Of a stretch of 64,000 nt of DNA, positions 1 through 64,000 are shown piece by piece. The position numbers and the translations under genes were made by a program. Every line of letters begins with the position of its first letter. Within the stretch, counting starts at the first letter, position 1. Where the stretch lies: positions 3,038,001 to 3,102,000 of the forward strand of contig OZ234493.1 in NCBI GenBank assembly GCA_965153455.1, written 5' to 3'. This stretch comes from Sphagnum compactum. Its lineage: Eukaryota. Under the pieces are notes generated by a model. It was given only the letters and a program-made list of their open reading frames with translations. It did no database searches and was not told the origin of the DNA.

Positions 1-2766
1 GAAACCTAAAATGAACTAAAATGCATTTTGTTGTAGAGTGTAGACATAGGTTTACAACTTTCCATGCCGAACCACTTAAAAATTTTGTTGATGTATTTTG
101 GCTGACCAAGCTTAATGGTTCTACGCTACTAATCTCTCGTTACTTAGATCCCAAGAAAAAATGCAAGATCCCCTAAGTCTTTCATTTTAAACTCCTGTGA
201 CAGAAATGTTTTCACTCTTTCAACTGTTGCGATCTCCTAGTTAAAAATCAATAAGTCATCTATGTATAATGCTAAGAATGATGACTCTTGGTTTTTCAAG
301 TAATAAATACTAGGATTTGTTTGACATTTTTTGAATCCTAGATTGAAAAGGAAAAAATCCATTGTTTCACTCCTTTTGGTTTTTTCTAGAACAAAATCTT
401 TTTGTGTGAAGTAATGCCTACTTCTTCATTGAAGACCAGATCAACTTGGAGGTCTCCTTGTTGACCAATTTGTACATTTTAAAGTTCTAGTCATAACCTA
501 CAAGGATGTATCTTATGCTCTTTGAATCCAATTTCGTTTTGGTCTAACTGGGTCTATGAATGTAAGGGTCACAACCAAAAACTCATAAATAATTCACTAT
601 AGGTTTTCTCCCATTCCAAAGTTTTTCAAATGTTATTCCTTGAATTGCTTTGTGGGGAGATCCAGCCTTTAAATATGTGGTCATTACAACTTTTGCCTAG
701 TATATCGGTTCCAAATTGCATTGGTGAAACATGCAGTGTGTTATTTCAATAATTGTGTGATTTAGTCGTTTGGCCATTCCATTTTTTTGGGGTGTGTATG
801 GTGTTGATTTAATGCTAAATTTTGTTCAATTTCAAAAATGCTTGGAATTCTTACGACAAGAATTCACCTTTGTTTTCACTTCTCAAGATCTTGATCTTTT
901 TTCCAGTCTATCTTTCTATGAGCACCTTGAACTCTTGGAATTTTGAAAAGCATTCTCCCTTGCTCTCCAAAATGTAAATGAAATATTTATGAAAGTAATC
1001 ATCTATGAAAGATACAAAGTATCTTGTTCTGCCAAAAGATGGAGTTTTAGCTAGTGCCCAAACATTGGTGTGAATTAATTCCAACATTTTTTTTGCACGC
1101 AACCTTCCTTCTTTCAAGGAATGTTTCCCTGTGTTGCTTGCCTTAAACACACCTTTGACAAATATTGAGCTTTGCTCCCTTGTCAATGTTAATGCCTTCC
1201 ACGAGGTTACTTTCTGACAACATCTTCACATTTTCTACACCTAGATGCCCCAATCGCTCATGCCATAGCTAGATATTATTTGATTCCTTAGAAATAATTA
1301 AACCTTTGACTATCTCTGTTGACTTTGTCTCACATTGTAGTCAATATAAACCATTTTCTTTCAAACCAAGTCCAATTACTTTCTTTTGTTTGTTCATGGT
1401 GACACACCTTTTTCCTCCAAATTCAAAAACATGGCCCAATGAAGTTTGCTTTTGTTACAGAGAAAAGTTTTGTTGCCAATCTAGGGACGTGCAAGACATT
1501 AGAAAGGACAACGTCAACAATTTCATTTCCTCCCACTAACATGGATACCTTTATATCTCCTCTACCAATAGCTTTTTAAGCAAAATTATCGCCCATGTAG
1601 ATTTCGATGGGTGAAATTGATTCATAATTTTTGAACCAGATTCGTTCATGAAATAGATGTGCAAATGGATTAAAATCTATGTTCCACACTATGGATCCAC
1701 ATGAAACAGACAAAGAAAACACAAAGGCTTCCTAGTATCTTCATTTCCTACTTCAACTATATTATTTTGCTCTCCTCTCCTCTTGGAATCAGCTGTTTTC
1801 TTTTTACTTTCCCTTGCCCAATGCCCAACTTCCTTATAGTAGTTACAAATGTCTCTTGACTTGTTTCTACTAACTTAGGACTCTAACCCTTTTTGAGTTA
1901 ATACAAGTGCAGTTTTGGTCAACAACTTAGAGGACCTAGACTTCTCTTTTCTCATCAATTCCTCATTCAACAAGCTAGTTGCTATGACCTCCCAAGTAAA
2001 TTTCTTGGGGTCAATGGATTCTAAGGACTCCAAATAAGTGACAAGGAATTTGTCACTTTCAGGTAGACTCATTGAAAGGACCATGACTTTCACCTCATGA
2101 GGAATTGTTGCACCAATGGCATCCAACTCCTTTGCCATAGCTCCCAACTTGTTTAAGTGTTGTTCCATTGTGTTAGTTGGATTTATCTACGAGGTGAAAA
2201 ACTTGTCAAAAAGAGCATATTAGTGAAACCTTTATCAACATACCGGTTTTGAAGTGCCTCTCAAATGCCCTTTGCAATAGTTTCTTTTCTCAATGCAAGC
2301 AATTGGCTATTAGACAAACACTACACTATGAGGTTAAAAGCTTGGTTATCTCTCTTAGTGTAAGTTGACAATGTAGCTACCTCTTGTTCACTTGGCTTTA
2401 CATCTTTCCCATCTACTAGCCCCCACAACTCTCTAGCTTTCAACATAGTTTCCATCTTAAACTTCTAGAGCATAAATTTTTTCCTTGTGAATTTGCCTAT
2501 GTACCCAAAACATGGGGCCATAATCTATGAAAAATCAGGCTCTTCCATTACACAATGTGCCTAAAAATAATTGGTACAATAAACTTGGACAAAGAAAAGG
2601 AATCACACTACAAAGCTTAATCTTGCTAAGAATTATGCTAAAATGGATTAGTGATTCAAAACTAATTCTTGTAGAAAAATAGATCAATGATTTCGAGATG
2701 ATCTAATGGGAACCTATGATGTGCTTATATGCACATGGAGGATCGCTCAGAAGTAAGGCTAATAAC
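1..2766 (-). mobile_element. Decayed Ty1/copia LTR retrotransposon internal region (gag, protease, GAG-pre-integrase, integrase, partial RT); runs off the window edge
   Basis: Minus-strand translation gives copia motifs in copia order: gag KFKMETMLKARELWGLVDG (~2410-2465), ORF 1875-2168, a decayed zinc knuckle CNYYKEVGHWARE (~1810-1850), LWHERLGHLG (~1241-1270), integrase LELIHTNVW...YFVSFIDDY (ORF 908-1186) and RT LALYIDDLLI (~245-275). Many stops and frameshifts. Confidence 0.9.
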
Positions 2767-3624
2767 TGTTGGTAGGTGAAAATAGTTACCATGCAACGAG
2801 GGTAATCTAAAGTAAAGTGCACATGGGTGCCTAACTAATGCACTAGCGAAAGTGTAGCGAATTCAATCTGGTGCACATGCCACCGTTTTTGATTTATTAC
2901 GATAGTGTGGAAATGAGCGGGACTACTAAGATTAATTCGAGTGTTAATTTGCTACTACTATTTAGTGCTTCCACTAAAGTAGCTAGACCACATGCTACTT
3001 ACAATAATAACTTTGTGATGATTTCATCACCAGTTTCTTACTCAATATGGTCCCTACATTGGGGTAAACGGTAGTTGTGAAACAAATAAAGGAGAATACC
3101 TTTTTATATATAGGAGCGATATTAACCAATGCAACTTGACTTACGAGAATCTCATTATCACTAATATAAACAGACGATCCACTTCAATTCTAATAGTATT
3201 TGGTTGTGGGCATAATCAACCCAATAATTCTTTTCTTCAAGGGAGCAGATGGAACAGTGGGTGTTGGTAGAGGTGTTGGCAAAAGAGCATTTTCTCTACT
3301 TAGCCAACTGTAGAACATGTATCTTGACACGTTTTCCTACTGTTTGATGCCTTTTAACTTGTCCACCAGCTACATGAGCACCATCTTCTTCGAAAAACCT
3401 AGAAGGGTTGAAAATTAATCGCCATTTGGTCTACACGCCCATGATCACACCCACGACTCTCCACAAATATTTTTCATTTTTTATATTGTGGGCTTTGACA
3501 AAAATTAGTGTGAACGGTAACTCAATGTTATAGAACATTCCACCAGACGCTTTCTTCATAAACAAAACCGATGGTACAAGTGGGGTCGTCTTGGACTCTG
3601 GCAGGGCATTTACTTTTTTCAACA
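2767..3624 (-). repeat. Candidate 5' LTR of the copia element
   Basis: Begins TGTTG (2767) and ends CAACA (3620-3624). A TATA-like CCTATATATAAAA lies on the minus strand near 3101-3114, and a PBS-like GTTATTAGCC follows directly on the minus strand. The partner LTR is outside the window, so the right boundary is unverified. Confidence 0.4.
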
Positions 3625-4639
3625 TTGCTAATTACATTGTTATCTCCCAGGTAATGAAAGTGCATTCACACCTAATGTTAAGTGAAAATCTAGGTGGCAT
3701 TTTAGGTGGTACCCAATGTTAAATGGATGATTGGTTAATATTAAGTGAATGTTAACTTAATATAAAATCTTCATGGTAAATAGGTTTAGGTTTTAAATGA
3801 TTAGCTTGGTGTTAGAGGACTTAATACTATAGTCCTTAACACCAAATGTGAATACACCTTTGGTGTCATCACCAAGTTAGTCCCACCTGTTGAAACCAGT
3901 GTTGGGTGGTTATTTGATTTTTTTAATTGTTTGAAAACCATGATTATATACCTAAACCAAGTTTTTGATTTTTTTGGGGAGGAGTATTACGGTTATGATT
4001 TCTAAAAACGTCACTAATAACCATCCATCAAGGGTGTGTTCTTGTTTGTGATAATTGCTCAACACTAGTTAAACTAATCTTGGACGGGTAAGAACTAAGA
4101 AACACTGGTTCCAGTTAGTAAGAACTGGACTAAAATTAGTTTGATTTTCATAATTGATGACAATTCAATTCTATTTGTTTAAAGGAACTAGATCTAAATT
4201 CGCTTTCTTCATTCTATTGTTATGTGGAACTGGAACTAAAACTTAAATGAAAATAGGTACATGTATTTGAAAACAAGAAGACTGGAACTTGGGATATTCA
4301 GCTATTAACTACCAGTTCCATTTTGGGTTATTCAAAATCCAACTGTCCAAACCCAAACTAGAATTTTTTTTTTGAAGAACCAGATTCAAAATCAAATTCC
4401 TATTTCCTTTTAAAAGCTAAGTGATATTAAATTAAAGGGAATTAATAAGCTTGGTGTATTTTTTATATTTTTTTAAAAAATTAAAATAAAAAATCAACAT
4501 GGTTAATCCAGTTTTTAGGGGAAATAAGTGTTAAGACCCTGAAGTATTTTTAAAAGAATACAAAAATGTTTGTATTGGTATTAGGCTTAAAACAATTGTA
4601 AAATGGCTTAATTTCTTTCCTGAATTTTTAAAAGGTATA

Positions 4640-4980
4640 ACATCACATTGGTTTGAGCAAAAGACAAAAACATTGAGGGGATCATGGAATGACATAACTA
4701 AGGCCCTTGTGAAAGAATTTTCTATGAAAAATGTCTACCAAAACTTAATATTTGAACTGAGTGAGAAAGTATAAGGAAAGAACAATGACATTGCAAAATA
4801 TACTCTAAAGGTGTTTTAGGGCACAAAGCTATGAAGGAATTGATCTAATTTTTGTTAAAATCAATGCATTGGTGCTAGACCATTTCACCATTGGTTTGTT
4901 GTCGGAGTTACGACAACAAATGAGATATGAACAAGTGAAGACATTGATGAAATGATGGAGGTGGTCAAAAATAAAAAGCC
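4640..4980 (+). mobile_element. Highly decayed Ty3/gypsy-like gag remnant
   Basis: Broken frames read SWNDITKALVKEFS and DHFTIGLLSELRQQMRYEQVKTL, resembling the retrotransposon gag W..L...L...F and F..GL...L patterns. Confidence 0.4.
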
Positions 4981-6211
4981 CTTGCCAAGCGATTGATTCA
5001 TTCTTTCAATGGCAGTGCATACAATCCATGGATATGAAGATCCTTCACAAACCCATGCCTAATTATGCACATTTGCTTCTCCAAACTGCCTCTTGGAGGC
5101 AACCAAAACTATTGTTCTTCAAAAATCTCTCTCATAACCCTCACAAATTGCTTCTAGTTTAGAATTGCAATGCTTTCTCCAAGGTGACATTACATTTGGG
5201 GAACACCCCGATTTTTTCTCTTTTTTCCTTTTTCCGTGTGATACCCAACAAGATACCCTTCGAGTCTGGCAAGAAAACATGAAAAGGACAAAATACCCAC
5301 TGGAGTGGGCTTTTAACTTTTCAAGAATGCCCCATCCTTTGGTGAAGAAAAAGTTCCACTTGGTAAGGGGTCCTACAAATACACTAAAAAAAATTCTGTG
5401 GGTGCTTTATGATATTGGAATTGTGGACTGCAGGCAGCAGGACCTTTTCTCTTCAATGTTATATTATTTGTGTCAAACAGATGTGTTAACTATCCTAATC
5501 AATGTGTAGGTTGGTACACTTAAGCAACTTTGCTATTTTTTGTGGTGAAATTTTGCAACTCAACCAAAAGAAATCAGAAAATGAAATTTTTGTGCTTTTG
5601 AAGGAAAAAATTTCACCATTTTTAAAAATAAAAATTAACTAGATGAGCCACATTTAGATGTAGGCAATTCTTGGGTCACTACTCAAAAGGAACACTTTTG
5701 TAAAAAATGTTACAACTCACCCAGGACAGTTGCCATTGTATGCTAATTCATGTTGACGATCCTTGCCAGTGTACCTGCTTGAGGAGTTTGAAAAACAAAG
5801 AACCCTGGTTAGCATGTGTGTACGTTTGAAGATGGTTTTTCTTTCTGTCACATACCATACCTGCCACTGATGTTGTTGATGGGATCGCAGGATGTGAAAA
5901 GTCTTGTATGCGGATGTTACTTGGCTCATCATAATGCTAACACTTGTAAGACCAAATACTTTAAGATTACAGGAGATAGATGGAAATTTTTGTGTAATAT
6001 TTTTTCCCAAAGATCTATTTCCAAAAAAACACAAGTCCCATCTACTTATATAATATCCTTGGGTGGTCGTCCTTTCCATCCATCCGTCTCTTCATCCATC
6101 TCGACATCCATCCATCCAAGTTCCTCATCCCGGAAGAAGAAGATGATGGAAGAGGAGGAGGAGGAGGAATGACGGCAGCAGCAGTTTATCCAAATGTTTA
6201 TGCGATCCAAT

Positions 6212-7640
6212 CCTATAGTTTTGCAATTTGCCAAAAGCTACAAACTAATTTTTAAAAACTAAAAATTGTTGAAAAAAAATGAGAAACGAGAGAAGAAATC
6301 TTTTGAAAACAACACAAGAAATTTCAAATTAAAAAAGAAGAAAACAAGTTATTAATAAATAAATAAAATGAAACAAAGTTGTAACAAAAAAGAAAAAAAC
6401 CGAACAAATATATATTTTTCAAAGGGAAAAAACTAAAAATAAAATAAAAACAAAAAACACTTTAACAATTAGAAACTTTTTAAAAACACTTTAAAATAGA
6501 AACAAAATGAAAACATATAAAATAAATATATTTAAACATGAAACAAAAAAGGGAAATACAGTAAAATAATCTTAAAAGAAAATCAAAAAATAGATGACAA
6601 AAACTAAGAAACAAAACAGTGAGCAAAAGAAAGAGAAAAAAAACCATACTTGAAAAAAAAATGAAGTTTTTCCAAACTTCAAACCTGCATCTAATCAAAC
6701 AAAAATACAAAAGTTTTTTAAAATTATTTTCATTATAAAACATATTAGAAAAACTAGAATTTTTTTGAAAAAGAAAATAGAAACAAAATAAATAAATAAA
6801 TAAATAAATGCATAAAAATAGAAAAAAATGAAGATAGACAAAATAAGAATAGAAAAAATAAAAACATGAAATAAACAGAAACAAAAAAAAGGTAAAAACG
6901 CAAAAACTATAAAAAAGGAATGGAAACAAATGAAACAAGGAAAGGGAAATACAATAAAATAATTTTAAAAGAAAAAAAAATTAAAATGAAGAAACCAAAT
7001 AAAGAATAAAAAATAAGAAAAAATAAAACTTATAATAATGAAGAAAAACCCTACTTGAAAAAAAATGAGGTGTGTCTTCTTTCTCCAAACTTCAAACTTG
7101 CATCCAAATAAAAATATATATAAAAGTGAAAAAGAAACACTTTATTTCTATTATACAAAATAATAATAAAAATAAAAAACACATAAAAATAAAAAATAAA
7201 AAAGATAAAAGTTTCTAGAAAAAACTAAAACGTGAACCAAGTTTGAAGAAACTGGGGGACTTCACAGTGCCCGGAGGTCAGGGGTACCCACTAGGTAATG
7301 TTTTAGGTGTCTGTCTATCTGATCGTCCTCCTTGGGGGTAAGGGGGTTAGGGTTAGCACGCCCTTCATAAACATGTTTCAAAAAGAAGAAAGCTTGGAAT
7401 GTGCCCAAATCCTTCACAAATCTCGGCAATTTCAAAACCTGTATTTTCCCTCCTCAAAATTTTTTTCCCTCCTTGAAATGTGGCGGTTTAGTTTTCTTTT
7501 TGAAAATTTTCCAAAACACTTGCTTCACCATGTATGTTTTCATGGGGGACTTTTCAGCAGATTTTTGCCACAAAAAAATAAAAATGGAATTAGCTGCTTT
7601 GCGCCTTTGTGTGTGTCCGAAGGTCACGGGTACCCACTAG
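6212..7640 (+). mobile_element. Probable non-autonomous Helitron-like element with two tandem 3' termini
   Basis: Two near-identical 3' signatures of a short GC-rich hairpin plus CTAG: GTGCCCGGAGGTCAGGGGTACCCACTAG (7267-7294) and GTGTCCGAAGGTCACGGGTACCCACTAG|T (7613-7641). Tentative 5' A|TC at 6212. The interior is very A-rich with a ~400 bp internal duplication. Confidence 0.5.
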
Positions 7641-8758
7641 TATTATGATAATATTTGACCTACCTGAGTTGTTACAAATTGTGATAATTTCCTATGCTTA
7701 TTCAGGGTTTAAGGATCCAAAGGTTTTCAATGAGCCCTGATTGGAATCAACTTTTTTCTTCACGAGGGGGGGCCAATGTTTGCACCCTGTCTACAAATCC
7801 AGTGCAACTCATGTGCAAAGTTGCCAGTTATCAAAGAAACCTTTTCTGAAATCACCATATTTAAACAATAGGTTCCAGGTTGCCAAAATATAGCAGGACT
7901 TACTGTTGCAGTGTAAGTCTCTTGCATTATATATGGCTGACAGATTGTATTCTTCATCCCGCACTAAAGTATGCAAAACATCCCTCCCCTTTTCTTGCAG
8001 GGACCTTTGTGAATATAAGGTACCTTCCAATTACACTACAAAAATTCTCCTACCACTTTAACTGTGCCTTCCCAGGGCAGATGCTAGAGAGGTAAAACAC
8101 ATACTGATCTTAAAACCCATTGTTTCAGGTAGCAATACGAATACCCAAATGGGCAGCCATAATGACCACTTAAACAGTAACCATTACCTTACATATCTGA
8201 AACAGAATCAAAAACTTCAATACATCCCTCTAAATTTGAGTACATTTTGAAATGACTGTGAGATGACCCAATCTACTTAGGTCAGTCAATAAACATCAAG
8301 TATAAACTCAGGGGATGCAGCAGCCCTGCCCCCTGAAACTGAGACCAATGCATTTCTCAAAGTGTTCCAATGTTGTTGATGAATCGATGCAATGATTGTA
8401 CAAAACAAATCCTGACTAGATACCCTTGGATACAGTTCAGCTGCCAAATGAAACAGAGCCTGAAATAACCAGGCTTTGTCCATGAGAAACTAAGTTTCAG
8501 ATATTTTTCACTAGGGTCTTTGAGGTGGTGGCCTGAAAATGGTGATCATGTCACATCACTCCTAGTTGGTTCACAACCAACATTGCAATTGCATATTATC
8601 CCAGACCAGAGCAAGAATTTCAGCTGGAATCACAACATTAACCCATGCCTAATTACTGTACAACTTTGCTTGGCATATATACACATCTGTTTCAGTAGAT
8701 AGGAAGCAGATGTCTGCCTTATGCACAGACACCAATTTTTTATACAAACCCTCCAAAC

Positions 8759-11700
8759 CTAGGACTCCGCCATGACAGGCTGATGGGCTGTGGCAGCTGC
8801 AGTGCACTGATGTTGGCGAGCAGTTACTACATCAGCATAGTGACGCAGGCGGTGGGTGGCCATTGGAGAGAGCAAGAGTGGTGGTTGGAGAGGTAAAGAT
8901 GCTGCCTCCACCACCAGGAAGTAAAAAAGTGCCGCTGCCTTGGAATATGCTCCAGCTGCATTTGTTGTATTGCCCATCAGCTCTTCCACCTACCCCAGTA
9001 CCTTTCCTGTCAGATACATGCTAGAAAAAGTTGTATCAATCTCTACAAAGCCCATGAGACTCACAGTAACCAATGTAGATAGTCAGAAAGGAGACTTACT
9101 GCCGCAGCTCTCCCCACTGCTAGCGCTGTTTGAAAAATGAGCTCCAATGCATCCGGCATCTCCACACTAGCTGCCATCCAGTCACCATTTTCCCTCCATC
9201 ATCTTCAGGTCATAAGAACCTTATTCTATGTTGTGTCTAATCAACAGTAATTTCAAACCCCTGGACTGTCCAAGTGAAGCATCTGAAATGCATTTCTCCA
9301 ACATGAATAGCCCGGAGCCAAGTTGTAGAAGTTACTCCTAAAATGCAGCTACAGGTGTTTGAGGCTACAAGTAAATCAGAAAGACTGCAAAAGCAAAGTG
9401 ATGGAATAACCATCAACGGTGCTGATATGTGATGCCAGAAACTCAGCACGCTCAACAGCAAATGCAAATTCCTGCTCCATCAGAGAGCAAGCATTTGCTG
9501 CTGAGATTTCATCATTGCCAGCCTCATTCAGGCTGAAGTTCCTCCCACCTTCACCAACAGCCTCTGCCCAGGCCTGGCACACCCGTAGAGCTTCCTTCCA
9601 TATGGCTAAGCATACCAGCTGTAGTGAGAATGATTCCAAAGCTTGCCTTGTCTCCAACTGCACGCTTCCATCACGCCATATATTGGTTCCCGCTAGACGA
9701 TAAAAGCTCCATTCCACCTTTTGCCTTCAGAACATACACATGACATGGCCCTACCTTGGACTCTACACCTACATGCAGTGAGGTATAGCTGTGATGAAAG
9801 CACAGTTGGGCATGGGAAACATCAAACCTTCTCATTGGCCAGCTCAGCGACAAGTCGGGCACATCGCTGTAAGGAGGATAGACGGTTAGATGGATGCAAG
9901 GAAGGCCCCTCTAAGGCATCTCCTGCAGAGTCCTGTGAGCTATGTAACTGGACTGAGCCATTGCTAGCTCCACTTCCAATCCCGCCCCCTGATCCTGTTG
10001 TGCCCATAAATGAACCACTTTCTGTTTTCTGAGGAGACACTTTTCCTGGATACTGGCTTACACCCGAGGTACTCAGTGACATAGTGAGATTATCTGGAGC
10101 CGATACTAGCACATACTCTCGTTCTAATGTCTCAATTGAGTCCACCAACACCCCTGTTAAACATGTATACACCATATTCAGGGCAGGAATCACTTTCAGG
10201 CAACACCAACCTGCAAACCAAAGACATCAAAAACTATGCTAGTGCCCAACACACAACAGCTATACACCTCTGTTGGAAGAGACTTGCTGGCCACAGCCAT
10301 TGTCCACATCACACATCATTGCAATTTCCTCAAGTACTGGAGATTTACCCTTTGATTTGTCATCACAGTGGTCCCTGGAGCCAACGCCCAGTCTGGAGGG
10401 AGGTGAGGCGCCCAGGGAGGCCCTGGACCTGCCAGTTGGAGGAAGCAGGAAGCTGCTGGATGGTGATGCCAAGAATAGCAGTGGCTTTGATGTTGACGCT
10501 GCACCCTCTACAACACCTTGCTGTTCATCATCCAGCAGAAATGGAAAGCAGTCCTCCTGGGAGTTCTCACTTGCTTCAGCAGTAGCTGCAGAGTTGCTGC
10601 TTGTTGGCTGCAAATCATGGCCTGTCACTGACTTGGGCCTGAAGGAAGAAATCAAATTGTCAGCAAGACTTTAGTAATGGCCAGCTCTCTGTTAGTCATA
10701 GACATTCACAGAAAGAAATGAACATGTTGAGCAGATGACTCTGTACCTTCAATGGATGCATAGAGGTGAAAAACTCACCTTAACGATTCCATGAAGCTGT
10801 GGTTGAAAAATTCCTCAAAAGACAAGCGTTCAACTGTGGAGCATCCACACAATATTACCAATCATCTCAACCATCCTGGCCACTGATGACTCCAGACAAA
10901 GGACTGACATCTCTTCATTGGAATACATAACCATGGAGAATTTAACCACCTATAACCCAGACTTCACAGCACAGCAGATGTACCTGGATTGCGGCGCAGT
11001 AATTTGCGACATATGTCAATGCCGTCAGGATGTAGTTGAGTCATCACTGACTCTGGGAAACGCACCTCATTTGTTTTTATGATATTTTGCAAGAGCTGGT
11101 ACATTAACAATGACCATAATACATGTCACTACATTGTCCCAATAAGCCTGTTGCTAGGCCTCCAGATAAAAGTCAGATGATCAACCGTTGTTATTGGGTA
11201 GGGACCCCTACAGTTCCTGAACATTATAGAAGAAGAAAAGAAAAACAGCGAGCAATAAAACTAAGTGAAGATGATGGATGGGAAATGGAAAACCACCTGA
11301 ACATGGTTGTTTCCACTGAAAGGAGGACGGCCTGTCACCAACTGATACAGAATGGCACCCACACTCCACAGATCTGCCTGAATTCATCCATAACAAGCCC
11401 ATCCCATTTCATGCCTTGTCAAAGACTGAACATTGAGCATTTCCCTACTCTGCATACCCAAATTCAAGGCAGCAGAAGCAGAACCCACACAAAGACAGTA
11501 CCAAAGGGAATACCTTGGCATCATATTTCCGTGACTGCAGTATCTCAGGAGCCATGTATAATGGTGACCCACACAGAGTTTCTGCCATACCCTGTGGCTG
11601 CAGTAACCTATCCACAGAGCCAGTCATGCCAAAATCAAGTTACTGCCTGATGCCTAAAACTTCTCAAGTTATTTCAAAATCAACAAGAACGCTGAGGGGC

Positions 11701-14190
11701 AGTCCAAGGCAGATGACAGTGACATTACCATTAATGCATGTTTCCCTAATTCCCACTGGGCCAACTCCATCTGTTGAGAGATAAAACTATAATCTTGTGA
11801 ACAAACACTAAGTTCACATGTCAAGGAAATGGACTACACATTGCAAAGAAATGCCTGTAGAAAGCTCATACTAACATCCCCAACTGAATTGGCAATGAGT
11901 GAGGGAAAGGCATTGTACGACATACAGAGAGTGAGAGAGACACCCCTAGATTTCTGTTTGAAAAGAGACACAGAAGGCAGCCTTCTAGCACCTCTCCAAG
12001 ATCTCTATACCCTAAACTCTCTCGCTGGTTGTTACTCTGTCTCAACTGACACAAGGCACAGACCCTGTTCCCATCTTGACTAGCACAAAATATACAACAA
12101 ATGCATGCACATTCCCATCTTGACTAGCAGAGACTGTACAACAAATGCATTCACATTCCCATCTTAAGCAACGCATTTGGAGAAGTCAAATGCTGGATTG
12201 AAAAAGCTGGAGCAGTATTGACCTGGCAAACCCAAAATCTGCAATCTTCAGCATAGCATTATTGTCATTGGTAGATAGAAGGAGATTCTGCAAAACAGCC
12301 CAACTTTCCAAGTCAGCAATGCATAAAGAAGATGGCAGTGAGATTCAAGTCAAAAAAAGCAAACATTCTGACTAAAGGGGCTGAATTTGAGCTTGGCCTC
12401 AAATAAAAATAGAGGACAACTTGAGAGTTGCATTAACATAATTAGACTCAGGCCTCTAGTATATTAAGCCACAATCTTGATTGGCATGTATATAACCCAC
12501 CACTAATAGTATCTTGCATCCAGACCAGTTCAGTAGGTAAACCTGTTCTGACTAATTTCAATTAGAGGAAAGAGGAACAAGCATATTGCCATTAACAGAG
12601 CACAAACCTAACCTGAGGCTTGAGGTCACGGTGTATCAAGTTGTTGTTGCGCAACACTTGAAGCCCAGCTCCTACAGATTATCCCCAAAAAGAATCTCAT
12701 AAATGGAAACGACTTAAAGATCACTCACCAGAAAGAGTACAGAAAAGAGACATGTGACCCAGTTCATCTTGAAAGCTTTGGATCCACACACCTGACTCAC
12801 AAGTATTCAGCTAAATGGTATCTCAAAGAAGTTAATTACCCACTACTCACAGCAAGACCTTTAGTTCAACATGCCTTCTCATTCTCTGAAATGGTTGCAA
12901 ATATGCATTGGACAGGTTAAAATGTTCTGCTTTCCTTGATAAGGTCGCAAACCCCTACCTAACTGGCGCATAAAGTGCCGGGCGGTTGCTTCAGAAACCC
13001 TGCCATACCGCTGGATGTATGCTGCCAAATCACCTCCAGCACAATACTCCAACACAAGGTATATTCGATTTGGAGCCTTGCAAATACCATCATCAATTCC
13101 AACCCAACAGAGCACACATCAATTTCTCCTGCATATAAGCCTTTAGACCTATCAATATGATGCAAAGAACAACAGAGAAGCAACCTAGGACCTTTTTCCT
13201 GCATGCATCCCAACAAAGGCAGACCTTCATAGAATAGCAGGAATCAAAAGTAAGCTTCAAACACCCCACAAAGGTAGACCAGCATCCAACAAAATTGTAA
13301 TGAGATGCTGCAGAGCACAACAGTAAAGAATCCAAAACCAATGCAAACACTAGCTTCACATGATCAGATAAAGAGGTCAAAAATGAAACTGGCATATGGC
13401 CCATGCAGCTCTTCTTTGTGTCCTCATCTGCATCCAGTAAGCATGCCAGATTTGCTCTTGACTACAACGACTAGTAGACTAGTTGCAGATGAGGCCTTGG
13501 CAGACAAATCCTGGATTTCTCAGAGAATAAAATCAGCAGACAATACCTCCACCAGAAACCCTGTGACTGCAGAATTTGACACCCCTTCAAACAGAAACCC
13601 TAACTCCAAAGGCTACACAGAGGAACAGCAGGAAATTCCTCCGTATAATCTTACACATATACTGGCTGATGTCCTAGAAAACATCCACGAGCTCTAAATA
13701 ATCCACAACCTCACGGGATTCCTCATGAATTTCCTTTCAAATTTGCAACCCAAAGAAAGCCCCTTGACTGTGAAATAGAGACTATTAGGTTACTTCGTCA
13801 TGTTTGTATCGAGCTTTCTGCTGCTCTCTTGCTAGGACATATGAAGTAGATTATATGGGGAAAATTGCGACAGTTGCACATAGCCAGATGCATAAAATTC
13901 CAAACCCTATTCGTTTTTCCACAGCAAGGGAAGCAGAACCACGGGCTGCTGCTAACCTCAACAATGTCATGAAGACGGATGATGTTGGGGTGGTCGGTCC
14001 GACGTAGGATGGCTATCTCGGACCGCAAACTCTCCTGCAGCTTCTTGTTCAACCGCTCTGTGATGATCTCCTTGATAGCCACGTGAAATTCCAGCTGCTG
14101 CTTATGGTGCGCCTTCCAGACCACGGCAAACGAGCCCGCCCCGATCTGCTCCGTCACCACATAATCCCCAATCTCCCGCGCACTCGACAT
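8759..14190 (-). CDS. ATG1: Serine/threonine-protein kinase ATG1 (autophagy initiation), 13 exons, ~687 aa
   Basis: Exons 14190-13957, 13076-12959, 12671-12613, 12287-12223, 11607-11514, 11377-11297, 11095-10984, 10833-10779, 10638-10268, 10153-9828, 9657-9411, 9170-9100 and 8989-8759. All introns are GT-AG and phases are consistent (2064 nt). Motifs: [44 protein letters not shown], and a C-terminal MIT-like region ([27 protein letters not shown]). Confidence 0.93.
12069..12165. repeat. Intronic tandem repeat, ~44 bp unit, ~2.3 copies
   Basis: TTCCCATCTTGACTAGCA...TACAACAAATGCAT.CACA repeated within ATG1 intron 4. Confidence 0.8.
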
Positions 14191-14874
14191 GATTACACCA
14201 TACAGCTTCTCTCTCTCTCTCTCTCTCTCCGTCACTCCCTCTCCTCCCTCACTCAATTTTGGCCGCGTTTCTTTATCGTTTCTTTTGGTTCCAAGCTCAA
14301 AAAAGTGGTTTTCTGCTGCTTTATAATTGATGAACAGTATGCCCAATGCTTTGTTTCTGCATCATGGAGCGCTTGCGAGCAGGAAACGCGAAGAGACCGT
14401 CGAGGCAAAAAAAGCATTTGGTCGACCCTGTGTTTTGTTTTCCCCATGCAACACGCCTCCAAAAGCCGACTAGCTAGCTCTGACGCCTGTGTCCGTCCTC
14501 CGGCCGTTTCAGGCGCCGCAATCGGCGAGCGACTTCGGCAGATTGGGGGGCCATGTGCGGCACCGTGAAACGTCTTGCGGTGATTACCGTTGATTTGGGA
14601 AATCCCAAATCTCATCTTTCAATCGTGAACGTTAGAAGTTTTCCAGATTTAGGCCCCTCATTTCCTCAGCTAAAATCGTGTCGGCGACCGTCACTAAAAA
14701 GCGCAACAGTTACGCACTCGGACGTAGGTATCTTTTTTTTTTCCTTTTTTTAAAATTTTTTTAAGAGGCGCACCCAATCGCTGCTGACCTCAACAATGGA
14801 GTGTTTCTCACTCAAGGAATTTAGCTCATCTCTAGGCTACCTTGTTCTATGTAGGCTAAAGGCCCAGGCCACAA

Positions 14875-15475
14875 GGACATTCCCAAAATAAGCCGCCCCC
14901 CAAAGGCCCGGGGCTGGTTATTTTGGGAATGCCCCCGCCGCCCAAGGGCCTTACCTGGCGTTAAAACTGTGACAGTAAATTTTGTTTCAACATTCACTTG
15001 ATACCCGGTGAGAACCAGGCAGGTACCCTCCACGCACCTCAGTTTTTTTTTTAAACCTAAAATTTTTATACCTAGTGGATATCCTTCTGGTACCCACCGG
15101 GTTTGACAGTAAAAAAAAAAAACAAAACAGAAAAAAGAATTTAACATGGGTTTTTTTTAAAAATGACATGCCCATCCCCAACATGTAAAGTGAAAGGAAA
15201 GCCCACAGACATACATCATGAAGCTCATGAACGTGCATCCTAAAGCCCCCCATGAACGTACATCATTTAAAGCCCACTGATGTGCATCAACTTTCACAAA
15301 GCCTATCGGCCTTTTTTCCTTATTTTGATACCCGTCGGGTATCGCAAGGGAAAAAACAATTCAAGCCGGTTTTTACTTTTTTTACACCAGGTAAAAGCCC
15401 TCAGGCTGAGGCTATTACCAAAATTTGGGGCTCCCCTTGGCGCCTGCCTCAGGGCCCCTTATTCTGGTAAAGCCC
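14875..15475. mobile_element. Foldback/MITE-like element upstream of ATG1
   Basis: Inverted pair AGGGCCTTACCTGGCGTTAAAA (14945-) and TTTTACACCAGGTAAAAGCCCT (-15401). Flanked on the left by a perfect 14 bp stem (14878-14891/14918-14931) and on the right by an imperfect stem (~15410-15475). Confidence 0.5.
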
Positions 15476-16033
15476 CACCCCACAGCCCCCCCCCATGAGT
15501 GGGATTTCTAGGAAGTAATTTCATCATTTTTACACCTGGATGGTGTAAGAGATATTGAATTTTTAGTATTTTTCTCACTGGAAATTCAGTAAAATCCTCA
15601 AAAAAATTTGAAAATTCAATATCAATTAGTACATCTTTACAAAAATGTTATTTTTTCAATTTTGAGCTGTTGCTCAAGAGGTGATCGATCATCCCTTTGA
15701 ATATTTAACCAAATTTGAAGATATTCAAAATATGAAAGTGAAAAAATAATAATTAAGCACCCATTCATGTCATAGGCTATTGTGGTGATTTTTTATGAAT
15801 GTTTTTGGTTTTTTTTTTTTGACAATTTTTTTTTTAAAACCTGGAATTTGTTACATATTTGTCAATACATTTTTCACAAAATTGGTAGGTGCCAAAAAAA
15901 AATCACCCGTTCACACTTGGGGCCAATGGGAACAACTCTTTTGCTTCCCTCAAAACAAAATTTCCACTTGCAACATATTATTCGGTGAGGGGTTGTCCCT
16001 GTTGAGTTTTTTAGTACCATAGTACACGTTTTG

Positions 16034-16414
16034 TTATCTTCTTGTGTGGGGGTTGTCGGTGGACTGCTTTGCATACCTTCTTTTTAAGCGTGCTCTTTCT
16101 CCTTTCATATATCGCCTTACACAATCCCTAAAGCCAGCAGCACTTAATTCACCACCTACATATTCAAATTTCCCATCCAAGTGCAAGCGGAGTCTAGCCA
16201 TGTCTACAGGGTCCTGTTCTGTAACCTTAACCACTGCCATGTTCAAAGTCCGAGGTGCTAGCGACCTAATTGCACCATCCCATGCATCCTTCCCTTCACA
16301 TGCACCATCAATTTTGCCATGCCTTGTCACTTGCACCTTATGGCCTGGTAAGCCTTTTTCCTTTTGTTCTTGGGCTTCAAATTCTATAGCTCGCTTTGAA
16401 GCCCGTTGTTGCAT
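16034..16414 (-). mobile_element. TE-associated ORF fragment (possibly En/Spm-like accessory protein)
   Basis: Clean 126 aa ORF (WDGAIRSLAPRTL...FEYVGGELS...FRDCVRRYMKGERARLK) that resembles repeat-derived moss ORFs from memory. It is truncated and I could not build a host gene model. Confidence 0.35.
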
Positions 16415-16989
16415 CTACTTCTATTTCATTGTCCAAGGCCATGTCTGGTGCTTGCCCGCCCATGGGTGAATGTGGTTGCACCCTTTGACATAGCCCCTGA
16501 TCACATACACCCCCTCCTTCACCCCATGTTGATTCACACATGTTGCTTCTAGCCCTTCCACAAGTGGCACAATAGTTTGTAAGTTTTTGTGCCCAGGGCT
16601 CAATCTTACCTTCCAATTAGGACATTGTGACACTTGGCAACAACTCCACTGTCTTGTCTGCCCACATTGTCCAGCATTCCATGTGCATTCTGAACTTCCA
16701 ACACCATGTTTACATGCCTGATTATTGCACCTTGCAAAGTCACCACCATGCTTGCCACTTTGTACTGTTGTCGATGTGTTCTTTTGCAGTGGCATTCACC
16801 ATATTGACTTCTGGTCCGGTTTCAACCCGAGCTTTCTTTGATGTTGCTTTCTTTTCTCAAGCACACACACAACATGTTATACATAGGGAATGGGTAGAAG
16901 CTAGCAAAACATACAGTCTGGTCATATATTGTCAACATGAGACATGTAAATCCAAAAAAAACAGAGATTCCTATGGCAAACTTTTCAAT

Positions 16990-17900
16990 CATGAACAACC
17001 CTAATCACACAAATAGGGCTATATATCAAAGGCATGCACATAAAGACTGATGACATTGAAGACAACCAACAAAGTTTTTGGTAAGAAATTCAGAAAACAC
17101 CTTCCCATGAGGTATAACTTTATAGAGGAAATCCAATTTTCTTTTGTATCCAGCCAAAAGTTCTATGGAAAGAACATACGGATCACTAAGGTAATCCAGT
17201 GATGAATCATGACAGATAGGATCTTTCTACAGAAGAAGGGCACACGAAGAGATAATGGAGCACAACCAACAGCAAGGGATTGACTTTGGACTTCCGAACC
17301 TTTTGGGATGCACAACAGAAAATTTAGGACCTTCTTAGGTACCCATTAAAACATAACATAGGACTGTTACAAACTTGGCTACACAACCTTCTTTCTAAGT
17401 CATACGATTTGGAAAGTACAGAATGAAGGATAGCCATCCATTTCTTCCTACTGTTGTGGCAACAAGATTGAACCTTTGACGTTCAATTTTCCCATTTGAA
17501 TCCATAAATCTCCCATAATTTTTTCATTAGCAAAGATATTAAAAGAACAAAAAGCTTCTTTGACTTAGGCACATACGAAGAGTTTTAAATCAATAACAGA
17601 ATTGGTGAGCTTTTCCAATATTCGGGCTTCTCTTACATGCTCTTAGGATCTTGCAAAAACTGAGCTACAGGTTTGACCATCATATAGCACTTAACTGGAA
17701 CCAGTGTTACGGATTACATAGATGACACCTCTATATGAAACAGAACAAATTTTGGCAACAAGTTTGAGGTGCTTTTGCCTTAACCTTCTAAGCCTGTTGA
17801 GAGACTTTAATTAACCCTTTACAGAACACAGCATGATCAGCAAATTCCTGAAAGAAAACCATTTCATATTTGCATTACTGAAATCATGGAGATTTATAAG
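16990..17900 (-). pseudogene. GIY-YIG endonuclease module, copy 2, more decayed
   Basis: Reads CSVSYRGVIYVIRNTGSS*VLYMGQTCSSVFARS*EHVREAR...WMAILHSVLSKSYDL...HRTFG, collinear with copy 1 at an offset of ~1.38 kb. Confidence 0.75.
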
Positions 17901-18329
17901 ATTATTTCTGGACATGAAAGAAAACCTGATACAAAAGAAAAACTCTGATGAACAAAAAGGGCACAATTCTAGATCTTAACTGAAAGTTTGAAGACACTCT
18001 GGATAAAGGCAATAATTTCCAAGAATAGTGATAGACTTTGCAAGCTCTGAATTTAAAGAAATGTTTACCACCTCAAGCAAAAACCTCCAATCTTGATAAA
18101 GGAAATCAAGAAAAAGTGAATTACCAAGACCCCTACAACACCACAGACCCATGTGTCTGGAATACGGAAGTGGTCCAATGCACACCTACTGGATCCATCA
18201 TTGGCTTGTGAGTTCTCCATCCCTTTCTACACCATGTTTAATACCAGCAACCTCAACCTTTGTACAAAGAAGAATCAGAAGAGGTTTGAACCACTAAGGA
18301 ATCACGAGTCCTCTTCTGTACAAACAAAA

Positions 18330-19280
18330 GAACTTTGGCCTTCCACTCACTTAATACATGGCCAACATCAAGACCGAGAACAGAAGGAGAAAACTCAGAC
18401 AGCAACATAAGCATACGAACCAAGTTCTTAGTCTTATACTTGGAGAGAAAAACAATAGAAAACTTACCTTGAGACATAAGAGAAGAAAGGAAAACCAGCA
18501 TTCTATTGTAATCTCTGTAGCCAAAAAATCTGTGAGGAGAAAGGTGAGGGATCCCACTATGATTTGGTTTCACATCATCAGAAGGAGAACCAGTCTCCTC
18601 AAAAACTGGCGAAGAAGGAGGAGGTAAACTTACAGCAACATTAGGAATAACATTGAGAGGAACCCAAACATTGTTAAAAGGACGAGCAAATGAAGGCTTG
18701 CTGCCCTTTCTCCACAACATTGCAAAAGCTTTATGTACCCTAGGAGAACGTCTATTGTTTGACTTGCCTTCTAGGTTGTAACCCTTTGGAAAGAAAGTGT
18801 GTAAAATACTCATCCATTTTCTTTCCAATTGAGAGGCAACAACCTTAAACAAGTTCAGAGCAAAACGACCTCCAGAATCAAAGAAATTCCCATCTACTTT
18901 TTCAATATGAAAAACTCTGAAGGAATGGAACCCTCTTTAGCAATGGCAGCATATAGTGGCTTAAAATCAAATTACGAACTAGCAAATTTAGACAATCTTT
19001 TAGCTTCTCTTATATGCTCTTGGAATCTCTCAAAGGCAGACTTACATGTGGAACCAACATATAGCATTCTACTATTATTGACACTGTAAATAACATAAAT
19101 TACCCCCTTATCTGAAAATGGACAGAGGCTAGTTGAAGAATTAAGGTGTTCTTGCCTAAGCCTTCTATCATAGTTGAGAGACTTAATGTTGAAGACAGAA
19201 AAATGAGTATTGGAAATTACCTTTTTAACTGGGCCCCATTTTATGTTTCCATTTCCAAATTTATGGAGCTTATGTGCTGT
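18330..19280 (-). pseudogene. GIY-YIG endonuclease module, copy 1 (Penelope-like element type), disabled
   Basis: Reads CPFSDKGVIYVIYSVNNSRMLYVGSTCKSAFERFQEH, then a stop (18972-18974) and a frameshift (~18930), then FRVFHIEKV...LERKWMSILHTFFPKGYNL (ORF 18253-18852). Confidence 0.8.
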
Positions 19281-22200
19281 AACATGTAAACCCAGAAGAC
19301 AATACTAGATATTCTACAAGTGGCCATCTCTAATGTGCAGTTTAAGGGCCAGTAAGCACATATCAGTTCTCATGTAACAAACGGGGCATTTGGACTAGTA
19401 AGACAAGCACGCAATCCCTAAAGAAAAAACTGATTTGCAAACTCATCAGGGAGACAATTCTAGTTTGGTAATTATACTTCTTCACATTCTTCAGGCACAA
19501 AAGCCCACAGAGCATCACATCTCTTTACAGTGTGGCTTGTGCAGTTGGAAGACAATCTTCACAATAATGCATCTACAGTAATCAGATGCAATGTCACTGC
19601 TTCTTGAGGAATCTTGGAGGGGGATAAAATGTAGCATTCAGTTCAGATATGATGTCAGAAGAGAAAGAAGAGAAGAAAGTTTTGTTTGTCTCTGTTTGTG
19701 TTATATCAAATATGATGGTGAATGCAAAACAGGTGTGCACCAAGTCCACAGATGATAAGGAACGATGCAAAGGAGCTCAGTGTTCAACCCAGGAAATACA
19801 ACAGTCATTTTTCATAATAAAACATGATGGGTGTACTTAGAAAGTACTAGAAATGGTCTTACAAAGTAGTCATACATCCATGAATTAATCAATCAATCAA
19901 ACAAACAAATAATCAATCAATCAATCAAATTTGTCTACCTTTCATCATCATGGCCTGGATATGTTGATGCCCTTTGATTTAAGATGACATCCATCATCAC
20001 CACTCTTGTCCCCAAAAGAAAACCCCTTAACAATATTTACATTATTATTCCTTCCTTCCTTCCTTTCTTTTCACCTTTATACACTGACTGATAATTGAGT
20101 AAATTCAAGCTGAAGTTGACTGTACATTTTTGTACAGATTACCATATTGTTTGTTGTCCAGTGCCAGTCATAATGACAAAAAAACAACATAGCACACGAA
20201 TAACAACAAGCACCCAAAACCAAACAAAACTGCAAATCAAAACCCACCAAGCACCCAAAACAAAATAAACCCTGCAAATCAAAACCCACAAGCACCCAAA
20301 GCTCGTGATCTAGATTTGAGTTTTTTAGCTCTTTGATAATGCTATGTGGAGTTTGAGTTGAACTTGTTAGTAGCTTTTTTGATAACCTTATGTGGAGCTT
20401 GAGTTGAGCTCTTTCTTTGACCGAATAACGTAAGTTTTTAGAGCCAAGATGAACCTTATCTCTTTGACCATCCATGTGCAACTCTGGAGAATTTTAACTG
20501 AGTTGGAAGTTTAGTTTTGTCATGCTCCTAGATCGTCGTCATCAAATAAGCTTTGGGACAATGTTCCACTGTGTGGCTAAAAAGCATATACATAACATGA
20601 CAGAAGAAGAATGACACCGAAGTTTTGCCTGCCGACTACATATATGACTAACTAACTTGAACAGATTGATGATCATATCTTTTCACCCTTTCATGACCTA
20701 TATATGCTATGTACGACAGACATTGCAAAATAGCTACCAAAGACCCCAAAATATGATGAGACCATGTGTAAATTAGGTGACCCAAAAAAAACAAAGAGAG
20801 TGAGGTATTGCCACCCATCTCACCCTCTTCATTAATTCCATGATCCTTCCCCTCAAATCATTAGCAAAACAATCCATCTGTCAAAAATAAAACAAAAAAA
20901 AGATCTTTGAAAATCTTTAAGGAATCTGTAAGGAAACAATACACTACTGCAGCAAAAACATGACATTTGGATGATTGGATTGTTGGAAAAAACAATTAGT
21001 CACACATGAGATTGCATCAAACAACACAAAATCACACACACCAGACTGCAGGAAAACACAAAATTGCACACCAGAAAACAAAAAATCACATACCAGGCTA
21101 CCAAAATCAGACACCAAAATTGCAGCAAAAGACACAAAATCACATAGTACCAGATTGCAGAAGAAAACACATAGCAGACACAGAGGGAGGGAGGTCGGGG
21201 CACAGAGTTAGGCTGAGTCACAAAGCCTATGGGGGGGAGTCTTTTTAATGTTTGTTAACATTTTACCAGAATTTGTTTGTCTGTTTTGTTATAGATCTTG
21301 CCTGTTTTTATTCTGCTTCAGTTTCATTTGCTAGAATAAACTTCAACTCAATACGGACTAGTAAGGCTCATAGGACCAATCACAAATCTCACAAATATTG
21401 TGCCTTCAATAATGTTGTTACTTCTAGTATCTTTGACATCAAAATGGACCTCAAAAACAATATTTGATGGGGGGGGGGGGGAGGGGTACATTACATTTGG
21501 TGTGGGGGTCCGTTTGCTAGGTGCCTTATTCTGTTCCTTCATAATTGAAGATGCAACTGGCAGCTCAGAACCTTCTGACTCCTCTGCATTTGAGTTGTAG
21601 TCGCTGCTACATGAAGTGTCGCATTCACTAGATGCTGCTGATGTCGACGACCCTTCCTCTTCCACCACATGACGATGTGGTTTTCCAACATTCCTAGTGT
21701 TCCTCCTCTTGCTTTGGTGTCCAAGCGTTCTCCCATCCACCACCTTTTGGGTGGACTTCTTACTTGTCTTCTTCCTCCCTTGCATGGTTGTTGAGTTCAT
21801 GAAGTGACGACTGCCAAGTGACCGAGTGTCTCCAAAATACAGCAAAGGAGTAATTAGTTTGGATTAAGACTGTCTCAATAAGCACATGACCACTAACTAG
21901 CATACAAACCTAATTTAAAGCTATGCATGTAGTAAAAGATTACCAGAAACCCTATTTCATGGTAGCACCGAACACATCGATTTCAGTCCCTAAACCCTAA
22001 CCCCATGAAAATTTTAGAATAGATTGGAATTCGGAGAGTAGCTACAACCTAACACTAGAACAAAGACTATTGAAGCGTGTTCAAACTATTTGGTAGGCGT
22101 ATACACAAATCTCACGCACATAGTCGGACTTCCAAACTCTTTCATACAGTGCAGGCAATGGAGATTGCACGATCCATTACTAAATTCTGTATGGGCCTCT

Positions 22201-23324
22201 CCATTTATGCACCTGAAGACAAGTCTAAGAAGAACTCACAATTCTTGGGCGCTTCCTTCAACTTCTGCAAGTCGTTGTTTGAGTTGAGCAACGCGCATGT
22301 TACATGCTAAAATGTAGGGGTTTGGCGTTGTTTCTTCGGGATCAGCATCCACTGGTCCTTCATCGTGACCCACTGTACCATCAACATCACTGATGACTGC
22401 ATTTTCGTCATGCTCCATCTGTACCTTACTCAAACAACTAGCCTTATGTTGGTCTTGCCTTAGAAATGCTAATTGTTATGTTATGCCACAAGCCTCCCCA
22501 ATGCTTCTACTCTTCCAAGTCTAGAAAAGTTGGTTTTTAGGGAAAGCCTAACAACCTTTGCAGTTTGAACTTGAACATGTTGAGCCCACACACAAGCATT
22601 TAATAGCTACCAATTCCCATGTATAGTACAAACCCTCATTTATTCTGGGGTACCTTTTAGATAGTTGCAACCAATTTTATTTCTTTAGAAGGGTGTGAAT
22701 AGGAACCTAACAAGGAGCATATTTTGCACATTAGGCTGATACTTCTGATTTTTCAGTCTGCACATCTAATTGGTCTAGGTAAAGTTCATGCAGTTTGTAG
22801 CAGTTTGTAGTTCATCAGTATATGAAATGTGTGAGTTTAGGGCTAACAATGATTTCATGATGTTCAAACATAATGCTAACATTTGTTGTGCATGGGGTAG
22901 TGTCCAAGGTAGATGTTGTGCATTGGAGGTATGATCTCCAATGTGCAGATTTGTCTAGTTCAAAAAATATAGTTAAAAAATCACTTCAATGTTCAAAATC
23001 AATACTTGGCAAGTAAATTGGAGTTGGCATATCCATTGGCGCTTTGTCAAAAGAAAAAACATGGTTGGACAGTAAACAATGTTCAAGTTGTAAAATCACA
23101 ATTTTTTAAATTACCATTAGTTAGCCAAAATAGGCTAAAATAGTATAATGCACATGTTGTAATTTGTAAGATATTCTGACTAGATGCAATGGCTCTGCCT
23201 TCTGCTTCTCTGGGTTTGTTTTCTCTCGGCTGGAGAAAACATCAAGGGCAGAGGGCAAGGCCCCTACCTATCAGTACACACCATACCACCCTCCTCAACT
23301 TAAAAACAGCCAAGAAGTTCAGCC

Positions 23325-23489
23325 AACGGTAATGGGCCGTTTCAGATCTTCAATCTGCTGTACATAGTTGATGGACCTTCCAATACCACCATGCATGCAA
23401 CTGATTTTTCTCTCTACGACAGCAGCAAGAGGCAGCCAGTTAAATAGCTTATTGACGCGCTGCCATACCCAAATGCCATCACGTTCTCC
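23325..23489 (-). pseudogene. BSL1: Isolated exon fragment of a BSU1-like (BSL1-type) Kelch phosphatase catalytic domain
   Basis: After a TGCAG acceptor it reads GERDGIWVWQRVNKLFNWLPLAAVVERKISCMHGGIGRSINYVQQIEDLKRPITV, then breaks off before the expected DLLWSDP. Confidence 0.8.
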
Positions 23490-24016
23490 CTGCATAATAT
23501 CAGTTCACAGGAAAACATTGTGAGGAACACTGGGTCCTGAGTTGCAACAGAAATTTCCCAAGAATGGCACATTTGGTAGTCAATTTTTCACAATGGTACT
23601 ACTCACCGAGACTTCTTTGTATAAGAATGGATATCCATCAACATTGCATCAGAGAAAATTGTGAGTCTATGTCTAACATGCGTGGATGGAAGAGAAAAGG
23701 CACAAACCATGTGTTCAATGCACTCAATGCGAAACCCTCTATCACATTGACCCTCTCTCTCAGTTCAACTACTTTGTTTGTGCTCACTTGTCCTACTTAG
23801 AACACTAGACAGTCAGAAGTAGAAATAAGTTCCCACATTCTACACCTACTGAGCAGGCAGGCTTATATCAGCATATCAAAGTCAACTGGGATGGTGATCT
23901 CCAACTAGTGCTGCTACATGCACAGGAATACATCGAGTCTAATTGGACTTGAGGCCACAGATTTACTTGGACAAAACAACTTGCAAACCTAGACAGGTGA
24001 ATATAAAAAGACATAC

Positions 24017-25113
24017 CTACAAGTTCCCTGCCATTGACGTATGGTCCCAATGCATTGATCTTCACAAATTTGTACTTCATGGCAGGCATCTGGATGGAGG
24101 CTGCATCCTCATGAACTTCTTCAACCTCAGAGTTGGCATTCAATGTCATCTCATAGTCATTATTCACATTTGAAAACTGCTTGTTTGCAACTCGCAGGCT
24201 GCCCTTGGTTATGAAGTACACCTGCACTTCAGGCCAGATTGCACAAACTAGGTTAGCTTGAGCACATGTCTACAAAGGGAATGAGGAAGCCCTGTCATCG
24301 TAGTCTGCAAACACACCACTTTGTAAGTTCAGCAGTGAAACCAAACTACAATGTCCACTAAAAGAAATGGTTGTATGTATGCTGCACCTTTCCTAATTGT
24401 AGTTTGTCAAAGAACTTGTCAGCTGCCTCTTTGAACATGGTTGCTAGAATCTGTGTTCCCTGAAGAAAAGTTTCATTTGACAAAAACATAAAGCTTGGGC
24501 CTTAGTTACAGGGAGACAATAGAGATTGCACATAGTGACAAAAAACACGAGAAAGAATGACGTAGGGGCATACATCTTCATCAGTGAGCTCCACGTTGAA
24601 CACATTGCCTGCCCTCGTGCATTCTTGAAGGAGCGCGGAGGTCCTTTACTGGTCACCCGCACTTTGATTGTCCAGTTTCCTTGATATGGATTAAGAGATA
24701 GTGTTGTGGGTGTATTCTCCTTAAGATACCCATCATCGAAGCAGGTGCAGAACTACAACCACCAATAAAATTCACATCAAAGCACCACCCATTGTTCAAT
24801 GACAGATCAGCACTGCTGCAAGATTGTAAAGGTACTTCCTGAGAGACATCTGAATATCTCAACTGGAACTCTAACAGACAGTGCATCAGCCAAACAAAAT
24901 GGTCAATGAAGAAATTCTTACTTTCCTCGCTGCTCCTGCACAATCTGGCCAGCAGATCTGAAATTGTGGTTGCCTTTGCTTGCCTTGGATTCTACTTGGA
25001 AGGTTGGCTTCACCTCCAATCTGATAGTAGGCTTCACGTCCATCTCTTGCTTGATGCCATGCTCAAACTCTAGCGCAGGTCCTACAACATCTCCTTTGGT
25101 GATCATCAGGACA
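24017..25113 (-). pseudogene. RPA1B: Internal fragment of replication protein A 70 kDa subunit (RPA70B/D type); 4 exons with introns, frameshifted
   Basis: Exons 25113-24922, 24752-24574, 24459-24388 and 24221-24017 read SAGQIVQEQRG, LSLNPYQGNWTIKVRVTSKG, GNVFNVELTDED, GTQILATMF and VYFITKGSLRVANKQF...YEMTLN. Frameshifts near 24705 and 24610. No 5' or 3' exons were found. Confidence 0.87.
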
Positions 25114-26592
25114 CTACAGCAGGCAGATCACTCAAACTTTCAGTTATACGACTTCTGAGATAGAGATTTTTATGGCTTTTTCCGGGAAAAAACAAATACC
25201 AGAGACAGATCTCATCAGGGAAAGAGAAACTCAGGGGGGGTACTTGGATACTTACAAGACCTCCAGGTTTGGATAGCCTAGAACATCTGCTGGAAGTTGG
25301 CCAATTAAGTTGCAATTCTCCATTATTCTACACATAAAAAACATTGCCATCAACAGCAGCAGCAGCAACACATACAGTGTGATGAAAGAGCTGGAGGATT
25401 TAACCAATCAACATTGGTTCAAGTGCTTTCAAGAAGCAAAGGCAGTTCTACTCACATTGTTTCCAGCTTCATTGTCTGGTTAAGCCAAGCTGGATAAAGC
25501 TGTTGGGAATATGGGTTATTGCTGAAGTCATGCCATTGTCAAAAAGTAAAAGAAACAATCAAAACCACACAAAAGCAAATGTATGCTCAAAACTAGGAGA
25601 AGGGTCTGGCTTTAGGCCCTTCCAGATTGGAGGCTCGTGTCATCAGGCCGGTAGGCTTAGAGGAGGGGTTGGAAATCTCAAAGCATCTAAAGCTAGACCA
25701 CATGTAAAGAAATGCCTGATTTTTTGTTTCATATTTTCTTTAAGAAAGGAACTTCCAAAATCTGGAAGGCCTAGTTGACAGCCTGTGGGGACCGCAGTTG
25801 CTGCCATGGTAGCTGCAGCAACCACTGAACTACAATCTGATCCAAGGCCCTCATCAACTCCTGCTGAAGCTCTATATATTGGAAGCTGTGACTTGGGCCA
25901 AAGTAAATGCCAGCCAAGATTGGGACAGTGGCAGTCTTCTGTATGGTGCCATTGGATTCAATTGTATTTCACAGTCTTGTTCTATTGAAGATAGCAGCTC
26001 CTTCTTGTTATTTGCAGCATGGAGAGAGGCCTGCACAACACAGTAATTAAAATCATTGACACCCTGTTTGTATAGCCACCTCAGTGAATAGCCCTAAGAG
26101 ACCATATATTCCTCCATATGCCTGTAAATCTCCTGTAAATGAGAGAGATGAAGTTCAAATTAGATTGGAACATAAATGGGCACAATGGTCCCACCTGCTC
26201 TGAAAGATTATGGTTATTTTCAAGTAGACCAGACTACAATGCCAATTTCTGCACATGCATTTAAGAACCACACACTTCACAAGAAAATGCAAACAAGGAA
26301 GGAGGAAAACAAAATGCAAGAACCATCAAATTTTTAGAGCAAAGATAGTTGCAAGTTCTTTAATGCCAATTGGCCCGTAAAGATGTTGATCATGAACAAT
26401 GATCAAAATCTTTAATGCCATAAAGCCCGTAAAGAATAATTAACTCAATCAATGCTATGGTAATCAAAACACAAGAAAATGCGAACAAGGAAGGAGGAAA
26501 ACAAAATGCAAGAACCATCATGTTAACCCCCTAGTGAATGGGGACCAGTTGCTAGGGTTCCAAACCCAATATTACAAACATGCAAACCCTAA

Positions 26593-28745
<2,153 letters not shown>

Positions 28746-31700
28746 TGCTCCTCCTCCTCCTCCTCCTCCTGCTCAGTCCGTTTGCTCTGTTCCAATTTTC
28801 AATAACTACAATTCAGTCACAAACCTGTGAATACAACCCCAGAACACAGAACCTCGAAAACTTGATGGGAACAAATCTAACAACCTGCTCCATTCACCTT
28901 TACTTCAGCTTCCTTCTCTAGCTCTGCAGTACAGGATGTAAGACTGCACATTGACTGTAAAACATCAGATTGGCTGCACTCTCTCCTGTACTTGAGTGTC
29001 ATGCTTGAAAGTTCATAGTTTTCAAAAACTGCAACTGGAACACTCTGTAGCCAAAGCCACATTCTGAATTAGCCTTGTGTCCACATTTCCTACACCGGAT
29101 ATTTTGTGCCTTCTGAGATATACCGGATGTTCACGAGAACATCGACAACAAGCATCTAGATTACTTCTGAGATGCTCAATCCCTGAATCCTGGTGGTACT
29201 TCTGAACTAGCAACTTTACTGTGACATTGCTTGAAAGCACGCTTGATGTAAGCAACAGTATTTTCTTTGTCGCATCCCCATACAGATTTCGTCATAACAG
29301 GTAGTTGTCATTTTCGTAAAGGGTTATTTAAAAGACTAGCCAGTACACTGGAATCAGGTGTTATCCGTGGGCAGAAGTTTGTCAGGTTGAGGTGACAATG
29401 GAGGTGCATGTACATTTGGTACAAACTACACATTTACTCTGGACCCTAACGACTTGGCTCTTAAACCCTGAACCCTTCAAACCCCAAATTGATCAACCCC
29501 CATATACCTCATAAAACACTGTTTTTTTAGCCATATATCTCATAATTAATGTTTTTTTGGGGAGTGAATTATCCCTTTCTTGTAAAAAAATTTAGGATAT
29601 TTTGGACAATGTTACTTTCTAATTTAATTTGAACCAATTTTGCTATTTTGAGGCAAATTTCGAGGAAATTATAACATCATATATATGGCACACTGCTAAG
29701 TTTCAAAACAAAACAATACTTTTTAGAGGGTGAATTTGCGTACCGTAAGTTAGAAATTGGAACTATATGAAGATAAATATGAAAAGACTGGAAATCCTTG
29801 GTTTGTCTATGTCAATTCTTGAAGATAAGAACACCAAAAAGGAAGAAGCCAGAGTTTCTAGACTAGATCCCTGTGGTCAGGGAAAGAAGCTATGGATTAA
29901 CCTAACTGTTTTAATATCAATCCAAGAATTCTTGTGTGAGGGAAGGAGTAGGCGGCTCTGGTCCAATTTCTCAGGTGAATAACAGTTTAAGAACGTGATG
30001 GAATTTTATACTGGAAATATAAGTAGGTCTTCTTGGTGTGGTATAGACTTTTTAATAGACTAGCTAGTCCTTGTATAGGGTGGAAAAGGTATGGGTTTTC
30101 CCCGCCCCTCCTCTCCACTTTCCCATTCCAGGCCGGTACTGGTATTGGGTACTTTCATACCCGTCTGGTCTAGCTATTGGTTTCAAGACACGGACTATTG
30201 ATTACTATGGAGCAAGTATAATCGTATGTACGCATGTTGGGTGAGTATATTGATTTTTAATATATCGGCCAGGTAAGGTTACTGTAATACCTGAATGGAT
30301 TTGGCATAAATTAAATTCTTTTTCATTTTTTCAAATTTTTGAAAAATTATTTAGTATCTGTGCCGAAATTTACATAAAATCAAAAGTTCAACTATCAGGT
30401 TTTAATCACAAACCTTCAAGTACCATCTTAACGACACCCTAGATTTCCACAACCTTGAAAAGCGACTATTTATTATTTTATATGCCCATTGTCTGCCGAA
30501 AATTTCAAAATTAAAACCAAGTGCCAACATTAAAAATTAAAAGATAATTAATTATTCGACAGTTTGTTGCTGAAACCGATTTCAAAAGATCTAATTCAAG
30601 TAAGGAAAAGGGTATATAGGCTATTCAGAATTCTCATTCCCAAGTAAGGGTAAAAGACCATCATTCACCTTTTTGATAGGATAAGGACATGTGTTTTTTT
30701 TTTCAAAGTTTATCATCTAAGTATATGTCGGTAAGTATCAAAATTCTCCAAATTCTCAAACATATTCGAGAGGTTTGTGAAGGAATTTGAAAAGATTAGG
30801 GTGAGAATATTGTTCTTCTTTTGGTGATAATACAAATAACTAATTCTCAACTCTTAACTTTTTTCCTTACTTGAAACTTCAAGCCAAAAACTAATGAAAC
30901 ACAGTTTAATCCTACAAGTTACATTATACACATTCTCATCAAATGGAAAGTGAAAGAAGTACACATGCAACATATGGTAGTGAAGAGTGATCTTAAACTC
31001 AATCATAGGTCATAAAATGCAAAAAGAAATATGAAATAAATACACATGTAATGAAATATATAGGTCTGAAAAGTGTAGTCACACTTACAACTATTGGCTT
31101 TAGCATATTTTGCAGGATGATCCACAATTTTCATGTTTAGATTAGGCAAGCTGGAGAAATGATTTTCATTGGTTCGCATGTGTAGAGGCAGCCAATTAGA
31201 AACAAAATTCCAAACCTTCCGACATATTCCGTACCTTCCATCTGGCATACTTGCTTCAAGAAAAGTACCTAAATTCTCAAAAGGTTCTCAAGAAAGGCCA
31301 TTCTCCTATACAAAAAATCAAGTGTATTTCATGTAGTGTAACACCCTCAGAGTAGGGAGTTCCAGAAGTAAGTGACAGCCGATTACACTAAGAAAAATCT
31401 TGAAGGTTTTTACAATGGGGGGACAACAACACCCCCCCCCCCCCCCACCCCAAAAAACAATGATCCTAAAATTTCACTACTCTCAAGAGGCCCAAAGTCA
31501 AATTGGAATATAAGAGTTATTGTATAGTTTCCCAATTAGGGGACGAGAACGGCCAATTTCAACATAATAGGGCACCAAACATGTAACTGGGAATGAAATT
31601 TTTACAAAGCGAAATAACTAGGACCCCAACTAGTTTTTTCCACCAATTTTGGTGATAAACTGAGTTTCATCCTGTCTTTCTTTTTTTCCTGAGCGCCTCC

Positions 31701-33454
31701 ACCGCTGCTACATATATTTTCACTACTCCTCCCTGTACAAGTACTAACCTCGAACCTTGTGCATTAAATGTTGAAACGGGGATTTAATAAAATTTCCGTA
31801 CTTTGTGGATACCACTGAAAGAGTGGATAGGGGGATTTGTAAGGTGCAAGAGGAAGGAATTCGTACACTTTATCCTTAAGAGAGAGATTTTGCACCAATA
31901 TATAAATAATTAATCATTTTTTTCCTCTCACTCTTCAGGAGTAGGCATAAGATTTGCCATCCTCTCTCTCTTTTGTATGGGAGTAATATCTATAGACAAA
32001 GAAGGTGCACTCCAAATACAACGGTTGCACAATTGGGTCTGAGTTTGTCACACAACTAACTGATTGTTTGGTTATAGGCTCTAGATGAAGACAGGAGGTG
32101 TTTTATTTTTTAAAATATAAATATTTTTTAAATAAATATTATTTTAAATTTTTTTTAGATTATTTATTCCCAAGCAATCATGTGGGGCACCAAGAGTGGC
32201 ACATGTCATCATCTTCATTGTCGTGAATAAAACCAAACACGGACCACACTCCTCTTCTGGAGCCTCTAGACTTCCCAAAATCATTTAACCATGGCTCTTT
32301 AGACAAGGACCCACCAACCCGAACAGTTGTAGATCCATAATTCTTGTGGGCCCTTGAGGAGGATCCTCTCAATTATTCAGGATTGAGTTTAGCCTCATAG
32401 CTTGAAGGGGGGGAGGGGTGTAATATTCCTATGTTGAAAACTTCATAATTCTACAAATACACAGTTCAAACTTTAAATAAATATATTAGTTGACAAACAC
32501 TTGCCAAATCCATTTGGGGACTATGATAGGTTTAGAAGAATCCACATCATAATGACAAGTGGAGAGTAAATGATATCAGTTGGCTTTGAACATGTATTTT
32601 TTTCTTTAACTACATTAGATAGAGAAATAAAATAAGAAAAAAAGAAAGATTAGGGAAGGTGGGGTTAGCGATCATATTTTCGAGAAACATTGTGATTTAT
32701 ATACATTACATACCACTATGTAACCATGTCTTTTTCCATTTTTTCCCTTTTCCAATTTCATGGTTTCAAAACTTATGGCTTGCTTTATGTTGAATTTACA
32801 CAAAAAACCGAAAATTTACAACTTTATATATATTGTAGACACAGTGTAAAATTTGGCGAAAAAAATATTCACTAGTAGGTAAACTAAATAAATAAATAAA
32901 TATATAGAGTTAAATTTGGTTTATGTCATCCTACCACTTTTTCAAGTTCATTATTTGCACTAAAAAATAGAATTATGGTTTTAAACAAATTTCTTCTAGC
33001 AGAAGTATGTGACATAATGCCCACCCACGTCACTTTTTCGTCACATCACAGATTCTCACAAAATTTAATGTTATGTGGGAATTTAACTATTCCTTAGTAG
33101 GCTGCCATGGCATGCAGCTTTGGCACTAATTATGATATTTTCATCAATGATGCAATTTTCACCCGAAAGCGATCTCCCAAAGAAAAAGATACATTTTGTG
33201 AAGGAAAAGATTGAACCTTGAAGAATATGTCCCATTTGTCAAAATGAAAATGTTAGAATTGATTAAGGATTTGATGAGCATTTGTCTCGAAGTTCACAAG
33301 GTATTATGTACTAGAGAGTCGGCACTGGGAGTTATGCAGTACAATGGGAAAAGAGAAAGGTGGGAGGCAATGTTTTTATTGGCCTTGCCTTGGTAGGCAA
33401 GAAAATTGTGTTTAGATTCATTATATAGTATAGTAGCTTAAGGTATTTTGGCCC

Positions 33455-34300
33455 CTAGGTAATAATAGGCCTCTTTTCAAGCATCTCAATTCTCTCTTGC
33501 TCAACTGCAGCTACTGGTCGTAGCTTTGCATCTTTCGCTTTCAGTTCACGCTCCATCTGTCTCACCCTCAATTCAAGCTCCAGAATTCTTTTTACTTCAT
33601 CATTACCTTTCTCACCCTCTTTACGAGATCCTTCTGAGATGTTCTTACTGGTCTTAGCTGTTGTTGCTGTGACATAAATGCCTGCATCATCTTCAGTCAT
33701 ATCCATAGTCTGCCTTGATTGGTTTTTCTTGTCATCTGGTCATTATCTAGTTCAGTACTTAAAACTCTTTGGTCATGAAGTGTGCTTTGCAGCATTGGGG
33801 GATCATCACAGACTTTTATGTCTTCCAAAGCAGATTCAGTCTTTTGGCTCTCATCCTCTAACTCCATGTCTAGGAGATCATCAGCCTCATCCTCTAAGTC
33901 CAAGGGTGATCATTGGTTTCACACTTTTTGACATTAACAACCTCCCAGAAATTTGATAGTGCATTTGGAGGGCACCTCACCAGCACAATTTCTCACTTCC
34001 TCCTGGATTGGGAGATCTCCCATAATCTCTCTGGTGTACAAGACTACATATGTTAGCCTTAACCATAAATTAGGAGCCCATGGGCAATGGGGGCTTTGAG
34101 CTTAGGCCCATTAATGTATACAAACATGGACTATAAGTACAGGCAACTTTTCCTTGGTGGTAAGTACTATCGAATAAGTAGCAAATTCTGGTAGAGCCAA
34201 TCCATAGAATAATGCTCTAGTTTTTTTCATTATTAGACATCAGTGCAAAGGCATTGATGGAGATCAGAGTATGCAATTTGGAACCATGTTTGCATATATT
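33455..34300 (-). mobile_element. Decayed retroelement-like ORF remnant (possibly LINE ORF1 C-terminal part)
   Basis: Overlapping frameshifted acidic/coiled-coil ORFs 33697-33903 and 33455-33706 run into a dispersed repeat core also present at ~42850 and ~45815. No splice model was found. Confidence 0.3.
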
Positions 34301-36177
34301 TCATATGGATAAATTATGCATTGGAATTTGGGTGGTGTCCCAACAAACTAATGACCTAATGTAGAGGGGGGGGCTTTTATTGCCCACCTTGGGAAGTGAT
34401 TGTAACTCCCCCCAAAAAAAAAAACAACCCCCATTTGATAGCCTATACCATCTATTGATTTAGGTCCTAAACACACACATCCTTTGTTGGCTTTGCCTGT
34501 GAGGGATGACCCATTTATGACTCCATTATGGATGAACCACAACTGAGTTACCAAGGTTCCAATCTTACTTGTGAAACCTTTTTACTTCTACTTCACACTA
34601 CACTGGTAAAACCAACTATGCTTTAAAGTATGTAGGGTTTACCGTGGTAAGTGGTTTGCTGCGCGTGTAGATAGAACAAATAGGTTTGAGAAGGTTTGTT
34701 CTATCTACATGGCAACCATTGTTCTATTTGTTCTTTCACATAAGCATAGATAGCTTGAAAGAAAAAGTACTTGGGCATATATCTCCATAAGTAGGAAAAG
34801 GGAGGGAAATGAATTGATATTTTGCTTATTTCAAAAATAGATTCCATTATTAAGTATCTCAATTTATCTCATTCATATGTAATTTAAGTTAAGCTGCATT
34901 TATAACCTTATGTTAATGAATATGAACTGCTGTGTACAAAACAAATGAAATAATTTAAATTACAAACATGTATAAAAAACTTTGTATAGGTTGAAATCAT
35001 ATTTTTTTCAGGTCAAAATTTGGCGATTGTTTTCCAAAAATATATAAAAAAACATTGCTCACCAATGGCCTAGAAGTTCCACACATCTCATTCCCCAACA
35101 CATAAAATTCTTGTTCACAAACTCCACGTCCAAAAAGAAAGGCCCAACTTGTAAAATAATGTAGCTTTCAAAGTCCTAATGTCTGTAAGGCCCTCATGCT
35201 TGAGGCCCTTGAACTTTCATGTCTTAGCCCCTTGGGCCTTCATGTCTTAATAGGGTTTTATTATTTCATGTCTCAATCCCTTGGACCCTAATGTCTTACA
35301 CTTCTACCAGCCTTCAAGTTCTCGCGTCCTAAGTTGTTTGGGCCTTGAAGTTCTAGCCTTGCACAGGTGTGAAGTCCTAGGACTTCAAACCCTAAGGTGT
35401 AAGGACCAATGTCCTTAGCCCCAGTTGTTGCCTTTTGACAACACTTTAAAGAGGTTAATTGTTTCATTTTCTTGAACGGGCAAATTGTAAAACATGCAAT
35501 TTTGTGTTAAAAGCTTCATATTCATGCACAACCATGGAAGTTGTCAAGTGGATCATGGAGTTAGAGTTGTTGAAAGAACTCAAGTTAATTGTAATAGCAC
35601 ATTTTCAAAATGGAGTTGGTGGGTTCAACTAAATGGCCAATAGCAAAAAGAAAAGTTGATGAAATGAATGTGCACTTCAATGTGCGGTGTTCATGTGTGA
35701 AAAGATTGCTATCAATTTTGACATTGGTGTAATTATTAAACCAAATTTGAGTAACCTTTCTATGAGAAACCATAATCTTACAAGGTAAAGTTTTGTAGCC
35801 AAACAAACTTTTTCATATTTTCAATGATTGTTTGATATTCAATGTTTCTTAATGAAAGCGAGATTGTTGGTTCAATTGATGATCACTAAGAGATCATCAT
35901 CAATCCACCGAGTTGGAATACATATTCCATCGTTGATCCTTTTCTATCAATAGCCCTAGCCCAATCATCAACAAAACCTTCTAGTTGGATACTCCCATCA
36001 TTAGAAATCCAATATATGCAATTGGTAAAACACCCATGGAGGCCACCCTCCCTTTTTGCCCTCTATATCAAGGCTTACATTTGATACACAATGAAATCAA
36101 GGTTGGTTCTACGGGTGTTCATCCTAAAAGTCCTTCATTGTCCATCTCAAATCCATTTGTCAAAACCCAATGAGCCA

Positions 36178-36737
36178 AGATGAATTGCACAATCCACGAA
36201 GAGAAAGTTGTTTTCTATGTGCATGTTAAGCAACCCTAAGATAGTTCTAGTTCTTCTATGAGTGAAGATGAATTGCACAATCCATTAAAGAAGAAACTTG
36301 TTCTCTATGTGCATGTTAAGCAACCCTAAAATAGTTTTTGTATGAGTGAGGATGAATTGCACAATCCATTAAGAAGAAAGTTGTTCTCTATGTGCATGTT
36401 AAGACACTAAAATAGTTCTTGTACGAGTGAGGATGAATTGCACAATCCATTAAGAAAGAATGTTGTTATGTATGTGCATGTTAAGCAACCCTAAAATAGT
36501 TCTTCTCTAAGTGAGGAATAATTGCAAACCTTGTTCTCTAATGTGCATGTTAAGCAACCCTAAAATAGTTCTTCTCTAAGTGAGGAATAATTGCACACCT
36601 TGTTCTCTAATGTGCATGTTAAGCAACCCTAAAATAGTTCTTCTTTGAGTGAGGAATAATTGCAAACCTTGTTCTCTAATGTGCATGTTAAGCAACCCTA
36701 AAATAGTTCTTCCATGAGCGAGGATTAATTGCAAACC
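36178..36737. repeat. Minisatellite, ~7 units of 69-89 bp
   Basis: Core TTGTTCTCTA(A)TGTGCATGTTAAGCAACCCTAAAATAGTTCTT repeated; four longer units are followed by three shorter, near-identical units. Confidence 0.93.
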
Positions 36738-37112
36738 ATTGACCTTTTGGGTTAGAATACTGATTAGATACTAGTAAGGGTTTAGTTTGAATTTGAACTT
36801 GAGCTTCATGTATGAGGAGCACATACTTTTGGAACAAGAACTTTTGTTTTGTATCTTCTTGCAATTGGATGTGGTGGTTGTGAAGCTGAACAAAGAAAAA
36901 AAAAGAAAAAACCCCCCAACAAGAGTTTCTCTCTTTCTGATTGACATCACGTAATGAGGGCTATGTCCATTCTGCAAGAACCTACATCATAAGGATTGGA
37001 TTGTCTTACACTAAAGCACATTCATGTTAGCTTGTGTACCATTTGCAAGCTTCCATGGGTGGACAAGTTTGGGAGATACCTCGTTTCGCCATCGTCACCA
37101 TGAGCTGGGAAA

Positions 37113-38356
37113 TCATATTGTACTCGGAGTTGGAAATGTGCTAATCCTTTCTTCATGAGCAGCAGCTGAATTCCTGTTGCTAATTAATCTCGGTAGTTGT
37201 TGCAATTGTGATGATGGCTGTGGTGGGGAGGAGGAGGAGGAAGACTTCATGATGATGTTGTTGTTGCTGTTCTTCTGTGTTGGGAATAGCAGCAGACTCA
37301 TGCGGCAGAGTGGACATGTCGAGTTGTTTGCAAGCCATTCATCAACACAAGCTTTATGGAAGATGTGACTGCATACTGGCAGTTGCTGCAAAGTTTCGTT
37401 CTTTTGGTAATCTCCCAAGCACACTACACATCTGCAACAGACAGCAGCAGACATAATTGTTACTATTGAAGAATGTGCATGAATCAATGAGTGAGGGGAG
37501 CTTCACATAGGTAACGAAATCTGAGAATCAAATCAATGTGTTTTTTGATAACCCACTGCTAAATTTCTTGCCAAAGGAAAAACAAATCTGCTGGGGTGGG
37601 TCGGTGGGGTTCTTCGTCAAGCTTGATAAAGAAGAAAGATTAGTATCATAGATGCTCACTGATTGTCCATGAGTACTGTGGCAGAAGTAGAAGAAGAGGA
37701 TTTTGTTGTCAATTTTTCATTGTAGATAATGACTGGTAGTCCATCCCGGATTGACTTCTTCAAGCCTCTTCTTGGCTGCAGCAGCAGCATCCATCATCAT
37801 CATCCCCATTCCCCCCATCATGCAACACATGAGAAAACAAAACAGATGTGAGTTCTAAGGGAATAATTCCAAATCCTCCTGCCAAATGTTCTCACATGTC
37901 TAAGAACTTCTGTCTAGATCAGAAAGTCTCAAGAGAAAATAATGTCAAGAGAAAGTGAAAATCTCTTTTGGTTTCCTGACGGTATTATTGTGGAAGAGAT
38001 CATATGGCAATAGGAGATTGGTTTCTTACAACAGCAAAGAGGGTGCTTGGAATGAACCGGCTCAAGCTGCTCCTTGTTGTTGCTGTTGTTGCTGTTGTTG
38101 TTGGGGAGTTGTTGTGATCAACATGTGAAGCTGAATCTGCTGCTTGTAGTATGAGAAGACAATGTCGGCGTAAACAGATGAGGAGGAAGAGAAACAAGAG
38201 GACAAAGGTGATCAGGATTGGTGTTGCCAAAACAAAAGCTTGATAGACCTTGAGATGTGGTGTTGTTGTTGTTGATGCAGAAGAAGAAGAAGAAGACCCA
38301 TCCACCACCGGCCGAGGAGTACAGCATCCCACATTATTATCATCATCATCTCCCAT
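37113..38356 (-). CDS. ATL-family RING-H2 E3 ubiquitin ligase (ATL7/58/59-like), 3 exons, ~253 aa
   Basis: Exons 38356-38030, 37775-37660 and 37431-37113 are GT-AG and in phase (762 nt). N-terminal TM segment (KVYQAFVLATPILITFVLLFLFLLICLRR), GLD-like motif GLKKSIRDGLPVIIY, and RING-H2 CVVC...CSHIFHKACVDEWLANNSTCPLC. Confidence 0.9.
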
Positions 38357-38805
38357 TTGTTTGTATGTATGTATGTAACAAACAATCAAACTCCTCCTCT
38401 CAAGAATTCTGCAAAACTGATCCTTTTCTGTTTCTCGCTTATTTTTTTGGATCTTGGGTTGTTGTGTTTCTAGAGACTGGATCTTCTTTCTCTGAAGAAC
38501 AAGAAGAAGAAGAAGAAGAAGAAGAAGACAAAGGAAAGCTCCAGCTAACAACAAGCTTGTTTTTGTCTTGTTTTTTTGGTTTACATTCCACCAGCAGATC
38601 AAGAACAAAATTGTCGGTTTTGTGATCAGCTGAAGATTAAGCTTTCCAAATTTGCACACAAAAGACACCCAAAATTCCACACACAAAACCAAGAAGTCTC
38701 CTTTACAAGCTCAGAACACCAATCTGCAGCAAGCAAGCAAAGCAAAGCAAAGCAAAGCAACAAGAACAAGAACAAGAACAAGAAAACTGTGAACTTGGCC
38801 TAAAT

Positions 38806-38836
<31 letters not shown>

Positions 38837-40850
38837 ACATAAAAAACCCAACACCAAAATGCTTCTGCTTTTTGTGTTTGGAAGAATCCAAGCTTGAAGT
38901 TGGATCATCTGAGCAAGCTTTTGCTTTATATGGGAAAACAAATCCAATCCCAGCTGCAGAAATCCCAACTCTCTCAAGCTTTTTTTTAAAAATAAAATAA
39001 AATTTAATAATAAAGAAATATAAATTATTATTATTTCTTTATAATTAATTAAGTAAGTAATATTTATTTATTTTATTATTATTATCTTTATGGTACAAAA
39101 AATTTCCATTCTGGAATGCAAATTTGTAGAAAAAAGTATGAACTAATCAAATCCCCTCCCTCTCTCCTCTGTGCCCACAATCAATCAGTCAATCAATCAA
39201 TCAAACAAACCAACCAAGAATAATAATATGAATTCATTAATTAAAATTAATTTTTATAATTATAAATAATAATACTAATAATAATAAATTAATTTTTTTA
39301 AAATTAAAAAAAAAAAAAAAACTGAACCTTAACATTAGCAGGGAAACAGTAGTGTTTTGGCAGAGAAAAGTTTCCTCTTTATATTATTATTATTATTCTA
39401 TTATTGTTCTGATGTAGTACTTTAGTAGTACCCCCAATATAAACTAGAAATATGGGGGAGACATGGAGGATAAGTTTCTGTCTCCCTTAACTATTTTATT
39501 TTATTTTATTATTATATTATATTATTATATTATTATATTTATTATTTTTTTTCTGTCCTTAATCTTAAAAAGCCCTTTAGCAGCCTGGGAGAAAGGACAC
39601 CACCACCACCACCACCCATCAAGCCTCCCCAGGAGGGTTTTCTTTTTTTTGTCTTTTTTTCTTTTCCCCCTCAATTTTTTAATATGGAAAAAAAAATTGT
39701 GAAAATTTCCCCCAAAAATAAATTAGTAAAATTAGTCCAATATTAATTTGAAACTATAAAAAATTAGTCCAAATTCTTAGTTTTTCTTTCTTTCAATTTT
39801 GTGATGACTATAGTAGTCAAAAAAAGTGGTGATTCATCAATAAGATGATTTTAGCCAAAATTTTCAATTTAAAATATGAAAATAAATAAATACAAGAGGA
39901 TTGATTCTTTTATTTTGTTTTTTTATTTGCTTCTTGTAACCAAAAACTTTGGCTTAAGTCCTCTTGTTGGATGATCACCATATCACCTACCTCACAAAAT
40001 AATAACTAATTAAATATTTATATTTACATTTAGAATAATTTTTTAAACTAATTAACTAACTACATTTCTTGGTATCATGTCTAGTGGTGGAGGTGAGTGT
40101 TTTTTTCTTTTCTTTTCTTTTTTCCAACAAGAATTTTGCCCTTTCTTTTGACAAAAAAATTGGGGAATTTCTTGGATTTTTTTAATTTTTTTTTTCTAGT
40201 GGAAATAAAATTATTCACCAATGTTTCTATGTGTTAAAATAAAAATAAAAAAATAATAATAAATAAATAAAAAATAAATAAAAAACCCTGGTACTACAGG
40301 TGCTCCCATACCCAATGCCCCCATCAGAGTGCACAGGAGTCAGAGCAAGCTGCAGGCCTAGTTCAGGAAACCAAGGGCCAGAGTGAAGCAGCACCCACCA
40401 GTAGTAGTACTGCACCCACATGCAGGAAGGAAGGAAGGAAGGAAGGAAGGAAGGAAGGATGGATGGATGGATGGATGGATGGATGAGGTATGGACAGAAA
40501 ACTTTCTTCTTCATTTTTTTTTCATTGAATTCCTATCCCATAGCTAACCACAGACTATGGTTAGCTATGTACTAACTACTAACTAACCATCATCCATATG
40601 CATCTACCTACGTAGTAGTAGACGCCACCGAGTAAGTGCCTTGTACCATTGCCCCACTCAAATTACCCGCAAACCCTAAACCCTAAACCCTAAACCTGGT
40701 AGTAGTAACCCACCTAAGTTTGTTACCTACTTACCTACTTGCATGGTCATAGCGCTTTGCATTTTGTACCTACTTACCTATGGATACGTACCACCCATTT
40801 GCATTGGTAGTTTAACAAAGTAGGGTGAAGTAGGACGGGGTTTACAAGAT

Positions 40851-41120
40851 AGGTTTAGGGTTTAGGGTTTAAAACATTGGTAACTCGAACATGGATGAAT
40901 TATGGATGAAGTTGTGGATGAAGTTGGGTCACATCTTAGTGTGACTTTGCAACCATCCATATACATAGAGAGAGAGAGAAAACAACAACACAAATTACAT
41001 TGAGATGATGTGCATTGCATTACAAGATCGGTTTAGGGTTTAACCTTGGTAAGTCCAACATGGATGAGTTATGGATGAAGTTGGGTCACATCCTAGTGTG
41101 ACTTTGCAACCATCCATATT

Positions 41121-41168
<48 letters not shown>

Positions 41169-41203
41169 ACAACACAAATTACATTGAGGTGATGTGCATT
41201 GCA
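40851..41203. repeat. Tandem duplication (~180 bp unit), each unit headed by TTTAGGG telomere-like repeats
   Basis: Two copies of GGTTTAGGGTTTA...AACATGGATGA.TTATGGATGAAGTTG...GTCACATC.TAGTGTGACTTTGCAACCATCCATAT...(GA)n...CACAAATTACATTGAG.TGATGTGCATTGCA. Confidence 0.85.
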
Positions 41204-42708
41204 AGAAATGTGGGGCATAAAAGAAATGCAAAAACCTGACAAACCCAACACCCTACCAACAAACAAAATACCAGTCCCACTTCACTTTACATAAAGAAAA
41301 GACCTGGTTTCTTTTATGATAAAAGAAGGAGGAAAAATAGAAGTAGCCAACAATTTAACATATATATATAAGAGTTTTCTAACTATGTGAAGAAATGCTG
41401 CCTTTTTTCCCCTTTTTTTAGATTAAAAATTACCCATATATTGGGCAATGAGGTATGTGTGTATGTTTTTTTAAAAATTTTAAATTAAATTTAAGTTAAT
41501 CTTTTTTTTATTTTTTTTATTTTCCCACTTGGCCTTAGGTGATTAATGGCTTTCAGTTATTATCTTTTTAAAAAAAATTCTTAATGGTTATATCAACATT
41601 GATCTTTTATCTTGATTCTAATGTAGGTCATATATATAGTAGTAGTAGGTCTCATAGAGTCCTCACTTGGCCATCCATACTAGAGAGGTTGAAAAGGAAG
41701 TTAAGGTTCTTCCATGTCTATCTCAATGTTTTTCTTTTTCTTTTATCGATTTTGTGATTTAGCCAAAGTGGTGATCATCATCCATAGGAAGATTTTAGCC
41801 ACAATGGTGATTATCCATCCATAGGAAGATTTAGCCAAATTTGGATATAAGTGAGATATGATTTTATTTTATTTTAAAACATCCTTCTATATTTTTGGCT
41901 ACCCATTGCACAAACAACGATGTATAGAGATTCAATCAAAGTAAAAGTAAAAGACACTCTATACATTCTTCTTCTAAGTTTAATGTATTTATTTAATTAT
42001 TTAATTATTGAAATGCAATTTGGTTTTAAATGCACATACAACTTCAAGGCAAATATATAATACTATGAAGCAATTGACGAACAAATATGGAGCTTTTTAT
42101 GCTTGGGCAAGTGGTTTGCGAAAGGGGAGTTGGAGAAAAACTTTTAGCATTCCAAATGAGGGATGTTTGATGCAAGTCCTCACACACCAAGTGGGTTGAA
42201 TATTAGAGTGGGACTTAGGGCACTACTTTTCCTCCAACCTCCACATTTTCCTCTTGTATTGTAGATTGCCACAATATATTGTATATCGTAGAGACACCCA
42301 AATGTCAAAATAACTAGTTTTTGGCCCAATTCAACATTTCATATTTTTTGTCCTACTATTTCAGCAATCGAAGCATAAGAATTTTTTAGCATCATGCTTA
42401 GTGCCAATATATGGATCCCTTTCTATTATTCAATTTGTTCCATTAAGGAATATGTTGTATTTGACACAAAAGACAACACTTTGCTTTGATTTTCAGCTAC
42501 GTGTAAAATTGTCAACTTGTACTCTTATTAGGACTAATGTAGATGTATGTTATTCTCCCATTTCATATTTATTTATTTTTTTAATCAAGTGGCCATGTTA
42601 GTTGGGACCAAAATATGATTTCAACCTATGCAAAGGAATTTTCATGGAAAAAATTAGCCCAAATTCACCAGATTTCTAAGAAAAATAAATCCAAAATTAT
42701 GTCGCCAT

Positions 42709-42955
42709 GGAAACTCAAATATTTCACCATGCAAAAATATAATCTTCAAAAAATCGTCTAAAAGTAACCAAAATCCTTCAAGATATTATAACTCTAGCTC
42801 AAGTTTCAACACAAGCCAAAATATCATCTTAAAAAAATCCTCATATAAAAATAGACCTATTATTATTACCTAGGGGGCCAAAATCCCTTAAGCTACTATA
42901 CTCCATAACGAATTTAAACACAATATCCTTTCCTTGGTAGGCAAGGCCAACAAAG
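42709..42955 (+). repeat. Dispersed repeat, ~250 bp; second copy at ~45658-45914, and its core is inverted at ~33372-33470
   Basis: Collinear matches GAAACTCAAATATTTCACCATGCAAAA...CTATTATTATTACCTAGGGG(G)CCAAAATCC...GTAGGCA.GGCCAA. Confidence 0.85.
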
Positions 42956-45900
42956 TATTCTTCAATAATACTAAGTGGTCCTTGGCTCCCTCACCAACCA
43001 ACCAACAAACAAACAAACAAACCAACCAACCAACCAACAAAGCAACCAACTAAAACTCCAAAAAACCCTCTTACTTACAACTCACCCTAATTGGATGCTT
43101 TACATTTTGTCCTTGTAATTTTGTACTACTTGCTTGGGCTCTCCCTTTGATGGCCTTTCTCTCATTTAAACATGTTGTTGCAATCATCTTGTGGCTCTCA
43201 AGCAAATGACTTGCTCACTCTTTCTTTCAACACTTTGGGATATGGATGTTGTCTAGAGGCCCAACACAAATTCCCCCCTTCCCAAAACACTCAATTAGAA
43301 ATTATAAACCTCAATTAGGCTCACTTTAGATTCATAGGGTGGAGGTCCTGGGTTCAAATCCCTAGGAACCACTTTGGACTCATTTGAAGCCCAAAGAAAA
43401 TTGAATCCTTGAGTTGGACTATGCACCTTGGGACCCTTAAGCTTGCACCTTGGTTCTCCAAATCCATTCTCGCTCTTTTTTTTGGGTCCGAAATCAAATT
43501 GATTTTCCCTCCAAAATTGTGCCATGTGGGTTTAGCCTCGATTTGCCACTTTTTGGTTTTCAATCCTCATCAATTGATTTTCCGTCCAAAATTGTGCCAT
43601 GTGTGTTTAGCCTCAATTAGCCACTTTTTGGTCTTTGATTCCTCGTCGAAAGGCTGTGAGCTTCAATTTATGGCTCTTGACCAATAGGATTGCTCTATTT
43701 CATTGGACCATGGGGACCTCGAACCCTCATCTAAAGTGGCTCTTTTTAGAATGTCACAATTAGGGGTTTTTTTAATTAAAAAAAGTTGTGAGGTAGACTT
43801 GTTGGCAATCATCCATAATTTAGCCAAATTTGGCTATAGGTCAAATTTCCCCCAAAAATTGAAGAATCCTATATTTTGGCTATAATTTTGGTGACATGCT
43901 GGAACCCATTGTTTAAATATGGCGATTTGAGAAATTTTTTGTCCTCAAAATCTGGTGAATTTTGGCACATTTCTTCACAAAAATCCTTTGTATGAATTGC
44001 ACTCAATTTCATTCTTTTTTTGTTGCTGAGTAACAGAAAAATTCCCCCAAAAAAAAAAAGCTGGTCACAATTAGTCAAAAATATGCTGATTAGTATGTTA
44101 GTGTATCTATGAAGGAAGATTGTTTGTTTGTTTTGTTTTGTTTGTCACATTGAGATCTCTCAAAGATCTCAAACTATAGTGCCCTCTATCTTGGTACTAT
44201 TGGAAAGCCCTTGATGAGTAGGGGGGTAATACATCAAGGTGGAGGAAGAAGCCACAACATTTTTATTTTTTTATTTTTTTAAAATTAATTATTTTTGTTT
44301 TATTTTTATTTTTAAAAATCTTTTTTTGGGGTGTGTGGTGTCTCTTGTGTTGTGTGTGCTTGGCCATGAGTTTTTGCACTTTGTGAACAACATAAGGAAA
44401 AAAAGAGCATGAGAAGACAAATAGGGGATCAACTAGGCACAAAAGAGGTGTTGAATTGGGCATGACTTTATGGATAACTTAAATTTTATTATTATGTGGG
44501 AATTTATCTAAAACCTTACTATTTGACATCTGACCAGCAATTTATTTACTTTTTAGTGAATTTTCACAACTAGGAGACCAATGATTTTATTTTTTAAATT
44601 TTAAATATGACTAATGTTTCTCTTTTTTGGGGGAATATTTTGCCAACTTTTTGATATCACATTATTTTTTATAAAATAAAAAATTAAAGAACTCTGTTGG
44701 TGAAACCCCCCCCCCCCCCCCCCAAGAGAATATGCTGTTGCAGATTCTTAAGAATACAATAAAAATTATGGGAAAAAAAAATTGGGAAGAAATTGCCCCA
44801 TTTAATTAAATTGAATTTTTTTTTTAATCAGGGGAATTTTGTGACCAGGATGTCCCCCAAGATTCTATTGGTTGGGACATGTCCGACATTAACGGATGAC
44901 AAAATTAGCACTAAATCCTTATTGGGATGCTCATCAATTGATGAAATGAAAAAGAAAAAAGAAAAAAGAAAACTTGCATGGGATCCTAAAGCTTATTTTA
45001 ATTTTCAATTTTAAAATCTTAAAATAAAACCATGCAACCAAAACATTATTAATACTTGTAACAATAAATTTTTAAAAATAGAATAATTTATATCATGTAC
45101 AAGCTTTGTTTTGTTACCCCTAGGCCTAGAAGACCTTAAAGATGATATTATTCAAACACCTTGAGAGTGGGTTCATCTAAATTTTGTTGATTAATGCTCT
45201 TAATTAAAAATTAAACAAAACTTTGACGGATATAGAATCTTGATTAACATTTATGCTCTAAATTATACATTTAAATTACATACAACTTAAATGTATAATA
45301 TTTAGTTGTATATATTTAATTTCATGATGAAGCTTGTTTTGTAGGGTTTAGGGTTTAAACCTTGGGTCATCCAACCCACTAGTGACAAATTGTGGTCAAA
45401 TGGGTAGTAAGAGCATTCATAGAGGAATAATTGTTATGCATAATGGATCAAGGAGTGGCTCAACACTCCTCCCATCCCCTCCCCTCCCCACACCCACATG
45501 GGCTTCATGCCAAGCTTTAGCTACTCAGCCATACAAAAACACAAAAATACCCAAGCACCAAAAAATAAATAAATAAATAAATAAACAAGGGGTGTGTCAC
45601 ACTGTGGCCTTGCCATTTACATTAAAAAGTGTCTTAAGGCAAAAATGAAGAATTATGAAAACTCAAATATTTCACCATGCAAAATTATGATCTTCAAAAA
45701 AATCTTGTAAAAGAAACCAAAATCCTTCAAGATATATTATAACTCTATAAATAATCTCAAGCTTCAACGGAAGCCAAGATATCAAATACTTTCAAAAATC
45801 CTCATATAAAAATAGAACTATTATTATTACCTAGGGGCCAAAATCCTTGAAGCTATTATACTCTATAATGAATCTAAACATAATATCCGTGCTTTCGTAG

Positions 45901-46027
45901 GCATGGCCAATAAATAAGGATTGTTGGAGTGTTTGGGAAAGCAATACCGAAATATATCAATTAGTAGTCTATGTTAGGAGTTTTCCTGTAGTTACAATTT
46001 TTATTCTAGTTATTGAAGATAATTTGA

Positions 46028-46300
46028 GATAATAAGTTTGGAATTGGGTTTGGATGTGGTGTACCATTTAAGGGATTATTATGTTATGTGTTGTGAGTAT
46101 GATGACAAGCGATAGTTGTAGGTGTTAACCTAAGCACACAACAATTATAAATTATTTACATTTAAGATAAATAAGTCTGGAATTGGGTTTGGATGTGGTG
46201 TACCATTTAAGGTATTATTATGTTATATGTTCTGAGTATGGAGACAACGATAATTGTAGGCGTCGACCTTGAAGCGCACGACAATTGTAAATAGTTTACA
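46028..46300. repeat. Diverged tandem duplication, ~140 bp unit x2
   Basis: GGAATTGGGTTTGGATGTGGTGTACCATTTAAGG.ATTATTATGTTAT starts at ~46040 and again at ~46179. Confidence 0.85.
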
Positions 46301-49300
46301 CGTGAAAAAAAATTCAAAAAATCATATCCCATTCCTCAACCAAATTGAGCAATTTTTTGTGTCATTGGACATGCAAAATGAAGGGTTTGCAAATCTTCCT
46401 TGAGTGTCAAAAGGAAAAAAACAATGCAAAAGAAAACACAAGAAGAAGAAGAAGATGAGTGATAGTTTGCTTCAAATGTTTTGAAAAAATAATTTTAGGC
46501 CCCTCTTTAGTTCCAACCTCATATCTTCCTCATTTTAAAAGTCTATTTTGAATGATTTAAATCCTGATGGGTGCACCAATTAGGGCTTTACAAAACTTCT
46601 TTGTATTCAAGAGGCAAAGATGTATCGATCAATGATTTTAAGGCCTGAAATCTCAATCTGTTTTACTTCACCCATCATTAAACCTTGAACCCCCTTTACA
46701 CAAAAACACCCCATGTCTTCTTCCCCCATTCTTTTACCAAATTGAGCAAATTTTCCAGCATTGAACATGCTAGGTGAAAGGCTACAAATGTTCTTTGAGT
46801 TTCAGAAGAATGTGTGAGGTTTGAACTTTCTTTTGAATTCTTAAGTGTCCACTTGTCAACCTCTCTACCCTAATGGAGCCAAAATGAGATTCTGACTTAA
46901 ATTGCAACACTTTTCCAGAGAACTCTTATATGTGTAGTCAGTAGACATGTATGTATGTGATAAAACGCTACTACCCCAACATGTGACCAAAAATACAAAG
47001 AAAACACAAGCAGTTCAGTTCTTCGGAGTGAATAACAATTGTGGTTACTGAGAGTACTGCTTCTAGTGGAAACATAGTGACCTCATTACTCATTCACTCC
47101 ACATTTGATATCCCTTGTTGCAAAGCCTTCATTCCATTCAAAGTGAAAAAAGAAACAACAATTGAAACATTTTTGTCTTCATTAACCAAGAGGGCTGATC
47201 ACCATTTCAAAGTAAAGGCAACATTGTTGCATAACATTCTTGGGAAAACATACCTCATGGCCTTCGACGTAACCTCTATTGTGCTAACAATTTCCATGAT
47301 TAGGACTATCTAGTCAATTTATGATCCAAATTTCACTAGATTCATCATGGAGTTTTTATTCATATTAACCTCCACCCAGAATCACGGTGCATTTGGAAGA
47401 ATGCTTATTCACCGTACTCTGCAGAGGCATTCTCAAACCATGGTGTGTCATCCTTGCAAGCTTCCCCACCCCCTTAAGCTTTCACCCTTGAAAACATTCA
47501 TGGACATTTGAGAAACTTTTGTAGAAAGCAATTCAAAAATTAAGAAGCAATGATAATACAAGAGACATTAAAAGAGGGATAATGTAAAACATAAGTCCTT
47601 TAGAATGCCAAAATTCTGAAACAAGGAAATGTTTCTTAAAATATGAGCTGCATGTTTACAAGAGAAGTTTAAGCATGCAGGTGCTGGTAAATTCTAGTGT
47701 GTCTAAAAACTCCTTATCTAGTATTCATGACTTGATTGCAAATAATGCCATTTCAATTTGAAATTCATGAAAAAATTTTGCTGAAAGGAAAGGTTGTGAT
47801 ATGTTCAAAACTGTTTCAATCCAAAATACAATGACATTATACAAGTTCTGAAGTTGATTTGAAAAAATGATGGCATCCTTGGCTTTTTCAAAGGCAATAG
47901 CACCAACTTTGCAATGCAACTTTATAACACCTTTCACCCTAAACTTCTCCACCTATAATCAAATGCTAAATTCATTACTTGCCCTTATGCCCACTCCAAA
48001 GAAATCCCCACAATGCTTCTATCTTATCCCAAGCTTGGGATATACCTAGCTTGAAAAGGGGTGAAAAACAAAAACCCTAAACCTCCCCCCCCCAAACCTC
48101 CACCTATAATTTTATCCATTCAACCTACCTTTAGTACATAGGTATAAGGGATGGGTAATGAAGGTAGGTTGAATGGATGAAGTTGTAGGTGGAACATTGG
48201 ATGTAAGGTTTTTTTTTCCAATTTTGGGATGTAATTGAAGTGGCAATCATCCCCAAGATGGTTTAGCCAAATTTTGGCTACATGCTACACATGAAAGTAG
48301 AAAGGAAACTAGAAATTTTCTATATTCTTGGTGGCCTATTGGAAGTTATCATAACAATATGGTGATTTGGATTTATTTTTTTGAAATTTGATAAATTTGT
48401 GCCATTTTTTCGATAAAAAGTCCTTTGGATAGGTTGAAATTATATATTTTTGGGGTCAAAATTTGGCAAAATTTCACCAAAAATAAAATCATTAATTGGG
48501 TGGGAATGAGGGTTTTCAAATTTTCTCATTTTCAAGGGAGTTGTTTCTTGGGTGAGGTGCAATAGGCAAAGAAGGATGGCATTATGGTTCTTGCGAAAGG
48601 GGCTACCTATTTACGGGGACGAGGGGGGTTGGTGTTTTTAGGGGGGGTTGAGGGTTTTTTTTTTTCCCTTTTTCCAAAGGGACTATTTCTTGGGTGGAGG
48701 TAAGGGATCTTTCACAAGGTTTAGAATATAATAAATTATTATATAATTTATGTTGATAACTAATATATATATATATATATATTCAAATTATCTGAATAAT
48801 ACATTTGAAAATTCATTAACCAGAGGTTCTTCATAAAAAATTTTTTTTAAAATAAAAATTCCCCAGTGATACCCGCCATATATCCTTCAGGTAGCAAACC
48901 AATGGGAATCTGTGTTGGCCGGTTATTTGTTTTATTTACATAAAACAAATTTTTCATTCATAACCACCAGGTAGGTTTTTTTATAAAAAATGGGTATCAA
49001 TCAGGTTATCGATATTAATTGGGTGGTAATCATCGGTTATAGGTTAAGGTTGGTTTATCAAAATAATTGGTTGATCGGTCTATCCTATCCGTTGTTATTA
49101 TTTTTATCTGGGTATATGATTGTAAAAAATAAAATAAAATAAAATAAAAAGATAAAGTTTTGCATGGAGATTTTTTTCCCCTTCTTCTCTAGCATAATTT
49201 TTTTGGATGTTTAAAGGATTGATAACCTACCCGGATGATGATGATGATAACCGGGTCATGCAAGCAGGGTTACTAGATTTGGGAAATTTCAAAATACCAG

Positions 49301-49447
49301 GGCAGTTAGAAATATTGAAGCGGTTATAGAAATATAATTATATATCTCAATAATATCGACTGGTACAGGTTATTTATAACCGGTATGATACCCGGATTAA
49401 TAACCTTTTTCTTGCTGCTCTTCTTCCTCTCTCACTCTTTAGAACTA

Positions 49448-49749
49448 CGAGTGGTTGGTAACCCGTGGCTACGCCACTCCAGCCACCCCCAAGAAAAGGA
49501 GGGAGGACCCAAAATAAACGAAAAAAAAAAAAAAACACCTCCCTTCACTCCCCCGTCCGGTCCTTTCCCGCCCGTCCCCCCCCCTGCTGCCCCCCCCCCC
49601 TGCTGGCCCGCCCCACCCCTGCTGCCGCTCAGTAACTTCCTAACTGCCGCTCAGTAAAAAGTAACTTAGGTAAATTAGGTAACTTCGAAAAGATAAAAAC
49701 GGACAGACGGACGCACGCACAGACACCATGTTTGTAATTATATATAAGA
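49448..49749 (-). mobile_element. Short non-autonomous Helitron (~302 bp)
   Basis: On the minus strand it starts A|TCTTATATATAATTAC followed by a GTCT/GCGT tetranucleotide tract, and ends with hairpin GTGGC-GTA-GCCAC, a spacer and CTCG|T. It sits between A and T with no short TSD. Confidence 0.65.
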
Positions 49750-49854
49750 TTGAAGCGGTTATAAAAATAATTATATATCTCAATAACCGGCTAGCCATAT
49801 GTTATTCATAACCGGTATGATACCCGGATTGATAACCATTTCCCTTCTGCTCTT

Positions 49855-49904
<50 letters not shown>

Positions 49905-50709
49905 GTGTTGCAACAAACAGCAAATTTGGTTGTGTATGGGAATCCTTGCACACCAGAAGCGATGGATGAGTAAGTAAAATTGGGCACCAAATTTGGGGCC
50001 AGGATGTTGTTGTTGTCGTCGTCGTCGTCCAGTCTTTTTGTCAGAAGAATGTTGTTGTTTGTTACGCTTTCTCTTCTTCTTCTTCTTCGTTAGCGCGGTG
50101 GAAAGGAGAATTTTTTTTGTTGGGTTTTCCCCATTATCATCGCTCTCATTGCCATCGCTCTCCCTCCCCTCCCCTGCCCACAACAGTCAGTTTCTGTCCG
50201 ACTTTTAGGGTTTCCATCGACTCTTCTGTGGTGGGTCGGTTTTTTTTTTGGGGTGGTTGTTGTTGAATGCGGAGCTTCTTTTGAATGCAGAAGTTTTTGT
50301 TTGGTATGAAAGAAAACAAAAAGACAACAACACTAAAAACCAACATTGTGGGTGTTGTTGTTGTTTGTCTTCACCACACGGTTTCGAGAGTCAAGTGCTC
50401 GCTCGGAAGAATCTTCTTCTTCCTATGATTCTTTGAGAAACTCTTATGAGAGAAAGCAAAGAAAAAATCATGGTGGGTAGTAGTAGTAGTAGTGGACTCG
50501 CAATGAGAGTTGGGTTTTTTTACTATTTTTTCTTCTTGCTGGCTTCAATACGGTGTCGATTGATTCTAGCAGAATGTGAGTAAAGTATTTGAGGAGATAG
50601 GAAAAAACAGAAACCGGGAGTTGGGGGCGATCGATCGTTCTGTTCGGTTTTTGGGGAGAGAGAGAAACCCCAAAAAAAAAAAAAAGGAACACCAGCCCAA
50701 CCTAACCTA

Positions 50710-53700
50710 ATGAGAATGCAGAAAGCGGCAGCGGCAGCAGCAGCAAAAGGGAGACAAGCTACAACAAGAATGGGAACGAGATCCAAAGGAGCAGCGAATG
50801 GTAACAATGGCAATTCTTCCAAGATGCATGAGATGGAGGTGACTGCTGCTGCTGCTGCTTACGATTCTGACAGCTTTGAGAATCATGTGATTGATCTCCG
50901 AGGTGTGAGTTCAACATTTCTTCTTCTTCTTCTTTCTTCTTCTTCTTCACTGCTAGCTAGCTAGCTCTCTCTCAACACGAATGAATTCATTCATGCTTGT
51001 TCCACCACCGTCTCATGTCATGTCATCTCATGTCCTCTCATGGACTTCTTTGCTATCATCATCATCATCTGATCCAAACAGAAAGGACCCAAACCCATCT
51101 TTTTCCATTTTGTCAATCCTGCAGACAAGAGGAGAAACTGCTCCAAATTCAACAGTGTATCATCTAGATGGGCAAAGATAGAAACCCTCTCTCAATTTGT
51201 GGTGCCAGAGCTGCCTGCTGTTGTTCCTCACCTGTGTCACTAAAATCAATCTTGGTGGTCGGTTGGTTGCTCACTCACTCACTCACTAGCTAAGTGATAG
51301 TCTAAAGGGCAGTTTAGTAAGCTAAGGAAAGATACATCAACAATTGCCAACAGGTGACAGAAGCTTGAAGTCCTCCTGAGAGGGCCCTTTCTTTTCCAGT
51401 ATTGAGTCGAGCCTTTGATGAAAGACACCACCCGGTGGGGGGGAACCTGGAAAGAGCCATACCTTCTCAACTGAACACACAAGAAGTCCCCCCCAAAACC
51501 ATACCGCAAAAGACAGTGTGAAAGGGCCCCACCTTTTTTGTCTGAATGCGATGTGCAACTGCAGGAGATGAGGAGTACCAGAGCATGAGGGAAGGAGACG
51601 AGTCAGAAGAAGAAGAAGAAGAAGCTGGTGACAGCGGGGATTTCGAGGAGCATTTCAGCATGAACAAAGACGAAGAAGGAGTCCAATCCCACAGTGATAC
51701 CACTTTTGGCAACACTGTCAGTGCAACTGAGGGTGCTAACACAGACTCAGGTCAAACTATTTTCTCCCCTACCCCATTCTCCAGTTCTTTTATTCTATAG
51801 CCATGATGATGTTGTTGTATCATGGGCACCAAATATGTGTAAGAAGCATCTTACAGTTCAGAATCTGATTGTGATCTTATCAAAGGAGCAATGAATGGCA
51901 TTGAAGAAGAAAGCTGACACAAAGTGAAGTAGCATTTCCCTGTTGTGTTGCTCAGAAATGGAGGCAACCAAAAGTGAACAACATGGTGATCCTGAACTCT
52001 CAAATGGTGTAGTTGCCACAAATCCTTCTGTATCAAACGGAGGTGAAGGGACAGCTACAGAAGGAGATGAAGGATCATCATTGCCAGCCGAGGATGCACT
52101 TCCACGATTCATGCCTGGTCAACTAGTTTGGGCAAAATTTGCTCGATTTCCTTGGTGGCCTGCCCAGGTCTAATCTCACTTTTGTTAGTTCAGTTTTTAA
52201 CACTTCAGCTTTCACTCACCTTTTTCTGTTGGTTCTATTGATTTTCTAAAATTTGGATGCTACAGCTTTTCCTTGCATCAGCTGTTCCAGCATGAGAAAA
52301 AATGTTCTATGGAACTTTAAAAATTTCCTCCAAAGTTCTGGAAAGAAATTCAATTTCAAGTATCGCAGTTCCCAAAATCTATGCACAAACATGTAGCTGA
52401 ACACTAGCATTTGGCGAATGGTGGGAGAATCAGGTGACTGATGAGAGAACAGTACAAGAAGGTACAGGGGGTCATCAAAGGGATGACACAGATGTTTTGG
52501 TGCACTTCTTCGGCACCTATGACTTGTGGGTACCTGTGCTCTATCTTCTTCCACCCAAGTCTTCCCACAGTTTGTGTGTAGGAATATGGCTCAAATGCTG
52601 GGTCAGGTCAGACGAATAGAATTGAGAATGCAGTACAGGGGCCCACCTGTGCAGTTTTTTGAGCTGTATGATGTCCCAAAGACCATAATTTTGGGACATT
52701 CTGAAATTTTCAAGTATGGTTTTAGTTCATTTCTGTAGGGTAAGTCAGTATACAAAGAAGATGATCTTTTGTCCTGGCCAAAGGAGAGGTCTTTCTACTA
52801 GCACTGCATCCAAGGGGGTTCACAGGCTTTGAAGTGCTGTGGTAGTACTTACATATGGTCCTGCTGTTGTGTTGATCAATAAGAGCTGTGGTGGGGTGCA
52901 GTGGTTGGGTGGATCCAAATGTGGGATTGGCAGAATTTGATGTGGTATGCTGGATGGTCAATCCCTGTCATTGTTTCATTATTGTACACTGGTGATTGCT
53001 TGTATATTTCTGCTAGAATTTTTGTGGGTGTTTGTTAGGCTGTGCATAGAACATAGCCTATTGACCAGAAGTCTGCTTGTTGTAATCTTACTGGAGTGAG
53101 TGTAATATGACAGAAACTTCAAGAGAGGAGTAAAATTCGCAAGAAAGCCCTGCAGAAAGGCATTGAAGAGGTTTGTTTTTGAGGCCGACCCAAACAGTTC
53201 ATTTCTTGAATCAGTTCTGGTCAACTCTGTGATTCATCTCCAAGTGCCACAAGGAGGGCTCAGATTCAGCTCCAAGAATGAAGTACTCAAAGATCTTTAG
53301 ATTTTCTTCATGTCCAGTTAGTGCAGCTCCTACGCAGGTGGCAAACTCCTTAGCTTCATTCATTAGACAAAGGGTCCCATGTTTCTGACACTGCTTTGGT
53401 AAAGGAAGTTTGTCTGACATGGGGGAAAAGCTTTGAGGGATGCAGGCACTGGAGTTCAGAAATTCAGGAAAACTTCCAGAGTTCTTCGCTGTTGAGCCTA
53501 GAGAGCCTGAACCCCAAATGCCCAACAATGATCATTGCAATGGTGGGTCCACTGTTCTAATTTACTGTGGTAGAAATTCCAGCCAGAGTTGAGTCAATAG
53601 GGCCTGATTTGAGGCTTGGCATCAGTCCCCAGTAAACCATCCATCAAAAACTCTACAATACTGGACTTCTCATCTTGAAGAATGCCAATCTGTTGATTCC

Positions 53701-54451
53701 TTCTCTCTGTGCAAGACAAAAACATTCAAGACCACCCATGTACCTGATGTCTTTTCCCACAGCTTAAGATTCTTTGGATAACATGCAGAAACCTATTTTA
53801 GATTTGATGCGACACACAAACATCATCCTTCATGAAACTGAACAGAAATTTCACTGAAGAGAGGGTATTGTTAGGGCTGGCAGGTATACAGGCACATGCA
53901 AGTCAATCAACACCTGAGGATGAGGAAACAGGAAGACGAGTTTCAAGAAAACGGAAACCTAAAGTGCTGTATGAGGTAGAGTCGGTTCCTCCCTGCCCCC
54001 TCAGTAATCACAGCACCTACCTCTAATGCTGCTCAGAGATAAATGTTGAATGGCAGAAGTGTTAGAAGCTTTGTGCTTTAGAGTGCAATTTCTCAATTGA
54101 TCCACATTCTCCAAGACAAGAAAACTGCATTATGGATCTCAGAGATTAAGGAGTATTAAAATGGTAGATTAGCTAGCATTCTTGTCGTCACACAATTGTT
54201 CTGTATATGTGGGGTTGAACATTGCTCTTGACCTGTATCTTCTCCCATGCAATAATACACTTGGGTATGTGGTCATAAGCTTAGTGCACTGTTCCAGAGT
54301 TGTAACAAGGGGTGAGTGGATGTGACAGGAAGAGGAGAGAGTGCAAAGAAAACCAGAACGGAGACTCCGGCGCTTACGAATTATGCGGCAGTTGGGATTG
54401 GTAGCTCCAGCAGGGTCACCCTTCACATTGGACACTAGGATGTCAGTATAG
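50710..54451 (+). CDS. PWWP-domain protein, 9 exons, ~364 aa
   Basis: Exons 50710-50902, 51565-51750, 51956-52167, 52434-52525, 52902-52944, 53114-53170, 53446-53542, 53884-53975 and 54329-54451 are GT-AG and in phase (1095 nt). PWWP domain PGQLVWAKFARFPWWPAQV...VLVHFFGTYDFGWVD...LQKGIEEALE, basic NLS-like SRKRKPK, and C-terminal RRLRIMRQLGLVAPAGSPF. The start codon choice is uncertain. Confidence 0.87.
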
Positions 54452-55443
54452 GCGCAACTATTACCAACGGGTGCTGAAAATGCAATAAAGAGTCAATTCT
54501 ACAGACAGGAAGGAGTCTGAAACCCTCTATATAGTGACAAATCATTTATGCAAGTAAGAAACCTCACCATGTGTGGTCCCATGTTAGCTAATAAGCCTTA
54601 CAAACTGCTACTGTAGGAACTTTGAAGATGTTGGACCATTATAGAAGAACCTGGTCTTTCTGTTTTCACTAATATTAATACTACTCACTTTAAGGTAATT
54701 GGAAAAAGCTTATGGTAGACCGTAGTGCCAGGTTTGAAACTGGAATAGTTCCCATATACATGTGAGTTGGCAATTGACACACAATATGGGAATAATTGAG
54801 TTGACAGCATTCCAAGGTTCCTGATGCAAGAATGTTATGGAGTGTAGTTTGTCTTTAATTTCTTACTGTGAAGAGCATCCCCAGATGTGCTCCGTATGTG
54901 ACCTTGCACATTAAAATTGGATGAAGAAAAGTCAAAAATTGTCAGTTTGCTGAGGCTGGTAAAAGGCACAGCAAAGCTGTGCACCTACCAGAGAAGAGTG
55001 TAATAAATACGATTTGATTACCGCTCCCTGTTTATGATTGGTCAATCATGATGATTGGAACAGGTGGTTTGCTATTAGTAGTCTCCCACCTATTTGCAGT
55101 CTCACTTTCAGTTTTATGCGTGGGGTTGCAAAAAAGAAAATAAGTAAAACTTGGATGTGAGAAATATTTTTGCAGGGTTGCATACTGAGCACTGCTGCTG
55201 ATGCTCTGACATTTGTGAAAACATTGTTGTGTATTGCTCCTTTTGAGAACACACGGTGATAGATAAGTTCAGGTACTAAGAGCTGTGATTGTAAGGTGCA
55301 CCTGATTCCATACCTGCCAATGATTGGTGTATTAAAAGTCTCAAATTATCAGCTCAAAAAATTTCAGACAGTCAAGCTTCATGCATTCGTCACAAATCTC
55401 ATTGGACAGTACAAGAATTTTTTTCAAAAGAGGACATATATGC

Positions 55444-56207
55444 CTACCAAGAGAACTCAGGCAATCCCATCTCATTTTGACACAGGATCAGTGGTGGAAA
55501 TTGCATCATATTTTGCTCCTGCTCTTCAGTGACTTCTGTCTCCGCCAGCCCTGTTGTAGGCTGCCCTTGATTTGACACTGGCACATAATCCAGCACCAAC
55601 TACATCAGGCACTACAAGCATGATGCAGGGAAATGAAGGCATATAAATAAGACCAAGACGATGGAGAAACAGAATGAAACGAGTTGGAAGACGTACATTT
55701 CTTGAGAGCCAACCAGGCAGCCATGGCAGCATTTTTCTCAGCTTGCCTTTTGGTTTTTCCAGCCTCCCCCTGGAACTCCATCCCTTCTACTCTCACAGTG
55801 CATTTGAAAACTGGCAAGTGCCCAGGTCCGTGCCGAGTGGTTGTGTACACTGGTAACGACACACCTACCCTTTGTGTGCATTCTCCTGCAACAAGTTCTT
55901 GTACACTCCTGTTTCATCCTGCACTATTTTTACACTATGAGAACATGAAAGAAATAATGCCTCAAAAGGCTTGTTGCTCACAAACCCCGAAAAAAGCTTC
56001 ACACAACATGAGCACCTAAAGTGACCGACACACAGACAAGACACGAAATGACAACAACTTACAAGGATCTGTGCAGCAAGAGACTGAGAAGTTCACAGTG
56101 GACTTGAAGTGTGGAGCATGGTCAGGTCCCTCTCTAATGCATGCATATGCAGGCAGATTGAAGCAACTCCTGTGTGCAAGAAGCTCTTGAAGCTGGTTCT
56201 TGTACAT
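55444..56207 (-). pseudogene. Double-stranded RNA-binding protein (DRB2/3/5-like) pseudogene
   Basis: MYKNQLQELLAHRSCFNLPAYACIREGPDHAPHFKSTVNF stops halfway through dsRBD1. dsRBD2 (DETGVYKNLLQE...SLPVYTT...GKTKRQAEKNAAMAAWLALKK) has a 2-nt frameshift near 55877. The last exon matches only as far as ETEVTEEQEQ. Confidence 0.82.
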
Positions 56208-59200
56208 ACCTGCTGCATGCACACAATACCCATCCACCATGATCACATCTCATTCCACACTGCATTCATTCCATTCTACGTCCATCCTTCTTCCATAGTT
56301 TTGGCTACACACTGAAAAAACAAATATAGATTTCTGGCAGGCAGTTTGTAACCCTCACCTTTTTGGCGATTGAAAACCTCCAAAATCAATTCATTTTCAG
56401 ATTTTTAATTTTTAATTTCGTTTCTTTCTGGCGAGATTTCACCACTTTAAAAAAATAAATAAATAAAAATTTTAAAGGCTGATCTAAGATGGTAGAATTA
56501 TAGGTATGGAAATCTTGATTATTGGTTCAAATTTTAATTTTAATTTGAAAGTTCAAAAACTGGTTTAAAATTCAAGAAACCAATAATGCAAATTCTTCTA
56601 ATCATTTATGGCAAGATTTCTAGTTTGAAAATATCAAATCCTACAAAATGAAATTAAACGAAACCTAAATGACACATAAGTTTGACAATCAATTAATTTA
56701 TTGGAAATGAGGATAGTTTTTTAGAACCTATCTCAAAAGTTTTTAAACTAGTTTTAAAATGACACTAATTTAAAATTAGAGATCAAGTGTAGTGAAAAAA
56801 AATCTTTTTTTTTTCTTTCAATTTTTTTATTTTAAAAATTTTCCCTGAAGAATGGGAATATTTTGACAAAATGCTATCTTTTACATGTGTTTTTTTGCAT
56901 TTTGATGAAATTTCACAACAAAAAAAACATTGGATGGAAGCATCAATTGTTATAAGAAAAATATGACTATTATTGTAGCCTATAATTCTTTAATTGATGT
57001 AAAATGTTTTTCCATTCGGTTGTGGAATCAAGCTTGTATTGGAGTTAACAAATTCAACAACATATACATAACAAAATGTGAATATTATTTTTAAAACTAG
57101 TATATGTTACCATAAGGAATGCATAATAAGAAAATATTTTAGTATATTTTAAATCATTTTCATATCTTTAAACAAGCCTCCATCAACCACTAATGTGGTT
57201 TTCAATTGCCATAAGTTGAAAATAAATTTAATAAAAAAATCACCAAATTTTTACATTTGGTTCCAAAAGATAGCCAAAAATATAGAAAGATGCTCAATTT
57301 TTTTTTTACTTACATATTTCATCCATTGTCAAATTTGGTTAAATCTTCCTATGGATGATTACCACTTCAACTATAATGTTTCAAAATTCACAAAATAAAT
57401 ATTGGCAAGGATCCAAGGGTGGAATGATTTTCATTAATAGAATTGTAAAATACTCAATTGTGTACTATAAATCATGCTTACCACCATTAGAAATGTATTT
57501 TTCATTTAAAAATGTATCATGTTGCACAAATTTAACCTTATTCATGAAATCAACACAATGTGCATCGATCATAACACCTTTTCGATCTATCGCAATCATG
57601 GTAGTGTTAATATAGTTATTAGTATCTACATGCAAGTAAGAAGAAGATGGAGATTTTGAAGGTGACATGTTTGTGGAATTATCATACAAGTCCACAACAA
57701 CACAATAGAAAAGTTATGTTCATGATAGTATGGTTAATGCATTCCACTTAATTAATTATATTTTCATATCGCTTGGCCACGGTTTAAAAACAAAGTGATT
57801 TTAAATAAGACGTTCAAGTGTTGTAGATCCAACTAAACATCTTATTATTAAGTAAAGTAATTTGTTTGCTTCATTGATTAGTCCCTATAGGGAACAAGGT
57901 CCCTCACATCATTTTCATTTTTAAGTTTTAAGTTATGTTGTTTTCAAAATGGCGCGATCAATTTTTTCATTGGAGGTTTTACAAAAGGGAGAAGGTTTGA
58001 TTTATTTTTGATAACGAGTATATCATTTTCAAATGGGTGGAAGTGGATTTTTTTGTTTTTGGGAAGGCGTTGAGACAAAGGAAATTTTCAAATAGTTCTT
58101 TTAGTTGTTGGAATGGTAAGAGGCGTAGTTTAAGTTGGGGTTTTGGATTGGTTCGGTTTGGCGTGGTTAGTTAGGTTTGGAGATGTTTTAGGGTTGTGCT
58201 TGTTGTGTTAAGGTGTTTTTTTGTTTATTTGGAGAGCATTTGAAGGTGGCAACAAGTTTTGGTAGTGGTTATTATTGGAACAATTGGTGTGTTTCAATGC
58301 AGCATTGGTTTGGATGTGTGTTCTAATTTGTAATGGTTTGGTGGTGGCTTTCATTCATTGCAAATCAAGTAGTTTAGTTTGAATGTTTCTTTTGGGTTTT
58401 GCCACATCTCTTTTGAATTTAAAAAAAGTAAACAAAAGTGGTTGCTTGCAATTTTGAAACATGGTTGATGGTTTTTGTTTATAGTTTATGCAAGTTAACA
58501 TCACTTTAAATATTACAATAAATTTTGAAGTTCATGGTTTTTAAAAGACAATTTTTTTGCTCCAAATTTTTTTTGTTATCCCTAATTCTTATGTGTTGAT
58601 CTTAGACCACTACATAGTGGCATTGTCTTATTTGCTTATCTTGTTGAGACATACATAGTAGGAAATTCTTTATGACTTCTAATACATCAATGATATAAAA
58701 ATATATGTGCATGTGTTGTCAACATATATGAACACATGAAATAAAATTAAAAACCGAAAAACTATTGCAACACTAGTCATCACCAATTTAACATCCCACA
58801 ATTGCATCTAAAATGTTTAAATCATCTTATTTTAGTAGTATTCTTTCTTCACTAAAACACCAAATCATCAAAAAAAAATTACATATTACAATTTTCATTG
58901 TATTTCATTTAATTGTAATTTGTAAAACCCCTTCTAAAAAAAATCGCTTTTCATGATATCTTTTCATAAATCACCAATTAATTTTAAAGCTTAACATATT
59001 CCATTCAATGCTGTCATTAAAAAAAATGTAAAAAACTTATATGTAATCCCAATATTTCAAATAATGCTAATGATTAATCGCATAAATTACATTCCCAATT
59101 ACAACACGACACTAAAAACCATACAATGAATGGATACTAAAATGTAATTATTCTTCAAATACATAAAAAAGTTCCTCAATTTATTTTCCCATCCATTATT

Positions 59201-59809
59201 CAATTCATTGTCATCAAAAGGTTTCCAAAAATATCAATTTCCTTTTCCATCATTTTGAATCTTTCTATTGCCCAGGGTTCGTGTGTCACTTGACACCTTG
59301 TTTTCATTGCAGCTCCTGGCCTATACAACTACTATAAAATCTCTGGAACCTTGTGCATTAAACGCCAAGTTTCAACATTTCATACCCAGATTTAATAAAA
59401 TTTCCTTACTTTGCAACTTTGCAGACTTCACTCAAAGAGGAGATAGGGAGTGAAAGGAGGCCCAAAGACAAGGCGACTCTACAGAAAACCCTATAAGAGT
59501 TTTGTAATGATTGCTGATTTGTTTTTGGCTGATGAAAAATTTCAAAAAATATTTAAAAATCTTAATCCTACAATCTGGAAACCAAGTTAAGAATTGGCTA
59601 AATATATCCGACTAATCTAAATGAGTTAAGAAAAAATATATCGGACATAAGGAATAATAAAAATAAAGAACAGCACATGGTATTATTTTATTTTACTCGG
59701 CGTTGTGGAGACCACTGATGATGGAGCCATCCTTTGAACCCTGTGAAATAAAATCAAGAATGGGTATATCATTGAGCTTACGCATTATGTCTTCCACATC
59801 CTCTAGGAT

Positions 59810-59964
59810 TCGATAGATGCTGTCATGGAAGAGGGTATGGAAGATAAAATTTGAATGACACCATAAGCAACAATGTTGAAGAGGTTATCGATAGATGCTG
59901 TCATGGAAGAGGGTATGGAAGATAAAATTTGAATGACACCATAAGCAACAATGTTGAAGAGGTT
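59810..59964. repeat. Perfect tandem duplication, 78 bp period
   Basis: 59810-59886 is identical to 59888-59964; this appears as a 26 aa repeat in ORF 59803-59985. Confidence 0.95.
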
Positions 59965-60935
59965 TGAATTTCTGCCGCTAACCAAAACACGATTTTTGGC
60001 CTACTTGTTGAGTTTGCACAGAACTCCGGGCATCTGCCCCCTGGCATTCAAGCCTCTCAGAGTCTTCTACATCGCTAACCTGCGCACCATACACCAGGAA
60101 GAGAGAGAAAGAATGATCTTTTTGTTGCAGTAGTAGTTCATAAAAATCCACCTGGATTGAAAACAGTTCTACATTCAGCTGTTTCCATCTATACCAGGAC
60201 TAGATCATACGCAAAACCATCAACCCGTAAGTTCATATTAACTCCACACACAAGAAGACACAATAATCTCCCTCTCACTTCTCTTAAAGACCGTAGACAT
60301 ACTCTCCAACAAAGTTTGTATTTGAGTTAGAACACCTTGGTGAAAACTCCATGTAACATTGCCCCTTCCAGACTTCAATGACACATGATTTTTCAACATA
60401 GACAGGAAAGGGAGTTCATTTTATCCCTGATTCATTTTCAACAATGTACAATTTGTGCCTCCAAACTATACAATGGTGCATACAGATGGTGGCACCCTCG
60501 ACTTGAAGAACGAATATGAAATTCAGCCCTACTCAAGTAGGTTCGTAAGGGGACCTGAAAGGACGAGTCAAAACAGGACAGTGTTGATGTCTGAAATTGT
60601 TGTGTTTCTCCTTGCACCACGTTTGCTACTCCGTACATCATCGATGACAAGTAATATGGGTACCTGTTGGCCAGAGATGATCAGAGGAGATGATGCTGCA
60701 GTGCATGGACCTAATGTGTTCAAGTGGTAAACTTGTGTTGTGTTTGTAAGGGCAGCTACAGGCCTTTGTTCCATATTTCATGAAGCTGTCTCCAAGAATT
60801 TGAAGAATGCCAGTGTGAACAAATAACATCTCTTGCTTGTTGGGCAGCATAAAAAGATCCAGCATGCAACAAAGAGAATACTTCAAAGAGGATAAATAAT
60901 CACTACATAATAGAAAAAACCTATTCTTTTCCCCT

Positions 60936-62312
60936 TCACTGGTGCAGAAGAGACTCCTGTCTCTGTAATCTTACCTGTTGGCAGAAATTTGTAAAGAAAG
61001 CCTCCGCTCTCTGTTTTACATCATCGTCAGCTAGCTTCAGATTGGTATACTCAACTGCGCGCTTTGCAAAAAAATCCTCCACTCCCTCAAATGCACTCCA
61101 AGCATCACTCTCGGTAAATATTGCAAAATAATGTCTCTGTAGGATATCTAGAATCTCAGGCCATCCAGGCCGCTGTAGAGGATCATCATGCCAACAGCGA
61201 TGCAATAAATCCCTCAGGTCGGGGTGCACATGGTCAGGAATGTCCGGTCTTTGGCCTGACAGAACCAGATCGTAGTCAGACTTAGGATAGCCTTCAAAAG
61301 GAGTCTGGCCCGTAAGGATCTCGTAGCACACCATCCCAAAACCATACACATCCACTGCAGGAGAGTACACAAGTCTCAAGTCTGATCTGTCCCGCACTGC
61401 TTGCAATACTTCAGGAGCCCTCCAAAATCCAGTGCCCACAACGTCGGAGCTCTCGTAGTCCCCAATTTTGATCTCAACCCTCTGGGTGAGTAATCCAAAA
61501 TGACCATTCTTTACTTTCATTCCCACAAGGATGTTTGAGGCCTTAATGTCTTTGTGTATTCGTCCGCATGAATGTATTTCTCTGATCCCACTTGCAATTT
61601 CCTGCATTAAAATGATTTTCACTGTATATGAACGAAACCTGTTACTGTCTTTGTCGATGAGAGTTCGCAGATCACCTTCCATGAGTTGCATCACCAGTAA
61701 TATTTTGCCGGTTTTATCCATTGACACCCCAATCACTTGGCAAAGTCTAGACTTTGATCGGCCTTCACAAGCTTTCATCACCTTTTCCATTTCCCTTTGC
61801 ATTTTGAGCATCCGTTCCTTTTGCCTCTGCAACTCGAGCTCGCCAACTCCAGAATATTTGTATCTTTTGACAACCACATCAGTTCCAAAGTATTTAGCCA
61901 AGAAGATTCTCGCCTGGCCACCTTGTGTGATCTGCCTGACTATTTCAAGTTCCGATGGATGTATAAGTCGCACTAAGCCGAGATGTTCTTCTTCATGTAC
62001 GGCCTCCGCAAGAGACGTTGGACTTCGGTCCCTCGGCGACAGAAGCGCAGTCCAAAGGTGCTCAGGTGCTTTGCCGGAATACAACTGTTCTACCACTGAA
62101 GGGATAAGCTCATCCGACAATTCCGTCCTCTGTGATGTGGGAGTAGAAAAGTCCTCGTCGGAGCTCATATTGTTGAGGTTACAACTCTCTGGCTTCACCT
62201 CCTGGTTTTGAGCCGGCGAGTGTAAAACTGCGCCAGATGTATGCACAACATGAGAGGAAAAGGGGCATTCGCTTTCCCCACGACCGAGGCTTTTCGAACC
62301 TTTGCTATCCAT
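60936..62312 (-). CDS. TKL/Raf-like protein kinase of a moss-type family with an uninterrupted kinase domain; possible additional 3' exon(s)
   Basis: ORF from MDSKG (ATG at 62312) contains ITQGGQARIF, VVVK, HKDIKASNIL, KIGDYE, GTGFWRAPEVL, DVYGFGMVCYEILTG and CWHDDPLQRP. A strong donor CAG|GTAAGA at 60975/60974 suggests splicing before the ORF stop. Confidence 0.85.
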   Translation of the reverse strand: MDSKGSKSLGRGESECPFSSHVVHTSGAVLHSPAQNQEVKPESCNLNNMSSDEDFSTPTSQRTELSDELIPSVVEQLYSGKAPEHLWTALLSPRDRSPTSLAEAVHEEEHLGLVRLIHPSELEIVRQITQGGQARIFLAKYFGTDVVVKRYKYSGVGELELQRQKERMLKMQREMEKVMKACEGRSKSRLCQVIGVSMDKTGKILLVMQLMEGDLRTLIDKDSNRFRSYTVKIILMQEIASGIREIHSCGRIHKDIKASNILVGMKVKNGHFGLLTQRVEIKIGDYESSDVVGTGFWRAPEVLQAVRDRSDLRLVYSPAVDVYGFGMVCYEILTGQTPFEGYPKSDYDLVLSGQRPDIPDHVHPDLRDLLHRCWHDDPLQRPGWPEILDILQRHYFAIFTESDAWSAFEGVEDFFAKRAVEYTNLKLADDDVKQRAEAFFTNFCQQVRLQRQESLLHQ

Positions 62313-63744
62313 GAAGTCCTGGGTGCAGGCTATGAGAAACACGAGAATATCCGCAGGAATAAGAGACTTGTTTAGAGTCGATCAACCCGGCACCTAAGCA
62401 CGAGAACGAGAACCAAGCGAATTTAATAGAGAGTGATTCACCAAAACGGTAGCAAAAACAAGATTGGAAAGAGCCAACTATTTCAACGAACAAACAAAAC
62501 GTACCTACTAATGGAACAAAGTTTGATGAAGAACGGCGTGATCCTTTGGAAGAACTTTGGCGAAAAGCTGGGGTGCGAACAAGACGCATAGAAGCAACTT
62601 AGCCTAATGGGCTTTGATCTATTGAACTAGAGAGACGGAGAGCACTGCTGCTGAGAGGGAAGACAACCGTGTTGGAAAAGTATACGCAGGAAGGAGACTC
62701 CTGGACACGGCACCTAACACCCCGTCAAAAAAGCTGTCACTGGCCCCGAAGCAGTCTTATGTTTTCTTTGAAGTTTAAGGGCAGAAGTTGAAGATTAGTA
62801 CCGTTGCAGAAGGGTAGCGAGGATGTATGATGAGGAGTTGGAAAGTCCACCAGCACCAGTAGCAGAGAAGAGCGCGCGAAAATGGAACGAAAGCGTTGTT
62901 GCAAGTGCTGAAGAGGAAGAAGCAGAAGTGAGTAAGAAGAGAGCGCCATCGCTGCAGCAGTGCAAGTACGTAAGCACCCTGACAGGCGCTCACCCAACTA
63001 GCGCCTAGGGAATTTTAAAAAAAACGTACTGGTTTTAACCCTAGGTTTTTGCCTCCCAGTTTCCCTCTGTGTGGTGTGTGTGTTTTTTTATGGGTGCTTT
63101 GCCCCCATTGGGTTTGATTTGCCGGCTGGAGTGAACCATAAAAAAACACCCATAAACAAAGCACCATGAAAAAACACACACAAATTTTATGGTGTTGTAT
63201 ATGTTTTTTTATGAGTGAACCAGCAGCCACCAATGCACCGTTGAGGATGAGGCCGTTCTAGCTGTTTTGGGGATGAATCAAAAACCCATCCTCTTCCCCT
63301 GCCCAGGGATTTTTCAGCCCCTTTCTCTACCCCAAAATTTTCCCCTCCTACCTACCTCCCCCCCCGCCTCCTACCTCCTTCATCACATTTCCCGTTCACT
63401 CCATCTCAAGAGCTTAGTAGAGCTCCTAAGCTTGAGCTGCACAGAGCTTCGCAAGCTCTCGAGCTTGAGCTGCACACAACTTCGCGAGGAAGGTGGAGAG
63501 CTCAACGTTGCAGGAACTTGAAAAGCTGAAGGAACGTGGAGAGGAGAAGGGTTTAAGGGAAGGCTTCATCTGAAATGCAGAAGCAAGAGAAGTAAGCTCC
63601 CTCCCTTCTTTGCATTTTTTTGTCTATGTGTTTTTTATTTTATTTTTTAGCTTGAAAAGAAAAAGACGCCATTGTCTTCTTCTTTAACGTTTTTGTTTCC
63701 TACCTACCTCCCCCTCTTGTCTTTTTTTGTGCTATTGTTGCAGC

Positions 63745-64000
63745 GGCAAAGAAGGCGATAACAAATTGCTACCATCGCCTTCTTCTCTGCCAGATCTTAT
63801 AGAGATGAAGAAGAAGGCGACGACAGCTATTGTTGCCTTCTTCTTTGCCTTTGTCGAATCTTGTAGAGATGAAAAAGAAGGCGACGACAACTGCCGTCGC
63901 CTTCTTCTTCTCTACCGGCTCTTGTAGAGATGAAGAAAAAGGCAATGACAACTGTCGTCGCCTTCTTCTTCTCTACCGAGTCTTGTAAAGATGAAGAAGA
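63745..64000. repeat. Array of ~60 bp self-complementary units, probably part of a transposon beginning near 63260
   Basis: At least four units of GAAGAAGGCGAC/T...GTCGCCTTCTTC; the array continues past the window end. Confidence 0.8.

Follow-up and report, generated by a model that had tools for sequence, protein, structure and literature searches.

Two dead, incomplete Penelope-like element copies, very probably of the Chlamys type, head to tail in the nuclear genome of a Sphagnum-like moss

The window (the whole stretch of 64,000 nucleotides that was analysed) very probably contains two dead and incomplete copies of Chlamys-type Penelope-like elements (PLEs), both of them on the minus strand and in head-to-tail order, in the nuclear genome of a Sphagnum-like moss. 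The two copies, units A and B, are relics of different age and lineage, not one relic: Unit A is fairly young and shares about 92-93% identity with the rest of its family, whose elements measure about 4.3 kb, and Unit B either is much older or belongs to a diverged lineage. Both relics are without function of their own, and the reverse transcriptase (RT) of the modules was lost through later deletion and is not missing by design.

Results

Organization of the two units

According to six-frame translation, the minus strand holds two collinear, head-to-tail GIY-YIG modules at the place where an earlier note, made from the sequence alone, had located them. Unit A reads HKFGNGNIKW, KSLNYDRRLRQEHL, GVIYVIYSVNNSRMLYVGSTCKSAFERFQEHIREAK, WMSILHTFFPKGYNL and HRFFGY, and Unit B reads HDFSNANMKW, KSLNRLRRLRQKHL, GVIYVIRNTGSS-stop-VLYDGQTCSSVFARS-stop-EHVREAR, WMAILHSVLSKSYDL and HRTFGW, such that every motif quoted in the note was found again save one: the LY(V/M)G given for both units is LYDG in Unit B. 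The register of the two units is offset by 1,377 bp (19187 versus 17810), a spacing that the figure of about 1.38 kb in the note matches, whereas as a unit length this figure does not hold. Between A and B, tblastx finds 45% identity across 100 aa and, in addition, two collinear pieces (E 1.05e-27), and blastn 67.4% over 187 nt (E 1.6e-10); the secure alignment covers about 0.5 kb, i.e., the N-terminal motifs and the GIY-YIG domain. A long evolution of both units as coding sequence before their decay, as proposed in the note, is partly supported, with dN at 0.49, dS at 1.37 (saturated) and differences by codon position of 46/41/62 of 115. No RT exists anywhere else in the window, and the window copies themselves are without one.

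Table 1. Coordinates of the two units and of the spliced-out span, counted from the first letter of the window; L044 is a full-length member of the family
Feature	Position	Strand	Remarks
Unit A, whole	19273-18264	-	member of a multi-copy family, 92-93% identity
Unit A, first part, frame -3	18930..19273	-	92.9% identity to L044 4060-4976 across 19273-18360
Unit A, second part, frame -2	18357..18936	-	inside the 227-aa ORF 18936-18253
Unit A, junction of 542-bp internal deletion	18356..18357	-	L044 4977-5518 absent
Unit A, 93-bp remnant	18264..18356	-	aligned to L044 5519-5611, 96.8% identity, directly preceding the RT core
Unit B, whole	18112 to about 17068	-	older relic, ~70% nucleotide identity
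Unit B, pre-ORF stretch	18037..18112	-	73.7% identity to L044 3922-3994, just upstream of the family ORF
Unit B, nuclease module	17375..17927	-	42-47% aa identity to family A; 4 in-frame stops and a frameshift
Unit B, linker traces	17068..17345	-	collinear but weak
Spliced-out span, 4,644 bp, GT..AG	16851..21494	-	removed from RNA of a related organism; both units lie inside it in sense

The first part of Unit A carries the N-terminal motifs HKFGNGNIKW and KSLN..RRLRQEHL, after which the GIY-YIG domain begins with its first half (GVIY...LYVG and the R and H of FERFQEH). The second part continues with the other half of the domain, including the E of LERKW and the N of GYNLE, and with a linker containing HRFFGYRDY, such that, taken together, the pieces of Unit A retain the complete catalytic set of R, H, E and N. 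One in-frame stop (18974-18972) and one frameshift between the two parts, near 18933, interrupt the reading. The 5' truncation point, 19273, is equivalent to L044 position 4060. Unit A is without RT because of the 542-bp internal deletion and a 3' truncation: the deletion took the remaining linker including the CxC and GxKF motifs, the protein passing from GLDVGHV directly into LSEWKAK at the junction, and beyond 18264 the match stops, RT and 3' end, about 1.9 kb together, being absent. At 18356/18357, reads from other family copies diverge from the window sequence, and 32 RNA reads have a loose end at 18264 and continue as the intact copies do.

A host gene that arose from a PLE nuclease, domesticated or still functional, would agree with the 227-aa ORF of Unit A, with the four catalytic residues kept in the pieces of that unit and with RNA reads covering 18111-18512. 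However, the nuclease domain is split by the stop and the frameshift, the comparison with an intact copy gives a near-neutral dN/dS of about 0.63, the RNA reads of 18264-18512 pass at 18264 and at 18356/18357 into copies without the deletions of the window, and the local transcript splices out the whole span, all of which makes such a gene extremely improbable.

Of Unit B, the pre-ORF stretch, the nuclease and some of the linker are all that remains. The reading is broken by four in-frame stops in 144 codons and by at least three frameshifts, such that the decay described in the earlier note is confirmed for both units. The E and N of the terminal signature, which the note names for the GIY-YIG nucleases of PLEs, are present in Unit A, whereas both residues are replaced in Unit B, which has SRKKW where the family has LERKW and SYDLE where the family has GYNLE. 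The linker traces consist of WVPKKV (17345-17304), HRTFGW (17167-17150) and YKRKLDFLYKVIPHGK..FSEFLTKNFV (17148-17068) and score 23.1 bits (E 0.006), the best of 20 shuffled queries reaching 21.9 bits; CxC and GxKF motifs were not found in Unit B. Among 221 proteins, none represents a closer lineage than 47% aa identity to Unit B.

Identity of the nuclease

The expected match to a GIY-YIG profile was obtained: Pfam PF01541 matches the 110-aa ORF of Unit A (18972-19304, minus strand) with 22.8 bits (E 1.2e-4), i.e., marginally, 0.2 bits above the cut-off of 22.6 bits and over half of the profile only (positions 1-35 of 78). Pfam does not match the three remaining pieces of the two units. Relatives exceed the cut-off clearly (P0042 with 27.4 bits, P0127 with 26.9 and P0146 with 25.2); among family members, P0003, P0006 and P0007 show no match and P0001 remains below the cut-off with 18.6 bits.

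An AlphaFold model of the nuclease was computed from an intact homologue (L004:575-1789; block-mean pLDDT 74-98, mostly 86-98, for residues 31-190). It superimposes on the catalytic domain of the endonuclease I-TevI (1ln0_A) with Z 10.2 and an rmsd of 1.9 Å over 90 of 92 residues, and this chain is the sole one with Z of at least 8 among 48,161, followed by T4 EndoII with Z 7.5; Foldseek gave no match at E <= 0.001 for the model, but ranked I-TevI first (E 0.79). Judged from profile and predicted fold together, the nuclease of the modules is a GIY-YIG domain. By inspection, L004:575-1789, Unit A and Unit B all lack both a cysteine from GVIY to YVG and an upstream CxxC.

Reverse transcriptase downstream of the nuclease

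A search with the 227-aa ORF returned 70 proteins at E <= 1e-3 among 1.84 billion, of which seven are 951-1218 aa long and are matched in their N-terminal third. These distant relatives of Unit A carry the GIY-YIG domain N-terminally and an RT C-terminally. Among ten relatives scanned with Pfam, GIY-YIG is found in four and RVT_1, weakly, in three; P0146 possesses both above the Pfam cut-offs (GIY-YIG at residues 57-145, 25.2 bits; RVT_1 at 536-731, 30.0 bits). P0006 aligns to residues 175-545 of P0042 (E 1e-34). As for the host, one member of the cluster is annotated as a Sphagnum protein, and half of the words of the window are found again in moss metagenome runs.

Concerning the family itself, 80 loci were taken from metagenome contigs regarded as moss-derived, their moss origin being an inference. 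P0042 is matched in 74 of them, the RT core is reached in 24, and nuclease and RT occur together in 18; the order nuclease, then RT, within one copy is found in 17 of the 80. In L004, a single HSP extends over P0042 query residues 160-1061 (E 8.5e-62). Full-length members measure about 4.3 kb and encode an N-terminal GIY-YIG domain, a CxC linker and then the RT; an ORF that passes from nuclease to RT without interruption occurs in no locus of the 80, the longest ORFs being 803 and 714 aa. The suggestion of an endonuclease-first PLE relic in a moss is therefore borne out by these copies, though with two relics in place of one.

In alignment A1, the motifs CxC (CAC in moss), GTKFR, DKC, DFSTLYT, GIPMGTN and FVDD are recognized; CAC sits at ORF residue 120 of L044:4942-7086, and the relatives have CPC or CNC. 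As regards an insertion-in-fingers domain (IFD) between RT motifs A and B, these motifs are separated by 99 aa in the moss ORF, by 92-111 aa in seven relatives and by 70 aa in P0146. The moss RT ORFs taken singly matched no Pfam family and, by sequence, no PDB entry, and a profile built from A1 was likewise without match (best E 0.35 and 0.76). With the predicted structure of L044:4942-7086 (pLDDT 72.7), however, Foldseek places TERT chains at every one of ranks 1-17 (best E 5.5e-9), ahead of prokaryotic RTs. On the basis of motifs, relatives and predicted fold, the RT of the family is related to telomerase RT.

The relatives are thus linked to an RT, the opposite of the homing endonucleases never accompanied by one to which the earlier note had opposed a PLE origin. 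Nuclear-transferred relics of free-standing organellar, phage or giant-virus GIY-YIG homing endonucleases might be considered, as the nuclease resembles the phage enzyme I-TevI most closely in structure and the window is devoid of RT. Against this, the linker following the nuclease is homologous to that between nuclease and RT in the 1,000-aa proteins carrying both, the RT stands in the same ORF line in the family copies, the family exhibits pseudo-LTRs, target duplications and 5' truncation, and no encoded relative was found in IMG/VR viral contigs by a scan sensitive to close relatives only; a homing-endonuclease origin has accordingly almost no probability.

Hallmarks of the family

Most of the 29 matches listed share a sharp 3' end (...CTATTCTTATGAAAGATAT) with differing flanks, and the copies begin at graded 5' starts, i.e., they are 5'-truncated. 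A 3'-terminal piece of about 200-520 bp, starting at L044 7040, 7111-7127 or 7335 and ending at 7543, is repeated ahead of the 5' region in seven loci (pseudo-LTR partial tandems). In L068 this piece precedes a copy starting at L044 3610, and in the other six loci (L033, L034, L045, L046, L055 and L057) it is followed after about 70 bp by the 5' region (L044 3210). Target duplications of 15 bp (L044) and 16 bp (L025) can be read; these two and the 3' flanks of the listed copies, a small sample, are not microsatellites, and the insertion sites are dispersed. Hammerhead motifs, envisaged in the earlier note for family copies, did not appear: the window and five loci yielded no Rfam match at gathering score, and L044, L033, L045 and window positions 15900-21500 no hammerhead at E <= 1.

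The composite locus and its transcript

The double module is restricted to copies of one composite locus (L008, L012, L027, L028 and L050). L007, L008 and L012 share with the window the upstream stretch (21812-20857 and 19762-19542) and unit B (17989-16070), and they hold family sequence from L044 4460 to 6494, 6610 or 6685, RT included. Where Unit A stops, the related composite copies retain about 1.1 kb of further RT-coding sequence. The splice that removes both units is supported by nine reads at seven start places (X24) and by one contig each in X15 and X17. In the same orientation, about 1.9 kb upstream of a second and only 66% identical paralogue of the neighbouring exon, there is also a family-A copy.

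The note had also offered a two-nuclease gene, i.e., a single element or gene encoding two tandem GIY-YIG nucleases and by design no RT. The modules are indeed collinear on the same strand at 1,377 bp distance, and the double arrangement recurs in the five loci named above; these loci, however, share the flanks of the window and are copies of one composite, whereas the other mapped copies, including the full-length L004, L025, L044, L052 and L068, have one nuclease followed by RT. Furthermore, Unit A is 92-93% identical to single-nuclease copies and only about 70% to Unit B, Unit B has a pre-ORF stretch of its own, and stops and frameshifts break both modules. A two-nuclease gene is hence very improbable, and two separate PLE relics remain the preferred reading.

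Discussion

Placement among Penelope-like elements

By architecture and motifs as described in PMC8557442, not by a tree, the family is assigned to the Chlamys type of N-terminal-endonuclease PLEs. The Chlamys group of the Naiad/Chlamys clade was described by Craig, Yushenova, Rodriguez and Arkhipova (2021, PMC8557442), and the following comparisons refer to the sections of that paper drawn on here. Chlamys elements and the moss family share, in a single ORF line, an N-terminal GIY-YIG domain with R, H, E and N, followed by CxC, GxKF, DK-x and then the RT, perhaps also a long RT stretch between motifs A and B, and a nuclease without the CCHH or CX2-5CxxC zinc-finger motifs, the absence of which separates Chlamys from Naiad and canonical PLEs (PMC8557442, section 9). 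With 4.3 kb, the moss family lies inside the Chlamys range of 3.3-8.2 kb, and common to both are pseudo-LTR tandems, frequent 5' truncation, a green-lineage host and the lack of a canonical hammerhead, which is typical of most Chlamys but not strictly defining (PMC8557442).

Despite this general similarity, there are some differences. The moss family resides in a true moss, whereas the Chlamys description lists green algae, Chara, Selaginella and Physarum, and moss BlastP hits are mentioned in the sections considered solely for the EN-minus PLE-X type (PMC8557442). Many Chlamys elements, though not all, are biased to (CA)n/(C)n, whereas the two moss target sites are neither (PMC8557442). Unlike Chlamys, the window copies are without CxC motif and RT. 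The two relics are ordinary transposon debris, yet the Chlamys type seems, as far as these sections go, to be undescribed in true mosses.

The Naiads, PLEs of invertebrates, resemble the moss family in their endonuclease-first order, CxC linker, pseudo-LTRs and the mostly missing hammerhead; however, they keep CCHH in the GIY-YIG core and an upstream CX2-5CxxC, whereas the moss nuclease has no cysteine from GVIY to YVG, and their hosts are animals (PMC8557442). The PLE-X elements of Selaginella and Chara are likewise land-plant or streptophyte PLEs with CxC (PMC8557442, section 9), but are described without GIY-YIG, with canonical hammerheads and, in Selaginella, with a 28S rDNA target, in contrast to the nuclease, the lack of an Rfam hammerhead and the dispersed sites of the moss family (PMC8557442). 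Canonical PLEs with C-terminal endonuclease (Penelope/Poseidon, 'Dryad' of conifers) share the telomerase-like RT, GIY-YIG domain, pseudo-LTRs and 5' truncation, but differ, in the description consulted, by the order RT, then endonuclease, the CCHH motif and hammerhead ribozymes (PMC9033089). Concerning I-TevI (PDB 1ln0), its catalytic domain has the same fold as the moss nuclease model at 22% identity; I-TevI itself, however, is a free-standing endonuclease of a phage intron that has a DNA-binding domain of its own and no RT, whereas the moss domain heads a retrotransposon polyprotein.

Proposed history

The live element, as judged from the family, would first have been transcribed; its GIY-YIG nuclease would then nick the target, and the RT would copy the RNA onto the nick (target-primed reverse transcription), which would leave target duplications of 15-16 bp, frequent 5' truncation and partial tandems (pseudo-LTRs). 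In the window, Unit B would have inserted first and Unit A later beside it, the deletions presumably following. The A-B pair is unlike the usual pseudo-LTR, in which the upstream partial copy retains the 3' end, as here the upstream copy, A, is without it.

Rather tentatively, and with more doubt than confidence, we suggest that the relics belong to an undescribed Chlamys-type PLE family of peat mosses, the first nuclease-bearing bryophyte PLE of the clade, which may prefer as landing sites older PLE copies or one intron of a Ptta/En/Spm-like gene family; such a preference is conceivable because the second exon paralogue also has an upstream family-A copy. If this is true, the family would be a young one in peat mosses, as indicated by its target duplications, the identity of about 92-97% between copies, and sense-strand poly(A) RNA reads.

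Organization of the two nuclease modules

Six-frame translation places two collinear modules on the minus strand, unit A (around 19273-18264) and unit B (around 18112-17068), which bear the motifs quoted in an earlier note on this DNA, and the collinear pair described there is borne out by tblastx (E 1e-27, 45% over 100 aa). The motifs said to be shared are present, except that LY(V/M)G is wrong for unit B, which reads LYDG. At the nucleotide level, the two units are 67% identical over 187 nt, and their registers lie 1,377 bp apart. The catalytic residues R, H, E, and N are all kept in unit A, with E and N lost in unit B, and weak collinear traces of the latter continue beyond its module down to about 17068. 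The long ORFs of the window, which we take by eye to be kinase-like ones and one proteasome ATPase-like one, mark it as plant-like eukaryotic DNA from the nucleus.

Positions of the described features (window positions, except for the spacer, which is given by locus)
Feature	Position	Strand	Remark
Unit A, first frame	19273-18930	-	ended by stop 18974-18972 and a frameshift near 18933
Unit A, second frame	18936-18253	-	227-aa ORF
Unit B module	17927-17375	-	four in-frame stops and a frameshift
Exon	near 21495-21863	-	RNA of related organism
Exon	near 16850-16609	-	RNA of related organism
Further intron, 113 bp	16608-16496	-	RNA of related organism
Exon	near 16495-16070	-	RNA of related organism
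Exon-like ORF, 126 aa	16414-16034	-	neighbouring transcribed unit
Conserved spacer, ~70 bp	L033 8903-8976; L045 475-546; L034 5147-5215; L055 9087-9158		

The first ORF of unit A matches five proteins at 82-90% identity, and unit A is therefore a copy of a repeat family. Besides its nuclease and some of its linker, unit B has a pre-ORF-like stretch of its own (18112-18037, 74% identical to the family); it is a separate copy, older or diverged, and the option of a two-nuclease gene is rejected. No lineage closer to unit B was found, identity over the module reaching at most about 47% in all 221 collected proteins. Between the two units, dN is 0.49 and dS, which is saturated, 1.37 (differences of 46, 41, and 62 at codon positions 1, 2, and 3 over 115 codons); between unit A and an intact copy, dN is 0.063 and dS 0.099. 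The notion that each unit had long evolved as coding sequence before decaying is upheld in part: these values fit live elements that diverged in part under selection and later decayed neutrally.

Identity of the nuclease

The Pfam profile PF01541 matches the 110-aa ORF of unit A with 22.8 bits (cut-off 22.6) over the first half of the profile only, which describes the GIY-YIG domain; the other three pieces of units A and B gave no Pfam match. The structure was modelled for an intact homologue (locus L004:575-1789), 19 relatives being aligned as input. In residues 31-190 of this model, block-mean pLDDT ranges from 74 to 98, mostly from 86 to 98, and strands and helices follow the order of the GIY-YIG fold. 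Foldseek returned nothing at E <= 0.001 for the nuclease model, the catalytic domain of I-TevI ranking first at E 0.79. An exhaustive structural search (VIA-align) superimposed I-TevI with Z 10.2 and an rmsd of 1.9 A over 90 of 92 residues. Among 48,161 chains, no other reached Z >= 8, and T4 EndoII came second at Z 7.5. Because of this search, Foldseek being non-significant, the predicted fold can be regarded as settled.

Relatives and the reverse transcriptase

Searched against 1.84 billion representatives, the second ORF of unit A matched 70 proteins at E <= 1e-3, mostly short fragments of the family; seven of these are 951-1218 aa long and are matched in their N-terminal third. When ten longer proteins were scanned with Pfam, GIY-YIG was found near the N-terminus in four and no family in three, and a weak RVT_1 match lies near residues 720-870 in three of the same ten. 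In the relative P0146, GIY-YIG is followed by RVT_1, both above the curated Pfam cut-offs. After the endonuclease (EN), these relatives have (R)xFGYRDY, CPC, GxKF, and VDKAANN in common, along with the reverse transcriptase (RT) motifs. P0006, a member of unit A's family with a CAC and a GTKFR of its own, aligns to residues 175-545 of one of them, P0042 (E 1e-34). In a search for long forms, the CxC-linker part of P0006 matched none of the proteins of 721-2055 aa; the RT was located via contigs.

The family copies were drawn from metagenome contigs, not from the genome to which the window belongs. The scan with P0006 matched 342 stretches; a relative is encoded in 143, of which 80 were retained as loci. 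As a 90%-identity cluster includes a named Sphagnum protein, and half of the stretch's words are present in moss metagenome runs, we infer that these contigs are moss DNA. P0042 is matched by 74 of the 80 loci, the RT core is reached in 24, and nuclease and RT are both found in 18, in 17 of which the RT follows the nuclease within one copy; the downstream RT to be looked for in relatives according to the earlier note is thus present. In L004, one HSP spans residues 160-1061 of P0042 (E 8.5e-62). An unbroken ORF from EN to RT is found in none of the 80 loci, the longest ORFs comprising 803 and 714 aa.

The moss RT ORFs match no Pfam family, and when PDB was searched by sequence with the moss RT ORF and with profile A1, no match had an E value lower than 0.35. 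With the predicted structure of the moss RT ORF (pLDDT 72.7), ranks 1-17 in Foldseek are telomerase RTs (best E 5.5e-9), with prokaryotic RTs after them, as would be expected for the RT of a Penelope-like element (PLE). RT motifs A and B are 99 aa apart in the moss ORF, the IFD being judged by this spacing alone.

Hallmarks of the family

The reference copy comprises 4.33 kb (L044 3210-7543). The 3' end of the family is sharp and common to the copies (...CTATTCTTATGAAAGATAT), followed by unrelated flanks; the 5' start positions vary widely. Seven loci show the pseudo-LTR form, with a second copy of a 3'-terminal piece (about 200-520 bp) preceding the 5' region. The stretch of about 70 bp that separates the 3' end of the pseudo-LTR from the beginning of the full copy (TTTTTCCAGTCAC...TTTGGGGAG; see table) is kept across copies and is therefore part of the element or its 'tail', not target. 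Target duplications measure 15 bp in L044 and 16 bp in L025, and no microsatellite targets were found among the few readable insertion sites. An Rfam search did not find a hammerhead ribozyme; the single match by E value, CrcZ in L033 (29.9 bits, gathering score 95), was set aside, as it falls outside the element. The Penelope-like origin proposed earlier is supported by the order of EN and RT in the family copies, by P0146 with both domains, by the pseudo-LTRs, and by the target duplications.

Loss of the RT part and the composite locus

On the reference, unit A corresponds to L044 4060-4976 at 92.9%, after which 542 bp (4977-5518), i.e., the stretch with CxC and GxKF, are deleted; the remnant following the deletion equals 5519-5611 at 96.8%, and the match ends at window position 18264. 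No RT trace was found elsewhere within the window. The same map of unit A, or 92-96% identity to the window, is seen in five loci (L027, L028, L031, L050, and L061). L007, L008, and L012 have the upstream stretch and unit B in common with the window and hold, at the same place, the reference from 4460 up to 6494, 6610, or 6685, which comprises the CxC linker and a further 1.1 kb or so of RT-coding sequence; they are without the first 400 bp of unit A and the first ~270 bp of unit B. From this retention and the different gaps it follows that the common ancestor had a much more complete unit A ahead of unit B, from which each lineage of the composite locus lost different parts. The pair of units A and B is unlike the normal pseudo-LTR form because the upstream copy, unit A, is without a 3' end of its own.

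Upstream of unit A, 1,090 bp of the window (19763-20852) are absent from L028 and L031, where the aligned blocks abut, and the gap also occurs in L007, L012, and L061; in a DNA contig from the sequencing run X1, only 12 other letters separate 19762 from 20853. Either the lineage of the window gained an insertion here or the others underwent a deletion. In L017, stretches 3845-4083 and 4247-4435 correspond to window 19512-19273 and 19730-19542 in swapped order, and are situated downstream of a complete 3' end of unit A's family, whereas in the window they lie upstream of unit A; as read from short contigs, this arrangement is a complex tandem or rearranged one.

Transcription and host locus

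A splice from 21495 to 16850 is seen in poly(A) RNA reads from a related organism and in two metatranscriptome contigs. The span spliced out (16851-21494; 4,644 bp) has GT..AG ends on the minus strand and contains both relics in sense. The spliced reads are mostly 95-99% alike to the window, and their source may be a homeologue or a sister species. On 18264-18512, sense poly(A) reads have loose ends at 18264 (32), 18356 (20), and 18357 (11), where they continue as in copies that do not have the deletions of the window. They therefore stem from other family members, and the family is transcribed in sense in the related organism. The consensus of loose-end reads beyond 16070 and beyond 17222 is absent from the window; that beyond 16070 is found in L008, and some of the RNA therefore stems from sister copies.

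For the exon-like ORF next to the relics, identity to L008 (3890-4558) is 88%, similarity to the window breaking off at 16070. Its continuation in L008 exhibits a weak Pfam match to Transposase_24 (Ptta/En/Spm; 18.2 bits, E 0.0029), below the cut-off. The neighbouring 'gene' may thus itself be part of a CACTA-type transposon, and the composite may lie within another repeated unit, which might explain why several composite copies exist.

A paralogue of the neighbouring exon, with only 66% aa and 70% nt identity, is found in the L002-type locus (L002 1635-3242 and 5134-5478), which is one locus seen in several assemblies (L002, L003, L005, L010, and L011). About 1.9 kb upstream of it, in the same orientation, lies a copy of unit A's family (93% to the reference, truncated at 5456). 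If the family had inserted independently into the corresponding intron, a preference for this target would be suggested, the alternatives being chance or gene conversion. Window 16411-16067 (70% to L002 5134-5478) had also been considered as the 3' end of unit B; the stretch is not in the reference element, and this reading was dropped because it is an exon-like ORF that belongs to the transcribed unit next to it.

Classification and implications

By the description in the available part of Craig et al. 2021 (PMC8557442), and without a tree of curated references, the moss family is of the Chlamys type, i.e., the EN-first PLE group of the Naiad/Chlamys clade. The CCHH and CX2-5CxxC features of Naiad and canonical PLEs are both absent from its nuclease. 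For Chlamys, a microsatellite target bias is reported in that part of the publication (PMC8557442), whereas the few readable sites of the moss family are without it. EN-first PLEs are reported there from green algae, Chara, Selaginella, and a slime mould, and true mosses are represented, as far as the same portion goes, only by few BlastP matches to the EN-less PLE-X type (Craig et al. 2021, PMC8557442). In the accessible portions of two reviews of plant transposable elements, land-plant PLEs comprise only conifer Dryads and EN-minus PLEs (PMC9033089, PMC11630846). A full-text search, with subscription journals, Repbase, and the supplements of Craig et al. outside its scope, found no description in print of an EN-first PLE in mosses. 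Concerning viruses, no encoded relative was found in IMG/VR by a single-protein scan (5 pattern matches), which detects close relatives only and is thus weak evidence on a viral origin.

The units in the window are ordinary decayed transposon sequence in a spliced-out span, with no function of their own, and the family behind unit A seems to belong to a known clade as a moss member not described so far. The value of the finding is taxonomic: A 4.3-kb EN-plus PLE family with pseudo-LTRs in a peat moss would widen the known land-plant range of the clade, and bryophyte repeat libraries would need the family added, its copies now being labelled hypothetical proteins.

Follow-up and report, generated by a model that had tools for sequence, protein, structure and literature searches.

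The window, a 64,000-nucleotide stretch of Sphagnum compactum contig OZ234493.1, carries a run of about 6 kb (23,059–29,050, minus strand) of damaged, intron-bearing pieces that come from five or more unrelated genes of peat moss. Five source genes were named by tools (Pfam, PDB) and one more weakly. The pieces follow one another as thioesterase, four RPT2 exons, bZIP, LRR-like, four RPA70 exons, a BSL exon and a tail (Table 1). They are co-oriented and tightly packed, and a terminus scan found no termini in between. GT/AG exon borders are legible in the sequence. The original prediction described a train of minus-strand host-gene fragments, and all the pieces that it named were found at or near their predicted positions. 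The damage it described, truncation or frameshift, is seen in the RPT2, RPA70 and bZIP pieces. Its exclusion of retrocopying holds: the same three pieces retain introns and are therefore not processed pseudogenes. The predicted extent of 23,170–29,400 needed correction, as the part shared with the family reaches 23,059 and not 23,170.

Table 1. Features of the fragment train in window coordinates.
Positions	Strand	Feature	Evidence
29,051–29,400	-	Uncharacterised stretch upstream of the thioesterase exon; may or may not be part of the train	No domain match
28,892–29,050	-	Acyl-ACP thioesterase C-terminal exon fragment	PF20791, FatB 5x04
28,260–28,743	-	RPT2 exon 1, (GGA)n run before it	PF16450, S. 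fallax P0171
27,168–27,410	-	RPT2 exon 2	8amz_I residues 158–244; tblastn with P0171
26,873–27,043	-	RPT2 exon 3	AAA domain, E 1.2e-14; tblastn with P0171
26,593–26,739	-	RPT2 exon 4, broken off within the exon	Tblastn with P0171, which ends at the same residue
26,249–26,592	-	Spacer between RPT2 and bZIP pieces	51-nt direct repeat
25,826–26,248	-	bZIP-gene fragment	Protein clusters, bZIP_1 relative, tblastn
25,252–25,540	-	Two 72-nt LRR-like exons (weak)	GT donors by eye; PSKR1, E 2.2
23,825–25,217	-	RPA70 fragment, linker and DBD-A, four exons with introns	DNA identity to L002–L006; PDB
23,732–23,824	-	RPA70 intron scrap, 93 nt	DNA comparison; junction also in L001
23,328–23,489	-	Single BSL/BSU1-type phosphatase exon	Metallophos, BSU1 9tp7
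23,059–23,327	-	Tail common to other family copies	L015 is homologous as far as 23,059

Two pieces had been left without a name. Within the first (28,870–29,400), positions 28,892–29,050 are now assigned to an acyl-ACP thioesterase exon (PF20791, E 1.1e-6) that aligns to residues 205–249 of 276 in FatB 5x04 (E 2.5e-7) and closes at a GT donor near 28,877. The rest, 29,051–29,400, drew no identification: an 89-aa ORF at 29,022–29,291 has no Pfam or PDB match. The second piece (25,450–26,140) is a bZIP-gene fragment, after which come two weakly supported LRR-like exons. By tblastn, the leucine-zipper end of the bZIP fragment lies at 26,248–26,189 and is followed by an intron and the next exon (26,033–25,826), in which a frame change requires two frames for reading. 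The bZIP piece had five matches in a search of representative proteins, and the match cluster includes S. fallax BDL97_08G061400, which has bZIP_1 at residues 402–462. Short gene models sit on similar bZIP fragments in S. fallax (BDL97_05G077700), S. troendelagicum and S. balticum. A protein search with the frame at 25,771–25,968 returned no matches, and an Atlas search with the bZIP relative P0195 gave no usable match. The LRR-like exons have no Pfam match, and their sole PDB match is the LRR receptor PSKR1, a weak one. The spacer upstream of the bZIP fragment contains a 51-nt direct repeat (98%, 192-nt spacing; 26,278–26,328 and 26,470–26,520; family D2).

The four predicted 5′ RPT2 exons, with introns between them, were recovered by Pfam and by alignment to a plant proteasome chain; their borders are approximate. 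Exon 1 matches PF16450 (E 1e-10). Exons 2–4 match the AAA domain (E 1.2e-14 and 8.7e-8) and align to residues 158–244 and 303–348 of 444 in plant proteasome chain 8amz_I. Exon 1 has AGG at the position of the relatives' ATG start (RGQGQSGG in the window versus MGQGQSGG in P0179). Exon 2 has lost one codon and its Walker A motif has changed from GEPGTGKT to GEAGTGKT, exon 4 has a frame change in a G-run, and the piece is broken off after ALLRP (residue 348 of 444). S. fallax protein KAH8965214.1 (P0171, 304 aa, labelled "partial") has the identical four exons and the identical end, with 94% identity in exon 1, and it has GEA.TGKT and DACADVK in common with the window. Relatives of RPT2 were fetched for 24 out of at least 120 matches listed. 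Thirteen of the 24 are of Sphagnum type; three of these are intact (one cluster, 161 members), and ten are degenerate, with frameshifts, deletions or a window-like loss of the start.

The four RPA70 exons were located within 25,127–24,016, as predicted, by a PDB match (4gnx_C, E 4.5e-10) and by tblastn with a parent-like locus. Introns included, the piece has 89–95% DNA identity to full RPA70 loci (L002–L006). Its damage consists of an insertion of 2 nt and two deletions, one of 1 nt and an internal one of 1.7 kb. In the parent-like gene, the 93-nt scrap found beyond the internal deletion is 1.7 kb farther downstream, and the deletion junction recurs in L001. The predicted single BSL-type exon (approximately 23,489–23,328) was identified by Metallophos (E 9.3e-6), with BSU1 (9tp7, E 5.4e-13) as the best solved-structure match. 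The same exon is found in L011, L014 and L015.

Copies at other loci

Sixteen metagenome loci were fetched with the RPA70 exon as query, and 14 of the 16 match window DNA. L013 and L016 (69% and 49% protein identity) have no DNA match to the window and were excluded from copy counts. L002–L006 belong to a single RPA70 locus, of which there are two forms, about 90% alike, and L004, which encodes Rep-A_N, REPA_OB_2 and Rep_fac-A_C in order, is a full RPA70 gene. Nine further RPA70 fragment copies, some with BSL (L001, L007–L012, L014, L015), are 93.5–97.8% like the window and have different neighbours; the metagenome samples may contain more than one moss species, and some of these copies could be orthologues, but their differing junctions argue otherwise. 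In window coordinates, 5′ breaks of the nine fall at 24,954 or 24,332 and 3′ breaks at 23,965, 23,836, 23,473 or 23,059. The breakpoints are many and have short microhomologies. A candidate saccharopine-dehydrogenase-like piece at L012:112–507 was rejected, with neither Pfam nor PDB support.

The window and six copies form a clade apart from five parent-like rows in the tree (support 99/98). Four copies (window, L001, L007, L009) span the site of the 2-nt insertion, in RPA70 exon b, and each of the four has it; none of five parent-like loci does. The order RPA70, scrap, BSL, tail recurs in the independent metagenome contigs L001, L011, L014 and L015, the last three of which are 95–97% like the window down to 23,093, 23,082 and 23,059, respectively.

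The original prediction expected parental genes that are not neighbours. Queries with RPT2, the thioesterase, the bZIP piece and LRR match none of the 16 RPA70-exon loci, across 9–10 kb upstream and 4–6 kb downstream of RPA70. Further copies of the whole train, also proposed, were not found among the loci searched. Window sequence upstream of 25,217 is in none of the fetched loci, and the thioesterase-to-LRR half is therefore seen joined to RPA70–BSL only in the window. For the RPA70+BSL and RPT2 blocks, the comparisons bear out the proposal of captured cargo; for the bZIP block the support is weaker. Each block has further diverged copies elsewhere, derived lesions are common to the RPA70+BSL copies and to the RPT2 copies, and the contigs with an intact RPA70 gene contain no other gene of the train. 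On these sequence comparisons, the pieces are repeated cargo rather than the product of local gene decay.

Termini of related copies and of the window copy

Three of the nine copies (L008, L010, L015) run, in the same orientation, from cargo into tandem repeats of about 100 bp and then into a subterminal region ending ...AAATTTCTAGTAGTG, directly after which the copies diverge from one another. The subterminal repeat region of all three closes with ...CTAGTAGTG, a CACTA terminus. A fourth CACTA end, inverted, is found in L008. The four ends (L015 1823, L008 2252 and 4305, L010 2302) have CACTACTAGAAATTT in common, with unlike flanks beyond the last base, and the terminal 215 nt or so of each contain 4–8 TGCAACT/AGTTGCA motifs, which occur in both orientations. 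The repeat family thus combines shared termini in unrelated flanks with subterminal repeats in both orientations, as in CACTA (En/Spm) elements. No recovered contig has both ends of one element, and terminus scans of two other collections (genome contigs and viral contigs) gave 0 matches each.

L008, L009 and L010 have an ORF in the stretch that separates the cargo from the end; its relatives at E ≤ 0.001 number 57, counted as separate entries in a database clustered at 90%. PF26133 was detected in two of the 57. The nearest Atlas clusters of this ORF are DUF8039/TNP1-En/Spm (0.91), a lead only; queried directly, the ORF has no Pfam match, including DUF8039/TNP1. No transposase family was found by Pfam among the ORFs scanned in the window train, its flanks and the related loci, and no CACTA transposase gene was seen in the loci and window ORFs scanned. 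In this the cargo is like that of Pack-CACTA elements: internal pieces of several host genes, with no transposase among the ORFs scanned.

The window copy differs at its ends. The family terminus has 0 matches in the window at up to three mismatches, the subterminal module is absent from the window, and short repeats are not enriched in the flanks. The window and L015 part at 23,059, where CACTA subterminal repeats follow in L015 but not in the window. An intact element with both ends and a target-site duplication is not present in the window, and the window copy looks, from its sequence, like an immobile deletion derivative. Shared termini, which the original prediction proposed to define, were found as the CACTA end of the three related copies; the window copy has neither termini nor a target-site duplication.

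Other candidates in the window were discarded. Ninety-five CACTA-like pairs were tried, three of which have a matching triplet; the best pair, at 22,053/31,338 (TTA/TTA), agrees at only 15 of 25 positions, lacks both a second copy and subterminal repeats, and was treated as chance. A CCCTAA-rich spot at about 36.2–36.8 kb is a minisatellite of about 60 bp and not the family subterminal module. Flanking ORFs at 16,037–16,795, 20,080–20,493 and 21,351–21,863 have no Pfam match. Word shares were 0.45–0.65 for DNA runs and 0.20–0.26 for metatranscriptome contigs, values that are no evidence of presence, absence or expression.

Carrier and alternative origins

The train probably consists of transduplicated host-gene pieces carried as cargo by a non-autonomous CACTA (En/Spm) family of the "Pack-CACTA" kind in a Sphagnum-type moss. 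A Pack-type DNA transposon was one of the two carriers first proposed, and the ends of the three related copies favour it, in the CACTA superfamily specifically. Because cargo runs into a CACTA terminus in three copies, the carrier is assigned to CACTA/En-Spm ("Pack-CACTA"-like) and not to Helitrons or Pack-MULEs. Pieces of unlinked genes, introns included, would have been taken up into elements that end in CACTACTAGAAATTT... and bear TGCAACT-type subterminal repeats. The cargo would then have decayed, leaving for example the common RPA70 2-nt frameshift and the common Walker-A and DACAD changes in RPT2, and the decayed cargo would have been copied around the genome and reshuffled via deletions and replacements. 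Movement may have been through a CACTA transposase supplied in trans. The thioesterase-to-LRR half would have ridden in the same element as RPA70–BSL. The window copy would retain the thioesterase-to-tail cargo and would have lost its subterminal region and terminus, possibly via aberrant excision or later deletion.

In a composite origin, only RPA70–BSL–tail would come from the CACTA family, and the thioesterase, RPT2, bZIP and LRR pieces would have arrived side by side via other elements or insertions. Copies with sequence upstream of RPA70 (L001, L007, L009, L011, L012) have no LRR, bZIP or RPT2 there, and the RPT2 copy P0150 has the window's lost start but differs from the window in its upstream sequence and its 3′ break; both observations fit this origin. 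We consider it unlikely, however, as the close, same-strand packing with no intervening termini argues against it, and the RPT2 and bZIP pieces are multi-copy and degenerate, as expected of similar cargo. A non-transposon patchwork (segmental duplication, ectopic repair or filler DNA), with the nearby CACTA ends as unrelated insertions, is improbable: three differently built copies have one and the same end module behind the cargo, always in one orientation, and many dispersed degenerate copies have common lesions. The missing termini and target duplication of the window copy, and the many microhomologous breakpoints at which copies differ, are the points in favour of a patchwork.

Helitron or Helentron cargo, like that of maize gene-fragment Helitrons, would also give co-oriented, intron-bearing pieces. 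A hairpin (GTTTTCTC..GAGAAAAC) followed by CTAG and then T lies at 23,240–23,179, and Sphagnum magellanicum is reported to have Helentrons (PMC11417382). However, homology with L011, L014 and L015 (95–97%) passes uninterrupted through 23,180, which places this sole CTAG-plus-hairpin candidate for a 3′ end inside common sequence; differences at their other junctions show that L011 and L015 are not orthologues. The end found in three related copies is a CACTA terminus instead, and the Helitron, the other carrier first proposed, is very improbable. Pack-MULEs are classic carriers of multi-gene fragments, but flank-to-flank inverted repeats are not above controls (best 26.8 bits versus 24–31 in 20 shuffles), and no inverted pair of at least 20 nt with good complementarity brackets the train as long TIRs. 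An assembly artefact could be suspected at the window junctions near 28,790, at 26,593–26,249 and at 25,217, for which the data analysed offer no independent support. Against it, RPA70–scrap–BSL–tail is found in that order in four independent contigs, and the four-exon RPT2 piece recurs with an identical end in S. fallax. We give Pack-MULE cargo and artefact together a very small chance.

Comparison with known systems

CACTA gene capture is documented in flowering plants and is a known route of plant exon shuffling. Zabala and Vodkin in 2007 reportedly described a soybean CACTA element that carries exons of several genes, which can be spliced together. Its multi-gene exon cargo is like the moss train, which is known from sequence alone. 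In maize gene-fragment Helitrons, intron-bearing pieces of unrelated genes are lined up one after another on one strand; the layout is the same, but the moss family ends are CACTA and no Helitron ends were found.

If the Pack-CACTA exon-train reading is correct, chimeric transcripts or small RNAs against the parental housekeeping genes are possible, and the annotated proteins of different Sphagnum genomes would already include several trains. Deposited Sphagnum proteins from such fragments include the 304-aa "partial" RPT2-like model and 72–83-aa bZIP-like models. Such annotated fragments can raise gene counts artificially and lead orthology assignments astray. The trains, should they be transcribed, would supply material for shuffling exons or for making silencing RNAs that target essential genes. 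More tentatively, peat mosses might harbour a large, recently reshuffling Pack-CACTA family that has gathered exons of core genes (proteasome RPT2, RPA70, BSL phosphatase, a bZIP factor, an acyl-ACP thioesterase) in co-oriented, splice-competent trains, which would be the first described bryophyte case of transposon-driven exon shuffling.

Among the classified repeat types of the published Sphagnum genomes, CACTA ranks first in abundance (6.8%; PMC9946827). A literature search for CACTA gene capture in moss, with supplements outside its reach, found no description, and the terms moss, bryophyte and Physcomitr are absent from the main text of a Pack-TYPE survey of maize and rice (PMC8903248). 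The element kind is known, and the bryophyte example is apparently undescribed. That survey defines elements via TIR plus TSD, a definition that leaves out the window copy. Maize Pack-CACTAs have the most distinct captured loci per element among Pack-TYPE elements (PMC8903248), a richness that fits the window train of five or six source genes.

Arabidopsis Pack-CACTA elements (Catoni et al. 2019, PMC6379663) are non-autonomous, with CACTA termini and internal fragments of several unlinked host genes. Their members have common ends and differing cargo, and aberrant excision yields terminal-deletion derivatives. The moss family differs in host, in its terminus start (CACTACTAG versus CACTACAA in Arabidopsis) and in the tandem repeats of about 100 bp and CCCTAA runs of its subterminal region, and the window copy is without either end. 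CACTA-type ends, multi-gene cargo and cargo variation are the traits that the moss family has in common with Arabidopsis Pack-CACTA.

Composition and setting of the train

The gene-fragment train is a real feature of the window. Every piece keeps its GT/AG borders in the window sequence, and the retained introns exclude retrocopying, as the original prediction held. The two pieces that it listed as unknown are now a thioesterase exon and a bZIP fragment, with a weakly supported LRR-like piece; the 350 nt upstream of the thioesterase exon gave no identity in Pfam and PDB searches. The window is plant DNA, and the sequencing runs containing it include some labeled "moss metagenome". The nearest named proteins belong to Sphagnum fallax, S. 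troendelagicum, S. balticum, S. jensenii, and S. compactum, and a peat moss of Sphagnum type was accordingly taken as the host.

Features of the train and its surroundings, in window positions
Feature	Position	Strand	Remarks
Protein-kinase first exon	13,801-14,361	minus	Pkinase E 5e-15; one flank of train
Adjacent long ORFs (110 and 227 aa)	18,256-19,304	minus	first ORF: borderline GIY-YIG nuclease match, E 1.2e-4, 22.8 bits (cut-off 22.6)
Serine- and acid-rich ORF (171 aa)	21,351-21,863	minus	just downstream of train; no family match
G13 tract	21,463-21,485		
Exon-like stretch	~22,240-22,430	minus	start MEHDENAV...; just downstream of train; no family match
Tail of train	ends 23,059	minus	
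BSL/BSU1-type phosphatase exon, single		minus	domain and structure matches
RPA70 scrap, 93 nt	23,824-23,732	minus	
RPA70 linker and DBD-A exons with introns	25,217-23,825	minus	
LRR-like exons, two, 72 nt each		minus	read by eye; non-significant PDB match to PSKR1, E 2.2
Spacer between RPT2 and bZIP pieces, 340 nt		minus	51-nt repeat at 192-nt spacing
RPT2 exons 1-4		minus	truncated within exon 4, residue 348 of 444
Acyl-ACP thioesterase C-terminal exon	28,892-29,050	minus	PF20791 E 1.1e-6; FatB 5x04 residues 205-249 of 276
C15 tract	31,432-31,454		
Minisatellite, ~60-bp unit	36,200-36,760		core TTTTAGGGTT; just downstream of RING-H2 ORF
RING-H2 ORF	37,116-37,502	minus	zf-RING_2 E 1.4e-14; other flank of train

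No reverse transcriptase or other family was seen in the adjacent ORF pair, and the minisatellite has no kinship to the CACTA subterminal repeats. The G13 and C15 tracts lie 9.9 kb apart as an inverted pair that brackets the train, probably by chance, because no extended inverted repeat surrounds them.

Parent genes and copies of the fragments

RPA70 loci were collected in one scan of metagenome contigs with a 68-aa RPA70 exon as query. Sixteen loci were found, and 14 match window DNA. L002-L006 are a single locus in two forms ~90% alike. Within it, L004 is a full RPA70 gene, encoding Rep-A_N, the window-type exons, REPA_OB_2, and Rep_fac-A_C in that order. The window matches L004 at 89-95% from intron 2 to the intron after DBD-A; L004 then has 1.7 kb that are absent from the window, followed by 93 nt that match again. 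Queries with RPT2, thioesterase, bZIP, and LRR pieces found no match in the 16 loci, whose sequence takes in 9-10 kb upstream of RPA70 and 4-6 kb downstream. A source in which the parent genes are neighbors in the same order, an alternative named in the original prediction, thus fails for RPA70.

Further RPA70-fragment copies occur at nine loci (seven from a single metagenome), are 93.5-97.8% like the window, and have differing neighbors. Their 5′ breaks fall at 24,954 (L001, L007, L009) and 24,332 (L011, L012), and their 3′ breaks at 23,965 (L007, L008), 23,836 (L009, L010), 23,473 (L001), and 23,059 (L015). At this last position the window and L015 part with a common CCATG, after which L015 runs on into tandem repeats and window sequence is unrelated. 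In a tree from 368 shared columns (midpoint root only), six of the copies group with the window in a clade separate from the five parent-like rows (support 99/98); L008, L014, and L015 have partial coverage and were removed by a full-span filter. A 2-nt insertion breaking RPA70 exon b is present in all four copies covering the site and in none of the five parent-like loci. The window's 1.7-kb deletion junction is also present in L001, and L011, L012, L014, and L015 align across it uninterrupted. The RPA70-to-BSL order is repeated in L001, L011, L014, and L015. Because the insertion, junction, and order are common to copies, damage preceded copying. The RPA70-BSL block arose by one capture, followed by amplification and reshuffling.

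RPT2 relatives were searched with the exon-1 ORF, and 24 were examined, drawn from the 120 listed of 1,202 matches. Thirteen of the 24 have a Sphagnum-type N-terminus or intron read-through. Three of the 13 are intact, all in one 161-member cluster, and are probably representatives of the parent gene. The other ten are degenerate. Four of them are frameshifted (P0141, P0143, P0155, and P0157), one has five residues deleted (P0059), and three have numerous replacements (P0060, P0145, and P0147). P0150 has lost its start as in the window, but its upstream sequence differs and it breaks within exon 1. The window piece has AGG in place of the start ATG of intact relatives (e.g., P0179, MGQGQSGG), lacks one codon compared with QIQEIKEAVELP, and encodes GEAGTGKT for the Walker A GEPGTGKT and DACADVK for DSRGDVK. 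A frame change at a G run in exon 4 leaves YDAHSGG and GGEREIQ in separate frames. Database protein P0171 (KAH8965214.1, [quoted passage not shown]) has the same four exons, end residue, Walker-A change, and DACADVK as the window, but retains the missing codon. This 304-aa "partial" RPT2-like protein is a deposited fragment of the repeat family.

The bZIP ORF (25,872-26,093) retrieved five proteins at E ≤ 0.001 in an all-library protein search, two of which have 26,248-26,189 spliced to 26,033-25,875 as consecutive exons. S. fallax BDL97_08G061400 (774 aa; bZIP_1 at residues 402-462) belongs to the cluster of the 326-aa match. It aligns to the window piece at 56-58% identity spread over two frames, and is therefore a paralog of the true parent; relative to this protein the window piece is frameshifted. 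Short annotated models of 72-83 aa lie on bZIP-fragment copies in S. fallax, S. troendelagicum, and S. balticum. Repeat-family fragments (P0171, P0214, P0193, and P0197) thus stand as proteins in the public annotations of these species. The full RPA70 gene elsewhere and the repeated RPA70, RPT2, and, less strongly, bZIP fragments bear out the prediction of captured cargo.

Carrier of the cargo

A Helitron or Pack-type carrier had been predicted. Helitrons were rejected because copy homology continues through the only hairpin-CTAG candidate, and a Pack-MULE fails because no flank inverted repeat exceeds shuffled controls. The Pack-type option stands, through CACTA family ends in three related copies. 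After the cargo, L015, L008, and L010 carry same-strand ~100-bp tandem repeats with CCCTAA runs (2-4 telomere-like units per repeat; L015 1,036-1,430). Beyond these lies a TGCAACT/AGTTGCA-rich region ending ...AAATTTCTAGTAGTG, past whose last base these contigs have no sequence in common with one another or with a fourth end, inverted, in L008. Read from outside, the family end is CACTACTAGAAATTT..., by its sequence a CACTA terminus with subterminal repeats, and the carrier is identified on these sequence features as a CACTA family. An ORF between cargo and end in L008, L009, and L010 has 57 relatives at E ≤ 0.001 (separate entries, database clustered at 90%), of which two carry a PF26133 label. 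Among Atlas clusters, DUF8039/TNP1-En/Spm come nearest to the ORF, but at 0.91 they fall short of the level at which the tool recognizes a family and are a lead only; a direct Pfam search with the ORF found no match. Directly after the L015 end, an ORF at 2,230-2,661 has a retroviral-polymerase SH3-like match (E 3.8e-5, below cut-off) and looks like a copia-type remnant.

Shared termini are found in L015, L008, and L010; in the window copy, the family terminus, subterminal module, and DUF8039-like ORF were not found, and its flanks have no enriched short repeats. A CACTA-like pair at 22,053/31,338 with TTA on either side does not exceed chance expectation, and no second copy of it exists. None of the fetched loci contains window sequence upstream of 25,217, and the three junctions of the upstream half (thioesterase-RPT2-bZIP-LRR) are seen only in the window. 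Co-orientation, tight packing, and multi-copy parts suggest that this half and RPA70-BSL may share one element.

Comparison with known elements

Among the classified repeats of published Sphagnum genomes, CACTA elements rank first in abundance (6.8%; PMC9946827). Two ends of the same CACTA family in L008 (2,252 and 4,305) lie 2 kb apart and face away from each other, which points to two elements inserted close together, the arrangement required by the Arabidopsis capture model. Aberrant excision of Arabidopsis Pack-CACTAs was seen to yield terminal-deletion derivatives (PMC6379663), and the window copy may be such an immobile derivative, decayed without ends. The train is a further case of an already known kind of element.
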